DNA of 40,699 bases, from IMG/VR virus record IMGVR_UViG_647533158_000007. One strand, 5' to 3'. Source of the stretch: a virus. Its lineage: Duplodnaviria; Heunggongvirae; Uroviricota; Caudoviricetes. This document shows positions 1 through 40,699 of this stretch, in pieces. The notes beneath the pieces were generated by a model. It searched no databases and was not told the origin of the DNA. It worked only from the letters and a program-made list of their open reading frames with translations. The position numbers were made by a program, and so were the translations under genes. Each line of letters starts with the position of its first letter. Position 1 is the first letter of the stretch.

Positions 1-1158
1 ATGCTCACCGTTAAGCAGATTGAAGCAGCAAAGCCGAAAGAAAAACCATACCGCCTTCTCGATGGTAATGGCCTGTACCTTTATGTCCCTGTATCCGGAA
101 AAAAGGTCTGGCAGCTTCGCTACAAGATTGACGGTAAGGAGAAAATCCTGACTGTCGGAAAATATCCGCTTATGACTTTGCAGGAAGCAAGGGATAAGGC
201 ATGGACCGCGAGGAAAGACATCTCGGTTGGCATCGATCCGGTAAAAGCGAAAAAGGCTTCGTCTAACAACAATTCCTTTAGTGCGATTTACAAGGAATGG
301 TACGAGCACAAGAAGCAAGTCTGGTCAGTAGGCTATGCAACTGAACTTGCAAAAATGTTTGATGACGACATTTTACCTATCATCGGCGGCCTTGAAATTC
401 AGGATATTGAGCCGATGCAACTGCTGGAAGTAATCCGCAGATTTGAAGATCGCGGTGCAATGGAGCGAGCCAACAAAGCCCGCAGAAGATGCGGCGAGGT
501 TTTCCGTTACGCTATTGTCACTGGTAGGGCTAAATATAACCCGGCACCTGACCTTGCTGACGCCATGAAGGGATACCGCAAGAAGAACTTCCCGTTTCTT
601 CCTGCAGACCAGATCCCGGCATTCAACAAAGCACTTGCAACATTTTCAGGAAGTATCGTATCGCTCATTGCGACCAAAGTTTTACGCTACACAGCCCTCA
701 GAACGAAAGAGCTTCGTTCCATGCTATGGAAGAACGTCGATTTTGAAAACAGGATTATCACCATCGACGCCAGTGTGATGAAGGGACGCAAAATTCATGT
801 GGTTCCTATGTCAGGCCAGGTAGTTGAACTTCTCACTACACTAAGCTCAATCACCAAACCAGTATCAGAGTTTGTTTTTGCCGGGCGCAACGATAAGAAG
901 AAGCCAATCTGCGAGAACGCGGTGCTACTTGTGATCAAACAAATCGGCTATGAGGGTCTGGAAAGCGGTCACGGATTCAGGCATGAATTCAGCACGATTA
1001 TGAACGAGCACGAATGGCCTGCTGATGCTATTGAAGTGCAACTGGCACATGCCAACGGCGGATCTGTGCGTGGGATTTACAACCATGCTCAGTATCTCGA
1101 TAAGCGCAGAGAAATGATGCAGTGGTGGGCGGATTATCTCGATGAGAGGGTGTCGTAG
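1..1158 (+). CDS. int: Phage tyrosine integrase (P4/IntS-like)
   Basis: 385 aa; C-terminal catalytic motifs GHGFRHEF (HxxR) and RGIYNHAQY (Tyr); first 89 nt are duplicated at 38499-38587 directly downstream of the att core; recalled similarity to argW-associated enterobacterial integrases. Confidence 0.9.
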   Translation: MLTVKQIEAAKPKEKPYRLLDGNGLYLYVPVSGKKVWQLRYKIDGKEKILTVGKYPLMTLQEARDKAWTARKDISVGIDPVKAKKASSNNNSFSAIYKEWYEHKKQVWSVGYATELAKMFDDDILPIIGGLEIQDIEPMQLLEVIRRFEDRGAMERANKARRRCGEVFRYAIVTGRAKYNPAPDLADAMKGYRKKNFPFLPADQIPAFNKALATFSGSIVSLIATKVLRYTALRTKELRSMLWKNVDFENRIITIDASVMKGRKIHVVPMSGQVVELLTTLSSITKPVSEFVFAGRNDKKKPICENAVLLVIKQIGYEGLESGHGFRHEFSTIMNEHEWPADAIEVQLAHANGGSVRGIYNHAQYLDKRREMMQWWADYLDERVS

Positions 1159-1296
1159 AAAAACAGCACAAAGCCTTGCAAACCAATGCAAAGCTTTGTG
1201 TATCCCGTTTTCGCCTAGTTACCACTTCAAAAGTCGATCGGTGGCGATGTCAGTGCTAATATCAGCACAGCAAAAAAGAATGAATACGGATGAATA

Positions 1297-3252
1297 ATGA
1301 GCTTTCTTTTGAAGACTGACAAAACATTGTCTAAAAATTACCAGCCAGGAGTTGATGGACTCCGTGCTGTTGCCGTCATTTTAGTTCTTATATTCCATGT
1401 AGGGTTCAGTAGTGTTCCAGGAGGGTTTGTTGGCGTTGATGTATTTTTTGTTATTTCTGGTTATCTGATAACTGGAATAATTTTTAATCAAACTGAGAAG
1501 GGAACTTTCAGTTACATTAATTTCATGTTAGCCAGGATAGCAAGACTGTACCCGGCTCTTATAGCAACGCTGATCGCCGTTTTTGCTGGATGCTTTATTC
1601 TGTACTCCCCTTCTGATTTTGTTAGCGTATCTAAATCAGCAATCTATGCTTTGTACTCAGCATCAAATATATTTTTTGCACAAAGCGTTGGTTATTTCGA
1701 TACATCATCAGAAATAAATCCATTGTTGCACACATGGTCTCTTGGTGTAGAACAGCAGTTCTATCTTGTATGGCCTCTGATTATCGGAGCAGCATATTTA
1801 GTAAAAAAGAGCCTTGTGCCATGGGTTCTGGTTATTATTAGTATTGCTTCTCTGGCATCCTCTCAGTGGGCAACTATAAACATGCAAACTGAAGCATACT
1901 ACTGGATGCCGTTCAGGGTTTTTGAGTTGTCTTTCGGCGGACTCGCATTCTTCATTTCTCGATGGATAAAACCATCTGAACTAACGAAGGAGTCTATGAT
2001 GGCTGCGGGACTTGCGATGATAGTATCATCTGCGTTGCTTTACTCATCATCAACTCAGTTCCCTGGTTTACATGCCATGATTCCCGTATTGGGTACCATG
2101 CTTTGCATTCTTTCACATGATGCAAAATACGCTGGATTCGCTGTGAATAACAGGGTCAGCGTTACGATCGGCCTGATATCTTATTCAGTTTATCTAATTC
2201 ACTGGCCTATTATTGTGTTTTACAAATACTGGATATATAGAGAGTTAAATGATATCGAGAAAGCATCATTGATTTTATCTTCGCTGGCTGTTGGATTCTT
2301 AATGTACAACGCAATAGAAAATAAATTCAGAAAGATAAAAATAAATGAGTTTTGCTACAAATCAGTATTGCTTTTATCATTAACTATATTGGTTATGATT
2401 TCGTATTCATCTTCAATAAAAGACAACGGATTTGCATTTAGAATACAAAATTATAAAGAAAACATGGAAATGCTCAAGCCTGGATTTAAAGAATATTTAT
2501 TCGGAGGCTTTGGGGTTAAGCAAGGTGAAATGGTAGTTCTTGGAGATAAAACCAAAAAGCCATCATTTGTTTTCATGGGTGACAGTTATGCAAGACAGTA
2601 TTCATTAGCCATGAGTGAATTTCTTGCAAAGAGAAATCTATCAGCAGCAGCATTCTTCGCTGATGGGGCATATCTATCAAATAGCGTTTACGTTACAGAA
2701 AAAGGGAAGGTTTCTGTATATGGTGTGAAGATAGGAACAAAAGCGATAGATTACTCTAAATATAATAAGATACCACTTGTTTATGCACAATCATGGCTTA
2801 GGTACATGGAGATGCTATCTGATAAAGATGGTAATGTGTATAAATTCAACGGAGACCATGATTATATGAAATTCAATGCTTCCGTTATTAACAATATTCA
2901 AGAGTACACAAATCAGAAAGTAATTGTTATTGGAAACCACCCGGCAGCAATAGGCTCTGACGGCGGTCTTTCTTGTGTGAGCCGACCTTCATATGTTGAA
3001 AAGAAATGCATTGATAGTATTTTCAGCACAGAAAGCGGTGATAGGTTAGATAGCAATAATTATTTAAACAAATGGCTATCAGATAACGGAAGTATAAAGT
3101 TTATAAACCCTTATGATTTCATGTGTAGGAATGGGAGATGTAACCTAGTATCTGACAAAGGTGACGTTATGTATTCTGATGAGTATCATCTATCAAGATA
3201 TGGAGCAAGAAAGGCAATTGAAGGGTTTGGAAATATAATTATCGATATATAA
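1297..3252 (+). CDS. O-antigen acyltransferase (acyltransferase-3 membrane domain + C-terminal SGNH-like domain), lysogenic conversion
   Basis: 651 aa; N-terminal GLRAVAVILVLIFH...GGFVGVDVFFVISGYLIT typical of AT3 family; multiple hydrophobic helices; markedly AT-rich; located between int and tailspike as in serotype-converting P22-like phages. Confidence 0.8.
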   Translation: MSFLLKTDKTLSKNYQPGVDGLRAVAVILVLIFHVGFSSVPGGFVGVDVFFVISGYLITGIIFNQTEKGTFSYINFMLARIARLYPALIATLIAVFAGCFILYSPSDFVSVSKSAIYALYSASNIFFAQSVGYFDTSSEINPLLHTWSLGVEQQFYLVWPLIIGAAYLVKKSLVPWVLVIISIASLASSQWATINMQTEAYYWMPFRVFELSFGGLAFFISRWIKPSELTKESMMAAGLAMIVSSALLYSSSTQFPGLHAMIPVLGTMLCILSHDAKYAGFAVNNRVSVTIGLISYSVYLIHWPIIVFYKYWIYRELNDIEKASLILSSLAVGFLMYNAIENKFRKIKINEFCYKSVLLLSLTILVMISYSSSIKDNGFAFRIQNYKENMEMLKPGFKEYLFGGFGVKQGEMVVLGDKTKKPSFVFMGDSYARQYSLAMSEFLAKRNLSAAAFFADGAYLSNSVYVTEKGKVSVYGVKIGTKAIDYSKYNKIPLVYAQSWLRYMEMLSDKDGNVYKFNGDHDYMKFNASVINNIQEYTNQKVIVIGNHPAAIGSDGGLSCVSRPSYVEKKCIDSIFSTESGDRLDSNNYLNKWLSDNGSIKFINPYDFMCRNGRCNLVSDKGDVMYSDEYHLSRYGARKAIEGFGNIIIDI

Positions 3253-3262
3253 TATAAATAAT

Positions 3263-3297
3263 TGTGCGCACTATTTAACTTTTTCATAGTGCGCACA
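3263..3297. terminator. Bidirectional hairpin between convergent acyltransferase and tailspike genes
   Basis: Perfect 12-bp inverted repeat tgtgcgcactat / atagtgcgcaca with 11-nt loop, flanked by A/T runs, sitting between the two convergent stop codons. Confidence 0.6.
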
Positions 3298-3300
3298 AAT

Positions 3301-5457
3301 TTACAGAGTTGGGAAGTTTGTTGATAATGGTACTATTGCATATTCAAGTTTTGTTGGCGGATTATTTGCAGCGCTGTATGTTGAAAGAGCCTCAAGCACA
3401 ATATACCCACTCCCGTTGTACCCTGCTTTGAAGCAACTTTGCAGGTTTGCTATGGATGTGTCTCCTGGATTTAACCGCTGATCAATGGGTGATTTAAGGT
3501 CAGTTGCATCTGCCCTGTCCGTTGCGTCATGCGCACCGGAAGACATGATATAAGTAGCATAATTATTTTTTACACCTCCAGTCACTTTTATGTGGAGAAG
3601 GTAAAGAGTGCGATCAGATGTAGAACCAGTCAATATCTGTTTATCAAGAGTAATTCGTACCTTTGAGCCATCAGATAACACAGGTAAAGACTTGCTTAAC
3701 ATTGCTACGCCATTAACAGTATTATCATAACCATTTCCGATATAGTTACCTGAACCTACAAAAGCTGAGTTCATTCGCCAGATATCTTCTGCCGTAAATA
3801 ACCCTGACGTAATGAAGTTACCTGTCCATACGTTTCTGTTTCTTTCTGGTCTTGCATTAAGCACCATTCCAACACCCCCGGCCATGAAGTTGCCAGATAT
3901 AACTGCTCCTGACATATCGGTAGTGTTGATGCATTGGAGTCTTAGGTCTTTGTTAACACCAGGATCAAGAACCATTTGCATGGTATTGCTGTTGATACTA
4001 ATTCCGGCACACCACGTGCCATTAAAACCGTTGTTATTGTTGTTTAACGCCTGTGAAGCGATGAAATTAAATATCCTCTGTTCTGAAGGATTTGTAGCAC
4101 CTTTATAGTAGAAAACATTTCCTGTAATACTAACAAGAGAAGTTCTAAGGAATATAGCGAAATCGTTAAGCGGGTTTTCCTCAAAATGATAGATATTGTT
4201 AGAAATAACTGAACGCCCACCAAGACCGACTCTAGTACTACCATCAAATTGCAATGACATCATTTTATTAGCTGTATTGACAAATCTGTTGGAAGTTATG
4301 TTTATTTCAAGCCCCCCAGTAAATGTATCCATCTCACACGCAGACTCAGCATTCCTGTTCATAAGTAAATTTCCAGAGAAAGCGCCTCCTATCGTCGATC
4401 CTCCGATTTTTATAATATCTGCATTCGGACCGGTCTGCATAAAAACATCAAAGGTGTTATTCGTTATGTGGAACATTGACTTGCGAGGAGTTCCAATGTC
4501 GACGGATGCAGTCGTGTTGCCAAGAATCATCAGATATGGATATACCTCACCCTGTTCACCTGACATTCCTGCATCAGAGATATACTGATCTGTGTTGTCA
4601 TCAGTCTTGCAGTAGTTATTATCAACTGAAATATGTACGCTTGTTGGGTCCTGACAGTTAACCATGATGTAGCCAACACCGCAGTTAAAGCATTGCATAT
4701 CTTTTATCACCACGCGCGTTGGTAAATTCGCCAGCCCATCAGGGTAATCATTGAAAATTACCTGAGGACGCTGGGTGTGGTATGCATTTGCGGTGAACTT
4801 ACCGCCGATAATCTCTACTGATTTTGCGCCAAGCGGATGGAAAATATAATCAATGCCATTGAAGGTAAATTCTCCAGTAGAAGCATCGATAATGATGTCT
4901 CCTGGGATGGTGACGGGGGCTGTTACATCGTACACACCTGATGCTACAACTCTCGTTTTGTTTGCAACCGCATAATTTACAGCTGCCTGTAATTTTTCTG
5001 ACGCATTACTTCCGGGGAATACCTCGGGGACAACCCATTTGATGGCATCCTGTACCGTGCCATATGGCATAATCCCAACAAGACCAGCGCCGTCTTGATT
5101 AGAAAGCCTAATCTCAAATTGATCAGGGTCGTACTTCAGCACATTAGGGAAATAGAACTGCTGTGATCCATATGCATCGTACACAGACATAGAATGACCT
5201 TGCACAGTTACAAACTTGGCAATCTGTCCGTTATATACCGGATATCCAGCAGCATTAATGATGATTGGTTGCGAAACAGGAACGTGAGAACCGTCTTCGT
5301 TCTCTATATAAACCTGAATCTGGTTTTCTGGATTTACCGGGTCAGTGTCAATTATTCCGATGTAAATTTTTCCATTAGCTACGGCTTTAAAAGAACGAGC
5401 CATAGTGAAGAGTTGCGAAGGCATCCCAATTACAACATTGGCTGTAATGTCTGTCAT
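3301..5457 (-). CDS. Tailspike protein (P22 gp9-like N-terminal head-binding domain, divergent receptor-binding domain)
   Basis: 718 aa; N-terminus MTDITANVVIGMPSQLFTMARSFKAVANGKIYIG...DTDPVNP...VYIENEDGSH closely resembles recalled P22 tailspike N-terminus; remainder does not resemble P22 endorhamnosidase domain. Confidence 0.88.
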   Translation of the reverse strand: MTDITANVVIGMPSQLFTMARSFKAVANGKIYIGIIDTDPVNPENQIQVYIENEDGSHVPVSQPIIINAAGYPVYNGQIAKFVTVQGHSMSVYDAYGSQQFYFPNVLKYDPDQFEIRLSNQDGAGLVGIMPYGTVQDAIKWVVPEVFPGSNASEKLQAAVNYAVANKTRVVASGVYDVTAPVTIPGDIIIDASTGEFTFNGIDYIFHPLGAKSVEIIGGKFTANAYHTQRPQVIFNDYPDGLANLPTRVVIKDMQCFNCGVGYIMVNCQDPTSVHISVDNNYCKTDDNTDQYISDAGMSGEQGEVYPYLMILGNTTASVDIGTPRKSMFHITNNTFDVFMQTGPNADIIKIGGSTIGGAFSGNLLMNRNAESACEMDTFTGGLEINITSNRFVNTANKMMSLQFDGSTRVGLGGRSVISNNIYHFEENPLNDFAIFLRTSLVSITGNVFYYKGATNPSEQRIFNFIASQALNNNNNGFNGTWCAGISINSNTMQMVLDPGVNKDLRLQCINTTDMSGAVISGNFMAGGVGMVLNARPERNRNVWTGNFITSGLFTAEDIWRMNSAFVGSGNYIGNGYDNTVNGVAMLSKSLPVLSDGSKVRITLDKQILTGSTSDRTLYLLHIKVTGGVKNNYATYIMSSGAHDATDRADATDLKSPIDQRLNPGDTSIANLQSCFKAGYNGSGYIVLEALSTYSAANNPPTKLEYAIVPLSTNFPTL

Positions 5458-5621
5458 TTAATTTGCTCCAGACGTAGCAATGCCGGACAAGACGCAACCT
5501 GCCCAGCATTGCACTAATGTCAGTTATGATTTGTTAATTATGAGATGAGTCTATGCAAAGATATTTGTTGAACATTACGTTCTACATATTTGGTTTTTGC
5601 ACGTTCCTGGTGTTTGCGAAG

Positions 5622-7619
5622 CTATTCTGACAACGCATCAGACTTGGCACCCTGAGTAAGGGCGTTAATGGCCTTTTGCGCCTGCTGCATGGCTTTCTCA
5701 AACGCTGTTGATCCGCGTGGGGTGTTTGCCATTCGGAGCATTGCATTTCTGAATGGCTCGCTCTCATAGGCGCGAGTAAGAAGTCCGTAGCTTACTGCTG
5801 CGCCAGTTGTCGCCGGGTTCATTGCCGTCCCATACCCGATAATGAACGGGATGGTTTGCTGCCCTGTTGGTGTTGTTACTGCCGCTTTTGCAGCCTGCTG
5901 CGTGGATTGCAGATAGTTTTTTAATCCTTTCAGATAAGCAGCGTCCTGCCCCTTAAATGTGATGCCAGTCTGGTTTTGCAGGATGTTAAGCTGTCGAAGG
6001 AACTGGTCAGGGGATCCACCTGATTTCTCCATCGCCTTCCCAATGATGCCATTGCGCATTTGCGCCCTACCAACACGACCAACTGAGTTATACAGCGTCT
6101 TAATTTCCGATTTGTTCTTGCTGAATAGCATGTTGTTGACAACTTCCGGCGTCAGGTCGCCTTTCATGAGAACATTCTTCAGCCTTGTATTCTTTAATTT
6201 CTCCGCTTCGTCAGCGTAGACGGCATTGGCCTGCTGATATTTACGGAGAGTATCGTTGCCAAGATTCTGACCAATGGCACCATTGATATCGTCTGTCATC
6301 GCCTTGTAAACGCGCTGAATGGCAGCATCGGAACGGTTTGGTAACACTGGTCGTTCCCCCTTCACGTCCATTCTGAACTGGCTGCGCAGATCGCTTAATT
6401 GCTTCAAATCCAGATTTACCGGACCATCAGGACCAGCATTGCGAACAAGCTCATCACGATAGGACTGAAGTTTTGAAATAGTCTCGTTATCAGCAACCTT
6501 ACCAAGCTTCTGCAGGTTAGATATTTCTGTATCAATCTGCTGAATTGCTCGCGCAGGCTGGATATTGACTCCCGCCATTGCATTCTGAACCTGCTCAAGA
6601 CGGTTCCCTGCAGCACGACGAATTCCTGATGTTTTCGCTTTAAGGCTGTCAATAACAACAGCTGGATCATACTCACCGAATTTATCAGAAAATCTCTGCA
6701 CCAACTGGCTTCTCGCTTCCTGTTGCGTTGCTCTCATTCCGCTTGTGCCAGCCAGGGGGATATTTTCCGCTGTCGTCTGCGCCATTTTCCCGACGCGGGA
6801 AGTAGGCTGTAACAGGTCTGTGGTGTGCAGAGGAACTCCTTCACGCTCTGCAAATCTGATAGCCTGCTGCGCTTCTGGCGCAATAGCACCACGAACGCCA
6901 CGATAAGCAGCACCTAATCCACGCCCGGCAGCGTTAATAGCGCCGCCTGCCAGAACGCCAACACCTAAATCGGTAGCGAGGGCTTCCGCATCATCTTTCA
7001 TACTGTTTGCAGCAAGTGATCCAACTGCGTTTTCTGCGAGAAGGCGAGTTGCCCCCTGAGCAATTCGACCAGCAAGTGTTGGTGCCTGTGCTGCCGCTCT
7101 CTCAACGCCAGCAGGAGTGAGGTAAGGCAATGCCTCAGCAAATACCCTGCCCTCTGTCGTTTGTGGAGTCAGCGCGCCTTGCTGAAGGCCAAAGTCCTGC
7201 TCTAATCCCTGCGTTGTTACTCGTGGCGCTGGTTGATATGTACCATCGCCAATGCCGAGTTTACCGCCAGCCCAAGCCGCCGCGCTTGTTACAGCATCGG
7301 CAACTGATGCAGGTATGTTTGCCACGTTCACGCCAGCCTGCACCAGTCCGCGACCAGTCTCTTTTACTGCTTCGCCAAGATCAGACATAAATCCACTTTG
7401 CTGTGGTTGTTGCTGTGCTACTGGTTGCTGTGTCTCCACTGGCTGCACAGATGGCAATGGATAGGCAGCATAGAAAGCTTGCTTAGCCTGCTCTGCATTT
7501 TCTCCGGCTTGCGGGGCCACGACTTCATTGAAGTATTGCTCCTGAGCCTGCGCTTTTTGTTCTGGTGCTAACGCCTGATACTGTGGAGAGGCGATAACAT
7601 CTTTCCATGCTTTAGCCAT
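5622..7619 (-). CDS. DNA ejection/injection protein (P22 gp16-like)
   Basis: 665 aa; Ala/Gln/Gly-rich low-complexity protein in the gp7-gp20-gp16 position directly upstream of tailspike. Confidence 0.7.
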   Translation of the reverse strand: MAKAWKDVIASPQYQALAPEQKAQAQEQYFNEVVAPQAGENAEQAKQAFYAAYPLPSVQPVETQQPVAQQQPQQSGFMSDLGEAVKETGRGLVQAGVNVANIPASVADAVTSAAAWAGGKLGIGDGTYQPAPRVTTQGLEQDFGLQQGALTPQTTEGRVFAEALPYLTPAGVERAAAQAPTLAGRIAQGATRLLAENAVGSLAANSMKDDAEALATDLGVGVLAGGAINAAGRGLGAAYRGVRGAIAPEAQQAIRFAEREGVPLHTTDLLQPTSRVGKMAQTTAENIPLAGTSGMRATQQEARSQLVQRFSDKFGEYDPAVVIDSLKAKTSGIRRAAGNRLEQVQNAMAGVNIQPARAIQQIDTEISNLQKLGKVADNETISKLQSYRDELVRNAGPDGPVNLDLKQLSDLRSQFRMDVKGERPVLPNRSDAAIQRVYKAMTDDINGAIGQNLGNDTLRKYQQANAVYADEAEKLKNTRLKNVLMKGDLTPEVVNNMLFSKNKSEIKTLYNSVGRVGRAQMRNGIIGKAMEKSGGSPDQFLRQLNILQNQTGITFKGQDAAYLKGLKNYLQSTQQAAKAAVTTPTGQQTIPFIIGYGTAMNPATTGAAVSYGLLTRAYESEPFRNAMLRMANTPRGSTAFEKAMQQAQKAINALTQGAKSDALSE

Positions 7620-8914
7620 TAATCACCCCATAGTGAAGAAAAGTTACTGCCAGTAGTAGATTGTTGCCCTGGCGTATTCTGTACTGGCTCCTGATAATCA
7701 AACTGTTTTTTAACAGTGCTCAACTTGCTTTCAAGCTGATTTCTAATCTTTCCGATAGAGTCACGAAAAGCCTTTTCACTCATTTTGGGGCTTAGGGCAC
7801 CAACCGCATCAGATAATTTTTTACCCTCAGCATCTGAAAGAGCCCCCATCCCCTTCAGGGACTGCACCATAGGGAGGAAAGTTTGAGCTTTAAAGGTGTC
7901 GAGTCTTGCTTCAAAGTTAGCCGCATCAGAGCCAGGAACTGTCGGAAACGCTGAGCGAATTCCTACTGCTTTTGAAAGGCCGGGGCTTTGCTCTATCTCG
8001 TTGAGAGAATCAAGCGCGGTGCTGAACGTATCAACTGCACCCTGAGCGGCGGCCTGCCTGTCAGCGCGGGCTATGTCAGCCTTTTGCCGAACATCTGCCT
8101 GTTTCTGTTTTAGCTCTTCAAGCTTTAACTGGTTGCTTTCTCTGGCTATCTGTCTGTCCAGAGCCTTTTCTTGTAATTCTGCTCTTTGTATTTCTCGGGA
8201 AAGAGCAGCATTCTGTGCGCTGATGTTCTGTCCACGTATCTGGATGTCCTGACCTCGAGCTGTTAGCGCCTCGCCAGCCTGATTGCTGCGGATTGTCTCT
8301 GCAAGTTTTCCGCGATCAATCTCACGACCAGCCATCTTGTCCTGAACATTGAAGTAATCAATTGGACCAAGAGCAGCCATCCCAAGGTGATCAACAAACT
8401 CACCAAATCCTGAAGGATTCTGCTGATACATCTGAGCAACTCTGTTAGGGTCAACACCGACGCGAGTCAGTTCCTTGGCGTTGTTTTGCAGCCATGATTG
8501 CATTGCTTCTGGAGACGATGACGCAAGGCGGGCGCCAGCCGCTAATGTGCCGATAGAATTACGCTGGTCTTCATCAATGAATCCCATGCCTTTACGAACG
8601 GATTCAATCTGGTCTGGATATTGAGTAGCCAACTGACGCAAAGCACCGCGATCACCAGACGCATAAGCATTAGCGTACGCCTGCTGAAATTCTTTCTGCC
8701 GCTGAGCCTGCTTTTCCTGCTGAAACACCCCAGCAATACCTGAAAGGCCTTGCAAAGCAGTCAGCCCAACATTGTTATCGCCTGAACGCTCAATATCATT
8801 GTTCTGCCTGATAAGCTGAAGCGTATTGCCGATGTCATTTACGTTCGGAGCGTTTGAGTTGACGCCGCCGATACCAGCCAATAATCCGCCATTTGATCCT
8901 TGCCAAGTAGCCAT
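7619..8914 (-). CDS. DNA ejection/injection protein (P22 gp20-like)
   Basis: 431 aa; synteny between gp7-like and gp16-like; start overlaps upstream stop. Confidence 0.7.
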   Translation of the reverse strand: MATWQGSNGGLLAGIGGVNSNAPNVNDIGNTLQLIRQNNDIERSGDNNVGLTALQGLSGIAGVFQQEKQAQRQKEFQQAYANAYASGDRGALRQLATQYPDQIESVRKGMGFIDEDQRNSIGTLAAGARLASSSPEAMQSWLQNNAKELTRVGVDPNRVAQMYQQNPSGFGEFVDHLGMAALGPIDYFNVQDKMAGREIDRGKLAETIRSNQAGEALTARGQDIQIRGQNISAQNAALSREIQRAELQEKALDRQIARESNQLKLEELKQKQADVRQKADIARADRQAAAQGAVDTFSTALDSLNEIEQSPGLSKAVGIRSAFPTVPGSDAANFEARLDTFKAQTFLPMVQSLKGMGALSDAEGKKLSDAVGALSPKMSEKAFRDSIGKIRNQLESKLSTVKKQFDYQEPVQNTPGQQSTTGSNFSSLWGD

Positions 8915-8923
8915 GATTACTCC

Positions 8924-9616
8924 TTAAAACAACGAGTCAAGCAATCCGATACCAGCACCAATGCCAGCGCCCCAAGGTGTTGATGTTCCCAAAAGGCTGG
9001 CAAGACCTGCACCGGCAATCGCACCAGACGTTCCGCCACTAATTGCTGTCTGAAGACTTGATGGTTTGTTGGCATTAGCAGCGGCAAGAGCTGCGCTTTG
9101 CTGTGCAATGCTGCTCATGTTGTTGGCGTATGTCTGCCCGGCGTTTGCCTGACCTTGCAGCGCACCAAGCCCAACGTTTGCCAGATTGTTGTAATTGCTC
9201 ATCTGATTTGATAACCAAGACTGACCGAGTGTCGGCGCGATCGTAGCCAGTTGATTGCTTGTGGCTGTCGAACCAAGTCCACCCGTCGCCTCCGCAGCAG
9301 CAAGACTCTGGTAACGCGCCTGCCCTGCAAGGTCTTTATACTGCTGAGAGTTGTAATACTGATTAAGTGCCTGCCCCTGACCTTCTAAACTGGAAAGGTT
9401 CTGAAGCTGGTTAACATACTGCTCCGCAAGAGGCGTGAACGGAGCAAGGTTTTTCATGATCGTCTGCCACTGCTGATTTTGCAGATCTGCAGCATACTTC
9501 TGAGCTTCTGCTGCATACTTTGCGCTTTTATCAGAACTGCCACCTTTCCCGCCTTTTTCAGGGCAATAAGGTTCCTCGCCGCGCAGTTTTCTGCCCAGCT
9601 TAAATGCATATAACAT
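8924..9616 (-). CDS. DNA ejection/injection protein (P22 gp7-like)
   Basis: 230 aa; Gln/Ala/Gly-rich; size and position match gp7. Confidence 0.65.
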   Translation of the reverse strand: MLYAFKLGRKLRGEEPYCPEKGGKGGSSDKSAKYAAEAQKYAADLQNQQWQTIMKNLAPFTPLAEQYVNQLQNLSSLEGQGQALNQYYNSQQYKDLAGQARYQSLAAAEATGGLGSTATSNQLATIAPTLGQSWLSNQMSNYNNLANVGLGALQGQANAGQTYANNMSSIAQQSAALAAANANKPSSLQTAISGGTSGAIAGAGLASLLGTSTPWGAGIGAGIGLLDSLF

Positions 9617-9618
9617 GG

Positions 9619-10074
9619 CTATCTCCCGTGATTCAGGAAGTCGATTAGTTCTTCGCGTGTAGCACTGTAAAATGTCACGTCATCCACGCCTTTGAAGTAT
9701 TTCTTGATGGTTCCTACACGATTAAGGCCAATCATTGCGCAGTACATCTGACCGTGGCGGAATTTGCGTGCAGCGAACGATGTGACGCACTGAACGGTGG
9801 TGTTAGTCAGAATGTATCGCCAGAACGCCAGCCCAATTTCCTTGCTGAAGCCGCGAATCTCTGGCAGGTACATGGCGTGGCAATCGAATGTAAGCGGCTG
9901 AATTTCCTGATAGTAAACAATGCCGCCAAACTGACCGTGCACGTTCACCTCAAAGTAACGGCATTCAGGCTTGTAGTCGTATCCATCACCGTTGTTGCTC
10001 CCGGCAATAATGTCAGGGTGATTTCCAACTGCTTCGATCAGGTCGATGTTTCGCGTTGGTTTGAACTGAATCAT
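9619..10074 (-). CDS. Virion assembly protein (P22 gp14-like)
   Basis: 151 aa; position between tail needle and ejection proteins; stop/start overlap with tail needle gene. Confidence 0.55.
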   Translation of the reverse strand: MIQFKPTRNIDLIEAVGNHPDIIAGSNNGDGYDYKPECRYFEVNVHGQFGGIVYYQEIQPLTFDCHAMYLPEIRGFSKEIGLAFWRYILTNTTVQCVTSFAARKFRHGQMYCAMIGLNRVGTIKKYFKGVDDVTFYSATREELIDFLNHGR

Positions 10075-10922
10075 TACTGCTCCGCGATTATCTTGATGGT
10101 TGTGGCAGTAAACGCCGCACCATTTGACTGAATAGTTAACGTACTGCCATTTGTGGCAAGAAAGCCGTCTTTATCCACGCTGAAGAACGTAGCTAACAGG
10201 ATGTTGTCGGTTGTTGTCGCCGCATTACGACTGCTGACCAGTGTGTCAGGAACAGAGCCGGAAAATGTTAGCTGCATTGACCTGTTGGCGGTTCCGCTGG
10301 GCCACGTCCCGACGATCGACAGCTTGAAGAACAAGGTTTTGTTCTCGTTGAACACAACCATCTTGTTGTTAACGGTGTCGAAGAATGGTGCCAACGTCCC
10401 GGATGACGGCGTGAGCGTTTTCAGCAGGCTAACAAGGTTGGTCGGCGCTGTCGGGATGGTTACTGATACGCCAGAGTAAACAACCTCTGACTTCTTGCGT
10501 GTGGTTGCATACTCCAGAGCATCAATGCGCGTTTCATGGTCTGAAACCTGCGACTCCAGCGACTGAACTCTGGTATCAAGAGACGCAATATCGCTTTCAT
10601 TCTGAGCGATTCGCGTTTCATGTTCCTGAAGAGTTGATTCTGCCTGGCTGATTCGCTCCTCATGATTAACAAGCGTTGCTTCCGCAGCAGAAATTCGCTG
10701 CTCATGGTCAGCGAGAATCACATCCTGCTCATCGTTCCTGACTTGTGCGTCATAAGCGCCCTGTCCGGCCTCGTTGGCCTTGTTCGCCACATTACCAACA
10801 TCAGTGCCCTGTGCGATAACGTAAAGCAGATACGACTGCGAGAAGATATTGCGTGGAAGGACTGATGTGTCGAGCCGTGTGGCCTGAATGATTACCGGCA
10901 CATTGAGATTCGAATCCGCCAT
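10074..10922 (-). CDS. Tail needle protein (gp26-like) with C-terminal knob domain
   Basis: 282 aa; N-terminus [43 protein letters not shown] matches recalled P22 gp26 N-terminus; heptad coiled-coil region; ~100 extra C-terminal residues compared with the 233-aa P22 needle. Confidence 0.85.
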
Positions 10923-12340
10923 TACTCAATCCTTATCTGAGCGCCAGACAGAGTGACAGGTGACTTCGTGATAACGCGCAATTTGAAGCCAACATTTTTC
11001 CTGATTCGCCCGACACGCTTCCACAAAACGCGCTTGTCGTAAACGAACGGTTCATTCTGCTCAATCATCTGCTCACGACCGTAATTTATGCCGTCAGTGG
11101 TTGCAGAGAGGAACAGGCGGTCAGCATACTGCGCAATGCCAGTTGAAGATTCAACTTCAAGGTCGAAAACTCTGGCGTTATCCGCTTTGAACAACGGAGT
11201 AAACAGCAGGTGTTCCTGTTGCTTGTCGTACTGGCTGCTGATATCGAATTGCAATTTCCCGGTCACGGACTCCAGCTTATCGCCGCACGTTATTTGATTG
11301 CCTTCGTAAATGAAGTCGATAGCGCGGTACACATCGTCATACAGGCCTGTTTTCAGTACACACCATTGCGGACCATTGGCACTTGAAGATGCGTCGTATA
11401 CGAGGACATGGCGCGGAAGATGGATAATCAGCAGCTCATGCGCATCAAATCGCAGCGATTCCATCACGCCATCAGCCAGTTCATCAGCAGTGTAGGAGCG
11501 GAGGATTTTCTCAATGCTCGCGCTGGCGATTGGTGACACCTGACCGGAGCCGATGATGTATACAGACGGCGCACCTGTTGCCGGATTGCTGATGAACGCA
11601 TAAGAATCAGCGAATGGCGTTTTGCAGTAAGTCCCAGCAATGCCTTTCTGCACCATCAGCGATGGCTGTGCGACATACAGAGCAGCCCCAACAGTGGTTG
11701 CACCAGTCAGGGAGAAATATTCAATCGTCGACGAACCAAAGCAGACTATGAAGTCTCGCCATGTACCGATGCCGATGATTCCGTCAGGCTGAGACTCTGC
11801 GCGATATTGTGCGCTGTAGCGGTCAGGATGCGATTCGTCTTCAAGGTCAGTGATAAACCATGAATCAGTGCCGTCTTTTGACCACGCATAACGCCCACGT
11901 AAACGAGTAATGTCGCGAACCGAACCTAACTCATACTGCGTGAATCCGCTGTCTGTAGGCCAGTTTGAGACGGTTTTAACCGTGCCATCATAGCGGTATT
12001 CGACCAGTTGCCCGTTAACACCTACCGCCTGTGATGTCCGACCATGTGCCATTGATACGCGACCACTTCCGGCAACATCACCGACTTCACTTTCGCCTTT
12101 GTACAGCTTGCCACCACACACGCGATAAACAGCATTCTGCGCCATGTTGTACTCGACGCCGCGCGATACGCCGTTCACATCAGAACGTTTGGCAATGCCC
12201 GGGAATGAGCGAAGATATCCGCTGCTGTTCAGGATTTCTTTGGGTGTAGCCAACATATTCGCTGGCAGATAGTCGATATAGTCGGCGTTTCGGAAATCTT
12301 TGCCGACACCTTTCATAAGCGGAAGTTGCTGAATCGGCAT
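10922..12340 (-). CDS. Tail hub / head-completion protein (P22 gp10-like)
   Basis: 472 aa, same length as P22 gp10; synteny gp4-gp10-gp26. Confidence 0.75.
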
Positions 12341-12349
12341 TTATTCACC

Positions 12350-12811
12350 TCACGTACTCGGATCATCTTTCTCGATGTAAAACCGATTCCACGTAAACGC
12401 GCTTTTGTTACCACTACCGCGAGGCATGTCATTTCGCCGCTCAAGTGGTGGTATTTTGGTTAAAGCGATGCAAATTGTCTGGTATGCACTGTCAGCAGCG
12501 GTAAGGAGAGCGTCTGACGGCTGAATGACGTTATCCATGCACACTTGCACAGCGAGTTTCAAGGCGACGCCATCATTTGCCCATGCAGGGATACCTGAAT
12601 CATCGTCAGGTAACGGCATGATGCCGTTTTCTGTATCAGCAAACTGATATCCAAGCTCGATACCTTTAGCCTGCCATGCTGCCATCATGTCTTCGAGGTC
12701 ATTAATGGCATCTTCAATTGCCTGAGGGTCAGCATCTGTCAACGTGGCATTGGAATACAGCCCGGCTTTTCGTAAAGCCTTAAGAACGAGATCACCCTTC
12801 GTTTTCGCCAT
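12350..12811 (-). CDS. Head-completion / tail adaptor protein (P22 gp4-like)
   Basis: 153 aa; synteny downstream of coat gene. Confidence 0.75.
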   Translation of the reverse strand: MAKTKGDLVLKALRKAGLYSNATLTDADPQAIEDAINDLEDMMAAWQAKGIELGYQFADTENGIMPLPDDDSGIPAWANDGVALKLAVQVCMDNVIQPSDALLTAADSAYQTICIALTKIPPLERRNDMPRGSGNKSAFTWNRFYIEKDDPST

Positions 12812-12980
12812 CTTCTTCCGCCTTAGCCACTTTATGCTTCGTTGCGGTTTCTTCAGGAGTTTTTACCCAGCCTTTTTCCAGGTGAGATTTAACTTCTTCG
12901 TCATCAACAATGATGTAATCGACAGCAAACTGACCACAGGTGATCATGTTGCCCGGCTTATAGAGCATTGTTCGTGCCAT
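12792..12980 (-). CDS. Small hypothetical protein between coat and gp4 (start chosen at internal Met with GGGAGA RBS)
   Basis: 62 aa from ATG at 12980 preceded by gggagaagaca; acidic C-terminus; overlaps gp4 start by 20 nt. Confidence 0.35.
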   Translation of the reverse strand: MARTMLYKPGNMITCGQFAVDYIIVDDEEVKSHLEKGWVKTPEETATKHKVAKAEEDGENEG

Positions 12981-12992
12981 TGTCTTCTCCCA

Positions 12993-13014
12993 ATAAAAAT
13001 GGGGCCGAAGCCCC
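12993..13014 (-). terminator. Intrinsic terminator-like hairpin downstream of coat gene
   Basis: On minus strand ggggc-uucg-gcccc (UUCG tetraloop) followed by AUUUUUAUU. Confidence 0.55.
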
Positions 13015-13021
13015 ACCAAAA

Positions 13022-14275
13022 TTACTGCCCGGCAATAACGATGCCCGTATATTCAGGAACAAGTACAGAGCAACCGTACAGAGTGGTGAAACGAGCAGTG
13101 GTTACGCCTTTGATGTGGTCGAAGGCGTAAGACATGATCAGCGTAGCGCCCTGCTCGGTGGTTGCTGTCATTACCTGTGGACCCTGACCAGTCGGGAACG
13201 CCAGTTTGCCGTACATCAGCTCAACAGAACCATCAGCCCAGAACAGGTTAGCCGGTGCGGCATTTTTGTTGAGAATGGTAATTGCTGCACCATTTGCCGC
13301 GTTAGCATCAACGTTTGCATATGGTCGGCTGGCGACATCCGCGTTGTCAGGCGGCAGAATTTTCGGGGAGATAGTTACTGTCGTTCCGCTTACTGCCAGA
13401 ACGCGGAATACCTGCGGCTGACCGGTGGTATCTTTGGTGATCTGGTGTACGGAATTCACGCCAGCAATGGTGAACGCATCGCCAACCTGCAAACCAGATG
13501 CAGATACCGTAATGGTTCCCTGTCGGTTATCCACTGGCATATCGTTGGCATCTTTCGCTTCAACCTTGTGCGCAGGTTCAGCCGCCAGCGTCAGGGAAGT
13601 TGCTGTACCCTTCGGAACACGACCAGAAATATCGGTCTTGTAGCTATCGAAGGACGCAACCGGAGGGATCTGCGCTTTTTCGTATGCTGTCAGGGTTGCG
13701 CCCTGAGCATAGGCACGGTGACCAAGCTCGCCAGCAAGGTCTTTGTAGTTGAAGGGGTTCCAGAAAGAGCGGCGGTTGATACCCTGTGGTACACCAATCG
13801 CCGTCATGGTGGCATCAATACCTGCCGCACAGTTCCACAAATCACGGCCCTGTGAACCAGTGGTTGAGTCAGCCATTGTGATCACGTTAGTAGCACGCTG
13901 CGTGACCATGGAAATCAGGTCAGAGTCAATCTGTGCAGCAAGGCGCATACCTGCGGCGCGACCAGCTTCAGTTTTATGTTCCGGGTCACGCATTTCACGC
14001 GCATCCAGAGTGTACAGAATGTTTTTCGGCTCCTTGAACACTGAAGGAACAAGGCGCTGAACCAGTGCTGTTGGCGTTTTGCTGCTGAGATCGAGGCCTT
14101 CCTCAATGTTCATGTGGTAATGCTGCGGACGATACAGAACATCACCTGCTCGCTGCATTGCTGTATCACCGGGACGGAATTTTTTAGCGTTACGGGAAAC
14201 TACGCAGGCGGCCTCAAAGCCTTCAACGTAGTTTTCGAACATGATTTCAAGGTCTTTTGCTAATTGGTTAGCCAT
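13022..14275 (-). CDS. Major capsid (coat) protein, P22 gp5-like
   Basis: 417 aa; position between scaffold and gp4; strong terminator downstream; assignment by synteny and size. Confidence 0.75.
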   Translation of the reverse strand: MANQLAKDLEIMFENYVEGFEAACVVSRNAKKFRPGDTAMQRAGDVLYRPQHYHMNIEEGLDLSSKTPTALVQRLVPSVFKEPKNILYTLDAREMRDPEHKTEAGRAAGMRLAAQIDSDLISMVTQRATNVITMADSTTGSQGRDLWNCAAGIDATMTAIGVPQGINRRSFWNPFNYKDLAGELGHRAYAQGATLTAYEKAQIPPVASFDSYKTDISGRVPKGTATSLTLAAEPAHKVEAKDANDMPVDNRQGTITVSASGLQVGDAFTIAGVNSVHQITKDTTGQPQVFRVLAVSGTTVTISPKILPPDNADVASRPYANVDANAANGAAITILNKNAAPANLFWADGSVELMYGKLAFPTGQGPQVMTATTEQGATLIMSYAFDHIKGVTTARFTTLYGCSVLVPEYTGIVIAGQ

Positions 14276-14293
14276 GCTTAATGCTCCGATAGG

Positions 14294-15187
14294 TTATTTT
14301 TTTGCCTTTTTAGCGGCGAAATACGGCGTCCAGTCACCAGTTTCCAGCGCCTTGGCTTTCAGTTTGTCGAGGTTATTGATTACTGCGCCGTTGCTCCCCT
14401 TAACTGTCGGGGTTGTGGCTGCCGTGGTTTTTGCTTTTGGCATGATTCTGGCCTTCGATTCGATACGTTCCAGCAGACGACCAATTGCTACGGGGTTGGT
14501 AGCTTCTGCCAGTTGCTTGCGCAGTTCAGCGTTGCGACCGAGCGCCAGAACAACGATTTCCGGCTTCTCTGACTCAAACAGGATCGCGTTTTGTGTCTCG
14601 ATGGGAATTTCCTCGAGTACGGCCTGCTCAGCTTCCTGATAGCCAGGAACTTTGATAGCCTTAACACGTTGCTGATATTTGGATAATCGCTCTTGATAGG
14701 CAGCCTGAAGCTCCTGCTCCTTCTGCTTGCGAGCCATCTCCTGTTGCTGGTACTTGCCGTTATCCTCTGCCCACTTAGCCATGCGTTGCTGGTAGATTTC
14801 TTCATCGAAACCGATGTCCTCATCATCCAGTTTTGGCATTCGCGGTGGTTGAGTGATTACCGGCTGCTGCTCGACGGGTTTCTGAGACTGACGCATCAGC
14901 TCTTTCAGCTCGCGGTCCTTCTCTTTAATCGTCTTGCGCAGGTGTTTTACCAGTCCATGCTCTGCGCCATCTTCGCTGGTTGGCGAATCCAGCTTTTCGT
15001 CACCAAAGTAGAATTCCTGTTCTGATTCGTCGTCATCAGTTTCAGTAGCTTCCTCTGCATCATTTCCGGAGGGCTTACTGCCATCTTCTGTTTCGACTTC
15101 TTCAGCCAGCTCGACATCATCAGGAATCTGCTCTGATGTATCGGTTTCGATTTCAACTTCTGGTGTGTTTTCTGCCATCTGGTCCAT
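14294..15187 (-). CDS. Scaffolding protein (P22 gp8-like)
   Basis: 297 aa; highly acidic N-terminus, extended coiled-coil-like charged repeats, basic C-terminus; between portal and coat. Confidence 0.75.
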   Translation of the reverse strand: MDQMAENTPEVEIETDTSEQIPDDVELAEEVETEDGSKPSGNDAEEATETDDDESEQEFYFGDEKLDSPTSEDGAEHGLVKHLRKTIKEKDRELKELMRQSQKPVEQQPVITQPPRMPKLDDEDIGFDEEIYQQRMAKWAEDNGKYQQQEMARKQKEQELQAAYQERLSKYQQRVKAIKVPGYQEAEQAVLEEIPIETQNAILFESEKPEIVVLALGRNAELRKQLAEATNPVAIGRLLERIESKARIMPKAKTTAATTPTVKGSNGAVINNLDKLKAKALETGDWTPYFAAKKAKK

Positions 15188-15277
15188 TTGTTACCCCTGT
15201 TTACTCGATGTTCAGCCCATCGGAAGGCAATAGGGTGCCAGGCCTCATAAAGACAGCCATTGCACGTTATGGGTTAA

Positions 15278-17476
15278 TTACTGCAGTGGTTGTTGCTGAG
15301 TTGATTTTTTCAGGATGCTGCTGATGTCCATGCGCTGCGCATGGCCCTGTGCCTGACTTTTCAGGACAAGCTCTGCATCAGCACGGGCATTATCTCCTTG
15401 CTGTTGCTGGAACTGTCCGAGCAGTTTCAGAGCCTCGCGGATATCAGATTTCTGCTGACTATCGGCAGATGCGAGTATTTTCACAACATTTGCCGCTGCA
15501 ACCTGAGCATCAGTCTGTGCCTGGAATGCTTTAACCTGAATGGCTGCCTGTTCGTTCTGCGCTTTCTGCAATTCAGCCTGACCAGCAAGAAGCTGACCTT
15601 GCGCAGCAACCATAGCCGGATCTGGCTGACTGGCCTGTTGTTGTTTCGCCTGCTCAACCATCTGCTGTTCTTCTGGTGTTCTCGGCTTGATAACACCAGA
15701 CAGAAGCAACTGATTGCGGTTGTATTCTTTAAGGTCGTCCATCCCTTCGCCGTCCATATTGTCGAGAATCATCGACGATACAAGGTCGTGCTTCGGCGTT
15801 CCTGGTGGGATAAGTGCCAGCATGGAAAGTAACGACTTAACCGTTGCATCACGGCGAGTAGCGAACGACTGACCGACATCGACAGTCACTTCATAGTTAC
15901 CCTGCGAAAGGTCGTTAAGCGCGATAACCTGCCCTGTCTGACGGTCAACCACTTCACCAGTCATCAGCGCCACGTCATCGCTGCCATCCTCATTAACGAT
16001 GCGCATCGGCGTATCACTGCCATAGACTTCACGAGCCATAGAAAGCCACACAACGCCAGCGCGACGCATGGATTTAGCCATGTTGTCCATGTAGATATAG
16101 GACTGCGTGTCCATCCGGTTAAAGATGCTATCAACGGTATCGGTGGCGACGTTGCTCGGCATGTTCTCAAGCTGCGACGCACCTGTAATTTGCTGAATAG
16201 CCGTTCCGGTGTACTGCAACAGCCCGGCAAGAGCTGGAGGCATTTGTGTCGGAGGCGTATAACTGCTGACCTGAGCCTGCGCAGTAATATCTCCGTTTTT
16301 GTTTTTCAGACTGACCATCGGCAGGAACGCCGGGCGCTTTTTGTTGCGCTCCGCCCAATGAGTGGCAAGAGGACCAGGAATCATGTCAACATCAACTACA
16401 GGAATGCCATCACCGCCAGCCTGAGTAGCGTTATCTGCAATCATGGAAACCATCAGGTTCTCAAGACGCTGTGCATCCATCGCTTTTGCTGCGTGGCCTT
16501 CGATTCGCTCCTGATTATCAACAAATGAGCGACGCCCATATACCGGGATGAGAGGAATATGTTCACCCGGAATACGCTTCGGTTCTTCCAGCCATTCAGC
16601 GCCAGACAGAAGACCGCAATAAACGCGGCGCTTCTTCACCGTTCGCTCGCCAATCAGTTCGAATGCACCATCGGTCAGCTCGTCGACAATATCTTTGATT
16701 TGCTCTTCATCATAGATTGCCGTTTCTCCGCTAACAGGGTTGCGCCACGCCGTGAGCTTCACCTTCTCTATGCGAACTTCGTAGTAGCGACCAACATAGA
16801 TGGCATCTGGCGTTGACCAGTCATATTGAGTGCCAGTGTCATCACGAGAAAGACTTGCAGCGATGGAATCAGGGTATTCAGCTTCGAACGCTTTTGGCGT
16901 CATGGAGAACATTTCCATAGCCCACATAGCATCAGAGCGGTCATATTGCTTGCTGTCCTGATCGAAGAAGACGCATGTCGCTGGGTCGTAAACCGGGAGA
17001 AGGCTGATGCGGCGCTGCTCGTTACTCGGATCCATTTCATCTTCGTAATCGGCACACATGCGGAAACAACCGAATCCGCCCGTTACAGCATCATCAAATG
17101 CGTTATCACACGCTTCGCCACCGGATGTTTCCTGATAGTCAGCGCGGAATTTGCCGTTCATCTTTTCGGCTAACGCTTCCGATGCCTTGTCGTCCTTCGG
17201 CCTGAATTTAACGCTGATGCGATTCTGTCGATACTCGCCAATGATGCGATCACATTCACGGGCAATCTTATTCAGTTCAAAGCGCGGGTAATGCTCAAAC
17301 CTGCCTTCATCAAATGAGTAACCAGCGTTTGTGCTGCCTTCCCACTGTGCGCCTGACACCCGGACGAAACGTTGAGCCTCAATAATCTGATCACGCATAT
17401 CCTGCGTTGCTGACCAGGCATTATCAAAGTTGCACAGCACCTTGCGATGCCAGTCAGTCATCTTTTTTTCTGCCAT
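15278..17476 (-). CDS. Portal protein (P22 gp1-like) with Gln-rich C-terminal barrel region
   Basis: 732 aa; immediately downstream of large terminase; C-terminal Q/A-rich helix typical of P22-type portal barrel. Confidence 0.85.
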   Translation of the reverse strand: MAEKKMTDWHRKVLCNFDNAWSATQDMRDQIIEAQRFVRVSGAQWEGSTNAGYSFDEGRFEHYPRFELNKIARECDRIIGEYRQNRISVKFRPKDDKASEALAEKMNGKFRADYQETSGGEACDNAFDDAVTGGFGCFRMCADYEDEMDPSNEQRRISLLPVYDPATCVFFDQDSKQYDRSDAMWAMEMFSMTPKAFEAEYPDSIAASLSRDDTGTQYDWSTPDAIYVGRYYEVRIEKVKLTAWRNPVSGETAIYDEEQIKDIVDELTDGAFELIGERTVKKRRVYCGLLSGAEWLEEPKRIPGEHIPLIPVYGRRSFVDNQERIEGHAAKAMDAQRLENLMVSMIADNATQAGGDGIPVVDVDMIPGPLATHWAERNKKRPAFLPMVSLKNKNGDITAQAQVSSYTPPTQMPPALAGLLQYTGTAIQQITGASQLENMPSNVATDTVDSIFNRMDTQSYIYMDNMAKSMRRAGVVWLSMAREVYGSDTPMRIVNEDGSDDVALMTGEVVDRQTGQVIALNDLSQGNYEVTVDVGQSFATRRDATVKSLLSMLALIPPGTPKHDLVSSMILDNMDGEGMDDLKEYNRNQLLLSGVIKPRTPEEQQMVEQAKQQQASQPDPAMVAAQGQLLAGQAELQKAQNEQAAIQVKAFQAQTDAQVAAANVVKILASADSQQKSDIREALKLLGQFQQQQGDNARADAELVLKSQAQGHAQRMDISSILKKSTQQQPLQ

Positions 17477-17477
17477 A

Positions 17478-18893
17478 TCAACCTACACCACAAGGAATTG
17501 AGTAACTGGAATAGTCGGGTTGCGCAGCCGACTCCGGGCAATGCATACACATCATCAGCGCATCAGCCAGGTTAGGAGATGGAATACCGAGCTTCTGCTT
17601 CATTTCGACCTTAGTCATAAGCTCCAGCTTCCCGTTGTTATTGAATTTGCGCTGAATCTGCGTCAGTTCTGCAAACAGCTTCTCCAGCATCTTCTCGCCT
17701 ATTGCTTCTTTGTCGAAACTCAGCATGTCGTCGGGGTCTGCATACTCACCGTGGACAACCGCCCGATATGTCAGATACAGCCTGTCAGCCAGCGCGTAAT
17801 AGAATTGCGCTCGCTTATTGCGGAATACATCGCCAATAGTACGAACGTTGTCACCCTGTACGACTTCATCAGCCCATGCTCCGGCCTGATACGGTGCATC
17901 TTCATCAAATGGCGATTCGCTTCCCTTGAACATCGTGGCGGTGATTTTCTTGCCGGAGAACGCTTCCGTTGTCTGTCTGCGTAGCCCTGCACCGACACCA
18001 TCACCATCCCACAGGTAGTGGTCAGCGCCGTCTTCAATCGCCAGAGAAGTAGCCCAGTCAGCACCCTCGTTGATGTCCATCAGCAGGCCTTCGGCAATGC
18101 GTTTAACTACCGAACCGTGGCGCGATGCATAACCTTTAGCATCCGGTCCTGTATCTGACGGGTCATGCGCAGAGACAACAGCGCCTTTCGCTTTCCATCC
18201 GAGTTTCTTGTGCGCATCGGTTGCGGCTTCAAGCCATTCACGTTTGATGATTGCCATATCACTTGCGCTTACTGGTTCACCAAGCCAGATGTGACGATAC
18301 AGTGTCGGATTTCTGCGTTTACACTCTTCCATCTCCAGACGGAGAACTTCAGGAAAGTGCGGGTTGTCGGTGTAGTTCACCGTCAGCAGACAAATATCAT
18401 CAGGAGGATTTACGACGAATCGCTGATAGGTATCGTCGAGGATGTTCTTCGGGTTAAAGCTCACCCATATTTCAGAGAACGGCTTACGGATGGTTGGTAT
18501 CAGGATATCCCATGATTCCTTCGTTACCGCCTCCGCTTCTTCCACCCAGCAGATATCAATACCTTCGAGCGATTTAATCTTTGTCGGGTTGTTTTTGATG
18601 CCGTAGAACATGAATTCGGCATTCGTTCCGAGATGACGAATCATGGAACGCTGAATTTCAAACTCAGCCGAATACCCTTCCCGCTCTATGGTGTCTTCAA
18701 GCAACCGGATTACCGAATCGCTGATACTGTTTTGCAGTTCACGAGCACAGAGGATGCGCACAGGCTGCCGACGCGCCGCTTCAACAAGCAGCCTCGCAAT
18801 TGCCCATGACTTACCGCTACCTCGACCGCCTTTGGCGACTTTGTAGCGATGCGCCTCAATGAACGGTTCAAAGATAGGATTAATCGAGGTCAT
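17478..18893 (-). CDS. Terminase large subunit
   Basis: 471 aa; N-terminal Walker A KGGRGSGKS; overlaps small terminase stop. Confidence 0.9.
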   Translation of the reverse strand: MTSINPIFEPFIEAHRYKVAKGGRGSGKSWAIARLLVEAARRQPVRILCARELQNSISDSVIRLLEDTIEREGYSAEFEIQRSMIRHLGTNAEFMFYGIKNNPTKIKSLEGIDICWVEEAEAVTKESWDILIPTIRKPFSEIWVSFNPKNILDDTYQRFVVNPPDDICLLTVNYTDNPHFPEVLRLEMEECKRRNPTLYRHIWLGEPVSASDMAIIKREWLEAATDAHKKLGWKAKGAVVSAHDPSDTGPDAKGYASRHGSVVKRIAEGLLMDINEGADWATSLAIEDGADHYLWDGDGVGAGLRRQTTEAFSGKKITATMFKGSESPFDEDAPYQAGAWADEVVQGDNVRTIGDVFRNKRAQFYYALADRLYLTYRAVVHGEYADPDDMLSFDKEAIGEKMLEKLFAELTQIQRKFNNNGKLELMTKVEMKQKLGIPSPNLADALMMCMHCPESAAQPDYSSYSIPCGVG

Positions 18894-19330
18894 TTTCCGA
18901 ACAGAGTGCTCATCGGTGATGTTTCAATCTGGATTGCGCCGCCGTCTTTGCCTGTTAGCTCGTGATCAACCTTGTCGCGCCATTTATCCTTCTGTCTGTT
19001 CTTAAGCCAGAAGATGGCAGCTGTTGTATCAGGCGGGTAATACTTCTCAAGCGGAGTTTCGACAATTCTATTTTCAATAACACGAATATCGATGTCTGGA
19101 GCCACGAAGCCCATAGCGCGTTGATAAAGACGGTCACTAACTTCTGCATCAGCGACGGCCTTACCCTTTTTTATGGACTCCGAAAACTTAGGATAATCAA
19201 GCTTCCACTTGTTAATAGTTGACTCACTGACTTCAAAGAAATCAGCAAGTTCTGCATCGGTGTAGCCCAGCAAGCACAGTTTGCGTGCCTGTTCGGCATA
19301 CGCCTCTTGATACTTTGTTGGGCGCGCCAT
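18890..19330 (-). CDS. Terminase small subunit
   Basis: 146 aa; C-terminal KDGGAIQIETSPMSTLFGK matches recalled Sf6-type small terminase C-terminus; N-terminal HTH-like region. Confidence 0.8.
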   Translation of the reverse strand: MARPTKYQEAYAEQARKLCLLGYTDAELADFFEVSESTINKWKLDYPKFSESIKKGKAVADAEVSDRLYQRAMGFVAPDIDIRVIENRIVETPLEKYYPPDTTAAIFWLKNRQKDKWRDKVDHELTGKDGGAIQIETSPMSTLFGK

Positions 19331-19332
19331 GT

Positions 19333-19575
19333 TTATGCTCCGGTAGTGAACAGGTCTAACGCTTCCTTCGATTTACGCACCGCTTCGATAGTGCGGGTCG
19401 TGATATCTGAATTAGCGCCGCCTGACTGGAAGTGAATTTTGAATAGCTCAAGCTTCAGCTCGTCAGTGCCAATGAACTGAAATGCTTCCTCTGCGGCTGC
19501 GTTCTGGTTCATGACCAGTTTGTAAATCTCTAACTGGAATTTCTGTTCTTCAGTCATGGGAATAATCTCTGCCAT
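19333..19575 (-). CDS. Hypothetical protein upstream of small terminase
   Basis: 80 aa; stop 2 nt before terS start. Confidence 0.4.
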   Translation of the reverse strand: MAEIIPMTEEQKFQLEIYKLVMNQNAAAEEAFQFIGTDELKLELFKIHFQSGGANSDITTRTIEAVRKSKEALDLFTTGA

Positions 19576-20266
19576 TGTTGGCTCCGTTTATCCGTTAAAA
19601 GGGATATCAGTTAAGTTATCCCGTGTAGGGTATAAGCCATTATCAAAGCCACTCTGTAGGGAATGGCTTTTGTGATGGCAATAAAAAAGGCCGCCTGAGC
19701 GACCTGTTAGTTGTTCACAACTTCCATTGAAGGTCCAGCATGTCGAAAAATGATCCGCATTTAGGGGGATTTTCCATTCTTGCCCTCTCTTCAGCCGCTT
19801 TGTAATAAGCCATTGGCCTTTTCACACCATCAGCACCAGTGATGTATTCAACGCCTTCCTTCGGATCTTTGTTCACGGAAACCATCGCAACCTCTTCCAC
19901 TTGTTTATCATCGATTCAGCGGATGTCTTTCCATCAGTCCGCCACCACAAAGAATCTTTTTTGCCATAAGGCTGGAGGTTCATCTTTCAGTGGCTGCCAG
20001 TGTTATTTCCCCACTTACTGGCTTGGGTTGTTTCGCTGTACTGCCGTAACTGGTTTCCCAGAATAAATTCCGGTTTCATTATCAAGCCCACCCGTAGATA
20101 GGCTTTGTAATGAACTGGCTCTTATCTCAACGCAGCCCCTTACCGCGCGCCAGATGCTCAACTTCAAGCATCAGCAATGAGATGTTTAATCTGGATTCAC
20201 TCCAGAAGTGATCACCACCCTGTCTACAGAGCCAGATGTGAAGGATGATGAGTAAAATTATCGCTA

Positions 20267-20734
20267 TCATCGAAGGCATTGCGTCCTGATGTATTCCTGA
20301 AGCGTTCTCAGTGCTGTTTGGTCGCGGATAATCCCGTCCCGGATATCGAGAACGTTTCGTCCAGCAACTGGAGAGAGTTCGACGGTGGCATCATTGCCCA
20401 TGCCGGAGGTGCGGGAGGTTTCGGTTGAGGCTGGTACTTGACACTTTCCTTTGACGAGCACCCTGCCACCATTATCAAGCTTGCGCCGAAGAGCATCATT
20501 TTCAGCTTTCGCATCAGCTAACTCCTTCGTGTATTTAGCATCGAGTGCATCAGCAGCACGCTGGCGCTGCTGCATGTCAGTAATGGTGGCAGTCGCCTGC
20601 TTCAGCTCACTGACTTTTTTATCGCGCTGGTCTTTGTAGGCGATGGCGTTATCACGGTAATGATTAACAGCCCATGACAGGCAGACGATGATGCAGATAA
20701 CCAGAGCGGAGATAATCGCGGTTACCCTGCTCAT
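20267..20734 (-). CDS. Rz: Spanin inner-membrane subunit (Rz)
   Basis: Likely start at Met5 (ATG 20734 overlapping endolysin stop as ATGA); [31 protein letters not shown] resembles recalled lambda Rz; N-terminal TM then coiled coil. Confidence 0.85.
20308..20514 (-). CDS. Rz1: Spanin outer-membrane lipoprotein subunit (Rz1), embedded in Rz in a different frame
   Basis: 68 aa; [21 protein letters not shown] lipobox with Cys; proline-rich [11 protein letters not shown]; entirely nested in Rz. Confidence 0.8.
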
Positions 20735-21234
20735 TGCTGCCCCCACAAACAGACTTCACGCTCAATATCACGACGGGTCATCAGCCCTTTCCATTGCTTA
20801 CCGCCAGCGTATGTCCAGCGACGTAGCTGGTCACATGCGCCTTTGATATCACCCTGGTTTATTTTGCGAAGAAGCGTCGATGTTCTGAAATTGCCAGCCC
20901 CCACGTTGTAGACGAACGAGTAAAGAGCGCCGCGCGTTGTTTCCGGTATATCGACTTTGATGTACGGGTTAATTTGTCTGGCGACCGTGGCAAGGTCTTT
21001 ATTCAGGAGAGCTTTGCATTCTGCTTCGGTATACGTTTTACCGAGCATGATGTCTTTTCCTGTATGCCCGTAACATACAGTCCATACACCAACTATGTCT
21101 TTGTAAGGATTATGTCTCACACCTTCCAGACCATCGTTACCACTTGGGCCAGTGATTAACACAGATGCTATAGCAATAGCCCCGCCACTTATCGCCGCTA
21201 TTACGCTATTTCGTAGTGCCGGTGACATTGCCAT
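20731..21234 (-). CDS. R: SAR endolysin (phage 21 R-like lysozyme)
   Basis: 167 aa; N-terminal Gly/Ala-rich weakly hydrophobic signal-arrest-release segment [27 protein letters not shown]; strong recalled similarity to P21 R. Confidence 0.88.
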
Positions 21235-21409
21235 TCAATCTGTCCTCGCGCTCTTTGCGCTTGTAGTACCAGTTGATGCCAAATGTGCCGACAGTACAAA
21301 GAATACCAATGATGACAGCCCAGTCATTCAGGGAGAGAATGCCACCCATCGCAGTCAGTCCTCCGAAGCTGTAACTGAACCATTCTCTGATTTTGTCCAT
21401 ACGGTACAT
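21206..21409 (-). CDS. S: Pinholin-type holin with dual start (MYRMDK)
   Basis: 67 aa; two predicted TMDs (Gly-rich TMD1, hydrophobic TMD2), charged C-terminus KRKEREDR; Met1 and Met4 separated by a basic residue; 3' end overlaps endolysin start. Confidence 0.7.
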
Positions 21410-21707
21410 GCTCTACCCCTTCATTGAGGGGATTTGCTCTATTTAATTAGGAATAAGGTCTATTACTGATAGAACAAATCCAGGCTACTGTGTTTAGTAA
21501 TCAGATTTGTTCGTGACCGATATGCACGGGCAAAACGGCATGAGGTTGTTAGCGCAGCCTCTTGCCACCCGCTTTCACGAAGCCAGCCATTGCGCTGGTT
21601 TTCATTTATGCAAAGCACACCGCACCGTAGCCACAGCGGATAAGGTGATATTTTTGTCTGTCTGGTATTTGGTTTGATGTGCTTTCAGAAAGGCCGTGCT
21701 TAAAACG

Positions 21708-21801
21708 CAAAAAGCCCCGAGCTATTAACTCAGGGCTTTATTTAACGAGTGCATTTATCCATCGTTGGGTCAAATTTACCCAACTTTATTCAAAAAGTCA
21801 A
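21708..21801 (-). promoter_or_regulatory. Late promoter pR' / qut region and tR'-like terminator
   Basis: Minus strand reads TTGACTTTTTGAATAAAGTTGGGTAAATTTGAC (lambda pR'-like) then hairpin gcccugag-uuaauag-cucggggc + UUUUU; located between Q and holin. Confidence 0.6.
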
Positions 21802-21843
21802 TATCATGCAGTTAATATGTTGCCATCCGTGGCAATCATGCTG

Positions 21844-22467
21844 CTAACGTGTGACCGTATTCAAAATATTGTCTGCGATTGACTCTTCCTTGTGGCATTG
21901 CACCACCAGAGCGTCATACAGCGGCTTAACAGTGCGTGACCAGGTGGGTTGGGTAAGGTTTGGGATTAGCATCGTTACAGCGCGATATGCGGCGCTTGCT
22001 GGCATTCTTGAATAGCCGACACCTTTGCATCTTCCGCACTCTTTCTCAACAACTCTCCCCCACTGCTCTGTTTTTGCTATATCAACTGCCCGACCTGTTC
22101 CGTGGCAATCTCTGCATCTTGCGCCCGGCGTCGCGGCACTACGGCAATAATCCGCATAAGCGAATGTTGCGAGCACTTGCAGTACCTTTGCCTTAGTATT
22201 TCCTTCGAGCTTTGCCACACCACGGTATTTCCCCGATACCTTGTGTGCAAATTGCATCAGATAGTTGATAGCCTTTTGTTTGTCGTTCTGGCTGAGTTCA
22301 TGCTTACCGCAGAATGCAGCCATTCCGAATCCGGCTTGTGATTGCGCCATCCCCATAGCAGCCATCACATCAGTACCGGAAAGAGAGTCAGAAGCCGTAG
22401 CCCGTGGTGAGTCGCTCATCATCGGGCTTTTTGGCGAATGAAATTTAGCTACGCTTTCGAGTCTCAT
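21844..22467 (-). CDS. Q: Late antiterminator Q (lambda-type)
   Basis: 207 aa; near-identical along its length to recalled lambda Q ([27 protein letters not shown]...); Cys-rich zinc-binding motif CRDCHGTG...CGRCKG. Confidence 0.9.
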
Positions 22468-23129
22468 GCGCCTTCTCCCTGTACCTGAATCAATGTGAGG
22501 TTTCCGCAGAACACTGCGCCGGTATCGATATACATCTGGTTGGCAAACTTGAGTGGTTTCACTGCTGGCGTATGACCAAAGATGAACGTGTCCGCACCTT
22601 TGATTTCTTTCACGATCCCGTCTTGTGAGTTGCTGATTCGTTCGCGGTTCCAGATTACCTGCTGATGATCAACTGGTTTTCCAAACTCGTATTCGTCACA
22701 AGGATAATCGGCGTGGCAGATGACATATTTTTTATCTTTGCTCACCAGTTCGATGATTAACGGAAGTTCATCTGCTTTATGGGCAAGAGCTTTAGCCAGA
22801 ATTTCTTTGTCGTAATCGAGATTAAAGAACCAGCCACCGCCATTAAACAGCCAGTGATTGACGTTTCCACGCTCTGATAAGCCATCAATCATCATTTGCT
22901 CATGGTTTCCACGTACAGCTCGGAACCAGGGGAATGTGATTAATTCCAGACATTCGACGTTCTCTGTACCGCGATCGACCAAATCGCCAACCGAGATAAG
23001 CAGGTCTTTTTTGGTGTCGAATCCTATCGTCTCCAGTTTTTTCATCAGGTTCGTGTAGCATCCGTGCAGATCGCCAACTACCCAAATATTTCGGTATTTG
23101 CTGCCATCAATTCTTTCGTAATAGCGCAT
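22464..23129 (-). CDS. Ser/Thr protein phosphatase (lambda ORF221 / PP-lambda-like)
   Basis: Metallophosphatase motifs GDLHG, GDLVDRG, GNHE; start set at internal Met ([16 protein letters not shown]) rather than the longer six-frame ORF that overlaps ninH. Confidence 0.85.
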
Positions 23130-23313
23130 CTCTTTCACTCCATCCGCGATGAACCATAAGAACGTCGTTGACGATGGCGTGCATTTTCCCGTCTTTATCA
23201 TCAACGTATTTTCTGACCGTACCGCGACTACATTTCAGTCTGCGTGCTACTTCTGTTTGGTTTCCGTATGCTTCAACGAGCATGTCTGGAATGGTTTTTA
23301 CTGAGAACGTCAT
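23107..23313 (-). CDS. ninH: NinH
   Basis: 68 aa; matches recalled lambda NinH ([37 protein letters not shown]...). Confidence 0.8.
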
Positions 23314-23921
23314 GCGGCCTCACTTCTGCTGTTTCGCAGGTCTTTGAGTTTCTGCTGATACTCCGCCTTGATGGCCCTGCACTCTTCGACAGTCCAGCGA
23401 TGGCGGTTATGGTTTGATTCGATTTCGTCTACTGCTTCCTGCCCGATGCGGTTAATTAGTTCGACGCGATACGGAACGAGATTTCCGCTTTTGTGCTGGT
23501 TGCACACCACGCATTGCTTGTGAATATTGCGTTCATCAAATCGGAGTTGAGGTGCCGCAGCAGTTGTCCGGTAATGCCCGGCATCCCACTGAGCAGACGT
23601 GAGCGTTCCGCACGAGATACATGGTAAGTCGCGGTCTCTTTCTCTGATGAAGGCGTTTACGGCTTGTTGGGCTTGTTTAATCCAGTAACTGCGGGGCTTT
23701 AAGGCGAGTTTTCGAATCTTAAGTTTATCTTTCTGTTTCTGCTCCTCTCGTCGTCGTTTCTTCTCTGCTGCCTTTTCCGCTTTTTCGCGTTCTTTGCTTC
23801 GTCGTTCGAGTGCTATCTTGGTTCCACACTCTGGAGAGCACCACCACTGATTGGCGAATGCAGGGTGAAACCATTCCCGACATTCATCGTTTTTACATCG
23901 TCTTCGCGCTGGTTTAGCCAT
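23310..23921 (-). CDS. ninG: NinG (Rap-like recombination endonuclease)
   Basis: 203 aa; Cys-rich N-terminus, Lys/Glu-rich linker; matches recalled lambda NinG. Confidence 0.8.
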
Positions 23922-23974
23922 CGTCTTCTTCCTCGTGCATCGAGCTATTCGGATCGCTCATCAGTTCTGCGCAG

Positions 23975-24484
23975 TTATGGTCTGCCATGGTTTTCATGAA
24001 AACCCAGTTCTTTTTCTGCCCTCTTCCTTTCTGCAATAGCGTCAATGATGCTAGCAAATATTCCAAGATATTTGGTGCGCCCATCTACGCATATATTCGC
24101 AATCCACTTACATCTCTCTTTATTGAAATATACTCCAGTCACTCCTGACGAATTGGTTATTTTTCTCTTTTGGTTCTGTGCATTCTGTTGGTGTGTAACC
24201 AATCGAAGATTAGATAGCCTATTATCTGACCTTACTCCATTTATATGATCAATTTTATACCCTAATGGAATCTCACCATTATTTATCATCCATATAACGT
24301 GGTGAGCATAAGTAATTACACCATCGATAGTTAACATCCTATAACCATCACTCCTAATGTAACCAGCAACACTGCCAACCTTAACATTATTAGAAGGAGA
24401 CACTTTCCATCTAAGTACACCTAAAACATCATCATATGATAATTTATTTCTTAATTCGTCTATGTTGCTTATATTTCTCATCAT
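23975..24484 (-). CDS. HNH endonuclease with C-terminal AP2-like DNA-binding domain (homing-endonuclease-like)
   Basis: 169 aa; HNH motif DHINGVRSDNRLSNLRLVTHQQN; AP2-like segment GVTGVYFNKERCKWIANICVDGRTKYLGIFASIIDAIAERKRA; strongly AT-rich compared with flanking nin genes. Confidence 0.8.
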   Translation of the reverse strand: MMRNISNIDELRNKLSYDDVLGVLRWKVSPSNNVKVGSVAGYIRSDGYRMLTIDGVITYAHHVIWMINNGEIPLGYKIDHINGVRSDNRLSNLRLVTHQQNAQNQKRKITNSSGVTGVYFNKERCKWIANICVDGRTKYLGIFASIIDAIAERKRAEKELGFHENHGRP

Positions 24485-24623
24485 GTTCCACCATATTTAA
24501 GCATTCATATATACAACGCTCACACACGTGAACTTCCAGCACATGCAGCTTCTGACCGCAGTTAGCGCACGCTAAAGCCCGCTCGACGCTTTCTTGTTCG
24601 TAACTTCGATTTGGGTCAATCAC
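24444..24623 (-). CDS. ninF: NinF-like small Cys-rich protein with altered C-terminus (GTG start, below ORF-track size cutoff)
   Basis: 59 aa from GTG overlapping ninE stop (GTGA), RBS GAGGAA; hand translation (M)[36 protein letters not shown]... resembles recalled lambda NinF until the region overlapped by the HNH gene start. Confidence 0.4.
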
Positions 24624-24802
24624 CTTGTTTTCCTCGCACGTTCTCTAAGCCACCGGATATCCCACAGGTGAGCCGTGTAGTTGAAGGTTTTTACGTCAGA
24701 TTCTTTTGGGATTGGCTTGCGTTTATTTCTGGAGCGTTTCGTTGGAAGGTATTTGCAGTTTTCGCAGATTATGTCGGTGATACTTCGTCGCTGTCGTCTC
24801 AT
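24620..24802 (-). CDS. ninE: NinE
   Basis: 60 aa from internal Met of the 90-aa ORF; [23 protein letters not shown]... matches recalled lambda NinE; ATGA overlap with upstream gene. Confidence 0.75.
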
Positions 24803-25326
24803 GCCGCCCTCCTGACGCCCTGCCCGATCGCCATCAATGCCGCTTTGGATACGGTAGTAAACATCCGTCGAGGACTGATGAACGGTCGCCAAATCAGCAG
24901 CATGGAGCCTTTGCTGTTTCCCTTCTTCTCCAGCCCTGTCGATGGTTCGATAAAATTAATCCGTCCATCAGTGATAATGCGAACTTCGTCGACACTCTCC
25001 AGAGCCTTGCTGAACCATCCGACTGACATATCCTCTGGCACAAGCATAACTACCGTCTGTCGCTGTTGTATGCACTGCTCAGCGGCTTTTTCCACCCACG
25101 GCCTGATATTGCTGTACGGTGGGTTATTCCAGATTGCACCGTGGCTTACCCACTCAGAATTGAGCGCGTCGTCGGCCTCAGTTAGCCAGTGAGCGCATAA
25201 AGCATTTTTGTCGCTCGCTGCCGAATCCAGCCAGAATCCAAACTCAATATCCAGTGCATCAAAAAGCCAAAGCGGCGTTTGCCAGCAGTCCTTGTCGTGT
25301 GCTGGCGTATTTGATTTGATAGTCAT
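24799..25326 (-). CDS. DNA N6-adenine methyltransferase (phage Dam-like, orphan)
   Basis: Start at internal Met (MTIKSNT); contains NPPY motif ([14 protein letters not shown]); ATGA overlaps with ninB and ninE; no adjacent restriction endonuclease. Confidence 0.75.
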
Positions 25327-25763
25327 GCAGCCCGATCTCCCCATCTCGCTTTCCACTCCAGAGCCAGTCTCGCTTCGTCTGACCACTTAACGCCACGCTC
25401 TGTACCGAATGCCTGTATAAGCTCTAATAGCTCCGCAAATTCGCCTACACGCATCCTGCTGGTTGACTGGCCTATTACCACAAAGCCATTCCCGGCAAGG
25501 TTAGGAACAACATCCTGCTGCTTTAATGCTGCGGTAAACACACACTTCCAGCTTTCTGCATCCAGCCAGCGACCATGCCATTCAACCTGACGAGAGACGT
25601 CACCTAAGCAGGCCCATAGCTTCCTGTTTTGGTCTAAGCTGCGGTTGCGTTCCTGAATGGTTACTACGATTGGTTTGGTTGGGTCTGGAAGGATTTGCTG
25701 TACTGCGTGAATAGCGTTTTGCTGATGTGCTGGAGATCGAATTTCAAAGGTTAGTTTTTTCAT
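25323..25763 (-). CDS. ninB: NinB (recombination mediator)
   Basis: Start at internal Met (MKKLTFEIRSPAHQQNAIHAVQQILPDP...), near-identical to recalled lambda NinB. Confidence 0.85.
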   Translation of the reverse strand: MKKLTFEIRSPAHQQNAIHAVQQILPDPTKPIVVTIQERNRSLDQNRKLWACLGDVSRQVEWHGRWLDAESWKCVFTAALKQQDVVPNLAGNGFVVIGQSTSRMRVGEFAELLELIQAFGTERGVKWSDEARLALEWKARWGDRAA

Positions 25764-25783
25764 GACTTCCCTCTCCCCCAAAT

Positions 25784-25811
25784 AAAAAGGCCTGCGATTA
25801 CCTGCAGGCCT
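25784..25811 (-). terminator. Intrinsic terminator downstream of primase-helicase gene
   Basis: Minus strand: aggccugc-aggtaatc-gcaggccu perfect 8-bp stem followed by UUUUU. Confidence 0.55.
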
Positions 25812-25840
25812 GTTATTAGCTCAGTGATGTAGATGGTCAT

Positions 25841-27721
25841 TTAATACTCCGTCACGTTTTCCTGTCGCCACGCCTCGTCATATTCCGATTTCGGCATATT
25901 GGCGATGTAGCTATATGGCGATCCTGATTCAAGTTGCAGGAACTGGTGCGATTGCTCGTCAAGGAACAGCGGGACGCCACCTTCCCAACCTTCGCCGTTA
26001 CGTTGTTTTTCAAGCATCAAAACAGATGCCGGAGATGCCAGTAGCTGTTCGTCCTTCTCCGACATCTTTTCACCACTCTGAACTCTCTGTAACGCTCTCT
26101 CGCGAGCCTTGTTACGCCAGATGATGAAAAGGTTGTCTGTCAGGTCTGTTATCGCTCCAGAGCCTTTTACGTCCATTTTCCCGGTTGGTTTTTCTTCGCT
26201 GTCTCCTTTTCGCGAGTGAGTAACGAGAATGACGTGGGAGTTTGTTTTGTTTTTGAAGTCGCAAATCGAGTCAACAAACGCCTTCTGCCCGTTATAGTCA
26301 TCGTCGCCTATGCCACATTTCATCAGGCTGTCGATGATGAATAACTGGATCCCGTATCGGCGGCGAGCGTAGTCGAATATTTCGATCAGCCTGTCGGCTT
26401 TCGCCGTTCCGGTCAGGCCAAACACCCAAAGTCTTTCGTCATAAAATTTAAATGCAGAGTCAATTTCCAGCACTGGCGGCATCTTGCAGCACGTCGCCTG
26501 ACGGGTAAGGCGCTTAAGGAGAATACCAGGCTTCAGCTCAAGTGACGCGATGCAGGTCTTCACACCCTGACGCATTGCCTCAAGTGCCATATGCCCGACA
26601 ACCTCCGTTTTTCCGTGACCGTTCACACCATTGACCAGCGTCAACTCGGCCTCACGGAACTGGAATTTATCTGCCAGAGATTCCCACGGTGGATTAAACA
26701 GATACTGCTGCTTGCCGTAGAAAGCGTTGATAGTGTCCTGGTAAAACTCTCGCGCGCTGTAGAGTTCTTCAGGATCGAAGTATGATGCCGTGCCGATGTA
26801 CTGCCAGATTTCATCCTCGGTAACACCGTTCATCAGGCATTCGTTGATGTCTTTGTACGGCAGAGTAACAAGACGGCAACGATGTTCACCGAGTCGGCTT
26901 GCGATTTCCCTTGCGGCTTCACGACCAACATCATCAACGTCCATCGAGATGAATATTTCCTCAAACCTGTCGAGGTTGTGATACTCAAACTCAATCCACT
27001 GTTGCTTAGCACCTTTCCCGCCACCAAACGGCACGGATAACGCAGAGATGCCGTATTGCGCATAGCTCATACAATCAATTTCGCCTTCGCAAAGTACAAC
27101 CGCCCTCACGCCAGCGTCCAGAGCCTGCCATCCGAACAGACAAGGTTCACAATCACCTTCTGCCATAATGACTTTCTTCCCGTCCGGGCGCTCAGTGCTG
27201 ATTCGCTTGACCTGCAACAACTCACCATCGCGTTTGTACGGAATCACCAGAGCATCCAGTTCTCGTTCTCCATTCCACACCTTGCCGCTGACAACCTCGT
27301 AGCGCTTTACGACTTCTGGCGATATGCCACGCGATTGCAGGTACTCAAGATGGGATTCTGTCCTGGTAACGTAGCGGGCTATTTTCTTGCGGTCAGGTCT
27401 GGAGAATTTCTTCTCACGTTTGGCATCGAAATGGTGATCGTCATCCTTGATTCCGAGAAAGGCTTTCGCTTCCTGCATAGCCTGATGCAGGTTAATTCCA
27501 CGACATGCCATCCACAAATCAAGCATGTCACCGCCGTCTCCCTCAGCGAAATCAGCCCATTTTTTCTTGCCGCTAAGGTTGACCTTAAGGCTGTTTCCCT
27601 TGTCACCGTTAACGTTACCGGCAACCCACTCATGCCCCTCTTTCTTGCCGTTTGGCAACAGGTGCGGAGCCACCCTGTCAACCTGCGCCCAAAGCAGGTC
27701 GCTGAGTTCACTTGGCGTCAT
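25841..27721 (-). CDS. Bifunctional DNA primase / replicative helicase (Toprim domain + DnaB/RecA-like ATPase)
   Basis: 626 aa; Toprim-like acidic cluster (VLCEGEIDCMS, DVDDVGRE); Walker A GVNGHGKT; Walker B-like LFIIDSL. Confidence 0.85.
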   Translation of the reverse strand: MTPSELSDLLWAQVDRVAPHLLPNGKKEGHEWVAGNVNGDKGNSLKVNLSGKKKWADFAEGDGGDMLDLWMACRGINLHQAMQEAKAFLGIKDDDHHFDAKREKKFSRPDRKKIARYVTRTESHLEYLQSRGISPEVVKRYEVVSGKVWNGERELDALVIPYKRDGELLQVKRISTERPDGKKVIMAEGDCEPCLFGWQALDAGVRAVVLCEGEIDCMSYAQYGISALSVPFGGGKGAKQQWIEFEYHNLDRFEEIFISMDVDDVGREAAREIASRLGEHRCRLVTLPYKDINECLMNGVTEDEIWQYIGTASYFDPEELYSAREFYQDTINAFYGKQQYLFNPPWESLADKFQFREAELTLVNGVNGHGKTEVVGHMALEAMRQGVKTCIASLELKPGILLKRLTRQATCCKMPPVLEIDSAFKFYDERLWVFGLTGTAKADRLIEIFDYARRRYGIQLFIIDSLMKCGIGDDDYNGQKAFVDSICDFKNKTNSHVILVTHSRKGDSEEKPTGKMDVKGSGAITDLTDNLFIIWRNKARERALQRVQSGEKMSEKDEQLLASPASVLMLEKQRNGEGWEGGVPLFLDEQSHQFLQLESGSPYSYIANMPKSEYDEAWRQENVTEY

Positions 27722-27828
27722 GATTCCCTCAGATTGAGATTTTTAAACCAGAAATCGACAAACGAAATACTTAACCAGCCGTGGTTATAACCAGCGACCA
27801 GTAGCGATTTGATTTTTGATTTCATGGT

Positions 27829-28689
27829 TCACCTGTCGAAAAACACGTAGCCAGTTTTCGATACGGTGATTGCGGATGATGGTTTGGATTGTGGTTGAAT
27901 AGTTTCTGGCTTCTCGTCGTTCCAGCGTTGACCGTTCAGGTAGCTCGATGGTAACAACCTGTCGAATCCGAACTGCTTACCATTCCTGCATGCGATGTCT
28001 TCTGCCAGCATCGTGGCAAACTCGCTTGCCGTACCCCTGGTAGTTTTACGCCATTCCCTGAACTGTGTTCTGAATGCCGAAGCTGCGTTTTTCTTCCCGG
28101 CTTTCCGCATGCCTGCACACCAGAATATTTCCTCGAATGCCTTGTCGGTTTCTTCGTGACGGTCAGGTGATTTTTCACACTCCGTCCGAACACTTTCGGA
28201 CATAGTGTTTTTATTATTTCTTTTTTCTTTTGTAATAGTTTCTTTTGTGTGTCCCTGTTTTGGTGACAGCGCTGTCACCGTTTTGGTGACACTTTTTGTC
28301 ACCAATGTAGTGACATTATCACCAGAGTAGTGACACCCTTCTATTTTCCATTCTTCGATGTTCTTGTTAGGACCGATTTGCTGGCCTTCGCGAAGGATAA
28401 CCTTCATCGCGATAAGCTCATTCTTGGCCTTGTTTACCTTCTGTCTTGGCAGCCTGGTAATTTGAGCTAACTGACTATCAGAGATGCGATCCATCTTTTT
28501 ACCGTAGCCGTATGTTTTACGGCATATGGCGTGGGCAACCTTGCTCTGATTTTTCGTTAAATCTGCGCCGATAAGCTCTTCATACAGGGCATTTGCAAGA
28601 CGGGTATAACCATCTTCAACTTCTGCCACACGACGCTCCACAGGCCGTTGTGAAGGCCTTAAATGTGTTACGGTTGCAAGATTACTCAT
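27829..28689 (-). CDS. O: Replication initiator, lambda O-like N-terminal origin-binding domain
   Basis: 286 aa; N-terminal segment ([13 protein letters not shown]...[11 protein letters not shown]...[25 protein letters not shown]...GPNKNIEEW) parallels recalled lambda O; iterons lie inside the coding region and encode a repetitive VT-rich linker. Confidence 0.8.
28205..28340. repeat. Putative origin of replication: iterons plus adjacent AT-rich region inside the O-like gene
   Basis: Four spaced palindromic repeats of GTGACA..TGTCAC type (ggtgacagcgctgtcacc, ggtgacactttttgtcacc, gtagtgacattatcacc, gtagtgacaccc) next to a ~55-nt A/T-rich stretch. Confidence 0.6.
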
Positions 28690-28828
28690 GACCTTTCTCC
28701 TTCTGCATCAGCTTCACTTTTTCCAACTCAGCCCGGAATCGACCAGGCTGCTTGAAGCTGGACAGGAAGCGATCACGTAGTATGTGTTTGTGAATTTTGT
28801 CCTGGTAAGGACTGAGTTGTTTTGTCAT
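28682..28828 (-). CDS. Small hypothetical ORF between cII and O (below ORF-track cutoff)
   Basis: 48 aa by hand translation; AGGAG RBS; stop overlaps O start. Confidence 0.3.
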
Positions 28829-28860
28829 AATTACTCCTGTGGATTGATCCAGTAATGACC

Positions 28861-29157
28861 TCAGAATTCCATCTGGATTTGTTCAGAACGCTCGGTTGCC
28901 GCCGGGCGTTTTTTATTGGTGAGTCCATCAAGCGCATACTTAAAAGCCCTGCTAATCGGACTGATATCTGATGCCATTCCGAAAGCACACAAGACCGAGG
29001 CAATAAATCTCCAGTCCGTTCTGCTTATCTTCGATTCATGACAGCCAATCATCTTTGCCAGACCGCGCTGGGTAAGTGTTGACAGGTTGATGAGTAAATC
29101 TGTTTCTGCGCGATCAACGTCGCGCTGTGATAGTTTGCTGTAACTTGTTTGTTCCAT
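28861..29157 (-). CDS. cII: cII-like transcriptional activator (chimeric: divergent N-terminal region, lambda-like C-terminus)
   Basis: 98 aa; C-terminal [20 protein letters not shown] matches recalled lambda cII, N-terminal ~75 aa does not. Confidence 0.75.
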
Positions 29158-29221
29158 TTCTTACTATTTCCATATGTAAATAATCACTAATACTCATCTT
29201 TCGATGAGTTCTTAATTAGTT

Positions 29222-29256
29222 ACCGCGTTGTCGGCGGTGCAGATTGATAAAGAGCG
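29222..29256 (-). promoter_or_regulatory. nutR (boxA + P22-type boxB)
   Basis: Minus strand reads CGCTCTTTA (boxA) then ACCGCCGACAACGCGGT (hairpin matching recalled P22 nutR boxB) just downstream of cro. Confidence 0.6.
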
Positions 29257-29263
29257 GTGTTAC

Positions 29264-29473
<210 letters not shown>

Positions 29474-29488
29474 TTAGTACATGCAATC

Positions 29489-29553
29489 ATTATCACCGCT
29501 AGAGGTAAAATAGTCAACACGCACGGTGTTAGATATTTATCCCCTGCGGTGAT
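29489..29553. promoter_or_regulatory. Right operator OR1-OR2-OR3 with divergent pR / pRM (lambda immunity type)
   Basis: Three 17-bp half-palindromic operators tatcaccgctagaggta, caacacgcacggtgtta, tatcccctgcggtgata; pR -35 TTGACT and -10 GATAAT on minus strand with 17-bp spacing. Confidence 0.8.
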
Positions 29554-29561
29554 AGATTTAA

Positions 29562-30278
<717 letters not shown>

Positions 30279-30285
30279 CACGTAA

Positions 30286-30723
30286 ATGATTAAAGAACGT
30301 ATTTCTTATATCATTCCGATTGCGATGGATGAAGGCAACCACGTAACTCCAGTTCTTATCTATGAAATGGATAAAGACTCCCATGAAGTGGATCTGTCAT
30401 TTGGCGCGTTTTTTATCGGCCTTAAGGCTACAAAAAAATATTCCATAGGCATTGAGGTTTTCAATGCTCAAGAAATACCGATACCAATTGACACAAAACT
30501 GTACTCCAACCATAAGTTTTTTACGGTAGCAGAAGCCAACGATGGAGAAACCATCGTATCAACTTCTATGAGAATTAACTTCCCAAGGGTGAAAATTATC
30601 AAGCCTGGGATATTCGAAGTTAGAGCATCACTGGTTAATCCTGAGAAAGGCGAAGTAATTGATGTAAAAAGTTCGTTTTTTGACGTGAAGATAACAGGAT
30701 CAGTTCGCGATGAGTTTAGATAA
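30286..30723 (+). CDS. Hypothetical protein in rexA position (module gene 1), function unknown
   Basis: 145 aa; no recognisable motif; begins 8 nt after cI stop; AT-rich; 3' end overlaps next ORF by 14 nt. Confidence 0.6.
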   Translation: MIKERISYIIPIAMDEGNHVTPVLIYEMDKDSHEVDLSFGAFFIGLKATKKYSIGIEVFNAQEIPIPIDTKLYSNHKFFTVAEANDGETIVSTSMRINFPRVKIIKPGIFEVRASLVNPEKGEVIDVKSSFFDVKITGSVRDEFR

Positions 30724-31081
30724 CAAGGTTGCTCAGCTTCGTCCAAATCAAAACATATCTCGCCCAATTGGACACTATTCCACTGATGATGCATACTCAC
30801 GGCATGGTGGAGGAAACGGCGGAGGTAACATGCTTGAGGCTAGAGTTGCAAAGCTAGAGTCTGATGTTGAATACATCAAGCGCGATCTCGCTGAGGTAAA
30901 GTCAGATATAAAATCTGTTGATTCTCGTCTGTCAGGTATTGAGACAAGCATTAACTCAGCAAAAACCACCATTAAGGCATCTGCTGTCGTTGTCAGTTTC
31001 GTGTTCGCATTTTGCGCCTACATTTTTGGAAGTTATGTTTCCAAAATCCTTGATGCCTTAAACGGACTCGTTCTTAAGTAA
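30710..31081 (+). CDS. Hypothetical membrane-anchored coiled-coil protein in rexB position (module gene 2)
   Basis: 123 aa; Gly-rich linker HGGGNGGGN, heptad-like coiled coil LEARVAKLESDVEYIKRDLAEVKSDIKSVDSRLSGIE, single C-terminal TM helix ASAVVVSFVFAFCAYIFGSYV; terminator immediately downstream. Confidence 0.6.
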   Translation: MSLDNKVAQLRPNQNISRPIGHYSTDDAYSRHGGGNGGGNMLEARVAKLESDVEYIKRDLAEVKSDIKSVDSRLSGIETSINSAKTTIKASAVVVSFVFAFCAYIFGSYVSKILDALNGLVLK

Positions 31082-31088
31082 CACACAA

Positions 31089-31114
31089 CCCGGCCTCAGT
31101 GCCGGGTTTTCTTT
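31089..31114 (+). terminator. Intrinsic terminator ending the cI-module operon
   Basis: cccggc-cucagu-gccggg followed by UUUUCUUU, 8 nt after the stop codon. Confidence 0.65.
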
Positions 31115-31266
31115 GCCTCTCGATCCCCACACCTAATAACACCATAACCAATTGTATTTATTGAAAAATTGATAGATACAACTTGCTAAACAGTGCAATT
31201 CTGATCCCTCACCTACCAAACAATGCACCCTTGCAAAAAATAAATCCATATAAAAAACATACAGAT

Positions 31267-31335
31267 AACCATCTACGGTGATAAATTATCTCTGGCGGTG
31301 TTGACACACATACCACTAGCGGTGATACTAAACAC
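31267..31335 (+). promoter_or_regulatory. Left operators OL and promoter pL (lambda type)
   Basis: Operator-like repeats aaccatctacggtgata, tatctctggcggtgttg, taccactagcggtgata; -35 TTGACA (31301-31306), 17-bp spacer, -10 GATACT (31324-31329). Confidence 0.75.
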
Positions 31336-31375
31336 ATCAGCAGGAAGCTGGAAGCCAAACGGAACAGATTGGCAG

Positions 31376-31409
31376 GCTCTTTAACTTCGATGGGGCGCTG
31401 ACAAAGCGC
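31376..31409 (+). promoter_or_regulatory. nutL (boxA-like + P22-type boxB)
   Basis: GCTCTTTAA followed by hairpin GCGCTGACAAAGCGC, matching recalled P22 boxB-left. Confidence 0.65.
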
Positions 31410-31528
31410 AAACAGATACCAAACGAGATGGGTTTGGCGGTGATGTGAATTGCAGCTGCAACGACAGCAACCAGAAGATCAGCACCTGGCGCATCACCAC
31501 CAAAGCCATTTCACATGAGGAAAATATC

Positions 31529-31837
31529 ATGACGGTAATCGTGTACGGAAAATCAACATTTGCAGGAAATGCCAAAACTCGCCGTCATGAGCGGCGCAGA
31601 AAGCTGGCTATCGAGCGTGATGCTATATGCAACATCATCGATTCGATCTTCGGCACAGACAGTGAGGAACCTGTTCAGGAAGCCCCGAGAAAGCGTTTAA
31701 GCATTTCTGAAAAAGCAATATCACTCGGCATCATTAGCAAATCAAATACAGATGCGAATAGCGGAAGCGTTTGTTTGCCTGAAGTTGCACTGTATGCTGC
31801 TGGTTACAGAAGGCAAAAACTAATTACAGCGAGGTAA
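31529..31837 (+). CDS. N: Antiterminator N (P22 gp24-type)
   Basis: 102 aa from ATG with GAGGA RBS; MTVIVYGKSTFAGNAKTRRHERRRKLAIERD... arginine-rich N-terminal motif resembling recalled P22 gp24. Confidence 0.85.
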   Translation: MTVIVYGKSTFAGNAKTRRHERRRKLAIERDAICNIIDSIFGTDSEEPVQEAPRKRLSISEKAISLGIISKSNTDANSGSVCLPEVALYAAGYRRQKLITAR

Positions 31838-31839
31838 AA

Positions 31840-32118
31840 ATGAAGCCTAGCATAACAATCAAGCCAGCGAGAGATAATAGCAGGAACCGCCGCAGAGAGG
31901 CCAGGAAGGCAGAAAGAGCAGAGAAGGAAAACAAGAGCCGGGAGGAGAGAAAGGCAGAGATTTTGGAAAAAGGAGGATTGGCTGCCGTGAGGGGTGAAAA
32001 AGCAGCTGAATTAGCAGTAGCTCACGAAAAGACAGAGATTGACAATAATTCTGGTGGAGATGCAATGTTTAAAGTTGTCAATCACGCCCATCAACGAAAC
32101 CCCAAAAAGAAATGGTAA
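31840..32118 (+). CDS. Hypothetical highly basic Lys/Arg/Glu-rich protein downstream of N
   Basis: 92 aa; ATG 2 nt after N stop; followed immediately by an intrinsic terminator. Confidence 0.4.
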   Translation: MKPSITIKPARDNSRNRRREARKAERAEKENKSREERKAEILEKGGLAAVRGEKAAELAVAHEKTEIDNNSGGDAMFKVVNHAHQRNPKKKW

Positions 32119-32121
32119 TCA

Positions 32122-32145
32122 CCCCGTCCAAGACGGGTTTTTTAT
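32122..32145 (+). terminator. tL1-like intrinsic terminator
   Basis: cccguc-caa-gacggg followed by UUUUUU. Confidence 0.65.
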
Positions 32146-32175
32146 TGCAAGCAAACCACTTATTTGAGATGAGAT

Positions 32176-32541
32176 ATGAAAGAACAAGCAAACAAGATTC
32201 TCGTAGAACTACTGCAAAAAGCCAGTAATGGAATAGACGCGGCTGTTTCATTTAACCAGGCACAGATTCCTGATGTCATCCATCAGCTTTTGATGTGGCA
32301 CGCCGTATCATCAGCTGGAATTCAGGCTATCTGTGTATTGGTGATTATAGCGTGTGTTTATCTGATGATTTTTGCATGGAATAAAGGAGATGATGCAGAT
32401 ATTGTTCTTTTATCACTACTTGTCACATCAGGAATAGAGATTACTTCTATTGTTGTTTTCTTCAATTATTTCGACTGGCTGAAAATTTGGCTTGCTCCAA
32501 AACTTTACCTTATCGAATATGCAGCATTATTGGTTAAGTAA
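32176..32541 (+). CDS. Hypothetical small inner-membrane protein (two predicted TM helices) in the early-left operon
   Basis: 121 aa; hydrophobic segments IQAICVLVIIACVYLMIFAW and IVLLSLLVTSGIEITSIVVFF; sits where lambdoid phages often carry exclusion genes. Confidence 0.45.
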   Translation: MKEQANKILVELLQKASNGIDAAVSFNQAQIPDVIHQLLMWHAVSSAGIQAICVLVIIACVYLMIFAWNKGDDADIVLLSLLVTSGIEITSIVVFFNYFDWLKIWLAPKLYLIEYAALLVK

Positions 32542-32780
32542 TTTCAGGCCGCATAGTTGGCCTTTATTTTTAGCATAAACAACAGAATAAACACTGCACT
32601 GTGTATTCATTCCAACGAGTGAATACACGGAGCAATGTCGCTCGTAACTAAACAGGAGTCGACTTGTTCTGATTGTTGGAAATCTTCTTTGCCCTCCAGT
32701 GTGAGGGCCTTTTTATATGCATACCAATAACGCTTCACTCGAGGCGTTTTCGTTATGCAATCAAACAGAAGGAGCATCCT

Positions 32781-32951
32781 ATGCAACAGTTCGCTATTGC
32801 AGGGGCGGCATCGGTTCGCCCTTTCAACCCGATTTTATCGGTACAGCATTCACGAAAAAATATTTTAACCGGAGCAGACTTTAAACAACCAAGAATGAAA
32901 AGTTTGCTCGAAAAGCTTTGGGATATTTTGAAACAACAAGGCCGTCCATGA
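32781..32951 (+). CDS. cIII: cIII-like protein (FtsH inhibitor)
   Basis: 56 aa from ATG with AAGGAG RBS; MQQFAIAG... N-terminus and ...LWDILKQQGRP C-terminus resemble recalled lambda cIII. Confidence 0.6.
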   Translation: MQQFAIAGAASVRPFNPILSVQHSRKNILTGADFKQPRMKSLLEKLWDILKQQGRP

Positions 32952-33106
32952 GTTTTACAGATAACTGGTCAGACGAAGAATTCATTCGTCAGATGAAAGA
33001 TTTAATCGGTAACGAAGGAGATATTCATGTCACTTGCAACCACAGTGAAGGAGAGCAAGTTACAGAGACGCATGTACACGCAGAAAGCTCTCTGGTATCG
33101 CCATAA
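32948..33106 (+). CDS. Small acidic hypothetical protein (kil position)
   Basis: 52 aa from ATG overlapping cIII stop (ATGA). Confidence 0.3.
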   Translation: MSFTDNWSDEEFIRQMKDLIGNEGDIHVTCNHSEGEQVTETHVHAESSLVSP

Positions 33107-33207
33107 TGGCGACCGCGAAGGAATGCGGGTATGCCTTAATTTGTCCCGAGTCGAAGTATTAAATCAGCGTTATTTCCTTGGGCCGTGTCCATTCTGAGAA
33201 CAATCAT

Positions 33208-33813
33208 ATGAGCAAAGAATTTTACGCAAGACTGGCAGCTATTCAGGAGAATCTGAACGCGCCAAAGAATCAGTACAACTCATTCGGCAAATATAAATAC
33301 AGAAGCTGCGAAGACATTCTTGAAGGCGTTAAGCCGTTACTGAATGGCCTGTTTTTATCAATCAGCGATGAAGTTGTGTTGATTGGTGATCGGTATTACG
33401 TGAAAGCCACGGCAACTATTACCGATGGCGAAAACAGTCATACGGCAACCGCTCTTGCACGAGAGGAAGAAAGCAAGAAAGGAATGGATTCTGCACAAGT
33501 TACGGGAGCTACAAGCTCTTATGCACGCAAGTATTGCCTCAATGGTTTGTTCGGCATTGATGATGCGAAAGATGCAGATACAGACGAGCATAAACATCAG
33601 CAGAACGCAGCAGCAAAGCAATCAAAACCATCACCTACACCTGAACAGGTTCTAAAAGCATTCACTGACGCAGCAATGCAGAAAAACACCGTGGAAGAGC
33701 TTAAACAGGCGTTCGCCAAAGCGTGGAAGATGCTCGAAGGCACACCGGAGCAGCACAAAGCGCAGGACGTTTACAACATCAGACGAGACGAATTAGAAGG
33801 AGCGGCTGCTTAA
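33208..33813 (+). CDS. erf: Erf-type single-strand annealing recombinase
   Basis: Start at internal Met (MSKEFYARLAAIQENLNAPKNQYNSFGKYKYRSCEDILEG...), resembling recalled P22 Erf. Confidence 0.8.
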   Translation: MSKEFYARLAAIQENLNAPKNQYNSFGKYKYRSCEDILEGVKPLLNGLFLSISDEVVLIGDRYYVKATATITDGENSHTATALAREEESKKGMDSAQVTGATSSYARKYCLNGLFGIDDAKDADTDEHKHQQNAAAKQSKPSPTPEQVLKAFTDAAMQKNTVEELKQAFAKAWKMLEGTPEQHKAQDVYNIRRDELEGAAA

Positions 33814-34196
33814 TGGCACATTCGATTACTGTAAGACTAAACAAGCCCGCAAGAGAGTTTCAGGCCGGGGAAAATATCGGATTCAACATCCGTGCTGGCG
33901 TTCAGTATTACGATCGCCAGACAAAAAAGAAAGAATGGACAAACTACAGCGCCGTTGTATTTGCCAAGCCAGGAGCGCAAGCGGATTACTACCGTAGCGT
34001 TCTGGTTGAAGGTGGCATTGTGGAAATTACCGGAGAAAACATCAGGGTTGATGTTTATCAGGGGCAAAATGGTCAATCAATCACTCTTGAATTACTGAAT
34101 GCAAAGATTGGATTTACAACTTCAGGAAATGGCCCGCAGCAGCAAAGTAGTAACCAGCAGAACACTCCTGTATACGACGATTCCATCCCATTCTGA
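33813..34196 (+). CDS. ssb: Single-stranded DNA-binding protein (phage SSB)
   Basis: Start ATG overlaps erf stop (TAATG); Gln/Gly-rich tail ending in acidic YDDSIPF, the SSB C-terminal signature. Confidence 0.75.
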   Translation: MAHSITVRLNKPAREFQAGENIGFNIRAGVQYYDRQTKKKEWTNYSAVVFAKPGAQADYYRSVLVEGGIVEITGENIRVDVYQGQNGQSITLELLNAKIGFTTSGNGPQQQSSNQQNTPVYDDSIPF

Positions 34197-34219
34197 TTTA
34201 GAAAAATAAGGATTTAATT

Positions 34220-34516
34220 ATGCCAGCGCCTCTATATGGTGCGGACGACGCGCGCCGCTGTTCCGGCAATTCCGTATCGGAGGTGCTGGATAAATTCAGG
34301 AAAAACTACAACCTGATAATGTCGCTACCTCAGGAAACGAAAGAGGAAAAGGAATTTCGCCATTGTATATGGCTTGCAGAGAAAGAAGAACGCGAGCGAA
34401 TTTACCAGACATCAATCCGACCATTCCGCAAAGCCACATATACCCACTTCCCTGAATATATCGACCCGCGCCTGCGTAATTACCGCTCACGCTATGGCGC
34501 TATCAGTAATGACTGA
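34220..34516 (+). CDS. abc2: Abc2-like anti-RecBCD protein
   Basis: 98 aa; [61 protein letters not shown] resembles recalled P22 Abc2. Confidence 0.7.
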
Positions 34517-34526
34517 GGAATTTACC

Positions 34527-34694
34527 ATGAGAGGACTTGCATACAATCCCGGCATTCTTCCGGCAGAAATGATTATTCGCCAACGCGTAAAGCCAATGCC
34601 ATCGAGAGAGGAATTACTTAAGAGAAATTATTTTCCGTCAGTAAATCAAAACAAATATCTGAATGCGATGTGGCGCAAAGGAGGCAACCAGTGA
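34527..34694 (+). CDS. Small hypothetical protein
   Basis: 55 aa from ATG with GAGGA RBS 7 nt upstream. Confidence 0.35.
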
Positions 34695-35401
34695 GCAAGA
34701 TTGATTATCAAAAGCTTCGTGAAATCGCTGAAAAAACAAAAATTGCTGGTGAAACACCTGTAATGCCTTTCGATCAGCGAATTAATGCGCTTAACGATTT
34801 TATGAAGCACTTTTCGCCAGATATCGCGCTGGCACTACTGGATGAACGGGAAAGAAACCAGCAATACATCAAACGCCGCGACCAGGAGAACGAGGATATT
34901 GCGCTAACGGTAGGGAAGCTGCTAATCGAAAACGGCCAGCTTGTTGCCGATACGCTACGCCACTTAGCTGATAACGAAATCGACTCTGATTATTTTGCTA
35001 TCACCTCAACGAATGAGAACGGTACTGAAATTGATCATGAGATGGCTATTACCGATTACGCACTGCAAGCTGCCGGAACTGTGGACGAATTGGTTGCAGC
35101 GCTGGAATCCGCAGAGAAGCGCATAGCAGAACTGGAAGCACGGGAAATAAAACCAGCCAAAGGTGAGGTTCTTGTCGTTGTTTCTGGTTTTACTGGTTGC
35201 GGAAAAAGCGCCATTGCCGGGGAAATAGAAATCGCGATGAAGGCTATTGGTGTACCGGTTCAGTGGACTAATGGCGATGCGGAAAAGCGCATGACAGGAG
35301 CTGACTGGCTGACAGCGATTGAGATGTACAAACCAACAGTGCGCATCATGGATGTTAATGTGCCACGCGCCGCTGGCATTCGCATCAAAGAGGGTGAGTA
35401 A
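34691..35401 (+). CDS. Ead/Ea22-like early protein
   Basis: GTG start with AAAGGAGG RBS (alternative ATG at 34670); acidic, coiled-coil-rich. Confidence 0.5.
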
Positions 35402-35766
35402 TGCGTGTGGCATGTATCGGCTTGTTACCGTATCCGACTCGTTTTTGGGCTTCTGCACTAATTACAAAGCCGCATGTCCTGATGGCTGACAACATCATCC
35501 CGGCACCAAAGCGCCGCCATACCGGTATTGCAGCGGCACGACGAGCAGCAAAGAGACGCAGGAGAGCAAAACGATGAAAAACCGTAAAGCAAAGATGCTT
35601 ATTTCCCGTGTATACAGACGTTGCTATCCCAGCCAGTGGTTGAGAGTTAGCAATCGCCGTGTGGTGTTGTACTTATATTCTGGAATTGCCAGAGAGGGAG
35701 TCAAATATAAGCGCAGCGCGGCGCAAAACCGCTGGAAAAACCACTTACGCACTAAAGGAGCCTGAT

Positions 35767-35976
35767 ATGGCTATTGCCGCAAGTTACACCATGCATCTCT
35801 ACTGTGATTGTCGCCAGTGTACAAATGGTAAATATCAATCACCAGACTTCGGTGAGTATATCGGTACGTCATGGGCTGGCTGTGCAAAAGAGGCGCGCAA
35901 GGATGGCTGGCGAATAAGCAAAGACAAAACGCGTGCTTTTGCGCCCGGGCATAAAGTTTTGAGGATTAATAAATGA
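35767..35976 (+). CDS. Small Cys-rich hypothetical protein
   Basis: 69 aa from ATG with AAAGGAG RBS; CDCRQC...C pattern suggests a metal-binding module. Confidence 0.4.
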   Translation: MAIAASYTMHLYCDCRQCTNGKYQSPDFGEYIGTSWAGCAKEARKDGWRISKDKTRAFAPGHKVLRINK

Positions 35977-36422
35977 CCACTATTACCAAAGAACGTGCGG
36001 AGATTAAATCATTCATCACAGGCTTCCTGAGCGACCCGGCGCACGATAACCAATCTTCAGACAGCCTGCTTGCCAATGTGTTTCGTATCGCGCTGGCATC
36101 GCTGGAAGCAGAACCGATGGCATGGCGATATCGCTACGTGAAAGAAGGCATTACGGACTCACAGGGGGAGCCGTGGGTTGGTGACTGGAAATATGTACCG
36201 ACAAAAGAGGATTGCAACGACAGACCGAACTATGAAATTCAGGCGTTATTCACGGCCCCGCCAGCCCCGGTGTCATCAGAAGGACTGGTTAAAGCTGTGC
36301 GCTTCTATGAACAGGTTAAGCGTGAGAATCCGCCAGTCGAAACCGGAGCATGGAAAGACGCTGTTGACTGGGTGCTCAAAGAGGCTTGCCAGGCTGTAAA
36401 CATTGGTACCAAAGGAGATTGA
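35973..36422 (+). CDS. Hypothetical protein, N-terminal domain paralogous to the next gene
   Basis: 149 aa; shares the (I/F)ALASLEAEP..A motif and overall N-terminal pattern with the following CDS. Confidence 0.5.
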   Translation: MTTITKERAEIKSFITGFLSDPAHDNQSSDSLLANVFRIALASLEAEPMAWRYRYVKEGITDSQGEPWVGDWKYVPTKEDCNDRPNYEIQALFTAPPAPVSSEGLVKAVRFYEQVKRENPPVETGAWKDAVDWVLKEACQAVNIGTKGD

Positions 36423-36423
36423 T

Positions 36424-37287
36424 ATGACCACTTTCACCGACAAAGAACTGATTAAAGAAATCAAAGAACGCATAGGCAGCCTGGACGTTCGAGACAATAT
36501 TGAGCGCCGTGCTTATGAAATTGCACTGGCATCACTGGAAGCAGATCCAGTTGCTTATATTTTCAAACATCCGGCCGGGAAATTATTCTGGGCTTTAACG
36601 GATGAAAGCAATAAAGAGCAAGCGGACGTTATTCCTGTTTATACTGCCGCGCCTGCGTCGGTTGTGCCGGATAATGCATCAGAGCCTCTTGCTTATGCTT
36701 ACAAAGAGCTTACGCCTGAGATTATGCGCAACCATTTAGCTGTATTCGAGCGATATGGAATAGCCCCAAACGATAGCTCTACCACAATTCAGGCACTGCG
36801 AATCGCGCTGGATGGCATAGAGCGGAGCGACGCCATGCTTCATGGAGCCGAACCTGTAAGCCAAACTTACAACTTGCCAGAATTAATCGAAGGGATGGAA
36901 GTTTCCATTGATGTAAGCACTTGTGATGCTGATTTAGGTAATCGCTATTTCGGCACCGTCACCGAGGCGTTAGAACTTGATACGGCCAAGAATGGTTACA
37001 TCCTCCTGGTTCAGGACGCAGAGCCAAACTTCGATGTAAATGGCAACTCTCCGGGAACTCCGGATAGTTGGATAAGCTGTAGTGATCAAATGCCTGAAAA
37101 GAACCAGAACGTGCTTATTTCGGTGAATTTCGATAGTGATCTGGTTGAGCCGCTAATATGCTCCGCACGCTATACCGGAAGTACATTCCGGCGTGGAGGT
37201 GTAACGGTTATGCCAGGTAATGGTATTGAGCAAGCAACTCACTGGATGCCGCTACCGGAACCGCCGCAGGAGGTAAACCGTGGCTAA
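36424..37287 (+). CDS. DUF551-family phage protein
   Basis: Start at internal Met with AAAGGAG RBS; C-terminal W.SCSDQMPE...HWMPLPEPP motif typical of DUF551 proteins. Confidence 0.6.
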   Translation: MTTFTDKELIKEIKERIGSLDVRDNIERRAYEIALASLEADPVAYIFKHPAGKLFWALTDESNKEQADVIPVYTAAPASVVPDNASEPLAYAYKELTPEIMRNHLAVFERYGIAPNDSSTTIQALRIALDGIERSDAMLHGAEPVSQTYNLPELIEGMEVSIDVSTCDADLGNRYFGTVTEALELDTAKNGYILLVQDAEPNFDVNGNSPGTPDSWISCSDQMPEKNQNVLISVNFDSDLVEPLICSARYTGSTFRRGGVTVMPGNGIEQATHWMPLPEPPQEVNRG

Positions 37288-37387
37288 CCTGCAACTTGCC
37301 GTTAAAGGTGAATAACAATCCTCGCACTCGCGGGGATTTCTTTTATCTGAACTCGCTACGGCGGGTTTTGTTTTATGGAGATGATAA

Positions 37388-37555
37388 ATGCACTTCCGAG
37401 TCACAGGTGAATGGAATGGAGAGCCATTCAACAGAGTTATCGAAGCAGAGAACATCAACGACTGCTATGGCCACTGGATGATATGGGCGCAGATAGCACA
37501 TGCAGACGTAACCAATATTCGAATTGAAGAACTGAAAGAACACCAAACCGCCTGA
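37388..37555 (+). CDS. Small hypothetical protein (below ORF-track cutoff)
   Basis: 55 aa by hand translation, GGAG RBS, followed directly by a terminator. Confidence 0.3.
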   Translation: MHFRVTGEWNGEPFNRVIEAENINDCYGHWMIWAQIAHADVTNIRIEELKEHQTA

Positions 37556-37567
37556 TGGCGGTTTTTT
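37546..37567 (+). terminator. Intrinsic terminator
   Basis: aaccgcc-ugau-ggcgguu followed by UUUUU. Confidence 0.6.
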
Positions 37568-37581
37568 ATTGGAGACAAGAA

Positions 37582-37926
37582 ATGTCAGATTTGGCTATGA
37601 AGGTTTTGAAATGGCAATCGACTGGCGATGTAGGCATCAGTAGCGCAACTCTTGCCTCAATCGCATGTGGACTGAAAAAGAATATCTATGGTCATAGCTT
37701 CGGCGCTCCACATGACGCAGCCGATTTCCGACGATGCGTTGCACTTGTTGAGCAGATTCCAGAAATCAGAGATTCATTCGACAAGGTTGCAAAGCGCGTT
37801 CCGGCATTCAAAGGAATCCTCAACGAATGGGATTCACTCGTTGCTCTGTTGAAGTCTGAAATGAAGACGTACGGGAACAAAGCACCAGAGACTTACAGAA
37901 GAATCAGCGAGCTACGCAATGACTAA
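37582..37926 (+). CDS. Hypothetical protein
   Basis: 114 aa from ATG with GGAG RBS; two hairpin/T-run elements downstream. Confidence 0.5.
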   Translation: MSDLAMKVLKWQSTGDVGISSATLASIACGLKKNIYGHSFGAPHDAADFRRCVALVEQIPEIRDSFDKVAKRVPAFKGILNEWDSLVALLKSEMKTYGNKAPETYRRISELRND

Positions 37927-37983
37927 CCCGCCTCACACTCGATGAGGCATTTTCATTTATCAAGATATCCAGACCTACCATCG

Positions 37984-38003
37984 CCGCATCAATGCGGTTT
38001 TTT
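37984..38003 (+). terminator. Intrinsic terminator upstream of xis
   Basis: ccgca-ucaa-ugcgg followed by UUUUUUAUU. Confidence 0.5.
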
Positions 38004-38048
38004 ATTGCCTGATTTGCAGGTTCGATTCCCTATTCGGAGATAGCACTC

Positions 38049-38249
38049 ATGCAACACGAACTACAGCCTGATTCACTGGTTGATTTGAAATTCATCATGG
38101 CTGATACTGGCTTCGGTAAAACCTTCATCTATGACCGGATTAAGTCCGGAGACCTGCCTAAAGCCAAAGTTATCCACGGGCGAGCAAGATGGTTATATCG
38201 TGACCATTGTGAATTCAAAAATAAGCTTTTAAGCCGCGCCAATGGGTAA
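38049..38249 (+). CDS. xis: AlpA-family excisionase / DNA-binding regulator
   Basis: 66 aa; winged-helix-like MADTGFGKTFIYDRIKSGDLPKAKVIHGRARWLYRD; directly upstream of att and int. Confidence 0.7.
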   Translation: MQHELQPDSLVDLKFIMADTGFGKTFIYDRIKSGDLPKAKVIHGRARWLYRDHCEFKNKLLSRANG

Positions 38250-38498
38250 AATAGCGGGTAAAATATTTCTCACATCTAAAAAACACCATTCCAATCAACC
38301 CCCTGCCTCGTCAAGTAGATGTCTGCAGGGGACACCATTTATCAGTTCGCTCCCATCCGTACCAGTCCGCAAAATCCCCTGAATATCAAGCCTTCCGTAG
38401 ATTCACAGTTCGTAATGGTTCGCGTCAGATCGTTGACAGCCGCACTCCATGACGGGTAAAAAGTGGATAAAATAACTTTACCCACCGGATTTTTACCC
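38244..38498. repeat. att region with arm-type repeats (GGGTAAAA-like) flanking the core
   Basis: Direct copies gggtaaaat (38244-38252, 38256-38264), gggtaaaaa (38454-38462), ggataaaata (38465-38474), and inverted tttaccc (38477-38483) and tttttaccc (38490-38498) immediately before the int ATG. Confidence 0.55.
38323..38337 (+). other. att core (phage-phage junction copy) matching a tRNA 3' end (argW-like ...CTGCAGGGGACACCA)
   Basis: 15-nt block ending in ACACCA (tRNA acceptor end plus CCA); here followed by phage arm sequence and int. Confidence 0.6.
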
Positions 38499-38587
38499 AT
38501 GCTCACCGTTAAGCAGATTGAAGCAGCAAAGCCGAAAGAAAAACCATACCGCCTTCTCGATGGTAATGGCCTGTACCTTTATGTCCC
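38499..38587 (+). other. int: Duplicate of integrase 5' end (identical to positions 1-89), truncated by scaffold gap
   Basis: 89 nt identical to window start; runs into N-run. Confidence 0.9.
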
Positions 38588-38774
38588 NNNNNNNNNNNNN
38601 NNNNNNNNNNNNNNNNNNNNNNNNNNNNNNNNNNNNNNNNNNNNNNNNNNNNNNNNNNNNNNNNNNNNNNNNNNNNNNNNNNNNNNNNNNNNNNNNNNNN
38701 NNNNNNNNNNNNNNNNNNNNNNNNNNNNNNNNNNNNNNNNNNNNNNNNNNNNNNNNNNNNNNNNNNNNNNNNNN
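38588..38774. other. Assembly/scaffold gap (187 N)
   Basis: Continuous run of n; ORFs containing X across it are artefacts. Confidence 0.99.
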
Positions 38775-39010
38775 TGATACTGGCTTCGGTAAAACCTTCA
38801 TCTATGACCGGATTAAGTCCGGAGACCTGCCTAAAGCCAAAGTTATCCACGGGCGAGCAAGATGGTTATATCGTGACCATTGTGAATTCAAAAATAAGCT
38901 TTTAAGCCGCGCCAATGGGTAAAATAGCGGGTAAAATATTTCTCACATCTAAAAAACACCATTCCAATCAACCCCCTGCCTCGTCAAGTAGATGTCTGCA
39001 GGGGACACCA
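38775..39010 (+). repeat. Second copy of xis 3' end + att arm + core (identical to 38102-38337), ending at the phage-host junction
   Basis: 236-nt exact duplicate; copies diverge immediately after ...ctgcaggggacacca (core at 38996-39010), after which unrelated host sequence follows. Confidence 0.85.
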
Positions 39011-39451
39011 GATACCCTTCAAACGAAATCTACCTTCACCCCGTAAAAGATGGGTTTGGCAGCACACTTGCCTTATATCTACTCATTTTTACTGCAACAG
39101 GTTGAAATCTCAGCACTGTCAGAAAGCGCTGATGACTAAACAGCCCTGAGCCGGGCGATGTAACCATCACACAGAATCCTGATAGCGAAATATGGCGTGA
39201 CTCGATACTTCACTCCGCAATGCATTCCTTGATGAATTCGCAGGACCGTGATACACGGGACAGGTCACTGAATGACGACAATGTCCTGGAAATCAGCGAA
39301 CCGCGCATCTGAAGTACATTTGAGCGACTGTACCAGAACATGAATGAGGCGTTTGGATTAGGCGATTATTAGCAGGGCTAAGCATTTTACTATTATTATT
39401 TTCCGGTTGAGGGATATAGAGCTATCGACAACAACCGGAAAAAGTTTACGT

Positions 39452-40699
39452 CTATATTGCTGAAGGTACAGGCGTTTCCATAACTATTTGCTCGCGTTTT
39501 TTACTCAAGAAGAAAATGCCAAATAGCAACATCAGGCAGACAATACCCGAAATTGCGAAGAAAACTGTTTGGTAGCCTGCGTGGTCAAAGAGTATCCCAG
39601 TCGGCGTTGAAAGCAGCACAATCCCAAGCGAACTGGCAATTTGAAAACCAATCAGAAAGATCGTCGACGACAGGCGCTTATCAAAGTTTGCCACGCTGTA
39701 TTTGAAGACGGATATGACACAAAGTGGAACCTCAATGGCATGTAACAACTTCACTAATGAAATAATCCAGGGGTTAACGAACAGCGCGCAGGAAAGGATA
39801 CGCAACGCCATAATCACAACTCCGATAAGTAATGCATTTTTTGGCCCTACCCGATTCACAAAGAAAGGAATAATCGCCATGCACAGCGCTTCGAGTACCA
39901 CCTGGAATGAGTTGAGATAACCATACAGGCGCGTTCCTACATCGTGTGATTCGAATAAACCTGAATAAAAGACAGGAAAAAGTTGTTGATCAAAAATGTT
40001 ATAGAAAGACCACGTCCCCACAATAAATATGACGAAAACCCAGAAGTTTCGATCCTTGAAAACTGCGATAAAATCCTCTTTTTTTACCCCTCCCGCATCT
40101 GCCGCTACGCACTGGTGATCCTTATCTTTAAAACGCATGTTGATCATCATAAATACAGCGCCAAATAGCGAGACCAACCAGAAGTTGATATGGGGACTGA
40201 TACTAAAAAATATGCCGGCAAAGAACGCGCCAATAGCATAGCCAAAAGATCCCCAGGCGCGCGCTGTTCCATATTCGAAATGAAAATTTCGCGCCATTTT
40301 TTCGGTGAAGCTATCAAGCAAACCGCATCCCGCCAGATACCCCAAGCCAAAAAATAGCGCCCCCAGAATTAGACCTACAGAAAAATTGCTTTGCAGTAAC
40401 GGTTCATAAACGTAAATCATAAACGGTCCGGTCAAGACCAGGATGAAACTCATACACCAGATGAGCGGTTTCTTCAGACCGAGTTTATCCTGAACGATGC
40501 CGTAGAACATCATAAATAGAATGCTGGTAAACTGGTTGACCGAATAAAGTGTACCTAATTCCGTCCCTGTCAACCCTAGATGTCCTTTCAGCCAAATAGC
40601 GTATAACGACCACCACAGCGACCAGGAAATAAAAAAGAGAAATGAGTAACTGGATGCAAAACGATAGTACGCATTTCTGAATGGAATATTCAGTGCCAT
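39452..40699 (-). CDS. Host MFS transporter, LacY/oligosaccharide:H+ symporter family
   Basis: 415 aa, 12 predicted TM helices; LacY-family signatures (D-K-L-G-L-K loop, FDQQ, GPKNALL, EVP, FKY) by comparison with recalled E. coli LacY. Confidence 0.8.
   Translation of the reverse strand: MALNIPFRNAYYRFASSYSFLFFISWSLWWSLYAIWLKGHLGLTGTELGTLYSVNQFTSILFMMFYGIVQDKLGLKKPLIWCMSFILVLTGPFMIYVYEPLLQSNFSVGLILGALFFGLGYLAGCGLLDSFTEKMARNFHFEYGTARAWGSFGYAIGAFFAGIFFSISPHINFWLVSLFGAVFMMINMRFKDKDHQCVAADAGGVKKEDFIAVFKDRNFWVFVIFIVGTWSFYNIFDQQLFPVFYSGLFESHDVGTRLYGYLNSFQVVLEALCMAIIPFFVNRVGPKNALLIGVVIMALRILSCALFVNPWIISLVKLLHAIEVPLCVISVFKYSVANFDKRLSSTIFLIGFQIASSLGIVLLSTPTGILFDHAGYQTVFFAISGIVCLMLLFGIFFLSKKREQIVMETPVPSAI

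Follow-up and report, generated by a model that had tools for sequence, protein, structure and literature searches.

The nin region of an Escherichia coli prophage carries a 539-nt cassette inside the gene ninF, and this cassette is probably a free-standing, I-HmuI-like HNH ('HNN')-AP2 homing endonuclease gene targeting ninF. We put the probability of this reading, in which the activity of the enzyme is a prediction, at roughly 0.75.

The window, by which we mean the whole stretch of 40,699 nucleotides analyzed here (IMG/VR record IMGVR_UViG_647533158_000007), is a P22-like (CUS-3/Sf6/HK620-type) E. coli prophage. A LacY-family host gene lies at the right end of the window. Open reading frame (ORF) lists and Pfam scans show that the nin-region genes all lie on the minus strand, in the order ninB-dam-ninE-ninF'-HNH-'ninF-ninG. 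ninF is a 56-codon non-essential gene, and its GTG start is overlapped by the stop of ninE (GTGA). The RefSeq annotation at this locus already reads 'HNH endonuclease' between two 'NinF' fragments. The features of the locus are as follows.

25323-25781, minus strand: ninB (ORF list, Pfam).
24799-25386, minus strand: Dam-family methyltransferase (ORF list, Pfam).
24620-24802, minus strand: ninE, the upstream neighbor (Pfam NinE, 9.6e-43; match to residues 31-88 of the listed ORF).
24444-24623, minus strand: hybrid NinF' ORF of 59 aa (Pfam NinF, 3.7e-11 over residues 19-42).
24513-24517, minus strand: three substitutions in ninF codons 36-37, CACTGC to CGTTGT, giving H36R (allele comparison).
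23974-24512, minus strand: inserted cassette of 539 nt, 35.3% GC (empty sites of phage SfI and 80 IMG/VR ninF loci).
23975-24484, minus strand: HNH-AP2 endonuclease ORF of 169 aa (ORF list, Pfam, PHROG).
23974-23988, minus strand: 3' end of the cassette, ATGGCAGACCATAAC (14 of 15 nt match Salmonella-type ninF codons M-A-D-P-N).
23914-23988, minus strand: 24-codon ninF remnant ORF with an ATG supplied by the cassette (ORF list, sequence).
23914-23973, minus strand: retained 3' part of ninF, codons 38-56 and the stop (empty-allele comparison).
23310-23921, minus strand: ninG, a Rap-like junction endonuclease gene and the downstream neighbor (Pfam NinG, 2.4e-91).

Comparison with uninterrupted ninF genes, those of phage SfI and 80 IMG/VR loci, places the cassette between codons 37 and 38. 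The empty alleles read ...GTGTGTGAG CAC TGC/TGC GCA GAA CTG... at the insertion point (also written GAGCACTGC/TGCGCAG), and the window at the same point reads ...GTGTGTGAG CGT TGT/ATATATG...(539 nt)...CCATAAC/TGC GCA GAA CTG.... The 30 junction pairs examined are identical to one another and the 80 sampled empty alleles are all unbroken at this point, the latter set being the best 80 matches to SfI NinF and hence a biased sample. The three substitutions in codons 36-37 are fixed in the insert-bearing copies (30/30) and found in none of the 80 empty alleles (Fisher p 1e-22 to 1e-27, relatedness ignored). When the window's two flanks were joined by 6 nt taken from empty alleles, the resulting virtual empty site aligned in one piece to real prophages over 100% of its length with identities reaching 98.6%, and 362 E. 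coli genomes covered 80% or more of it. None of the 80 empty IMG/VR loci is isogenic with an insert-bearing one; on one side only, the best matches show 3-4 mismatches over 1.3-1.5 kb. From these alignments, the simplest description of the cassette is a clean 539-nt insertion splitting ninF, together with three substitutions in codons 36-37. It is made up of a leader of 30-33 nt with a Shine-Dalgarno sequence (GGTGGA), the HNH-AP2 ORF, and 1 nt past the stop of that ORF.

The sequence-only reading of this DNA had described a free-standing homing endonuclease that invaded the nin operon and an ORF much more AT-rich than its neighbors. Both descriptions hold. The indel boundary against insertion-free lambdoid phages and prophages is sharp, there is no intron signal, and a GC profile gives 35.3% for the cassette versus 51.4% and 48.9% in the flanking 1 kb. 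An HNH gene ancestral to the nin region, with the empty ninF alleles arising as secondary precise deletions, is a formal alternative for any presence/absence polymorphism and has nothing specific in its favor here. It is very improbable given that NinF is uninterrupted at about 99% of sites, that the cassette lies 14-16 points of GC under its flanks, that its nearest relatives are at most 52% identical and reside in unrelated virulent phages (for example Klebsiella Webervirus), and that the Pfam NinF domain spans the insertion junction.

Insertion has left ninF as two separately translatable ORFs with the endonuclease gene between them. The upstream product, NinF', consists of native NinF codons 1-35 (or 1-37) followed by a tail of 22-24 aa encoded by the 5' end of the cassette; its frame shares 41 nt with the beginning of the HNH ORF, and it matches the 25-position Pfam NinF core across the insertion junction. 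A NinF-like frame with an altered C-terminus had been recognized previously and is confirmed, with departure from native NinF after codon 35-37, 33 nt ahead of the HNH ATG. The accompanying proposal that the 3' end of ninF was replaced is incorrect: the last 19 codons and the stop survive at 23914-23973, where they overlap the start of ninG, the ninG ATG and the ninF stop sharing bases in ATGGCTAA. Four native NinF variants retrieved at the junction read EHCC, SDCC, EASC and EACC, and the cysteine common to them is Cys38. Because this invariant cysteine now sits on the downstream ninF piece, it is doubtful that NinF function is retained. We also considered that the cassette might restore a fourth zinc ligand, an idea weakened by the finding that the cysteine present in all four native variants is Cys38 and not Cys37.

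Many I-HmuI-like HNH enzymes, I-HmuI included, are encoded within group I introns (PMC2248197), and an insertion inside coding sequence raises the prospect of an intron- or intein-borne endonuclease with ninF restored by RNA or protein splicing. However, no Rfam family matches at E≤1 across 23300-25300, and the ORF takes up 507-510 of the 539 nt, so that an intron core would not fit. The three coding segments (NinF', HNH and the ninF remnant) moreover lie in three different frames, each with stop codons, and no Hint domain was found by Pfam. The lack of an Rfam match together with the three separate frames excludes the intron and intein models, to which we attach practically no probability.

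The frames of ninE, NinF', HNH, the 24-codon remnant and ninG each overlap or abut the next, a chain that would be expected to limit polarity in the operon. No sigma-70-like site was detected on the coding strand of the cassette, with site counts not above shuffled expectation, and RNA folding at the endonuclease start gave no significant signal (z=-1.1). A promoter, terminator or RBS-sequestering hairpin belonging to the cassette itself, as in the homing endonuclease genes (HEGs) of T4 and Aeh1, was rejected on the basis of there being no promoter-like or significant fold signal, and expression of the cassette presumably rides on the early-right operon.

The endonuclease ORF is listed with 169 codons, although its first ATG reads ATA in all 29 of the other complete copies examined, so that the start is at 24481 and the protein has 168 aa; a cluster of 99%-identical proteins (369 members) is likewise of 168 aa. 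The gene is flagged as a pseudogene in E2348/69, but this PGAP flag is an annotation artefact and the 168-codon ORF is intact there. Two domains are discerned.

24176-24310, minus strand: HNH_3 domain (His-Me finger, 'HNN' type), residues 59-103 (Pfam, I-HmuI alignment, Foldseek).
24005-24151, minus strand: AP2-fold DNA-binding domain, residues about 112-160 (model and Foldseek; Pfam sub-threshold).

An ORF with an HNH motif between ninE and ninG and an AP2-type domain had both been proposed from the letters, and both are borne out. Pfam HNH_3 (PF13392) matches with 70.1 bits (cutoff 24.8; E=1.2e-19), and PHROG 99, 'HNH endonuclease', matches at 7.6e-71. Searches for defence-system membership returned nothing from NCBIfam, and PADLOC matched generic 'homing endonuclease' models only. 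Residues D79, H80, N92, N101 and N104 are invariant across an alignment of 45 homologues, and the first four align with D74, H75, N87 and N96 of I-HmuI (1u3e), the sole meaningful sequence match in the PDB. In I-HmuI these residues reportedly bind the metal and act as general base. An AlphaFold2 model derived from the 45 aligned sequences (mean pLDDT 88.6) has strands at 76-80 and 93-97 followed by a helix at 98-103, which correspond to the beta-beta-alpha-metal fold, and I-HmuI 1u3e ranks first in a Foldseek search of the PDB (probability 1.0, E 2e-3, global TM-score 0.46). The protein is thus predicted to be an I-HmuI-like HNH ('HNN') nuclease with its catalytic residues intact.

The C-terminal domain is modeled with strands at 118-121, 126-133 and 136-143 and a helix at 146-160. 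Pfam AP2 (PF00847) matches residues 113-144 below its gathering threshold (15.1 bits, cutoff 33.3; E=0.028). Foldseek matches the model to the AP2 domains of Arabidopsis TEM1 (7et5, 7et4) and AtERF1 (1gcc) with probability 0.99-1.0, the fits having rmsd 1.4-3.1 A over 44-59 columns, target TM-scores of 0.40-0.66 and E of 0.05-0.3; a weaker Foldseek match (probability 0.51-0.72) is to 3igm, the AP2 domain of Plasmodium PF14_0633, which phmmer also matches weakly. PF00847 occurs together with PF13392 in the precomputed annotation of 17 of 84 homologues, and columns G114, G117 and V118 are conserved in the homologue alignment. On the model and these alignments the domain is taken to be an AP2 fold and we accept the label 'HNH-AP2'. 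The cysteine-less 'HNN' subset of HNH enzymes is typically joined to an AP2 domain (PMC2248197).

The cassette occurs in E. coli prophages at low frequency. Of 5426 complete E. coli genomes, 45 carry it with an identity of at least 98%, at 47 places that are always annotated within ninF, and about 30 IMG/VR contigs have it too. Its flanks match about 4992 places in 2240 genomes, an occupancy of about 1%. An aggressive drive element might be commoner than 47 of about 4992 sites, and this occupancy counts against active drive. Several cassette-bearing polylysogens also have further matches to the ninE-ninG query that are cassette-free, NZ_CP148466.1 being an example with six places against one. 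The cassette DNA has no match among 50,697 deposited phage records, sensitive mode included, and the protein relatives in deposited phages are at most 52% identical, the best being HNH endonucleases of T1-like Klebsiella and Escherichia phages (47-52%; for example KpS2 gp45). In species-representative genomes a peptide-pattern scan found no relative and a 20-nt right-junction pattern matched only four unrelated genomes. A degenerate pattern search of IMG/VR for diverged left junctions returned only the known contigs and 22 unrelated matches. No paper on an HEG in ninF was found in the literature, in which the string 'NinF' is shared with unrelated uses.

Several population patterns bear on mobility. 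The cassette is found with seven upstream and seven downstream gene classes in 14 combinations, its ninF hosts have both lambda-type (MIDQNRSY...) and P22-type (MLSPSQSLQYQ...) N-termini, and the gene downstream of it may be ninG, a KilAC antirepressor gene or another HNH gene. With 22 segregating sites and 17 haplotypes, the cassette has a nucleotide diversity (pi) of 0.52%. This is about four- to six-fold lower than in the adjoining ninF of the same loci, where pi is 3.1% over 76 nt on the left side and 1.9% over 53 nt on the right; in empty alleles the right ninF arm has a pi of 4.7%. Of the 30 complete copies, 29 retain an intact endonuclease ORF, and its polymorphisms are 13 synonymous and eight non-synonymous (pN/pS 0.16), by which measure it is under purifying selection. 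Judged from these data the cassette is younger than the ninF alleles that host it, has been kept functional and has entered many backgrounds, as homing predicts.

Markers close to the insertion are associated with the cassette. Linkage is absolute at -5, -4 and -1 (with p-values that ignore relatedness and a biased empty set) and significant at +9, +22, +33, +37 and +51 on a right flank that runs to +57 (relatedness again ignored), and left markers from -16 outward show no association under the same limits of relatedness and of a biased empty set. This pattern is compatible with co-conversion and also with simple hitch-hiking.

A different account of these distributions is that the cassette is an immobile relic, the outcome of one old illegitimate insertion that is now passively shuffled by lambdoid recombination, with a protein that is functionless or has been domesticated to a non-homing role such as cutting competitor phages or stimulating recombination. 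Its low occupancy of about 1% and the co-residence of occupied sites with cassette-free ninE-ninG matches in the same genomes fit this account, as does the single junction type of all copies, for which one origin is enough. Lambdoid nin regions are also notoriously mosaic, with module boundaries exactly at the start and stop of ninF, and HNN-AP2 genes may move in a sequence-independent manner and then decay (PMC2248197). However, 29/30 intact ORFs and the low pN/pS indicate that the protein is under selection, and a cassette four to six times less diverse than the ninF codons around it implies that it spread recently into alleles older than itself. To reach seven or more downstream modules by passive shuffling would furthermore need crossovers within a 57-nt remnant, and a diverged copy in another ninF type, together with an allele relic (both described below), speaks for movement from allele to allele. 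We therefore regard an immobile relic as unlikely, although it retains some weight. A domesticated anti-competitor nuclease would share its biochemistry with a homing enzyme. From the population patterns we infer homing, or biased inheritance, of the cassette.

The diverged copy is on a metagenomic contig, L113, with an endonuclease 85% identical to that of the window and about 83% DNA identity. It sits in a diverged ninF (...IHVCEKC/IYVLL...) and is followed by MADPNGQMLEKDDG, a stop, and a YbcO gene, and the native Salmonella-type NinF ends in ...CCAELMADPNGQMLEEDDE. The corresponding DNA reads TTA ATGGCAGACCCTAAC GGACAA in native Salmonella-type ninF and ..AACC ATGGCAGATCCCAAC GGACAG in L113, and the cassette of the window ends in ..AACC ATGGCAGACCATAAC, running directly into the E. 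coli-type TGCGCAGAACTG. The first 8 nt of ATGGCAGACCATAAC, ATGGCAGA, do double duty, as ninF codons M-A-D and as the native terminus of the endonuclease gene (..ENHGR); the C-terminal E-N-H-G-R is conserved in unrelated homologues. Since ATGGCAGA serves as both the endonuclease end and ninF codons, the right junction of the L113-type allele falls in an 8-nt microhomology, and in this allele the CAEL codons have been lost. Seven further cassette bases past the microhomology read CCATAAC versus CCCTAAC, and the changed base creates the TAA that ends the ORF. The HNH ORF thus takes its TAA stop from the cassette end, ATGGCAGACCATAAC, which also gives the ninF remnant an ATG in its own frame. With six of the seven bases beyond the microhomology matching, the end of the cassette looks as though it were left over from a Salmonella-type ninF allele, and the cassette appears to have moved between ninF allele types, taking along a scrap of the flanking 'exon'.

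A homing endonuclease gene in ninF might operate as follows. The cassette would have no promoter of its own and would be transcribed as part of the early-right (nin) operon following infection or induction, and a Shine-Dalgarno sequence within the new NinF' tail (GGTGGA) would direct translation of the endonuclease. In a lambdoid genome replicating in the same cell, the enzyme would recognize uninterrupted ninF around ...GTGTGTGAGCACTGC/TGCGCAGAACTG... and nick or cut it, and the occupied allele would then act as template for repair by the phage Red/Erf or host RecA pathways, such that the cassette is copied in. Repair would use the conserved ninF arms of roughly 95 nt and 57 nt. The occupied allele would itself be immune, with its target site split and codons 36-37 altered, and polarity would be limited by the overlapping or abutting frames from ninE through NinF', HNH and the 24-codon remnant to ninG.

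We consider tentatively, and as something less likely than not by a good distance, that the cassette may go further and behave as a 'polite' gene-splitting HEG. It would supply NinF' with a C-terminus, itself with a stop, and the remnant with a restarting ATG, NinF would work in two pieces, and the element would have hopped between divergent ninF alleles. The substitute NinF' C-terminus keeps a C-x-x-C at residues 34-37, and the chain of overlapping frames into ninG would be preserved. The hop from a Salmonella-type to an E. coli-type allele would, in detail, have occurred by microhomology-mediated repair with a 7-nt 'exon' piece carried along.

Of characterized enzymes, I-HmuI of the Bacillus phage SPO1 (PDB 1U3E), an HNH nicking homing endonuclease, is the best structural and PDB sequence match to the ninF endonuclease. 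The two share the 'HNN' His-Me finger, with D-H...N...N corresponding residue for residue, and are of similar size (174 versus 169 aa), although identity is about 21%. I-HmuI is also the product of a group I intron gene, and its C-terminal DNA-binding region is a helix-turn-helix, whereas the ninF endonuclease is free-standing with a C-terminal AP2 fold.

Closer parallels in architecture are found in virulent phages. Free-standing HNN-AP2 endonuclease genes are described as mobile in T1, Rtp, T5 (hegG/hegJ), RB16/RB43 and the Xanthomonas phages Xp10/OP1/Xop411 (PMC2248197, citing Magnani et al. 2004). Like the ninF cassette, these are small free-standing ORFs encoding an HNH domain without cysteine dyads joined to AP2, and they are polymorphic for presence and absence among related phages. 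They are, however, intergenic and often at varying sites, whereas the ninF cassette occupies one fixed site within a gene in temperate lambdoid/P22-like prophages.

HEGs that split host genes are exemplified by mobE in nrdA of Aeromonas phage Aeh1 and mobA in the topoisomerase gene of T4 (PMC2988022). As with the ninF cassette, a free-standing HNH-family HEG makes two ORFs of one gene with neither intron nor intein. In Aeh1 the split gene is essential and its halves have been shown to reassemble into active enzyme, whereas ninF is non-essential and its pieces are known from sequence. Among P22-like phages, Salmonella phage epsilon34 has an HNH endonuclease fused to eaE as gene 31 (PMC2629481). 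Here too an HNH homing-endonuclease-type gene has entered an early accessory gene in a temperate P22-like phage, but it lies in the early left operon, is an in-frame fusion, and belongs to another HNH lineage with Gram-positive phage relatives.

Both the HNH-AP2 architecture and gene-splitting HEGs are already documented, and the ninF case is a well-preserved ordinary example that leaves the current understanding of HEGs and of the nin region unchanged. A split ninF does explain the two 'NinF' fragments, and the occasional false HNH pseudogene, produced by annotation pipelines. Lambdoid phages are among the best-studied recombining phages, and the empty alleles of lambda, P22 and Sf6-like phages are ready targets. 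If the enzyme is active, the cassette would be a compact natural example of an HEG-split gene with no intron or intein, and a simple case, open to genetics, of drive by a homing endonuclease among lambdoid temperate phages and the prophages that reside with them. Were the cassette also to prove a 'polite' HEG, lambdoid nin regions would offer a natural and tractable system for measuring HEG drive.

The right end of the window is occupied by a LacY-family sugar symporter, and the window is therefore a prophage with some of its host chromosome rather than a free phage genome. Features outside the nin genes are as follows.

1297-3252 (+): AT3-SGNH acyltransferase, 651 aa, adjoining the integrase (1-1158)
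25841-27721 (-): replication gene, a 626-aa Toprim + DnaB-like/AAA_25 primase-helicase fusion
38049-38249 and about 38722-38922: duplicated AlpA/excisionase-like ORF (..DTGFGKTFIYDRIKSGDLPKAKVIHGRARWLYRDHCEFKNKLLSRANG), flanking the run of N
38588-38774: run of N, 187 nt
39452-40699 (-): LacY-family sugar symporter (Pfam LacY_symp, 1.7e-193)

The beginning of an integrase-like ORF also flanks the run of N, which produces an artefactual minimum in the GC profile; the run could reflect masking, or a join made during assembly close to the end of the prophage. The acyltransferase gene is low in GC (36% or less over ~1.9-2.9 kb) and is probably an O-antigen-modifying lysogenic-conversion gene. The replication gene is neither lambda P nor a helicase of the P22 gene 12 type, and the same primase-helicase gene lies upstream of the occupied ninF in E. 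coli E2348/69. Phage Sf6 (AF547987/NC_005344) is the closest deposited phage, with 99.0% identity over the flanks of the cassette. The Sf6 nin region carries IS911 in the ninE-ninG interval, where the cassette lies in the window, and this interval is host to another mobile element in that phage.

The G at position 24482 is private to the window; all 29 of the other complete copies compared read A there. This substitution creates ATGATG and with it one more N-terminal methionine on the HNH ORF (169 versus 168 aa), and it also changes N to D in the tail of NinF', the hybrid ORF that runs into the cassette. This gene is misannotated in E2348/69 (NC_011601.1, 735973-736399), where PGAP has cut the 168-codon HNH ORF to a 150-nt 'pseudogene' and named an overlapping, out-of-frame 51-aa ORF 'protein NinF'. 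Translation shows the ORF to be intact over all 168 codons, so the PGAP annotation is an artefact.

A cassette-only query matches two places in E. coli NZ_CM135826.1 (strain FXCREC035), so that two resident prophages may each hold a copy. In polylysogens such as NZ_CP148466.1, the ninE-ninG query has six matches and the cassette only one.

Several NinF-family variants have rearrangement breakpoints at codons ~33-36, adjoining the cassette insertion point between codons 37 and 38: P0093 has an internal duplication after E35, P0163 has a duplicated LEVHV, and P0165, found on 19 contigs, is a NinF(1-35)-YbcO fusion. Repeated breakage at a putative endonuclease target could have left these marks, or their proximity to the insertion point could be a coincidence.

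Other ORFs with an HNH domain are present in nin regions. Two Salmonella nin regions (L172 and L173) encode an HNH_3/zf-His_Me_endon + HTH ORF 3' of rusA (2641-3174 in each), and their ninF is of the native Salmonella type. In two insert-bearing IMG/VR contigs, L011 and L023, ninG is replaced by a second, unrelated ORF of homing endonuclease gene (HEG) type directly after the ninF remnant; it encodes 169 aa (L023:4564-5073), with Pfam matches to NUMOD4 (1.1e-6) and HNH_3 (6.2e-11). A second 'HNH endonuclease' is likewise present downstream of the ninF remnant in E. coli 14EC007. The second ORFs in L011, L023 and 14EC007 suggest that HEGs may land repeatedly in the DNA downstream of ninF.

Follow-up and report, generated by a model that had tools for sequence, protein, structure and literature searches.

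What are two small genes doing between the cI repressor and the OL/pL region of a tailed phage (Caudoviricetes), in an interval that is occupied in phage lambda by rexA-rexB? The question is raised by IMG/VR record IMGVR_UViG_647533158_000007, and the window considered here is the whole analysed stretch of this record, 40,699 nucleotides in length. To our knowledge, 60 years of study have not settled how RexAB, whose classic home is the slot between cI and pL, works; a much smaller and modular pair at this position would offer an easier system in which to follow the control of a membrane effector by a cytoplasmic sensor. The original prediction, made from the letters alone, had proposed that the two genes extend the cI operon and encode a candidate exclusion or abortive-infection system. 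The features of the region are collected in Table 1.

Table 1. Features of the immunity region and of the two-gene cargo, with positions in the window.
Feature	Position	Strand	Basis
cro	29264..29464	-	ORF; divergent from cI
pR-like promoter	29517-29489	-	TTGACT-17-GATAAT from promoter scan
cI repressor, 237 aa, lambda immunity type	29565..30278	+	Peptidase_S24 E 5e-28, HTH_3 E 4e-11
Gene 1, 145 aa, A-type partner of gene 2	30286..30723	+	ORF
Gene 2, 123 aa	30710..31081	+	ORF; phrog_6136; AGGA 10 nt 5' of ATG
Gene 2 residues 1-32, disordered N-terminal peptide (proposed docking peptide)	30710..30805	+	pLDDT < 50
Gene 2 residues 33-40, Gly-rich linker GGGNGGGN	30806..30829	+	G37/G38 conservation
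Gene 2 residues 41-89, coiled coil of seven heptads, core RVAKLESDVEYIKRD	30830..30976	+	Hydrophobic-residue spacing, column conservation
Gene 2 residues 90-123, predicted TM helix (~90-110) and 13-residue C-terminal tail SKILDALNGLVLK	30977..31078	+	Kyte-Doolittle
Intrinsic terminator, lambda Timm homologue	31087..31116	+	Scan, folding, lambda alignment
OL3-OL2-OL1 and pL (-35 at 31301, -10 ending 31329)	31267..31329	+	TTGACA-17-GATACT, promoter scan
N antiterminator, encoded first in the pL operon; limit of the cargo slot on the right	31523..31837	+	PF25694 N_peptide, E 2e-38

The cro-cI block shares 92.6% nucleotide identity with phage lambda. The homology breaks off where cI ends and is regained a few nucleotides past the stop codon of gene 2, with the terminator Timm, from which it runs at 93% identity through OL3-OL2-OL1/pL, with the operators spaced as in the lambda annotation. 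The terminator aligns with the lambda sequence 3' of rexB, and EF120459/EF120460 carry a Timm annotation at the homologous position. Since homology to lambda ends on the left at cI and resumes on the right at Timm, the pair replaces rexA-rexB exactly. Among the lambda-immunity phages compared, this slot holds rexAB, hicAB (in mEp234) or other cargo, and the site downstream of the repressor has been described as a mosaic hotspot with BstA among its cargo (PMC8585504).

The pair is tightly packed behind the repressor gene. A gap of 7 nt separates the cI stop codon from the ATG of gene 1, whose first nucleotide is thus the eighth past cI; the two genes overlap by 14 nt, and the gene 2 stop codon is followed after 5 nt by a terminator (scanned at 31087-31108) with an 8-bp stem (6 G-C pairs) and a T-run, folding with a dG of -15 kcal/mol and a z of -3.5 against shuffled sequences. 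As this gap and overlap leave no room for a promoter and the unit closes at a Timm-type end, the transcript that makes repressor in a lysogen (pRM in lambda) would traverse both genes, and from this gene order we infer that the pair is expressed in lysogens. What the original prediction had said of the layout is therefore borne out, namely a lambda-type immunity region in which two overlapping ORFs, co-oriented with cI, fill the rexAB slot as an extension of the cI operon that is closed by a clean intrinsic terminator. Its description of the pair as AT-rich holds only mildly, with 38-39% GC in gene 1 and 43-44% in gene 2, against 41-46% for cI. Values of dN/dS are low in both ORFs, placing the whole pair under purifying selection; judged by dN/dS and by their homologues, both are real genes. 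A minus-strand ORF of 110 aa (30468-30800) and other overlapping ORFs were rejected on the conservation and low dN/dS of the plus-strand frames, and an Rfam scan of 28500-33000 found no RNA family.

The product of gene 1 is predicted with confidence to be a soluble, stand-alone Ig-like beta-sandwich, devoid of a signal peptide or TM helix; the structural model is itself confident and strongly matches known sandwich structures of the Ig-like or CBM type. The protein has no family match in Pfam, NCBIfam or PADLOC and falls only in PHROGs of unknown function, and its profile retrieved nothing from the PDB. A profile search of 1.84 billion representatives returned just 19 matches, the long ones being Ig-repeat giants, and no informative domain fusion was seen among them. 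The earlier remark that gene 1 has no recognisable motif is in keeping with these searches. In distant homologues only I6, P11, P22, F43, Y52 and G108 are invariant, and as these residues do not look catalytic, they suit a binding module; dN/dS is about 0.10-0.2. That gene 1 acts as a sensor is a guess.

For gene 2, the AF2 model shows residues 1-39 as disordered and residues 40-122 as a single helix, hydropathy peaks at residues 92-110 (Kyte-Doolittle, 19-residue window, 2.1), and heptads read off the sequence span residues 42-88, with hydrophobics at 42, 46, 49, 53 and so on to 88. Model, hydropathy and sequence thus agree on the Gly-rich linker, heptad coiled coil and single C-terminal TM helix that had been proposed at the outset. 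The glycines G37 and G38 show 87-97% conservation. The coiled-coil core is highly conserved by column conservation, a result that is partly built in, as the pattern used in the homologue search lay within this core; on account of this bias, its conservation was rejected as a sign of a conserved host target. The dN/dS is 0.04-0.15 in the C-terminal part and 0.2-0.46 in the N-terminal part, and the strong conservation of the TM helix and C-terminal tail points to a specific membrane function over a passive anchor.

Searches of the family libraries with gene 2 gave only PHROGs of unknown function and sub-threshold coiled-coil matches. Its nearest PDB sequence-profile matches are generic coiled coils, including those of Lpp and P22 gp26, both trimeric. 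The likeness to XhlA suggested by the original prediction survives as a shared architecture and falls short as a family assignment, the match to Pfam PF10779 (E 2e-4, 21.9 bits) lying under the 34.7-bit gathering cut-off and relatives of gene 2 scoring 16.8-20.2 bits, although homologues bear the NCBI name 'hemolysin XhlA'. On the basis of this similarity a link between gene 1 and XepA/YomS (of PBSX and SPbeta) was considered; neither structure (PDB 6i56, 6i5o) was among the structural matches retrieved for gene 1. In PBSX, xepA lies directly upstream of xhlA.

Homologues of gene 1 and gene 2 were found across Enterobacterales. The reference EPEC strain E2348/69 carries the pair, as do epsilon34 and g341c, both phages of Salmonella, and prophages from Klebsiella, Enterobacter, Yersinia, Serratia, Vibrio and Shewanella. 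The module is nevertheless rare, occurring in 14 of 5,426 complete E. coli genomes and in three named Salmonella phages. A survey of gene order, in which the repressor was not a search criterion, recovered the order repressor, partner (106-156 aa), gene 2 at all loci obtained with six homologues of gene 2 (11 places shown), and a gene-2-type ORF followed each of the three gene 1 homologues tested. An upstream partner ORF was found in 48 of 49 distinct IMG/VR gene 2 loci, comprising 40 A-type partners (beta-sandwiches of the gene 1 type), 7 zinc-ribbon proteins and 1 unclassified. That relatives of gene 2 are almost always preceded by a small partner gene is a new observation. Among the 45 ORFs located 5' of the partner, HTH_3 was matched by 33, S24 by 18 and Phage_CI_repr by 15, and other loci carry HTH-only Rac-type, Mu-type HTH plus S24, IrrE/M78 and Arc repressors. 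In many prophages the gene immediately before the pair, or before one with a different partner, encodes a repressor, and at least six unrelated repressor classes are represented at this position.

The two parts of gene 2 are exchanged independently. In all ten locus pairs whose partners are at least 47% identical, the gene 2 N-termini are 44-97% identical and the C-terminal parts 25-40%; conversely, C-terminal parts that are at least 65% identical occur alongside unrelated partners and N-termini, and residues 90-123 are 65-87% identical between loci whose partners are unrelated. In its identity the N-terminal peptide goes with the partner and not with the C-terminal part, and the two parts recombine on either side of the Gly-rich linker, which by these sequence comparisons is the junction of module exchange. 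We infer a module family whose partner is a beta-sandwich in some members and a zinc-ribbon in others, with a separate docking peptide for each, and whose coiled-coil/TM part exists in at least five forms that can replace one another. The linkage of partner and N-terminal peptide could also be mere DNA adjacency, with breakpoints falling in the Gly-linker and no protein contact. The co-variation of partner and docking peptide provides a direct and cheap experimental handle.

Taken together, we give an even chance to the explanation that the two genes form a two-part module for exclusion or abortive infection, expressed in lysogens, in which a soluble sensor or inhibitor docks on a membrane effector. 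This reading is made more plausible by the position of the pair behind repressors of at least six unrelated classes, by the rexAB, hicAB and other cargo that lambda-immunity phages keep in the slot, by modular shuffling of the kind expected from a sensor and an effector, and by the distance of 10 kb to the phage's own canonical lysis cassette (endolysin and Rz at 20267-21234). In such a module, the C-terminal TM helix of gene 2 would anchor the protein in the inner membrane, leaving the flexible N-terminal peptide and the long, parallel coiled coil on the cytoplasmic side, and the protein would probably be oligomeric. The beta-sandwich of gene 1 would bind the N-terminal peptide, either holding gene 2 inactive or serving as its sensor. 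Upon superinfection, a phage-derived signal or the loss of gene 1 protein would release gene 2, which might then disturb the membrane (a RexB-like or holin-like depolarisation) and cause abortive infection, or might block DNA entry at the inner membrane and so cause exclusion. More tentatively, and with somewhat less confidence than in the module itself, the pair may be the first case of a widespread but so far unrecognised class of defences carried in the repressor operons of gamma-proteobacterial prophages, built from three exchangeable parts: a soluble sensor (Ig-like beta-sandwich or zinc-ribbon), a matching docking peptide at the start of the second protein and a tail-anchored coiled-coil/TM module, of several kinds, that kills or blocks. 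In PADLOC-DB 2.0.0 (a 2023 library, with later systems outside it) gene 1 had no match, and gene 2 had only sub-threshold coiled-coil matches (E >= 0.015, or E >= 5e-4 when variants are included); a literature search, the scope of which did not extend to Brenes & Laub 2025, found no paper on either protein.

The location alone fits equally well other functions expressed in lysogens, including envelope change, induction control and addiction. It is unlikely, though the first of the alternatives to be weighed, that the pair modulates lysogeny (repressor stability, induction or the choice between lysis and lysogeny) or performs a lysogenic conversion that alters the host envelope or physiology, as do Bor and Lom of lambda. 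A precedent exists in phage 434, the repressor mRNA of which also encodes Hex, a protein that prevents RecA-mediated repressor cleavage (PMC3564112), and the tight linkage to the repressor could signify a repressor-connected job. However, the repressors accompanied by the pair are unrelated to one another and include HTH-only, IrrE/M78 and Arc types that lack the S24 autocleavage domain, making a direct role in S24 cleavage unlikely, and swappable partner and membrane modules are less to be expected of a housekeeping regulator than of an arms race.

Less probable again is an addiction system of the toxin-antitoxin kind, in which gene 2 would be a membrane toxin and gene 1 its antidote, stabilising the prophage or killing cells that lose expression of the repressor operon, with no primary anti-phage role. 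The hicAB toxin-antitoxin pair in the same slot of mEp234, the arrangement of a small upstream gene overlapping that of a downstream membrane protein, and the co-inheritance of the partner with the N-terminal peptide of gene 2 are all in line with this idea. Yet gene 1 is an all-beta, Ig-like protein with neither a DNA-binding fold nor an autoregulatory feature, the pair depends on the repressor promoter in place of one of its own, and neither protein matches a toxin-antitoxin family in Pfam or NCBIfam; moreover, as toxin-antitoxin pairs often work as abortive-infection systems, this explanation overlaps the one preferred here. Least probable of all, and in our view very doubtful, is an accessory role in lysis after induction, with gene 2 as a genuine holin-like protein of the XhlA type and gene 1 as a XepA-like beta-sandwich, on the pattern of the PBSX cassette xepA-xhlA-xhlB-xlyA. 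The weak XhlA match, the NCBI name, the common plan of coiled coil plus C-terminal TM helix, and the beta-sandwich XepA in a PBSX lysis system to which XhlA is essential (PMC6834076) would agree with it. Gene 2 lies in the immunity region and not in a lysis cassette, and behind a repressor at all loci examined.

Should the exclusion or abortive-infection module be confirmed, it would bear on the host range of phages used in therapy and on competition between prophages. If the pair is not a defence, its function, which prophages with many types of immunity co-express with their repressor, would still call for an explanation.

Several known systems invite comparison with such a module. BstA of Salmonella prophage BTP1, an abortive-infection protein that is highly expressed in lysogens and is described as acting at phage DNA replication sites, is likewise encoded directly 3' of the repressor in diverse Gram-negative prophages (PMC8585504). 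In contrast to the two small proteins described here, one of them membrane-anchored, BstA consists of one protein; neither gene is linked to it by the scans against the family models of Pfam and PADLOC. A two-gene organisation is approached by repressor-adjacent defences such as gp30/gp31 of mycobacteriophage Sbash, which reportedly lie beside the immunity repressor and include one membrane component; these belong to unrelated hosts and protein families, and are likened to the present pair by description alone. Among coiled-coil, tail-anchored proteins, the CCDC90-like/DUF1640 family (PF07798) has no match to gene 2 itself in Pfam, but a distant relative of gene 2 from a Pseudoalteromonas prophage (L005) passes its threshold (43.6 against 33.5 bits), and 'CCDC90 family protein' is the annotation given to one E. 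coli gene that occupies this site; a literature search found no bacterial or phage function for such proteins.

XhlA of the Bacillus prophage PBSX is likewise small and combines a coiled coil with a TM helix at the C-terminus, and it shares one lysis system with the beta-sandwich XepA (PMC6834076). By this analogy a membrane-damaging role for gene 2 is plausible, although gene 2 scores below the Pfam threshold and differs in its additional N-terminal peptide and Gly linker. Lambda RexAB offers a parallel in design: in both cases two genes co-oriented with cI, the first for a soluble and the second for a membrane protein, lie in the same slot from the end of cI to Timm, on the repressor transcript and before the same terminator. 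RexA is a protein of 279 aa and RexB a polytopic membrane protein, while the present pair consists of a 145-aa beta-sandwich and a single-pass, tail-anchored coiled coil, encoded in 0.8 kb, half of the 1.3 kb of rexAB. Neither protein matches a Rex family in Pfam, NCBIfam or PADLOC. Given where the homology to lambda is lost and regained, rexA and rexB have been replaced and not diverged, and the pair is RexAB-like in position and layout while standing outside the RexAB family.

The immunity region of the window, a P22-like prophage, is of the lambda type, and its cro and cI share 92.6% DNA identity with phage lambda. Between cI and the early-left operators and promoter (OL/pL), lambda carries rexA and rexB, and from the terminator behind gene 2 onward lambda identity resumes at 93%, starting at the first base behind rexB and extending across Timm (the lambda terminator after rexB), OL3, OL2, OL1 and pL. 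Gene 1 and gene 2 thus stand exactly in the place of rexA-rexB, with the cI end and Timm as their boundaries. The terminator folds with a dG of -15 kcal/mol (z = -3.5), and the gene order, spacing and terminator together force the prediction that both genes are co-transcribed with the repressor. The original prediction had described two ORFs at these positions, with lambda-type flanks and a terminator, and this description was correct; its designation of them as AT-rich is weak, the GC content being 38-39% for gene 1 and 43-44% for gene 2, against 41-46% for cI.

Features of the window, with coordinates and strand
Feature	Position	Strand	Remarks
O-antigen acetylase	1297-3252	+	phrog_6705 'moron'; adjoins tailspike gene
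Tailspike	3301-5457	-	
Terminase	17478-19330		
Rz + endolysin	20267-21234		
Q	21844-22467		
cro	29264-29464	-	immunity region
cI	29565-30278	+	S24 + HTH domains
Gene 1	30286-30723		145-aa ORF; begins 7 nt after cI stop codon
Gene 2	30710-31081		123-aa ORF; 14-nt overlap with gene 1 end; AGGA 10 nt upstream of ATG
Intrinsic terminator	31087-31108		5 nt past gene 2 stop codon; 8-bp stem, 6 G-C pairs, T-run
Nun-like ORF	31840-32118	+	92 aa; PHROG 'Nun-like transcription termination factor', E 1.5e-29; directly after N gene
Terminator-like hairpin	32123-32137		follows Nun-like ORF; flanks 121-aa ORF
121-aa ORF	32176-32541	+	phrog_3054 (unknown function); 37% GC, AT-rich
Terminator-like hairpin	32546-32563		flanks 121-aa ORF

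The slot between cI and pL is a known cargo site, occupied by rexAB in lambda and by other genes elsewhere. Behind the same lambda-type cI, it holds a different pair of 120 and 42 aa with no family match in E. coli CAU16175 (comparison locus L026, 2297-2802), hicA-hicB and one further ORF in mEp234 (L042, 1252-2382), and a 301-aa ORF in CL707 (L041, 2643-3548). In BTP1, BstA lies at the equivalent site, which has been described as a mosaic hotspot (PMC8585504).

Elsewhere in the window, the O-antigen acetylase beside the tailspike is likely a serotype-converting function of the P22-like prophage. Judged by its Arg-rich motif, N is of the phage-21 type, yet the immunity region is lambda's. The Nun-like ORF has an Arg-rich N-terminus and ends in ...VVNHAHQRNPKKKW, similar to the end of HK022 Nun, and may provide a second exclusion function against other lambdoid phages. 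Hydrophobic stretches in the 121-aa ORF suggest a membrane protein, and this ORF appears to form a moron cassette of its own within the early-left operon.

Both ORFs are genes. At cluster level, gene 1 has 20 homologues, which come from Escherichia, Salmonella, Edwardsiella and Dryocola (44-98% identity), and gene 2 has 74. The dN/dS values were 0.10-0.21 for gene 1 against the Salmonella and Enterobacter copies, 0.04-0.15 for the C-terminal 80 codons of gene 2 and 0.18-0.46 for its N-terminal 44 codons. At 96-99% DNA identity, the pair was present in 14 of 5,426 complete E. coli genomes, among them that of EPEC E2348/69 (E2348C_RS13570/RS13575). Salmonella phage epsilon34 carries the same pair as gp45/gp44 (73% and 44% protein identity), placed behind a different repressor (gp46) and ahead of OL/pL. 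In a set of 50,697 phage records, only epsilon34, g341c and NM-3 carry gene 1, with relatives of gene 2 additionally in three Enterobacter phages. Searched against 1.84 billion representative proteins, a gene 1 profile returned only 19 relatives, about a dozen of them stand-alone proteins of 130-150 aa.

Relatives of gene 2 were sought without regard to their neighbours. For six homologues, every locus retrieved (11 places shown, in Enterobacter, Salmonella, Yersinia and Klebsiella) has an identical order: a cro-like gene on the opposite strand, followed by a repressor, a partner ORF (106-156 aa, unmatched in Pfam), the homologue of gene 2 and then the early-left operon. Scanning one genome per species gave 23 loci; in the better-matching ones examined in detail (Serratia, Symbiopectobacterium, Kluyvera, Phaseolibacter, Entomohabitans, Vibrio, Shewanella, Pseudoalteromonas, Thorsellia and a Cellvibrionaceae MAG) a small partner ORF again lies upstream, preceded by a repressor in most. 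Exceptions are a Pseudomonas locus (L012), whose upstream ORF resembles neither partner type, and one in Entomohabitans (L021), whose upstream neighbour is an antirepressor-type protein; several weak matches in other phyla are without this context and may be unrelated coiled coils. The IMG/VR scan yielded 80 loci with 49 distinct gene 2 loci, 48 of which have an upstream partner ORF: a beta-sandwich of the gene 1 superfamily (A-type) in 40, a CxxC...CxxCG zinc-ribbon protein of ~100 aa (B-type) in 7, and an unclassified ORF in 1. In the reverse direction, all three gene 1 homologues looked up are followed by a gene-2-type ORF. Since the synteny holds from both sides, the pair is an obligate unit whose constant neighbour is a prophage repressor of whatever family. 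The ORFs upstream of the partner (n = 45) matched HTH_3 (33/45), Peptidase_S24 (18/45) and Phage_CI_repr (15/45), with HTH-only Rac-type, Mu-type HTH plus S24, IrrE/M78 and Arc as further repressor classes. A role of the pair as a lysogeny regulator or conversion function is an unlikely reading, weakened in that the pair also accompanies repressors that lack an S24 domain.

The uncharacterised zinc-ribbon family takes the place of the beta-sandwich in Klebsiella, Vibrio, Shewanella, Pseudoalteromonas and Thorsellia prophages (L039, 3681-4001; L005, 5639-5971; L008, L009, L014, L017, L019). In several related loci, an opposite-strand gene of 67-69 aa immediately follows gene 2 and precedes the early-left operon (L031, 4541-4744; L034, 4383-4589; L037, 4417-4626, where it is DUF2767; L039, 4408-4611; all on the minus strand); it has no counterpart in the window. 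In one metagenome contig (L123, 3435-3847), the gene 2 homologue is broken into ORFs of 41 and 99 aa, either by a frameshift or by a sequencing error, and in a near-identical contig (L124, 3398-3847) it is intact at 149 aa.

Modularity of gene 2 was assessed by comparing 23 partner/gene 2 pairs. Where partners are at least 47% identical, gene 2 is 44-97% identical over its first ~32 residues and unrelated (25-40%) beyond the Gly linker, in 10 of 10 comparisons. Close gene 1 homologues accompany five coiled-coil/TM modules (window, epsilon34, L027, L031 and L038 types). Conversely, unrelated N-terminal peptides precede the window-type C-terminal module (65-87% identical) wherever a distant beta-sandwich serves as partner (L028, L034, L037, L024, L002), and in Klebsiella (L039) its partner is a zinc-ribbon protein. 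On the simplest reading, the partner would dock on the N-terminal peptide, the Gly run would be the joint, and the coiled-coil/TM part an exchangeable membrane module; however, the DNA encoding the peptide borders the partner gene and overlaps it, and linkage alone could yield the co-variation of partner and peptide. The gene 2 core RVAKLESDVEYIKRD is strongly conserved, though partly as imposed by the search patterns, and is not obligatory, given the epsilon34 and L027 variants. In E. coli EPSSH018 (L027, 2511-2834), gene 1 matches the E2348/69 copy exactly, and gene 2 keeps only the N-terminal 39 residues before continuing into a different coiled-coil/TM module, apparently through a recent exchange of modules within E. 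coli, with the Gly linker as the junction.

Gene 1 had no match in Pfam, NCBIfam or PADLOC scans, and its sole PHROG match is of unknown function. AlphaFold2, given the gene 1 alignment as input, returned a confident all-beta model of eight strands (pLDDT 86.6, pTM 0.81), whose best viral matches are uncharacterised phage proteins of 134-142 aa. Only I6, P11, P22, F43, Y52 and G108 are invariant across distant homologues, a pattern that is structural and not catalytic. The protein is presumed cytoplasmic because it has no hydrophobic segment (KD19 maximum 0.77) and no signal peptide. In gene 2, residues 1-39 are predicted to be disordered and 40-122 to form one unbroken helix; hydrophobic positions 42, 46, 49, 53 ... 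88 read as seven uninterrupted heptads, which pass directly into a TM segment (KD maximum 92-110) and a 13-residue tail. As no signal sequence is present, the protein is probably tail-anchored, its coiled coil lying in the cytoplasm. By sequence, its nearest neighbours in the PDB are generic coiled coils, among them Lpp and P22 gp26, both trimeric. A single distant relative (L005) was noted to exceed the CCDC90-like/DUF1640 threshold.

That the pair is a lysogen-expressed exclusion or abortive-infection module, as originally proposed, has about an even chance of being right. In the lysogen, the gene 2 protein would sit as an oligomer in the inner membrane, with the soluble partner on its N-terminal peptide. 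Infection by another phage would alter this complex, and the membrane module would then either collapse membrane integrity, causing abortive infection as proposed for RexB and XhlA-type proteins, or stop genome entry. A toxin-antitoxin-like addiction pair, which overlaps with the exclusion reading, is improbable. A lysis accessory of the XepA-XhlA kind is the least credible option, given the location in the immunity region, the separate lysis cassette, the sub-threshold XhlA match and the absence of XepA/YomS from the structural matches retrieved.

No PADLOC defence model (PADLOC-DB dated 2023) matched the pair, and a literature search, which covered the relevant defence screens incompletely, found no paper on the two proteins. 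The repressor linkage and the three-part modularity are solid and unexpectedly regular, and are easily tested; the function of the pair is what we infer from its sequence. Gene 2 resembles XhlA in architecture but scores below the family threshold (21.9 bits against 34.7) and differs in genomic context. The pair has no homology to RexAB and is not a member of that system, but it shares its position, gene order and soluble-plus-membrane layout. It is a candidate repressor-operon exclusion module from uncharacterised families.

What the first reader, a model, noticed from the sequence alone, without database searches (positions are those of the whole stretch)
38049..39010. Phage-phage (attP-type) junction and phage-host junction both present, flanking an N gap, with a tRNA-3'-end core and arm-type repeats
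The xis gene is followed by a core ending ...CTGCAGGGGACACCA (resembling the 3' end of tRNA-Arg argW, including CCA), then arm repeats of GGGTAAAA type, then the first 89 nt of int identical to window positions 1-89, then 187 Ns. After the gap the last 236 nt of the xis-core segment recur exactly and run into unrelated host DNA. The xis-core-int arrangement is the junction of a circular, concatemeric or tandemly integrated phage genome; the second copy is the prophage-host junction. The assembly therefore suggests either a tandem double lysogen or excised/replicating phage DNA in the sequenced sample. A plain over-extension of the contig by the assembler would give the same picture.
Basis: seen in the sequence. 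Interest (0 to 1): 0.5.

Follow-up and report, generated by a model that had tools for sequence, protein, structure and literature searches.

The report
Prophage attP junction kept in draft assembly
An ordinary P22-like prophage sits in the E. coli argW tRNA gene, and the draft assembly kept both its prophage-host junction and its circular-form junction, most likely because some cells in the sequenced culture were releasing the phage.

Summary
Window 38499-38587 equals 1-89, 38775-39010 equals 38102-38337, and 187 Ns lie between them. The 15-bp core CTGCAGGGGACACCA is the exact 3' end of tRNA-Arg argW.

The site is the well-studied IntS/TorI (KplE1/HK620/Sf6) recombination module. Xis is 66/66 identical to TorI (PDB 1Z4H). 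The P' arm is 156/161 identical to K-12 KplE1 attL.

The window is a provirus cut from GenBank scaffold GG749139.1 (GCA_000163155.1). That scaffold also carries attL (yfdC-argW-P'-int), with the same kind of overhang and an N gap. The scaffold is therefore three contigs: host-left, a phage contig that overlaps itself by 262 nt across attP, and host-right.

An independent Logan assembly of raw run SRR027711 breaks the phage contigs exactly at both core edges. A k=31 simulation gives those ends only if attP junctions are in the reads. A pure assembler artefact is therefore rejected.

Free phage DNA from spontaneous induction (about 0.65) cannot be separated from a tandem double lysogen (about 0.2) without read counts. 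Both are known: phage Kapi1 behaved the same way, and 17 closed E. coli genomes show either form. This is ordinary and of low interest.

The parts
1..1158 (+). int: IntS-type tyrosine integrase, 385 aa. Window position 1 is its ATG.
   Evidence: The ORF is. Pfam gives Arm-DNA-bind_3, Phage_int_M and Phage_integrase on the same gene in the parent scaffold. NCBIfam gives an integrase domain. Homologues are annotated intS.
38049..38249 (+). xis: the recombination directionality factor, identical to TorI.
   Evidence: It is 66/66 identical to PDB 1Z4H, 'Tor inhibition protein'. Matching genomes annotate it torI.
38243..38322 (+). P arm of attP, with two direct arm-type repeats: TGGGTAAAATA at 38243-38253 and CGGGTAAAATA at 38255-38265. 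The repeats overlap the xis stop codon.
   Evidence: Repeats are. The first 23 nt (38243-38265) correspond to the HK620 repeat_region 'attP' at L001 850-872. The 73 nt after the xis stop codon (38250-38322) are 69/73 identical to both HK620 and K-12 KplE1 attR.
38323..38337 (+). attP core, CTGCAGGGGACACCA, equal to the last 15 nt of tRNA-Arg(CCU) argW.
   Evidence: KplE1 has a 16-nt core, CTGCAGGGGACACCAT (PMC2951348). HK620 is annotated 'attP core' here.
38338..38498 (+). P' arm of attP. Arm-type sites are CGGGTAAAA at 38453-38461, TGGATAAAATA at 38464-38474, and inverted copies at 38477-38484 and 38491-38499. In KplE1 this arm also carries the intS promoter and the TorI sites.
   Evidence: Repeats are. 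It is 156/161 identical to K-12 KplE1 attL and 157/161 to HK620. Binding-site roles come from PMC2951348 and PMC3509656 and were not mapped here.
38499..38587 (+). Second copy of int nt 1-89. This is the overhanging 3' end of the phage contig, which stops exactly 250 nt past the core.
   Evidence: Exact identity and the 250-nt distance are.
38588..38774 (.). Scaffold gap of 187 Ns between the phage contig and the host-right contig. It is not a real 187-bp stretch.
   Evidence: No complete E. coli genome has an int stub followed by a second xis fragment; the best coverage of 38049-39400 is 68%, which is a plain attR.
38775..38995 (+). Second copy of the xis 3' part plus the P arm (equal to 38102-38322). 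This is the overhanging 5' end of the host-right contig.
38996..39010 (+). attR core, the partial argW 3' end left at the right prophage end.
39011..40699 (-). Host chromosome downstream of argW: an intergenic stretch, then cscB (sucrose permease) at 39452-40699 on the minus strand. The window ends on the cscB start codon.
   Evidence: The attR-plus-host segment 38775-39700 is 99.6-99.7% identical to many E. coli chromosomes, where the genes are annotated torI and cscB or oligosaccharide MFS transporter.

Best explanation
The region is the attachment site of an apparently intact 38,498-bp P22-like (Lederbergvirus) prophage. It is integrated in the 3' end of tRNA-Arg argW of an E. coli isolate (GenBank scaffold GG749139.1, next to the csc sucrose genes). 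It uses the known IntS/TorI (KplE1/HK620/Sf6-type) recombination module.

How the module works. IntS binds the arm-type GGGTAAAA/TAAA repeats on both arms. It exchanges strands inside the 15-bp core shared with argW. Because attP lies between xis and int, integration places int at attL and xis (TorI) at attR. TorI then directs excision.

What the sequenced DNA contained. It held three junction types: attL, attR and attP (xis-core-P'-int). The assembly graph therefore branched at both edges of the core. The assembler produced three contigs: host-left, a phage contig that closes on itself across attP, and host-right. Each contig overhangs the branch by roughly one read length (236-275 nt). Mate pairs then strung them into one scaffold with N gaps.

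Most likely source of the attP molecules. Circular, concatemeric or packaged (headful, circularly permuted) phage DNA came from spontaneous induction in part of the culture.

Basis of each step. Shown here: the anatomy, the module identity, and the presence of attP junctions in the raw reads. Taken from the literature and inferred by homology: protein binding and the exchange mechanism. Inferred: free phage DNA rather than a tandem array.
For: Anatomy and exact duplications.

Core equals the argW 3' end 15/15. The empty attB exists at 100% identity in many genomes.

Module identity:
- The attP region is 97-98% identical to HK620, Sf6 and IME10, and HK620 carries attP core and repeat annotations.
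- Xis equals TorI 66/66.
- The P' arm is 156/161 identical to KplE1 attL.
- The mechanism is described in PMC2951348 and PMC3509656.

Parent scaffold: yfdC-argW-P'-int(about 98 nt)-N75-[phage contig starting inside the core]. The phage contig overlaps itself by 262 nt.

Raw-read support:
- Logan contigs of run SRR027711 start exactly at 38323 and end exactly at 38337, and are 100% identical to the window.
- The k=31 simulation reproduces these ends only when attP junctions are present. A single lysogen alone does not give them, and neither does a lysogen plus attB.

Prophage completeness: integrase, S24 repressor, Cro, replication O, primase-helicase, Q, lysozyme, terminase, P22 portal, coat, gp7, gp16, tail needle and tailspike are all present.

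Precedents:
- Kapi1 has the same attP at argW. In lysogen sequencing it assembled twice as its own terminally redundant (circular) contig, which the authors attributed to excised DNA. It shows spontaneous induction (PMC8787464).
- Five complete E. coli assemblies carry this junction on small separate replicons. One is a 39,448-bp circular 'plasmid' with torI-attP-intS.
- attP split reads in ordinary lysogen sequencing are a known signal (PMC8682789).
Against: No read counts or coverage could be obtained, so free phage DNA and a tandem array are not separated. Both give identical contig ends in the simulation.

attB junction reads, which would prove excision, could not be looked for. The only host-side protein in the window, CscB, is far too common for the sample's contig to be retrieved.

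Among complete E. coli genomes, chromosomal attP-type junctions (12) outnumber separate replicons (5). One of the 12 was checked and is a full tandem.

The N-gap lengths (187 and 75) do not match the negative gaps expected from overlapping contig ends. They remain unexplained.
Confidence: 0.65

Rival explanations
1. Tandem double (or multiple) lysogen. Two head-to-tail copies of the prophage sit at argW. A real attP-type junction then lies between them on the chromosome. The assembler collapsed the identical copies into one self-overlapping contig.
For: The simulation gives exactly the observed Logan contig ends for a tandem dilysogen as well. Twelve complete E. coli chromosomes carry a contiguous torI-attP-intS junction, and all but one of them have three matching places in the record. 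Strain no107 was checked and reads yfdC-argW-intS...torI-intS...torI-cscB. Tandem polylysogens are routine for lambdoid phages such as HK022 (PMC6814406).
Against: Such arrays are rare: 12 of 5426 complete genomes. The one inspected is a frameshift-rich assembly whose two copies differ by apparent errors, so some arrays may themselves come from concatemer reads. A close relative with the same module gave the circular-contig picture from excised DNA alone (PMC8787464). PMC6814406 itself warns that virion DNA mimics the tandem signal.
Confidence: 0.2
2. Pure assembly artefact. No attP molecules were in the sample. The assembler or a gap-closer jumped from attR reads to attL reads through the shared core and so fabricated xis-core-P'-int.
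For: The stubs beside both N gaps are clearly assembler overhangs. One contig end carries a 1-nt discrepancy typical of a low-quality read end.
Against: The shared core is only 15 bp. That is shorter than any usual k-mer or minimum overlap. A second, independent assembly of the raw run breaks at both core edges to the base. Simulation shows that a single lysogen without attP junctions would assemble straight through.
Confidence: 0.05
3. The scaffold is literally true. After the complete prophage there is a short remnant on the chromosome: P' arm, the first roughly 90-280 nt of int, a deletion joint, the last roughly 150 nt of xis, the P arm and attR.
For: The scaffolder placed a small positive gap (187 N) between the two pieces.
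Against: No complete E. coli genome shows this arrangement. The best coverage of 38049-39400 is 68%, which is a plain attR. The same overhang-plus-gap pattern occurs at attL, where no remnant is needed. Both stubs are about one read length.
Confidence: 0.03

Closest known systems
KplE1 (CPS-53) IntS/TorI recombination module of E. coli K-12 at argW
   Same: The core is the same (15 of the 16 nt CTGCAGGGGACACCAT). The RDF is identical (TorI, 66/66). The P' arm is 156/161 identical and int nt 1-89 are 89/89 identical. int lies at attL and xis at attR, and the arm-type sites carry TAAA (PMC2951348, PMC3509656).
   Different: KplE1 is a 10-kb defective remnant without a repressor. Here the module serves a complete 38.5-kb P22-like phage. 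The host flank after the core differs (csc island, G instead of T after CCA), so the duplicated core is 15 bp rather than 16 bp.
attP of coliphage HK620 and Shigella phage Sf6 (Lederbergvirus)
   Same: The xis-attP-int segment is 97-98% identical. The attP core and repeat positions annotated in HK620 coincide with those here. attP lies between xis and int.
   Different: The rest of the genome is mosaic. At most 61% of the first 25 kb is covered by any deposited phage. There is a different moron next to int (a 651-aa acyltransferase) and a different tailspike.
Phage Kapi1 in E. coli MP1: the prophage assembled as its own circular contig in lysogen sequencing
   Same: It has the same att site at argW and the same xis/attP/int layout. 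Its phage contig also had terminal repeats that closed across attP in whole-genome data of the lysogen. The authors attributed this to excised DNA, and spontaneous induction was measured (PMC8787464).
   Different: In MP1 the phage contig was left unscaffolded. Here mate pairs placed it between the host contigs, so attL, attP and attR appear on one scaffold.
Tandem polylysogens of lambdoid phages (lambda, HK022), detected by an attP-type junction PCR
   Same: An attP-type junction coexists with attL and attR. Closed E. coli genomes hold such arrays for this very module (PMC6814406).
   Different: It has not been shown here that the junction lies on the chromosome. Virion or circular DNA gives the same signal, as PMC6814406 itself cautions.

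Membership tests
IntS/TorI (KplE1/HK620/Sf6-type) site-specific recombination module | The core sequence is identical to the 3' end of tRNA-Arg argW (CTGCAGGGGACACCA[T]). | tested here: met
   It matches argW 15/15. It coincides with the HK620 'attP core' and the CUS-3 'attL core' annotations.
IntS/TorI (KplE1/HK620/Sf6-type) site-specific recombination module | The recombination directionality factor is TorI/HkaC/Sf6 gp18. | tested here: met
   66/66 identical to TorI, PDB 1Z4H.
IntS/TorI (KplE1/HK620/Sf6-type) site-specific recombination module | An IntS-type tyrosine integrase with an N-terminal arm-binding domain is transcribed away from the att site, starting at the end of the P' arm. | tested here: met
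   Pfam gives Arm-DNA-bind_3 plus Phage_integrase. int nt 1-89 are 89/89 identical to K-12 intS. The ATG directly follows the P' arm.
IntS/TorI (KplE1/HK620/Sf6-type) site-specific recombination module | attP lies between xis and int, so the two genes end up at opposite prophage ends. | tested here: met
   xis-core-P'-int is contiguous at 38049-38587. The parent scaffold has argW-P'-int at the left end and xis-core-host at the right end.
IntS/TorI (KplE1/HK620/Sf6-type) site-specific recombination module | Arm-type integrase sites (TAAA-containing repeats) on both arms, and TorI sites on the P' arm. | tested here: met
   The repeats are present and enriched. The arms are 95-97% identical to the experimentally mapped KplE1 and HK620 arms. 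Actual protein binding was not testable, and TorI sites were not mapped here.
IntS/TorI (KplE1/HK620/Sf6-type) site-specific recombination module | Integrase- and TorI-dependent integration and excision activity. | not testable with these tools
   The presence of attL, attR and attP junctions in one sample fits activity but is indirect evidence.
P22-like temperate phage (Lederbergvirus) | P22-type virion and packaging gene set, with lambdoid early regions in P22 order. | tested here: met
   P22 portal, coat, gp7, gp16, tail needle, gp4/gp10-type stabilisation proteins, tailspike head-binding domain and PBSX-type terminase are present. So are Cro, an S24 repressor, replication O, Q, lysozyme and Erf. 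Best DNA matches are Lederbergvirus phages.
Free (excised, replicating or packaged) phage DNA in a lysogen culture | attP junction reads are present in the sample. | tested here: met
   Two independent assemblies plus simulation.
Free (excised, replicating or packaged) phage DNA in a lysogen culture | attB junction reads, and prophage depth above chromosomal depth by a non-integer factor. | not testable with these tools
   There is no access to reads or depth. The look-up of the host-side Logan contig failed because CscB is in 24,278 blocks of the index.
Tandem polylysogen | attL, an internal attP-type junction and attR on one chromosome; depth about n-fold; long molecules spanning a whole unit. 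| tested here: inconclusive
   All three junction types are present. Linkage and depth cannot be tested. The simulation cannot tell it from free DNA.
Repeat-collapse assembly artefact | The shared repeat is long enough (at least k or the minimum overlap) for reads of attL and attR to be joined. | tested here: not met
   The shared core is 15 bp and is flanked by mismatches on both sides. A single lysogen assembles straight through at k=31.

The most novel reading that the evidence does not exclude
The isolate is a stable tandem double lysogen of an intact P22-like phage at argW. The attP-type junction is then chromosomal. It would be a natural polylysogen captured in a 2009-era draft genome, and the prophage dose, including its O-antigen acyltransferase moron, would be doubled.
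Probability: 0.2. Interest if true: 0.2.

Novelty: already known. Interest (0 to 1): 0.1.

Why it matters
It matters little for biology. The att site, integrase and excisionase belong to one of the best-characterised recombination modules in E. coli. attP signals in lysogen sequencing are a known and already exploited sign of an active prophage.

The practical points are these:
- This prophage is probably active, meaning it excises or replicates, or else it is present in tandem.
- The N-flanked duplications in GG749139.1 are scaffold artefacts. They create a false int fragment, a false truncated torI gene and spurious ORFs across the gap.
- Provirus callers that cut at gene boundaries inherit these artefacts.

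Tried and rejected
1. A scan of viral contigs for the exact N-gap configuration, to find the source record, gave 0 hits. The source was found instead through an exact-protein look-up.

2. I tried to retrieve the Logan contigs on the xis side.
- The 123-aa ORF is not on record.
- The 114-aa version is too common and the sample was not shown.
- The 287-aa DUF551 protein worked.

3. I tried to test for attB reads through the start of the host-right Logan contig. CscB is in 24,278 index blocks, so the sample's contig could not be reached. Proteins outside the window may not be looked up. The attB test was therefore not possible.

4. A literature search for the accession or run identifiers gave 0 papers, so strain name and sequencing platform were not established. 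That the 236-275-nt overhangs correspond to read length is an inference.

5. I considered that the N run might hide real sequence, giving a remnant int'-xis' structure. This was rejected because no complete genome has it and the same pattern occurs at attL.

6. I considered a hetero-tandem of two different prophages. This was rejected because only one phage contig lies between the host contigs, and the attL copy of P'-int is identical to the phage contig apart from one base at the contig end.

7. I tried to explain the gap sizes of 187 and 75 from the contig-overlap geometry. The expected values are negative, so the sizes remain unexplained.

Full report
**1. Observation**

- xis is at 38049-38249.
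- A stretch ending in CTGCAGGGGACACCA ends at 38337.
- 161 nt follow, carrying GGGTAAAA-type repeats.
- An exact copy of window 1-89, the first 89 nt of int, lies at 38499-38587.
- 187 Ns lie at 38588-38774.
- An exact copy of 38102-38337 lies at 38775-39010. Its continuation diverges at the next base.

GGGTAAAA occurs 9 times in the window against 0.98 expected, and none of 100 shuffles reach 9. Four copies lie in attP and two in its duplicate. The repeats are arranged as direct and inverted copies on both arms.

**2. What the site is**

The 15-nt core equals the last 15 nt of tRNA-Arg(CCU) argW, CCA included, and the identity stops on both sides.

The xis-core-int segment is 97-98% identical to the attP regions of HK620, Sf6, IME10 and relatives. 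The HK620 record annotates an attP core and attP repeats at the corresponding positions.

Xis is 66/66 identical to TorI, PDB 1Z4H. The P' arm is 156/161 identical to the experimentally dissected KplE1 attL of E. coli K-12, and int nt 1-89 are 89/89 identical to intS.

This is the IntS/TorI recombination module described by Ansaldi and colleagues. It has these features (PMC2951348, PMC3509656):
- a 16-nt core, CTGCAGGGGACACCAT;
- IntS arm-type sites that share TAAA;
- five TorI sites on attL;
- an intS promoter inside attL;
- int and the RDF at opposite prophage ends.

The DNA after 39010 is host DNA. argW joined to 39011-39210 exists at 100% identity as an empty attB in many complete E. coli genomes. 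The flank carries cscB.

**3. The phage**

The unit length is 38,498 bp. The gene content is that of a complete P22-like phage:
- integrase, S24-type repressor, Cro, cII-region genes;
- replication O, a Toprim/DnaB-like protein, Q, lysozyme;
- small and large terminase, P22 portal, coat;
- gp4/gp10-type proteins, tail needle, gp7, gp16;
- a tailspike with the P22 head-binding domain, Erf, an anti-RecBCD protein, and others.

It is mosaic. No deposited phage covers more than 61% of the first 25 kb.

**4. Where the window comes from**

An exact-protein look-up placed the window in GenBank scaffold GG749139.1 of GCA_000163155.1 (1.2 Mb), and in Logan assemblies of run SRR027711.

Window position 1 is the int ATG and the last base is the cscB ATG. 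The window is therefore a provirus cut at gene boundaries.

Upstream, the parent scaffold reads fadL-yfdF-mlaA-yfdC-argW, so the intact tRNA is present. It is followed by the P' arm, about 98 nt of int, 75 Ns, and then a contig that begins inside the core (CAGGGGACACCA...) and runs into the window.

The scaffold therefore consists of three contigs.
- C1 (host-left) overhangs 275 nt past the start of the core.
- C2 (phage) starts in the core and ends 250 nt past the core, one full turn later. It overlaps itself by 262 identical nt across attP.
- C3 (host-right) begins 236 nt before the end of the core.

The 89-nt limit is only where the window was cut.

**5. Is the attP junction real or an assembler product?**

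The only sequence shared by attL and attR is the 15-bp core. That is too short to be collapsed by any usual k-mer or overlap criterion.

There is also independent evidence. Logan contig SRR027711_35 begins at 38323, the first core base. Contig SRR027711_291 ends at 38337, the last core base. Both are 100% identical to the window.

I simulated k=31 unitigs from the actual sequences.
- A single lysogen alone assembles straight through both junctions.
- A single lysogen plus attB ends the phage unitigs 15 nt past the core and 191 nt before the int ATG.
- Only when attP-type junctions are added, as free molecules or as a tandem array, do the unitigs end at 0 nt past the core and 176 nt before the ATG, as observed.

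The junction is therefore present in the raw reads. The 'plain over-extension' reading holds only for the stubs, not for the junction.

The literal scaffold order (int stub, about 187 nt, xis fragment) is not a natural arrangement. No complete E. coli genome covers more than 68% of 38049-39400 in one place.

**6. Free phage DNA or tandem lysogen?**

Both give the same graph, and I could not obtain depth or junction counts. A test for attB reads through the host-side Logan contig failed because CscB is too common to reach the sample.

Precedents exist for both. Of 5426 complete E. coli genomes, 17 contain a contiguous torI-attP-intS junction.
- Twelve are on chromosomes. Strain no107 was verified as yfdC-argW-intS...torI-intS...torI-cscB, although it is a frameshift-rich assembly.
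- Five are on small separate replicons, for example a 39,448-bp circular 'plasmid'.

Kapi1, a close relative with the same att site, assembled as its own terminally redundant contig in two independent sequencings of its lysogen. The authors attributed this to excised DNA and measured spontaneous induction (PMC8787464). attP split reads in routine lysogen sequencing are the basis of Prophage Tracer (PMC8682789). The HK022 work notes that virion DNA mimics the tandem signal (PMC6814406).

I weighed the intactness of the prophage, the frequency of spontaneous induction in this phage group and the rarity of tandem arrays. My estimates are:
- free circular, concatemeric or packaged DNA, about 0.65;
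- tandem lysogen, about 0.2;
- pure artefact, about 0.05;
- literal remnant, about 0.03.

**7. Comparison with known systems and novelty**

Every defining sequence feature of the IntS/TorI module that can be tested in silico is met. Activity was not testable. The phage is a new mosaic member of a very well-known group. The coexistence of attP, attL and attR in sequencing data is a known phenomenon. Nothing here is categorically or even variantly new.

**8. Verdict**

The finding is ordinary and of low interest.

Its practical value is threefold. It flags an active (or tandem) prophage. It identifies scaffold artefacts in GG749139.1 that create false gene fragments. It also shows that contig break points in independent assemblies can stand in for read evidence.

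The N-gap sizes (187 and 75) remain unexplained.

Noticed in passing
window 1 and 40699: Both window ends fall exactly on gene boundaries: the int ATG and the cscB ATG on the minus strand. The window is therefore a provirus call cut at gene edges. It includes about 1.7 kb of host DNA (cscB) but excludes attL and argW, which lie 161-323 nt upstream in the parent scaffold.
   Followed up: yes
L007 8182-8704 (parent scaffold GG749139.1, just upstream of window position 1): The left prophage end shows the mirror image of the finding. The order is argW-P'-int(about 98 nt), then 75 Ns, then the phage contig restarting inside the core. The host-left contig end has one extra base (GTATACCGG against GTATCCGG), probably a low-quality read end.
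   Followed up: yes
window 1297-3252 (+): A 651-aa Acyl_transf_3 + SGNH protein lies between int and the tailspike, the usual position of O-antigen-modifying morons such as Sf6 Oac. The exact protein is on record only in this strain's two assemblies. It may be a seroconversion acetyltransferase.
   Followed up: partly
window 3301-5457 (-): In the 718-aa tailspike, only the N-terminal P22 head-binding domain matches a family. The receptor-binding part has no NCBIfam hit, so the O-antigen specificity is unknown.
   Followed up: no
window 38463-38922 (both strands); L019 5352-5499: Four of the six listed ORFs here run across the N gap: 38463..38777 and 38518..38922 on the plus strand, and 38493..38801 and 38509..38850 on the minus strand. 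A 48-aa truncated torI gene is called in the post-gap copy of the parent scaffold. All of these are artefacts of the scaffold.
   Followed up: partly
window 36424-37287 (+): The exact sequence of this 287-aa DUF551 protein is also on record only in this strain. This made it usable as a handle to retrieve the sample's own Logan contig.
   Followed up: yes
L005/L006 (E. coli no107, NZ_CP075374.1 1520909-1598168): This closed chromosome holds two head-to-tail copies of a related P22-like prophage at argW. Many frameshifted genes differ between the copies. The array may be genuine, or it may be an artefact of assembling concatemer-derived long reads.
   Followed up: partly
window 39011-39025 compared with K-12 L033: The base after the core differs between hosts. 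It is G here in the csc-island flank, T in K-12, and TT in MP1 (Kapi1). The duplicated att sequence is therefore 15, 16 or 17 bp depending on the strain. This bounds the strand-exchange region to within the 15-bp core.
   Followed up: partly
L008 and L020 (Logan contigs of SRR027711): In the Logan assembly the phage is split into several contigs, with further breaks near window 14.0 kb and 27.8 kb. These breaks are unrelated to att. Repeats shared with other prophages or low 454 coverage could explain them, but this was not examined.
   Followed up: no
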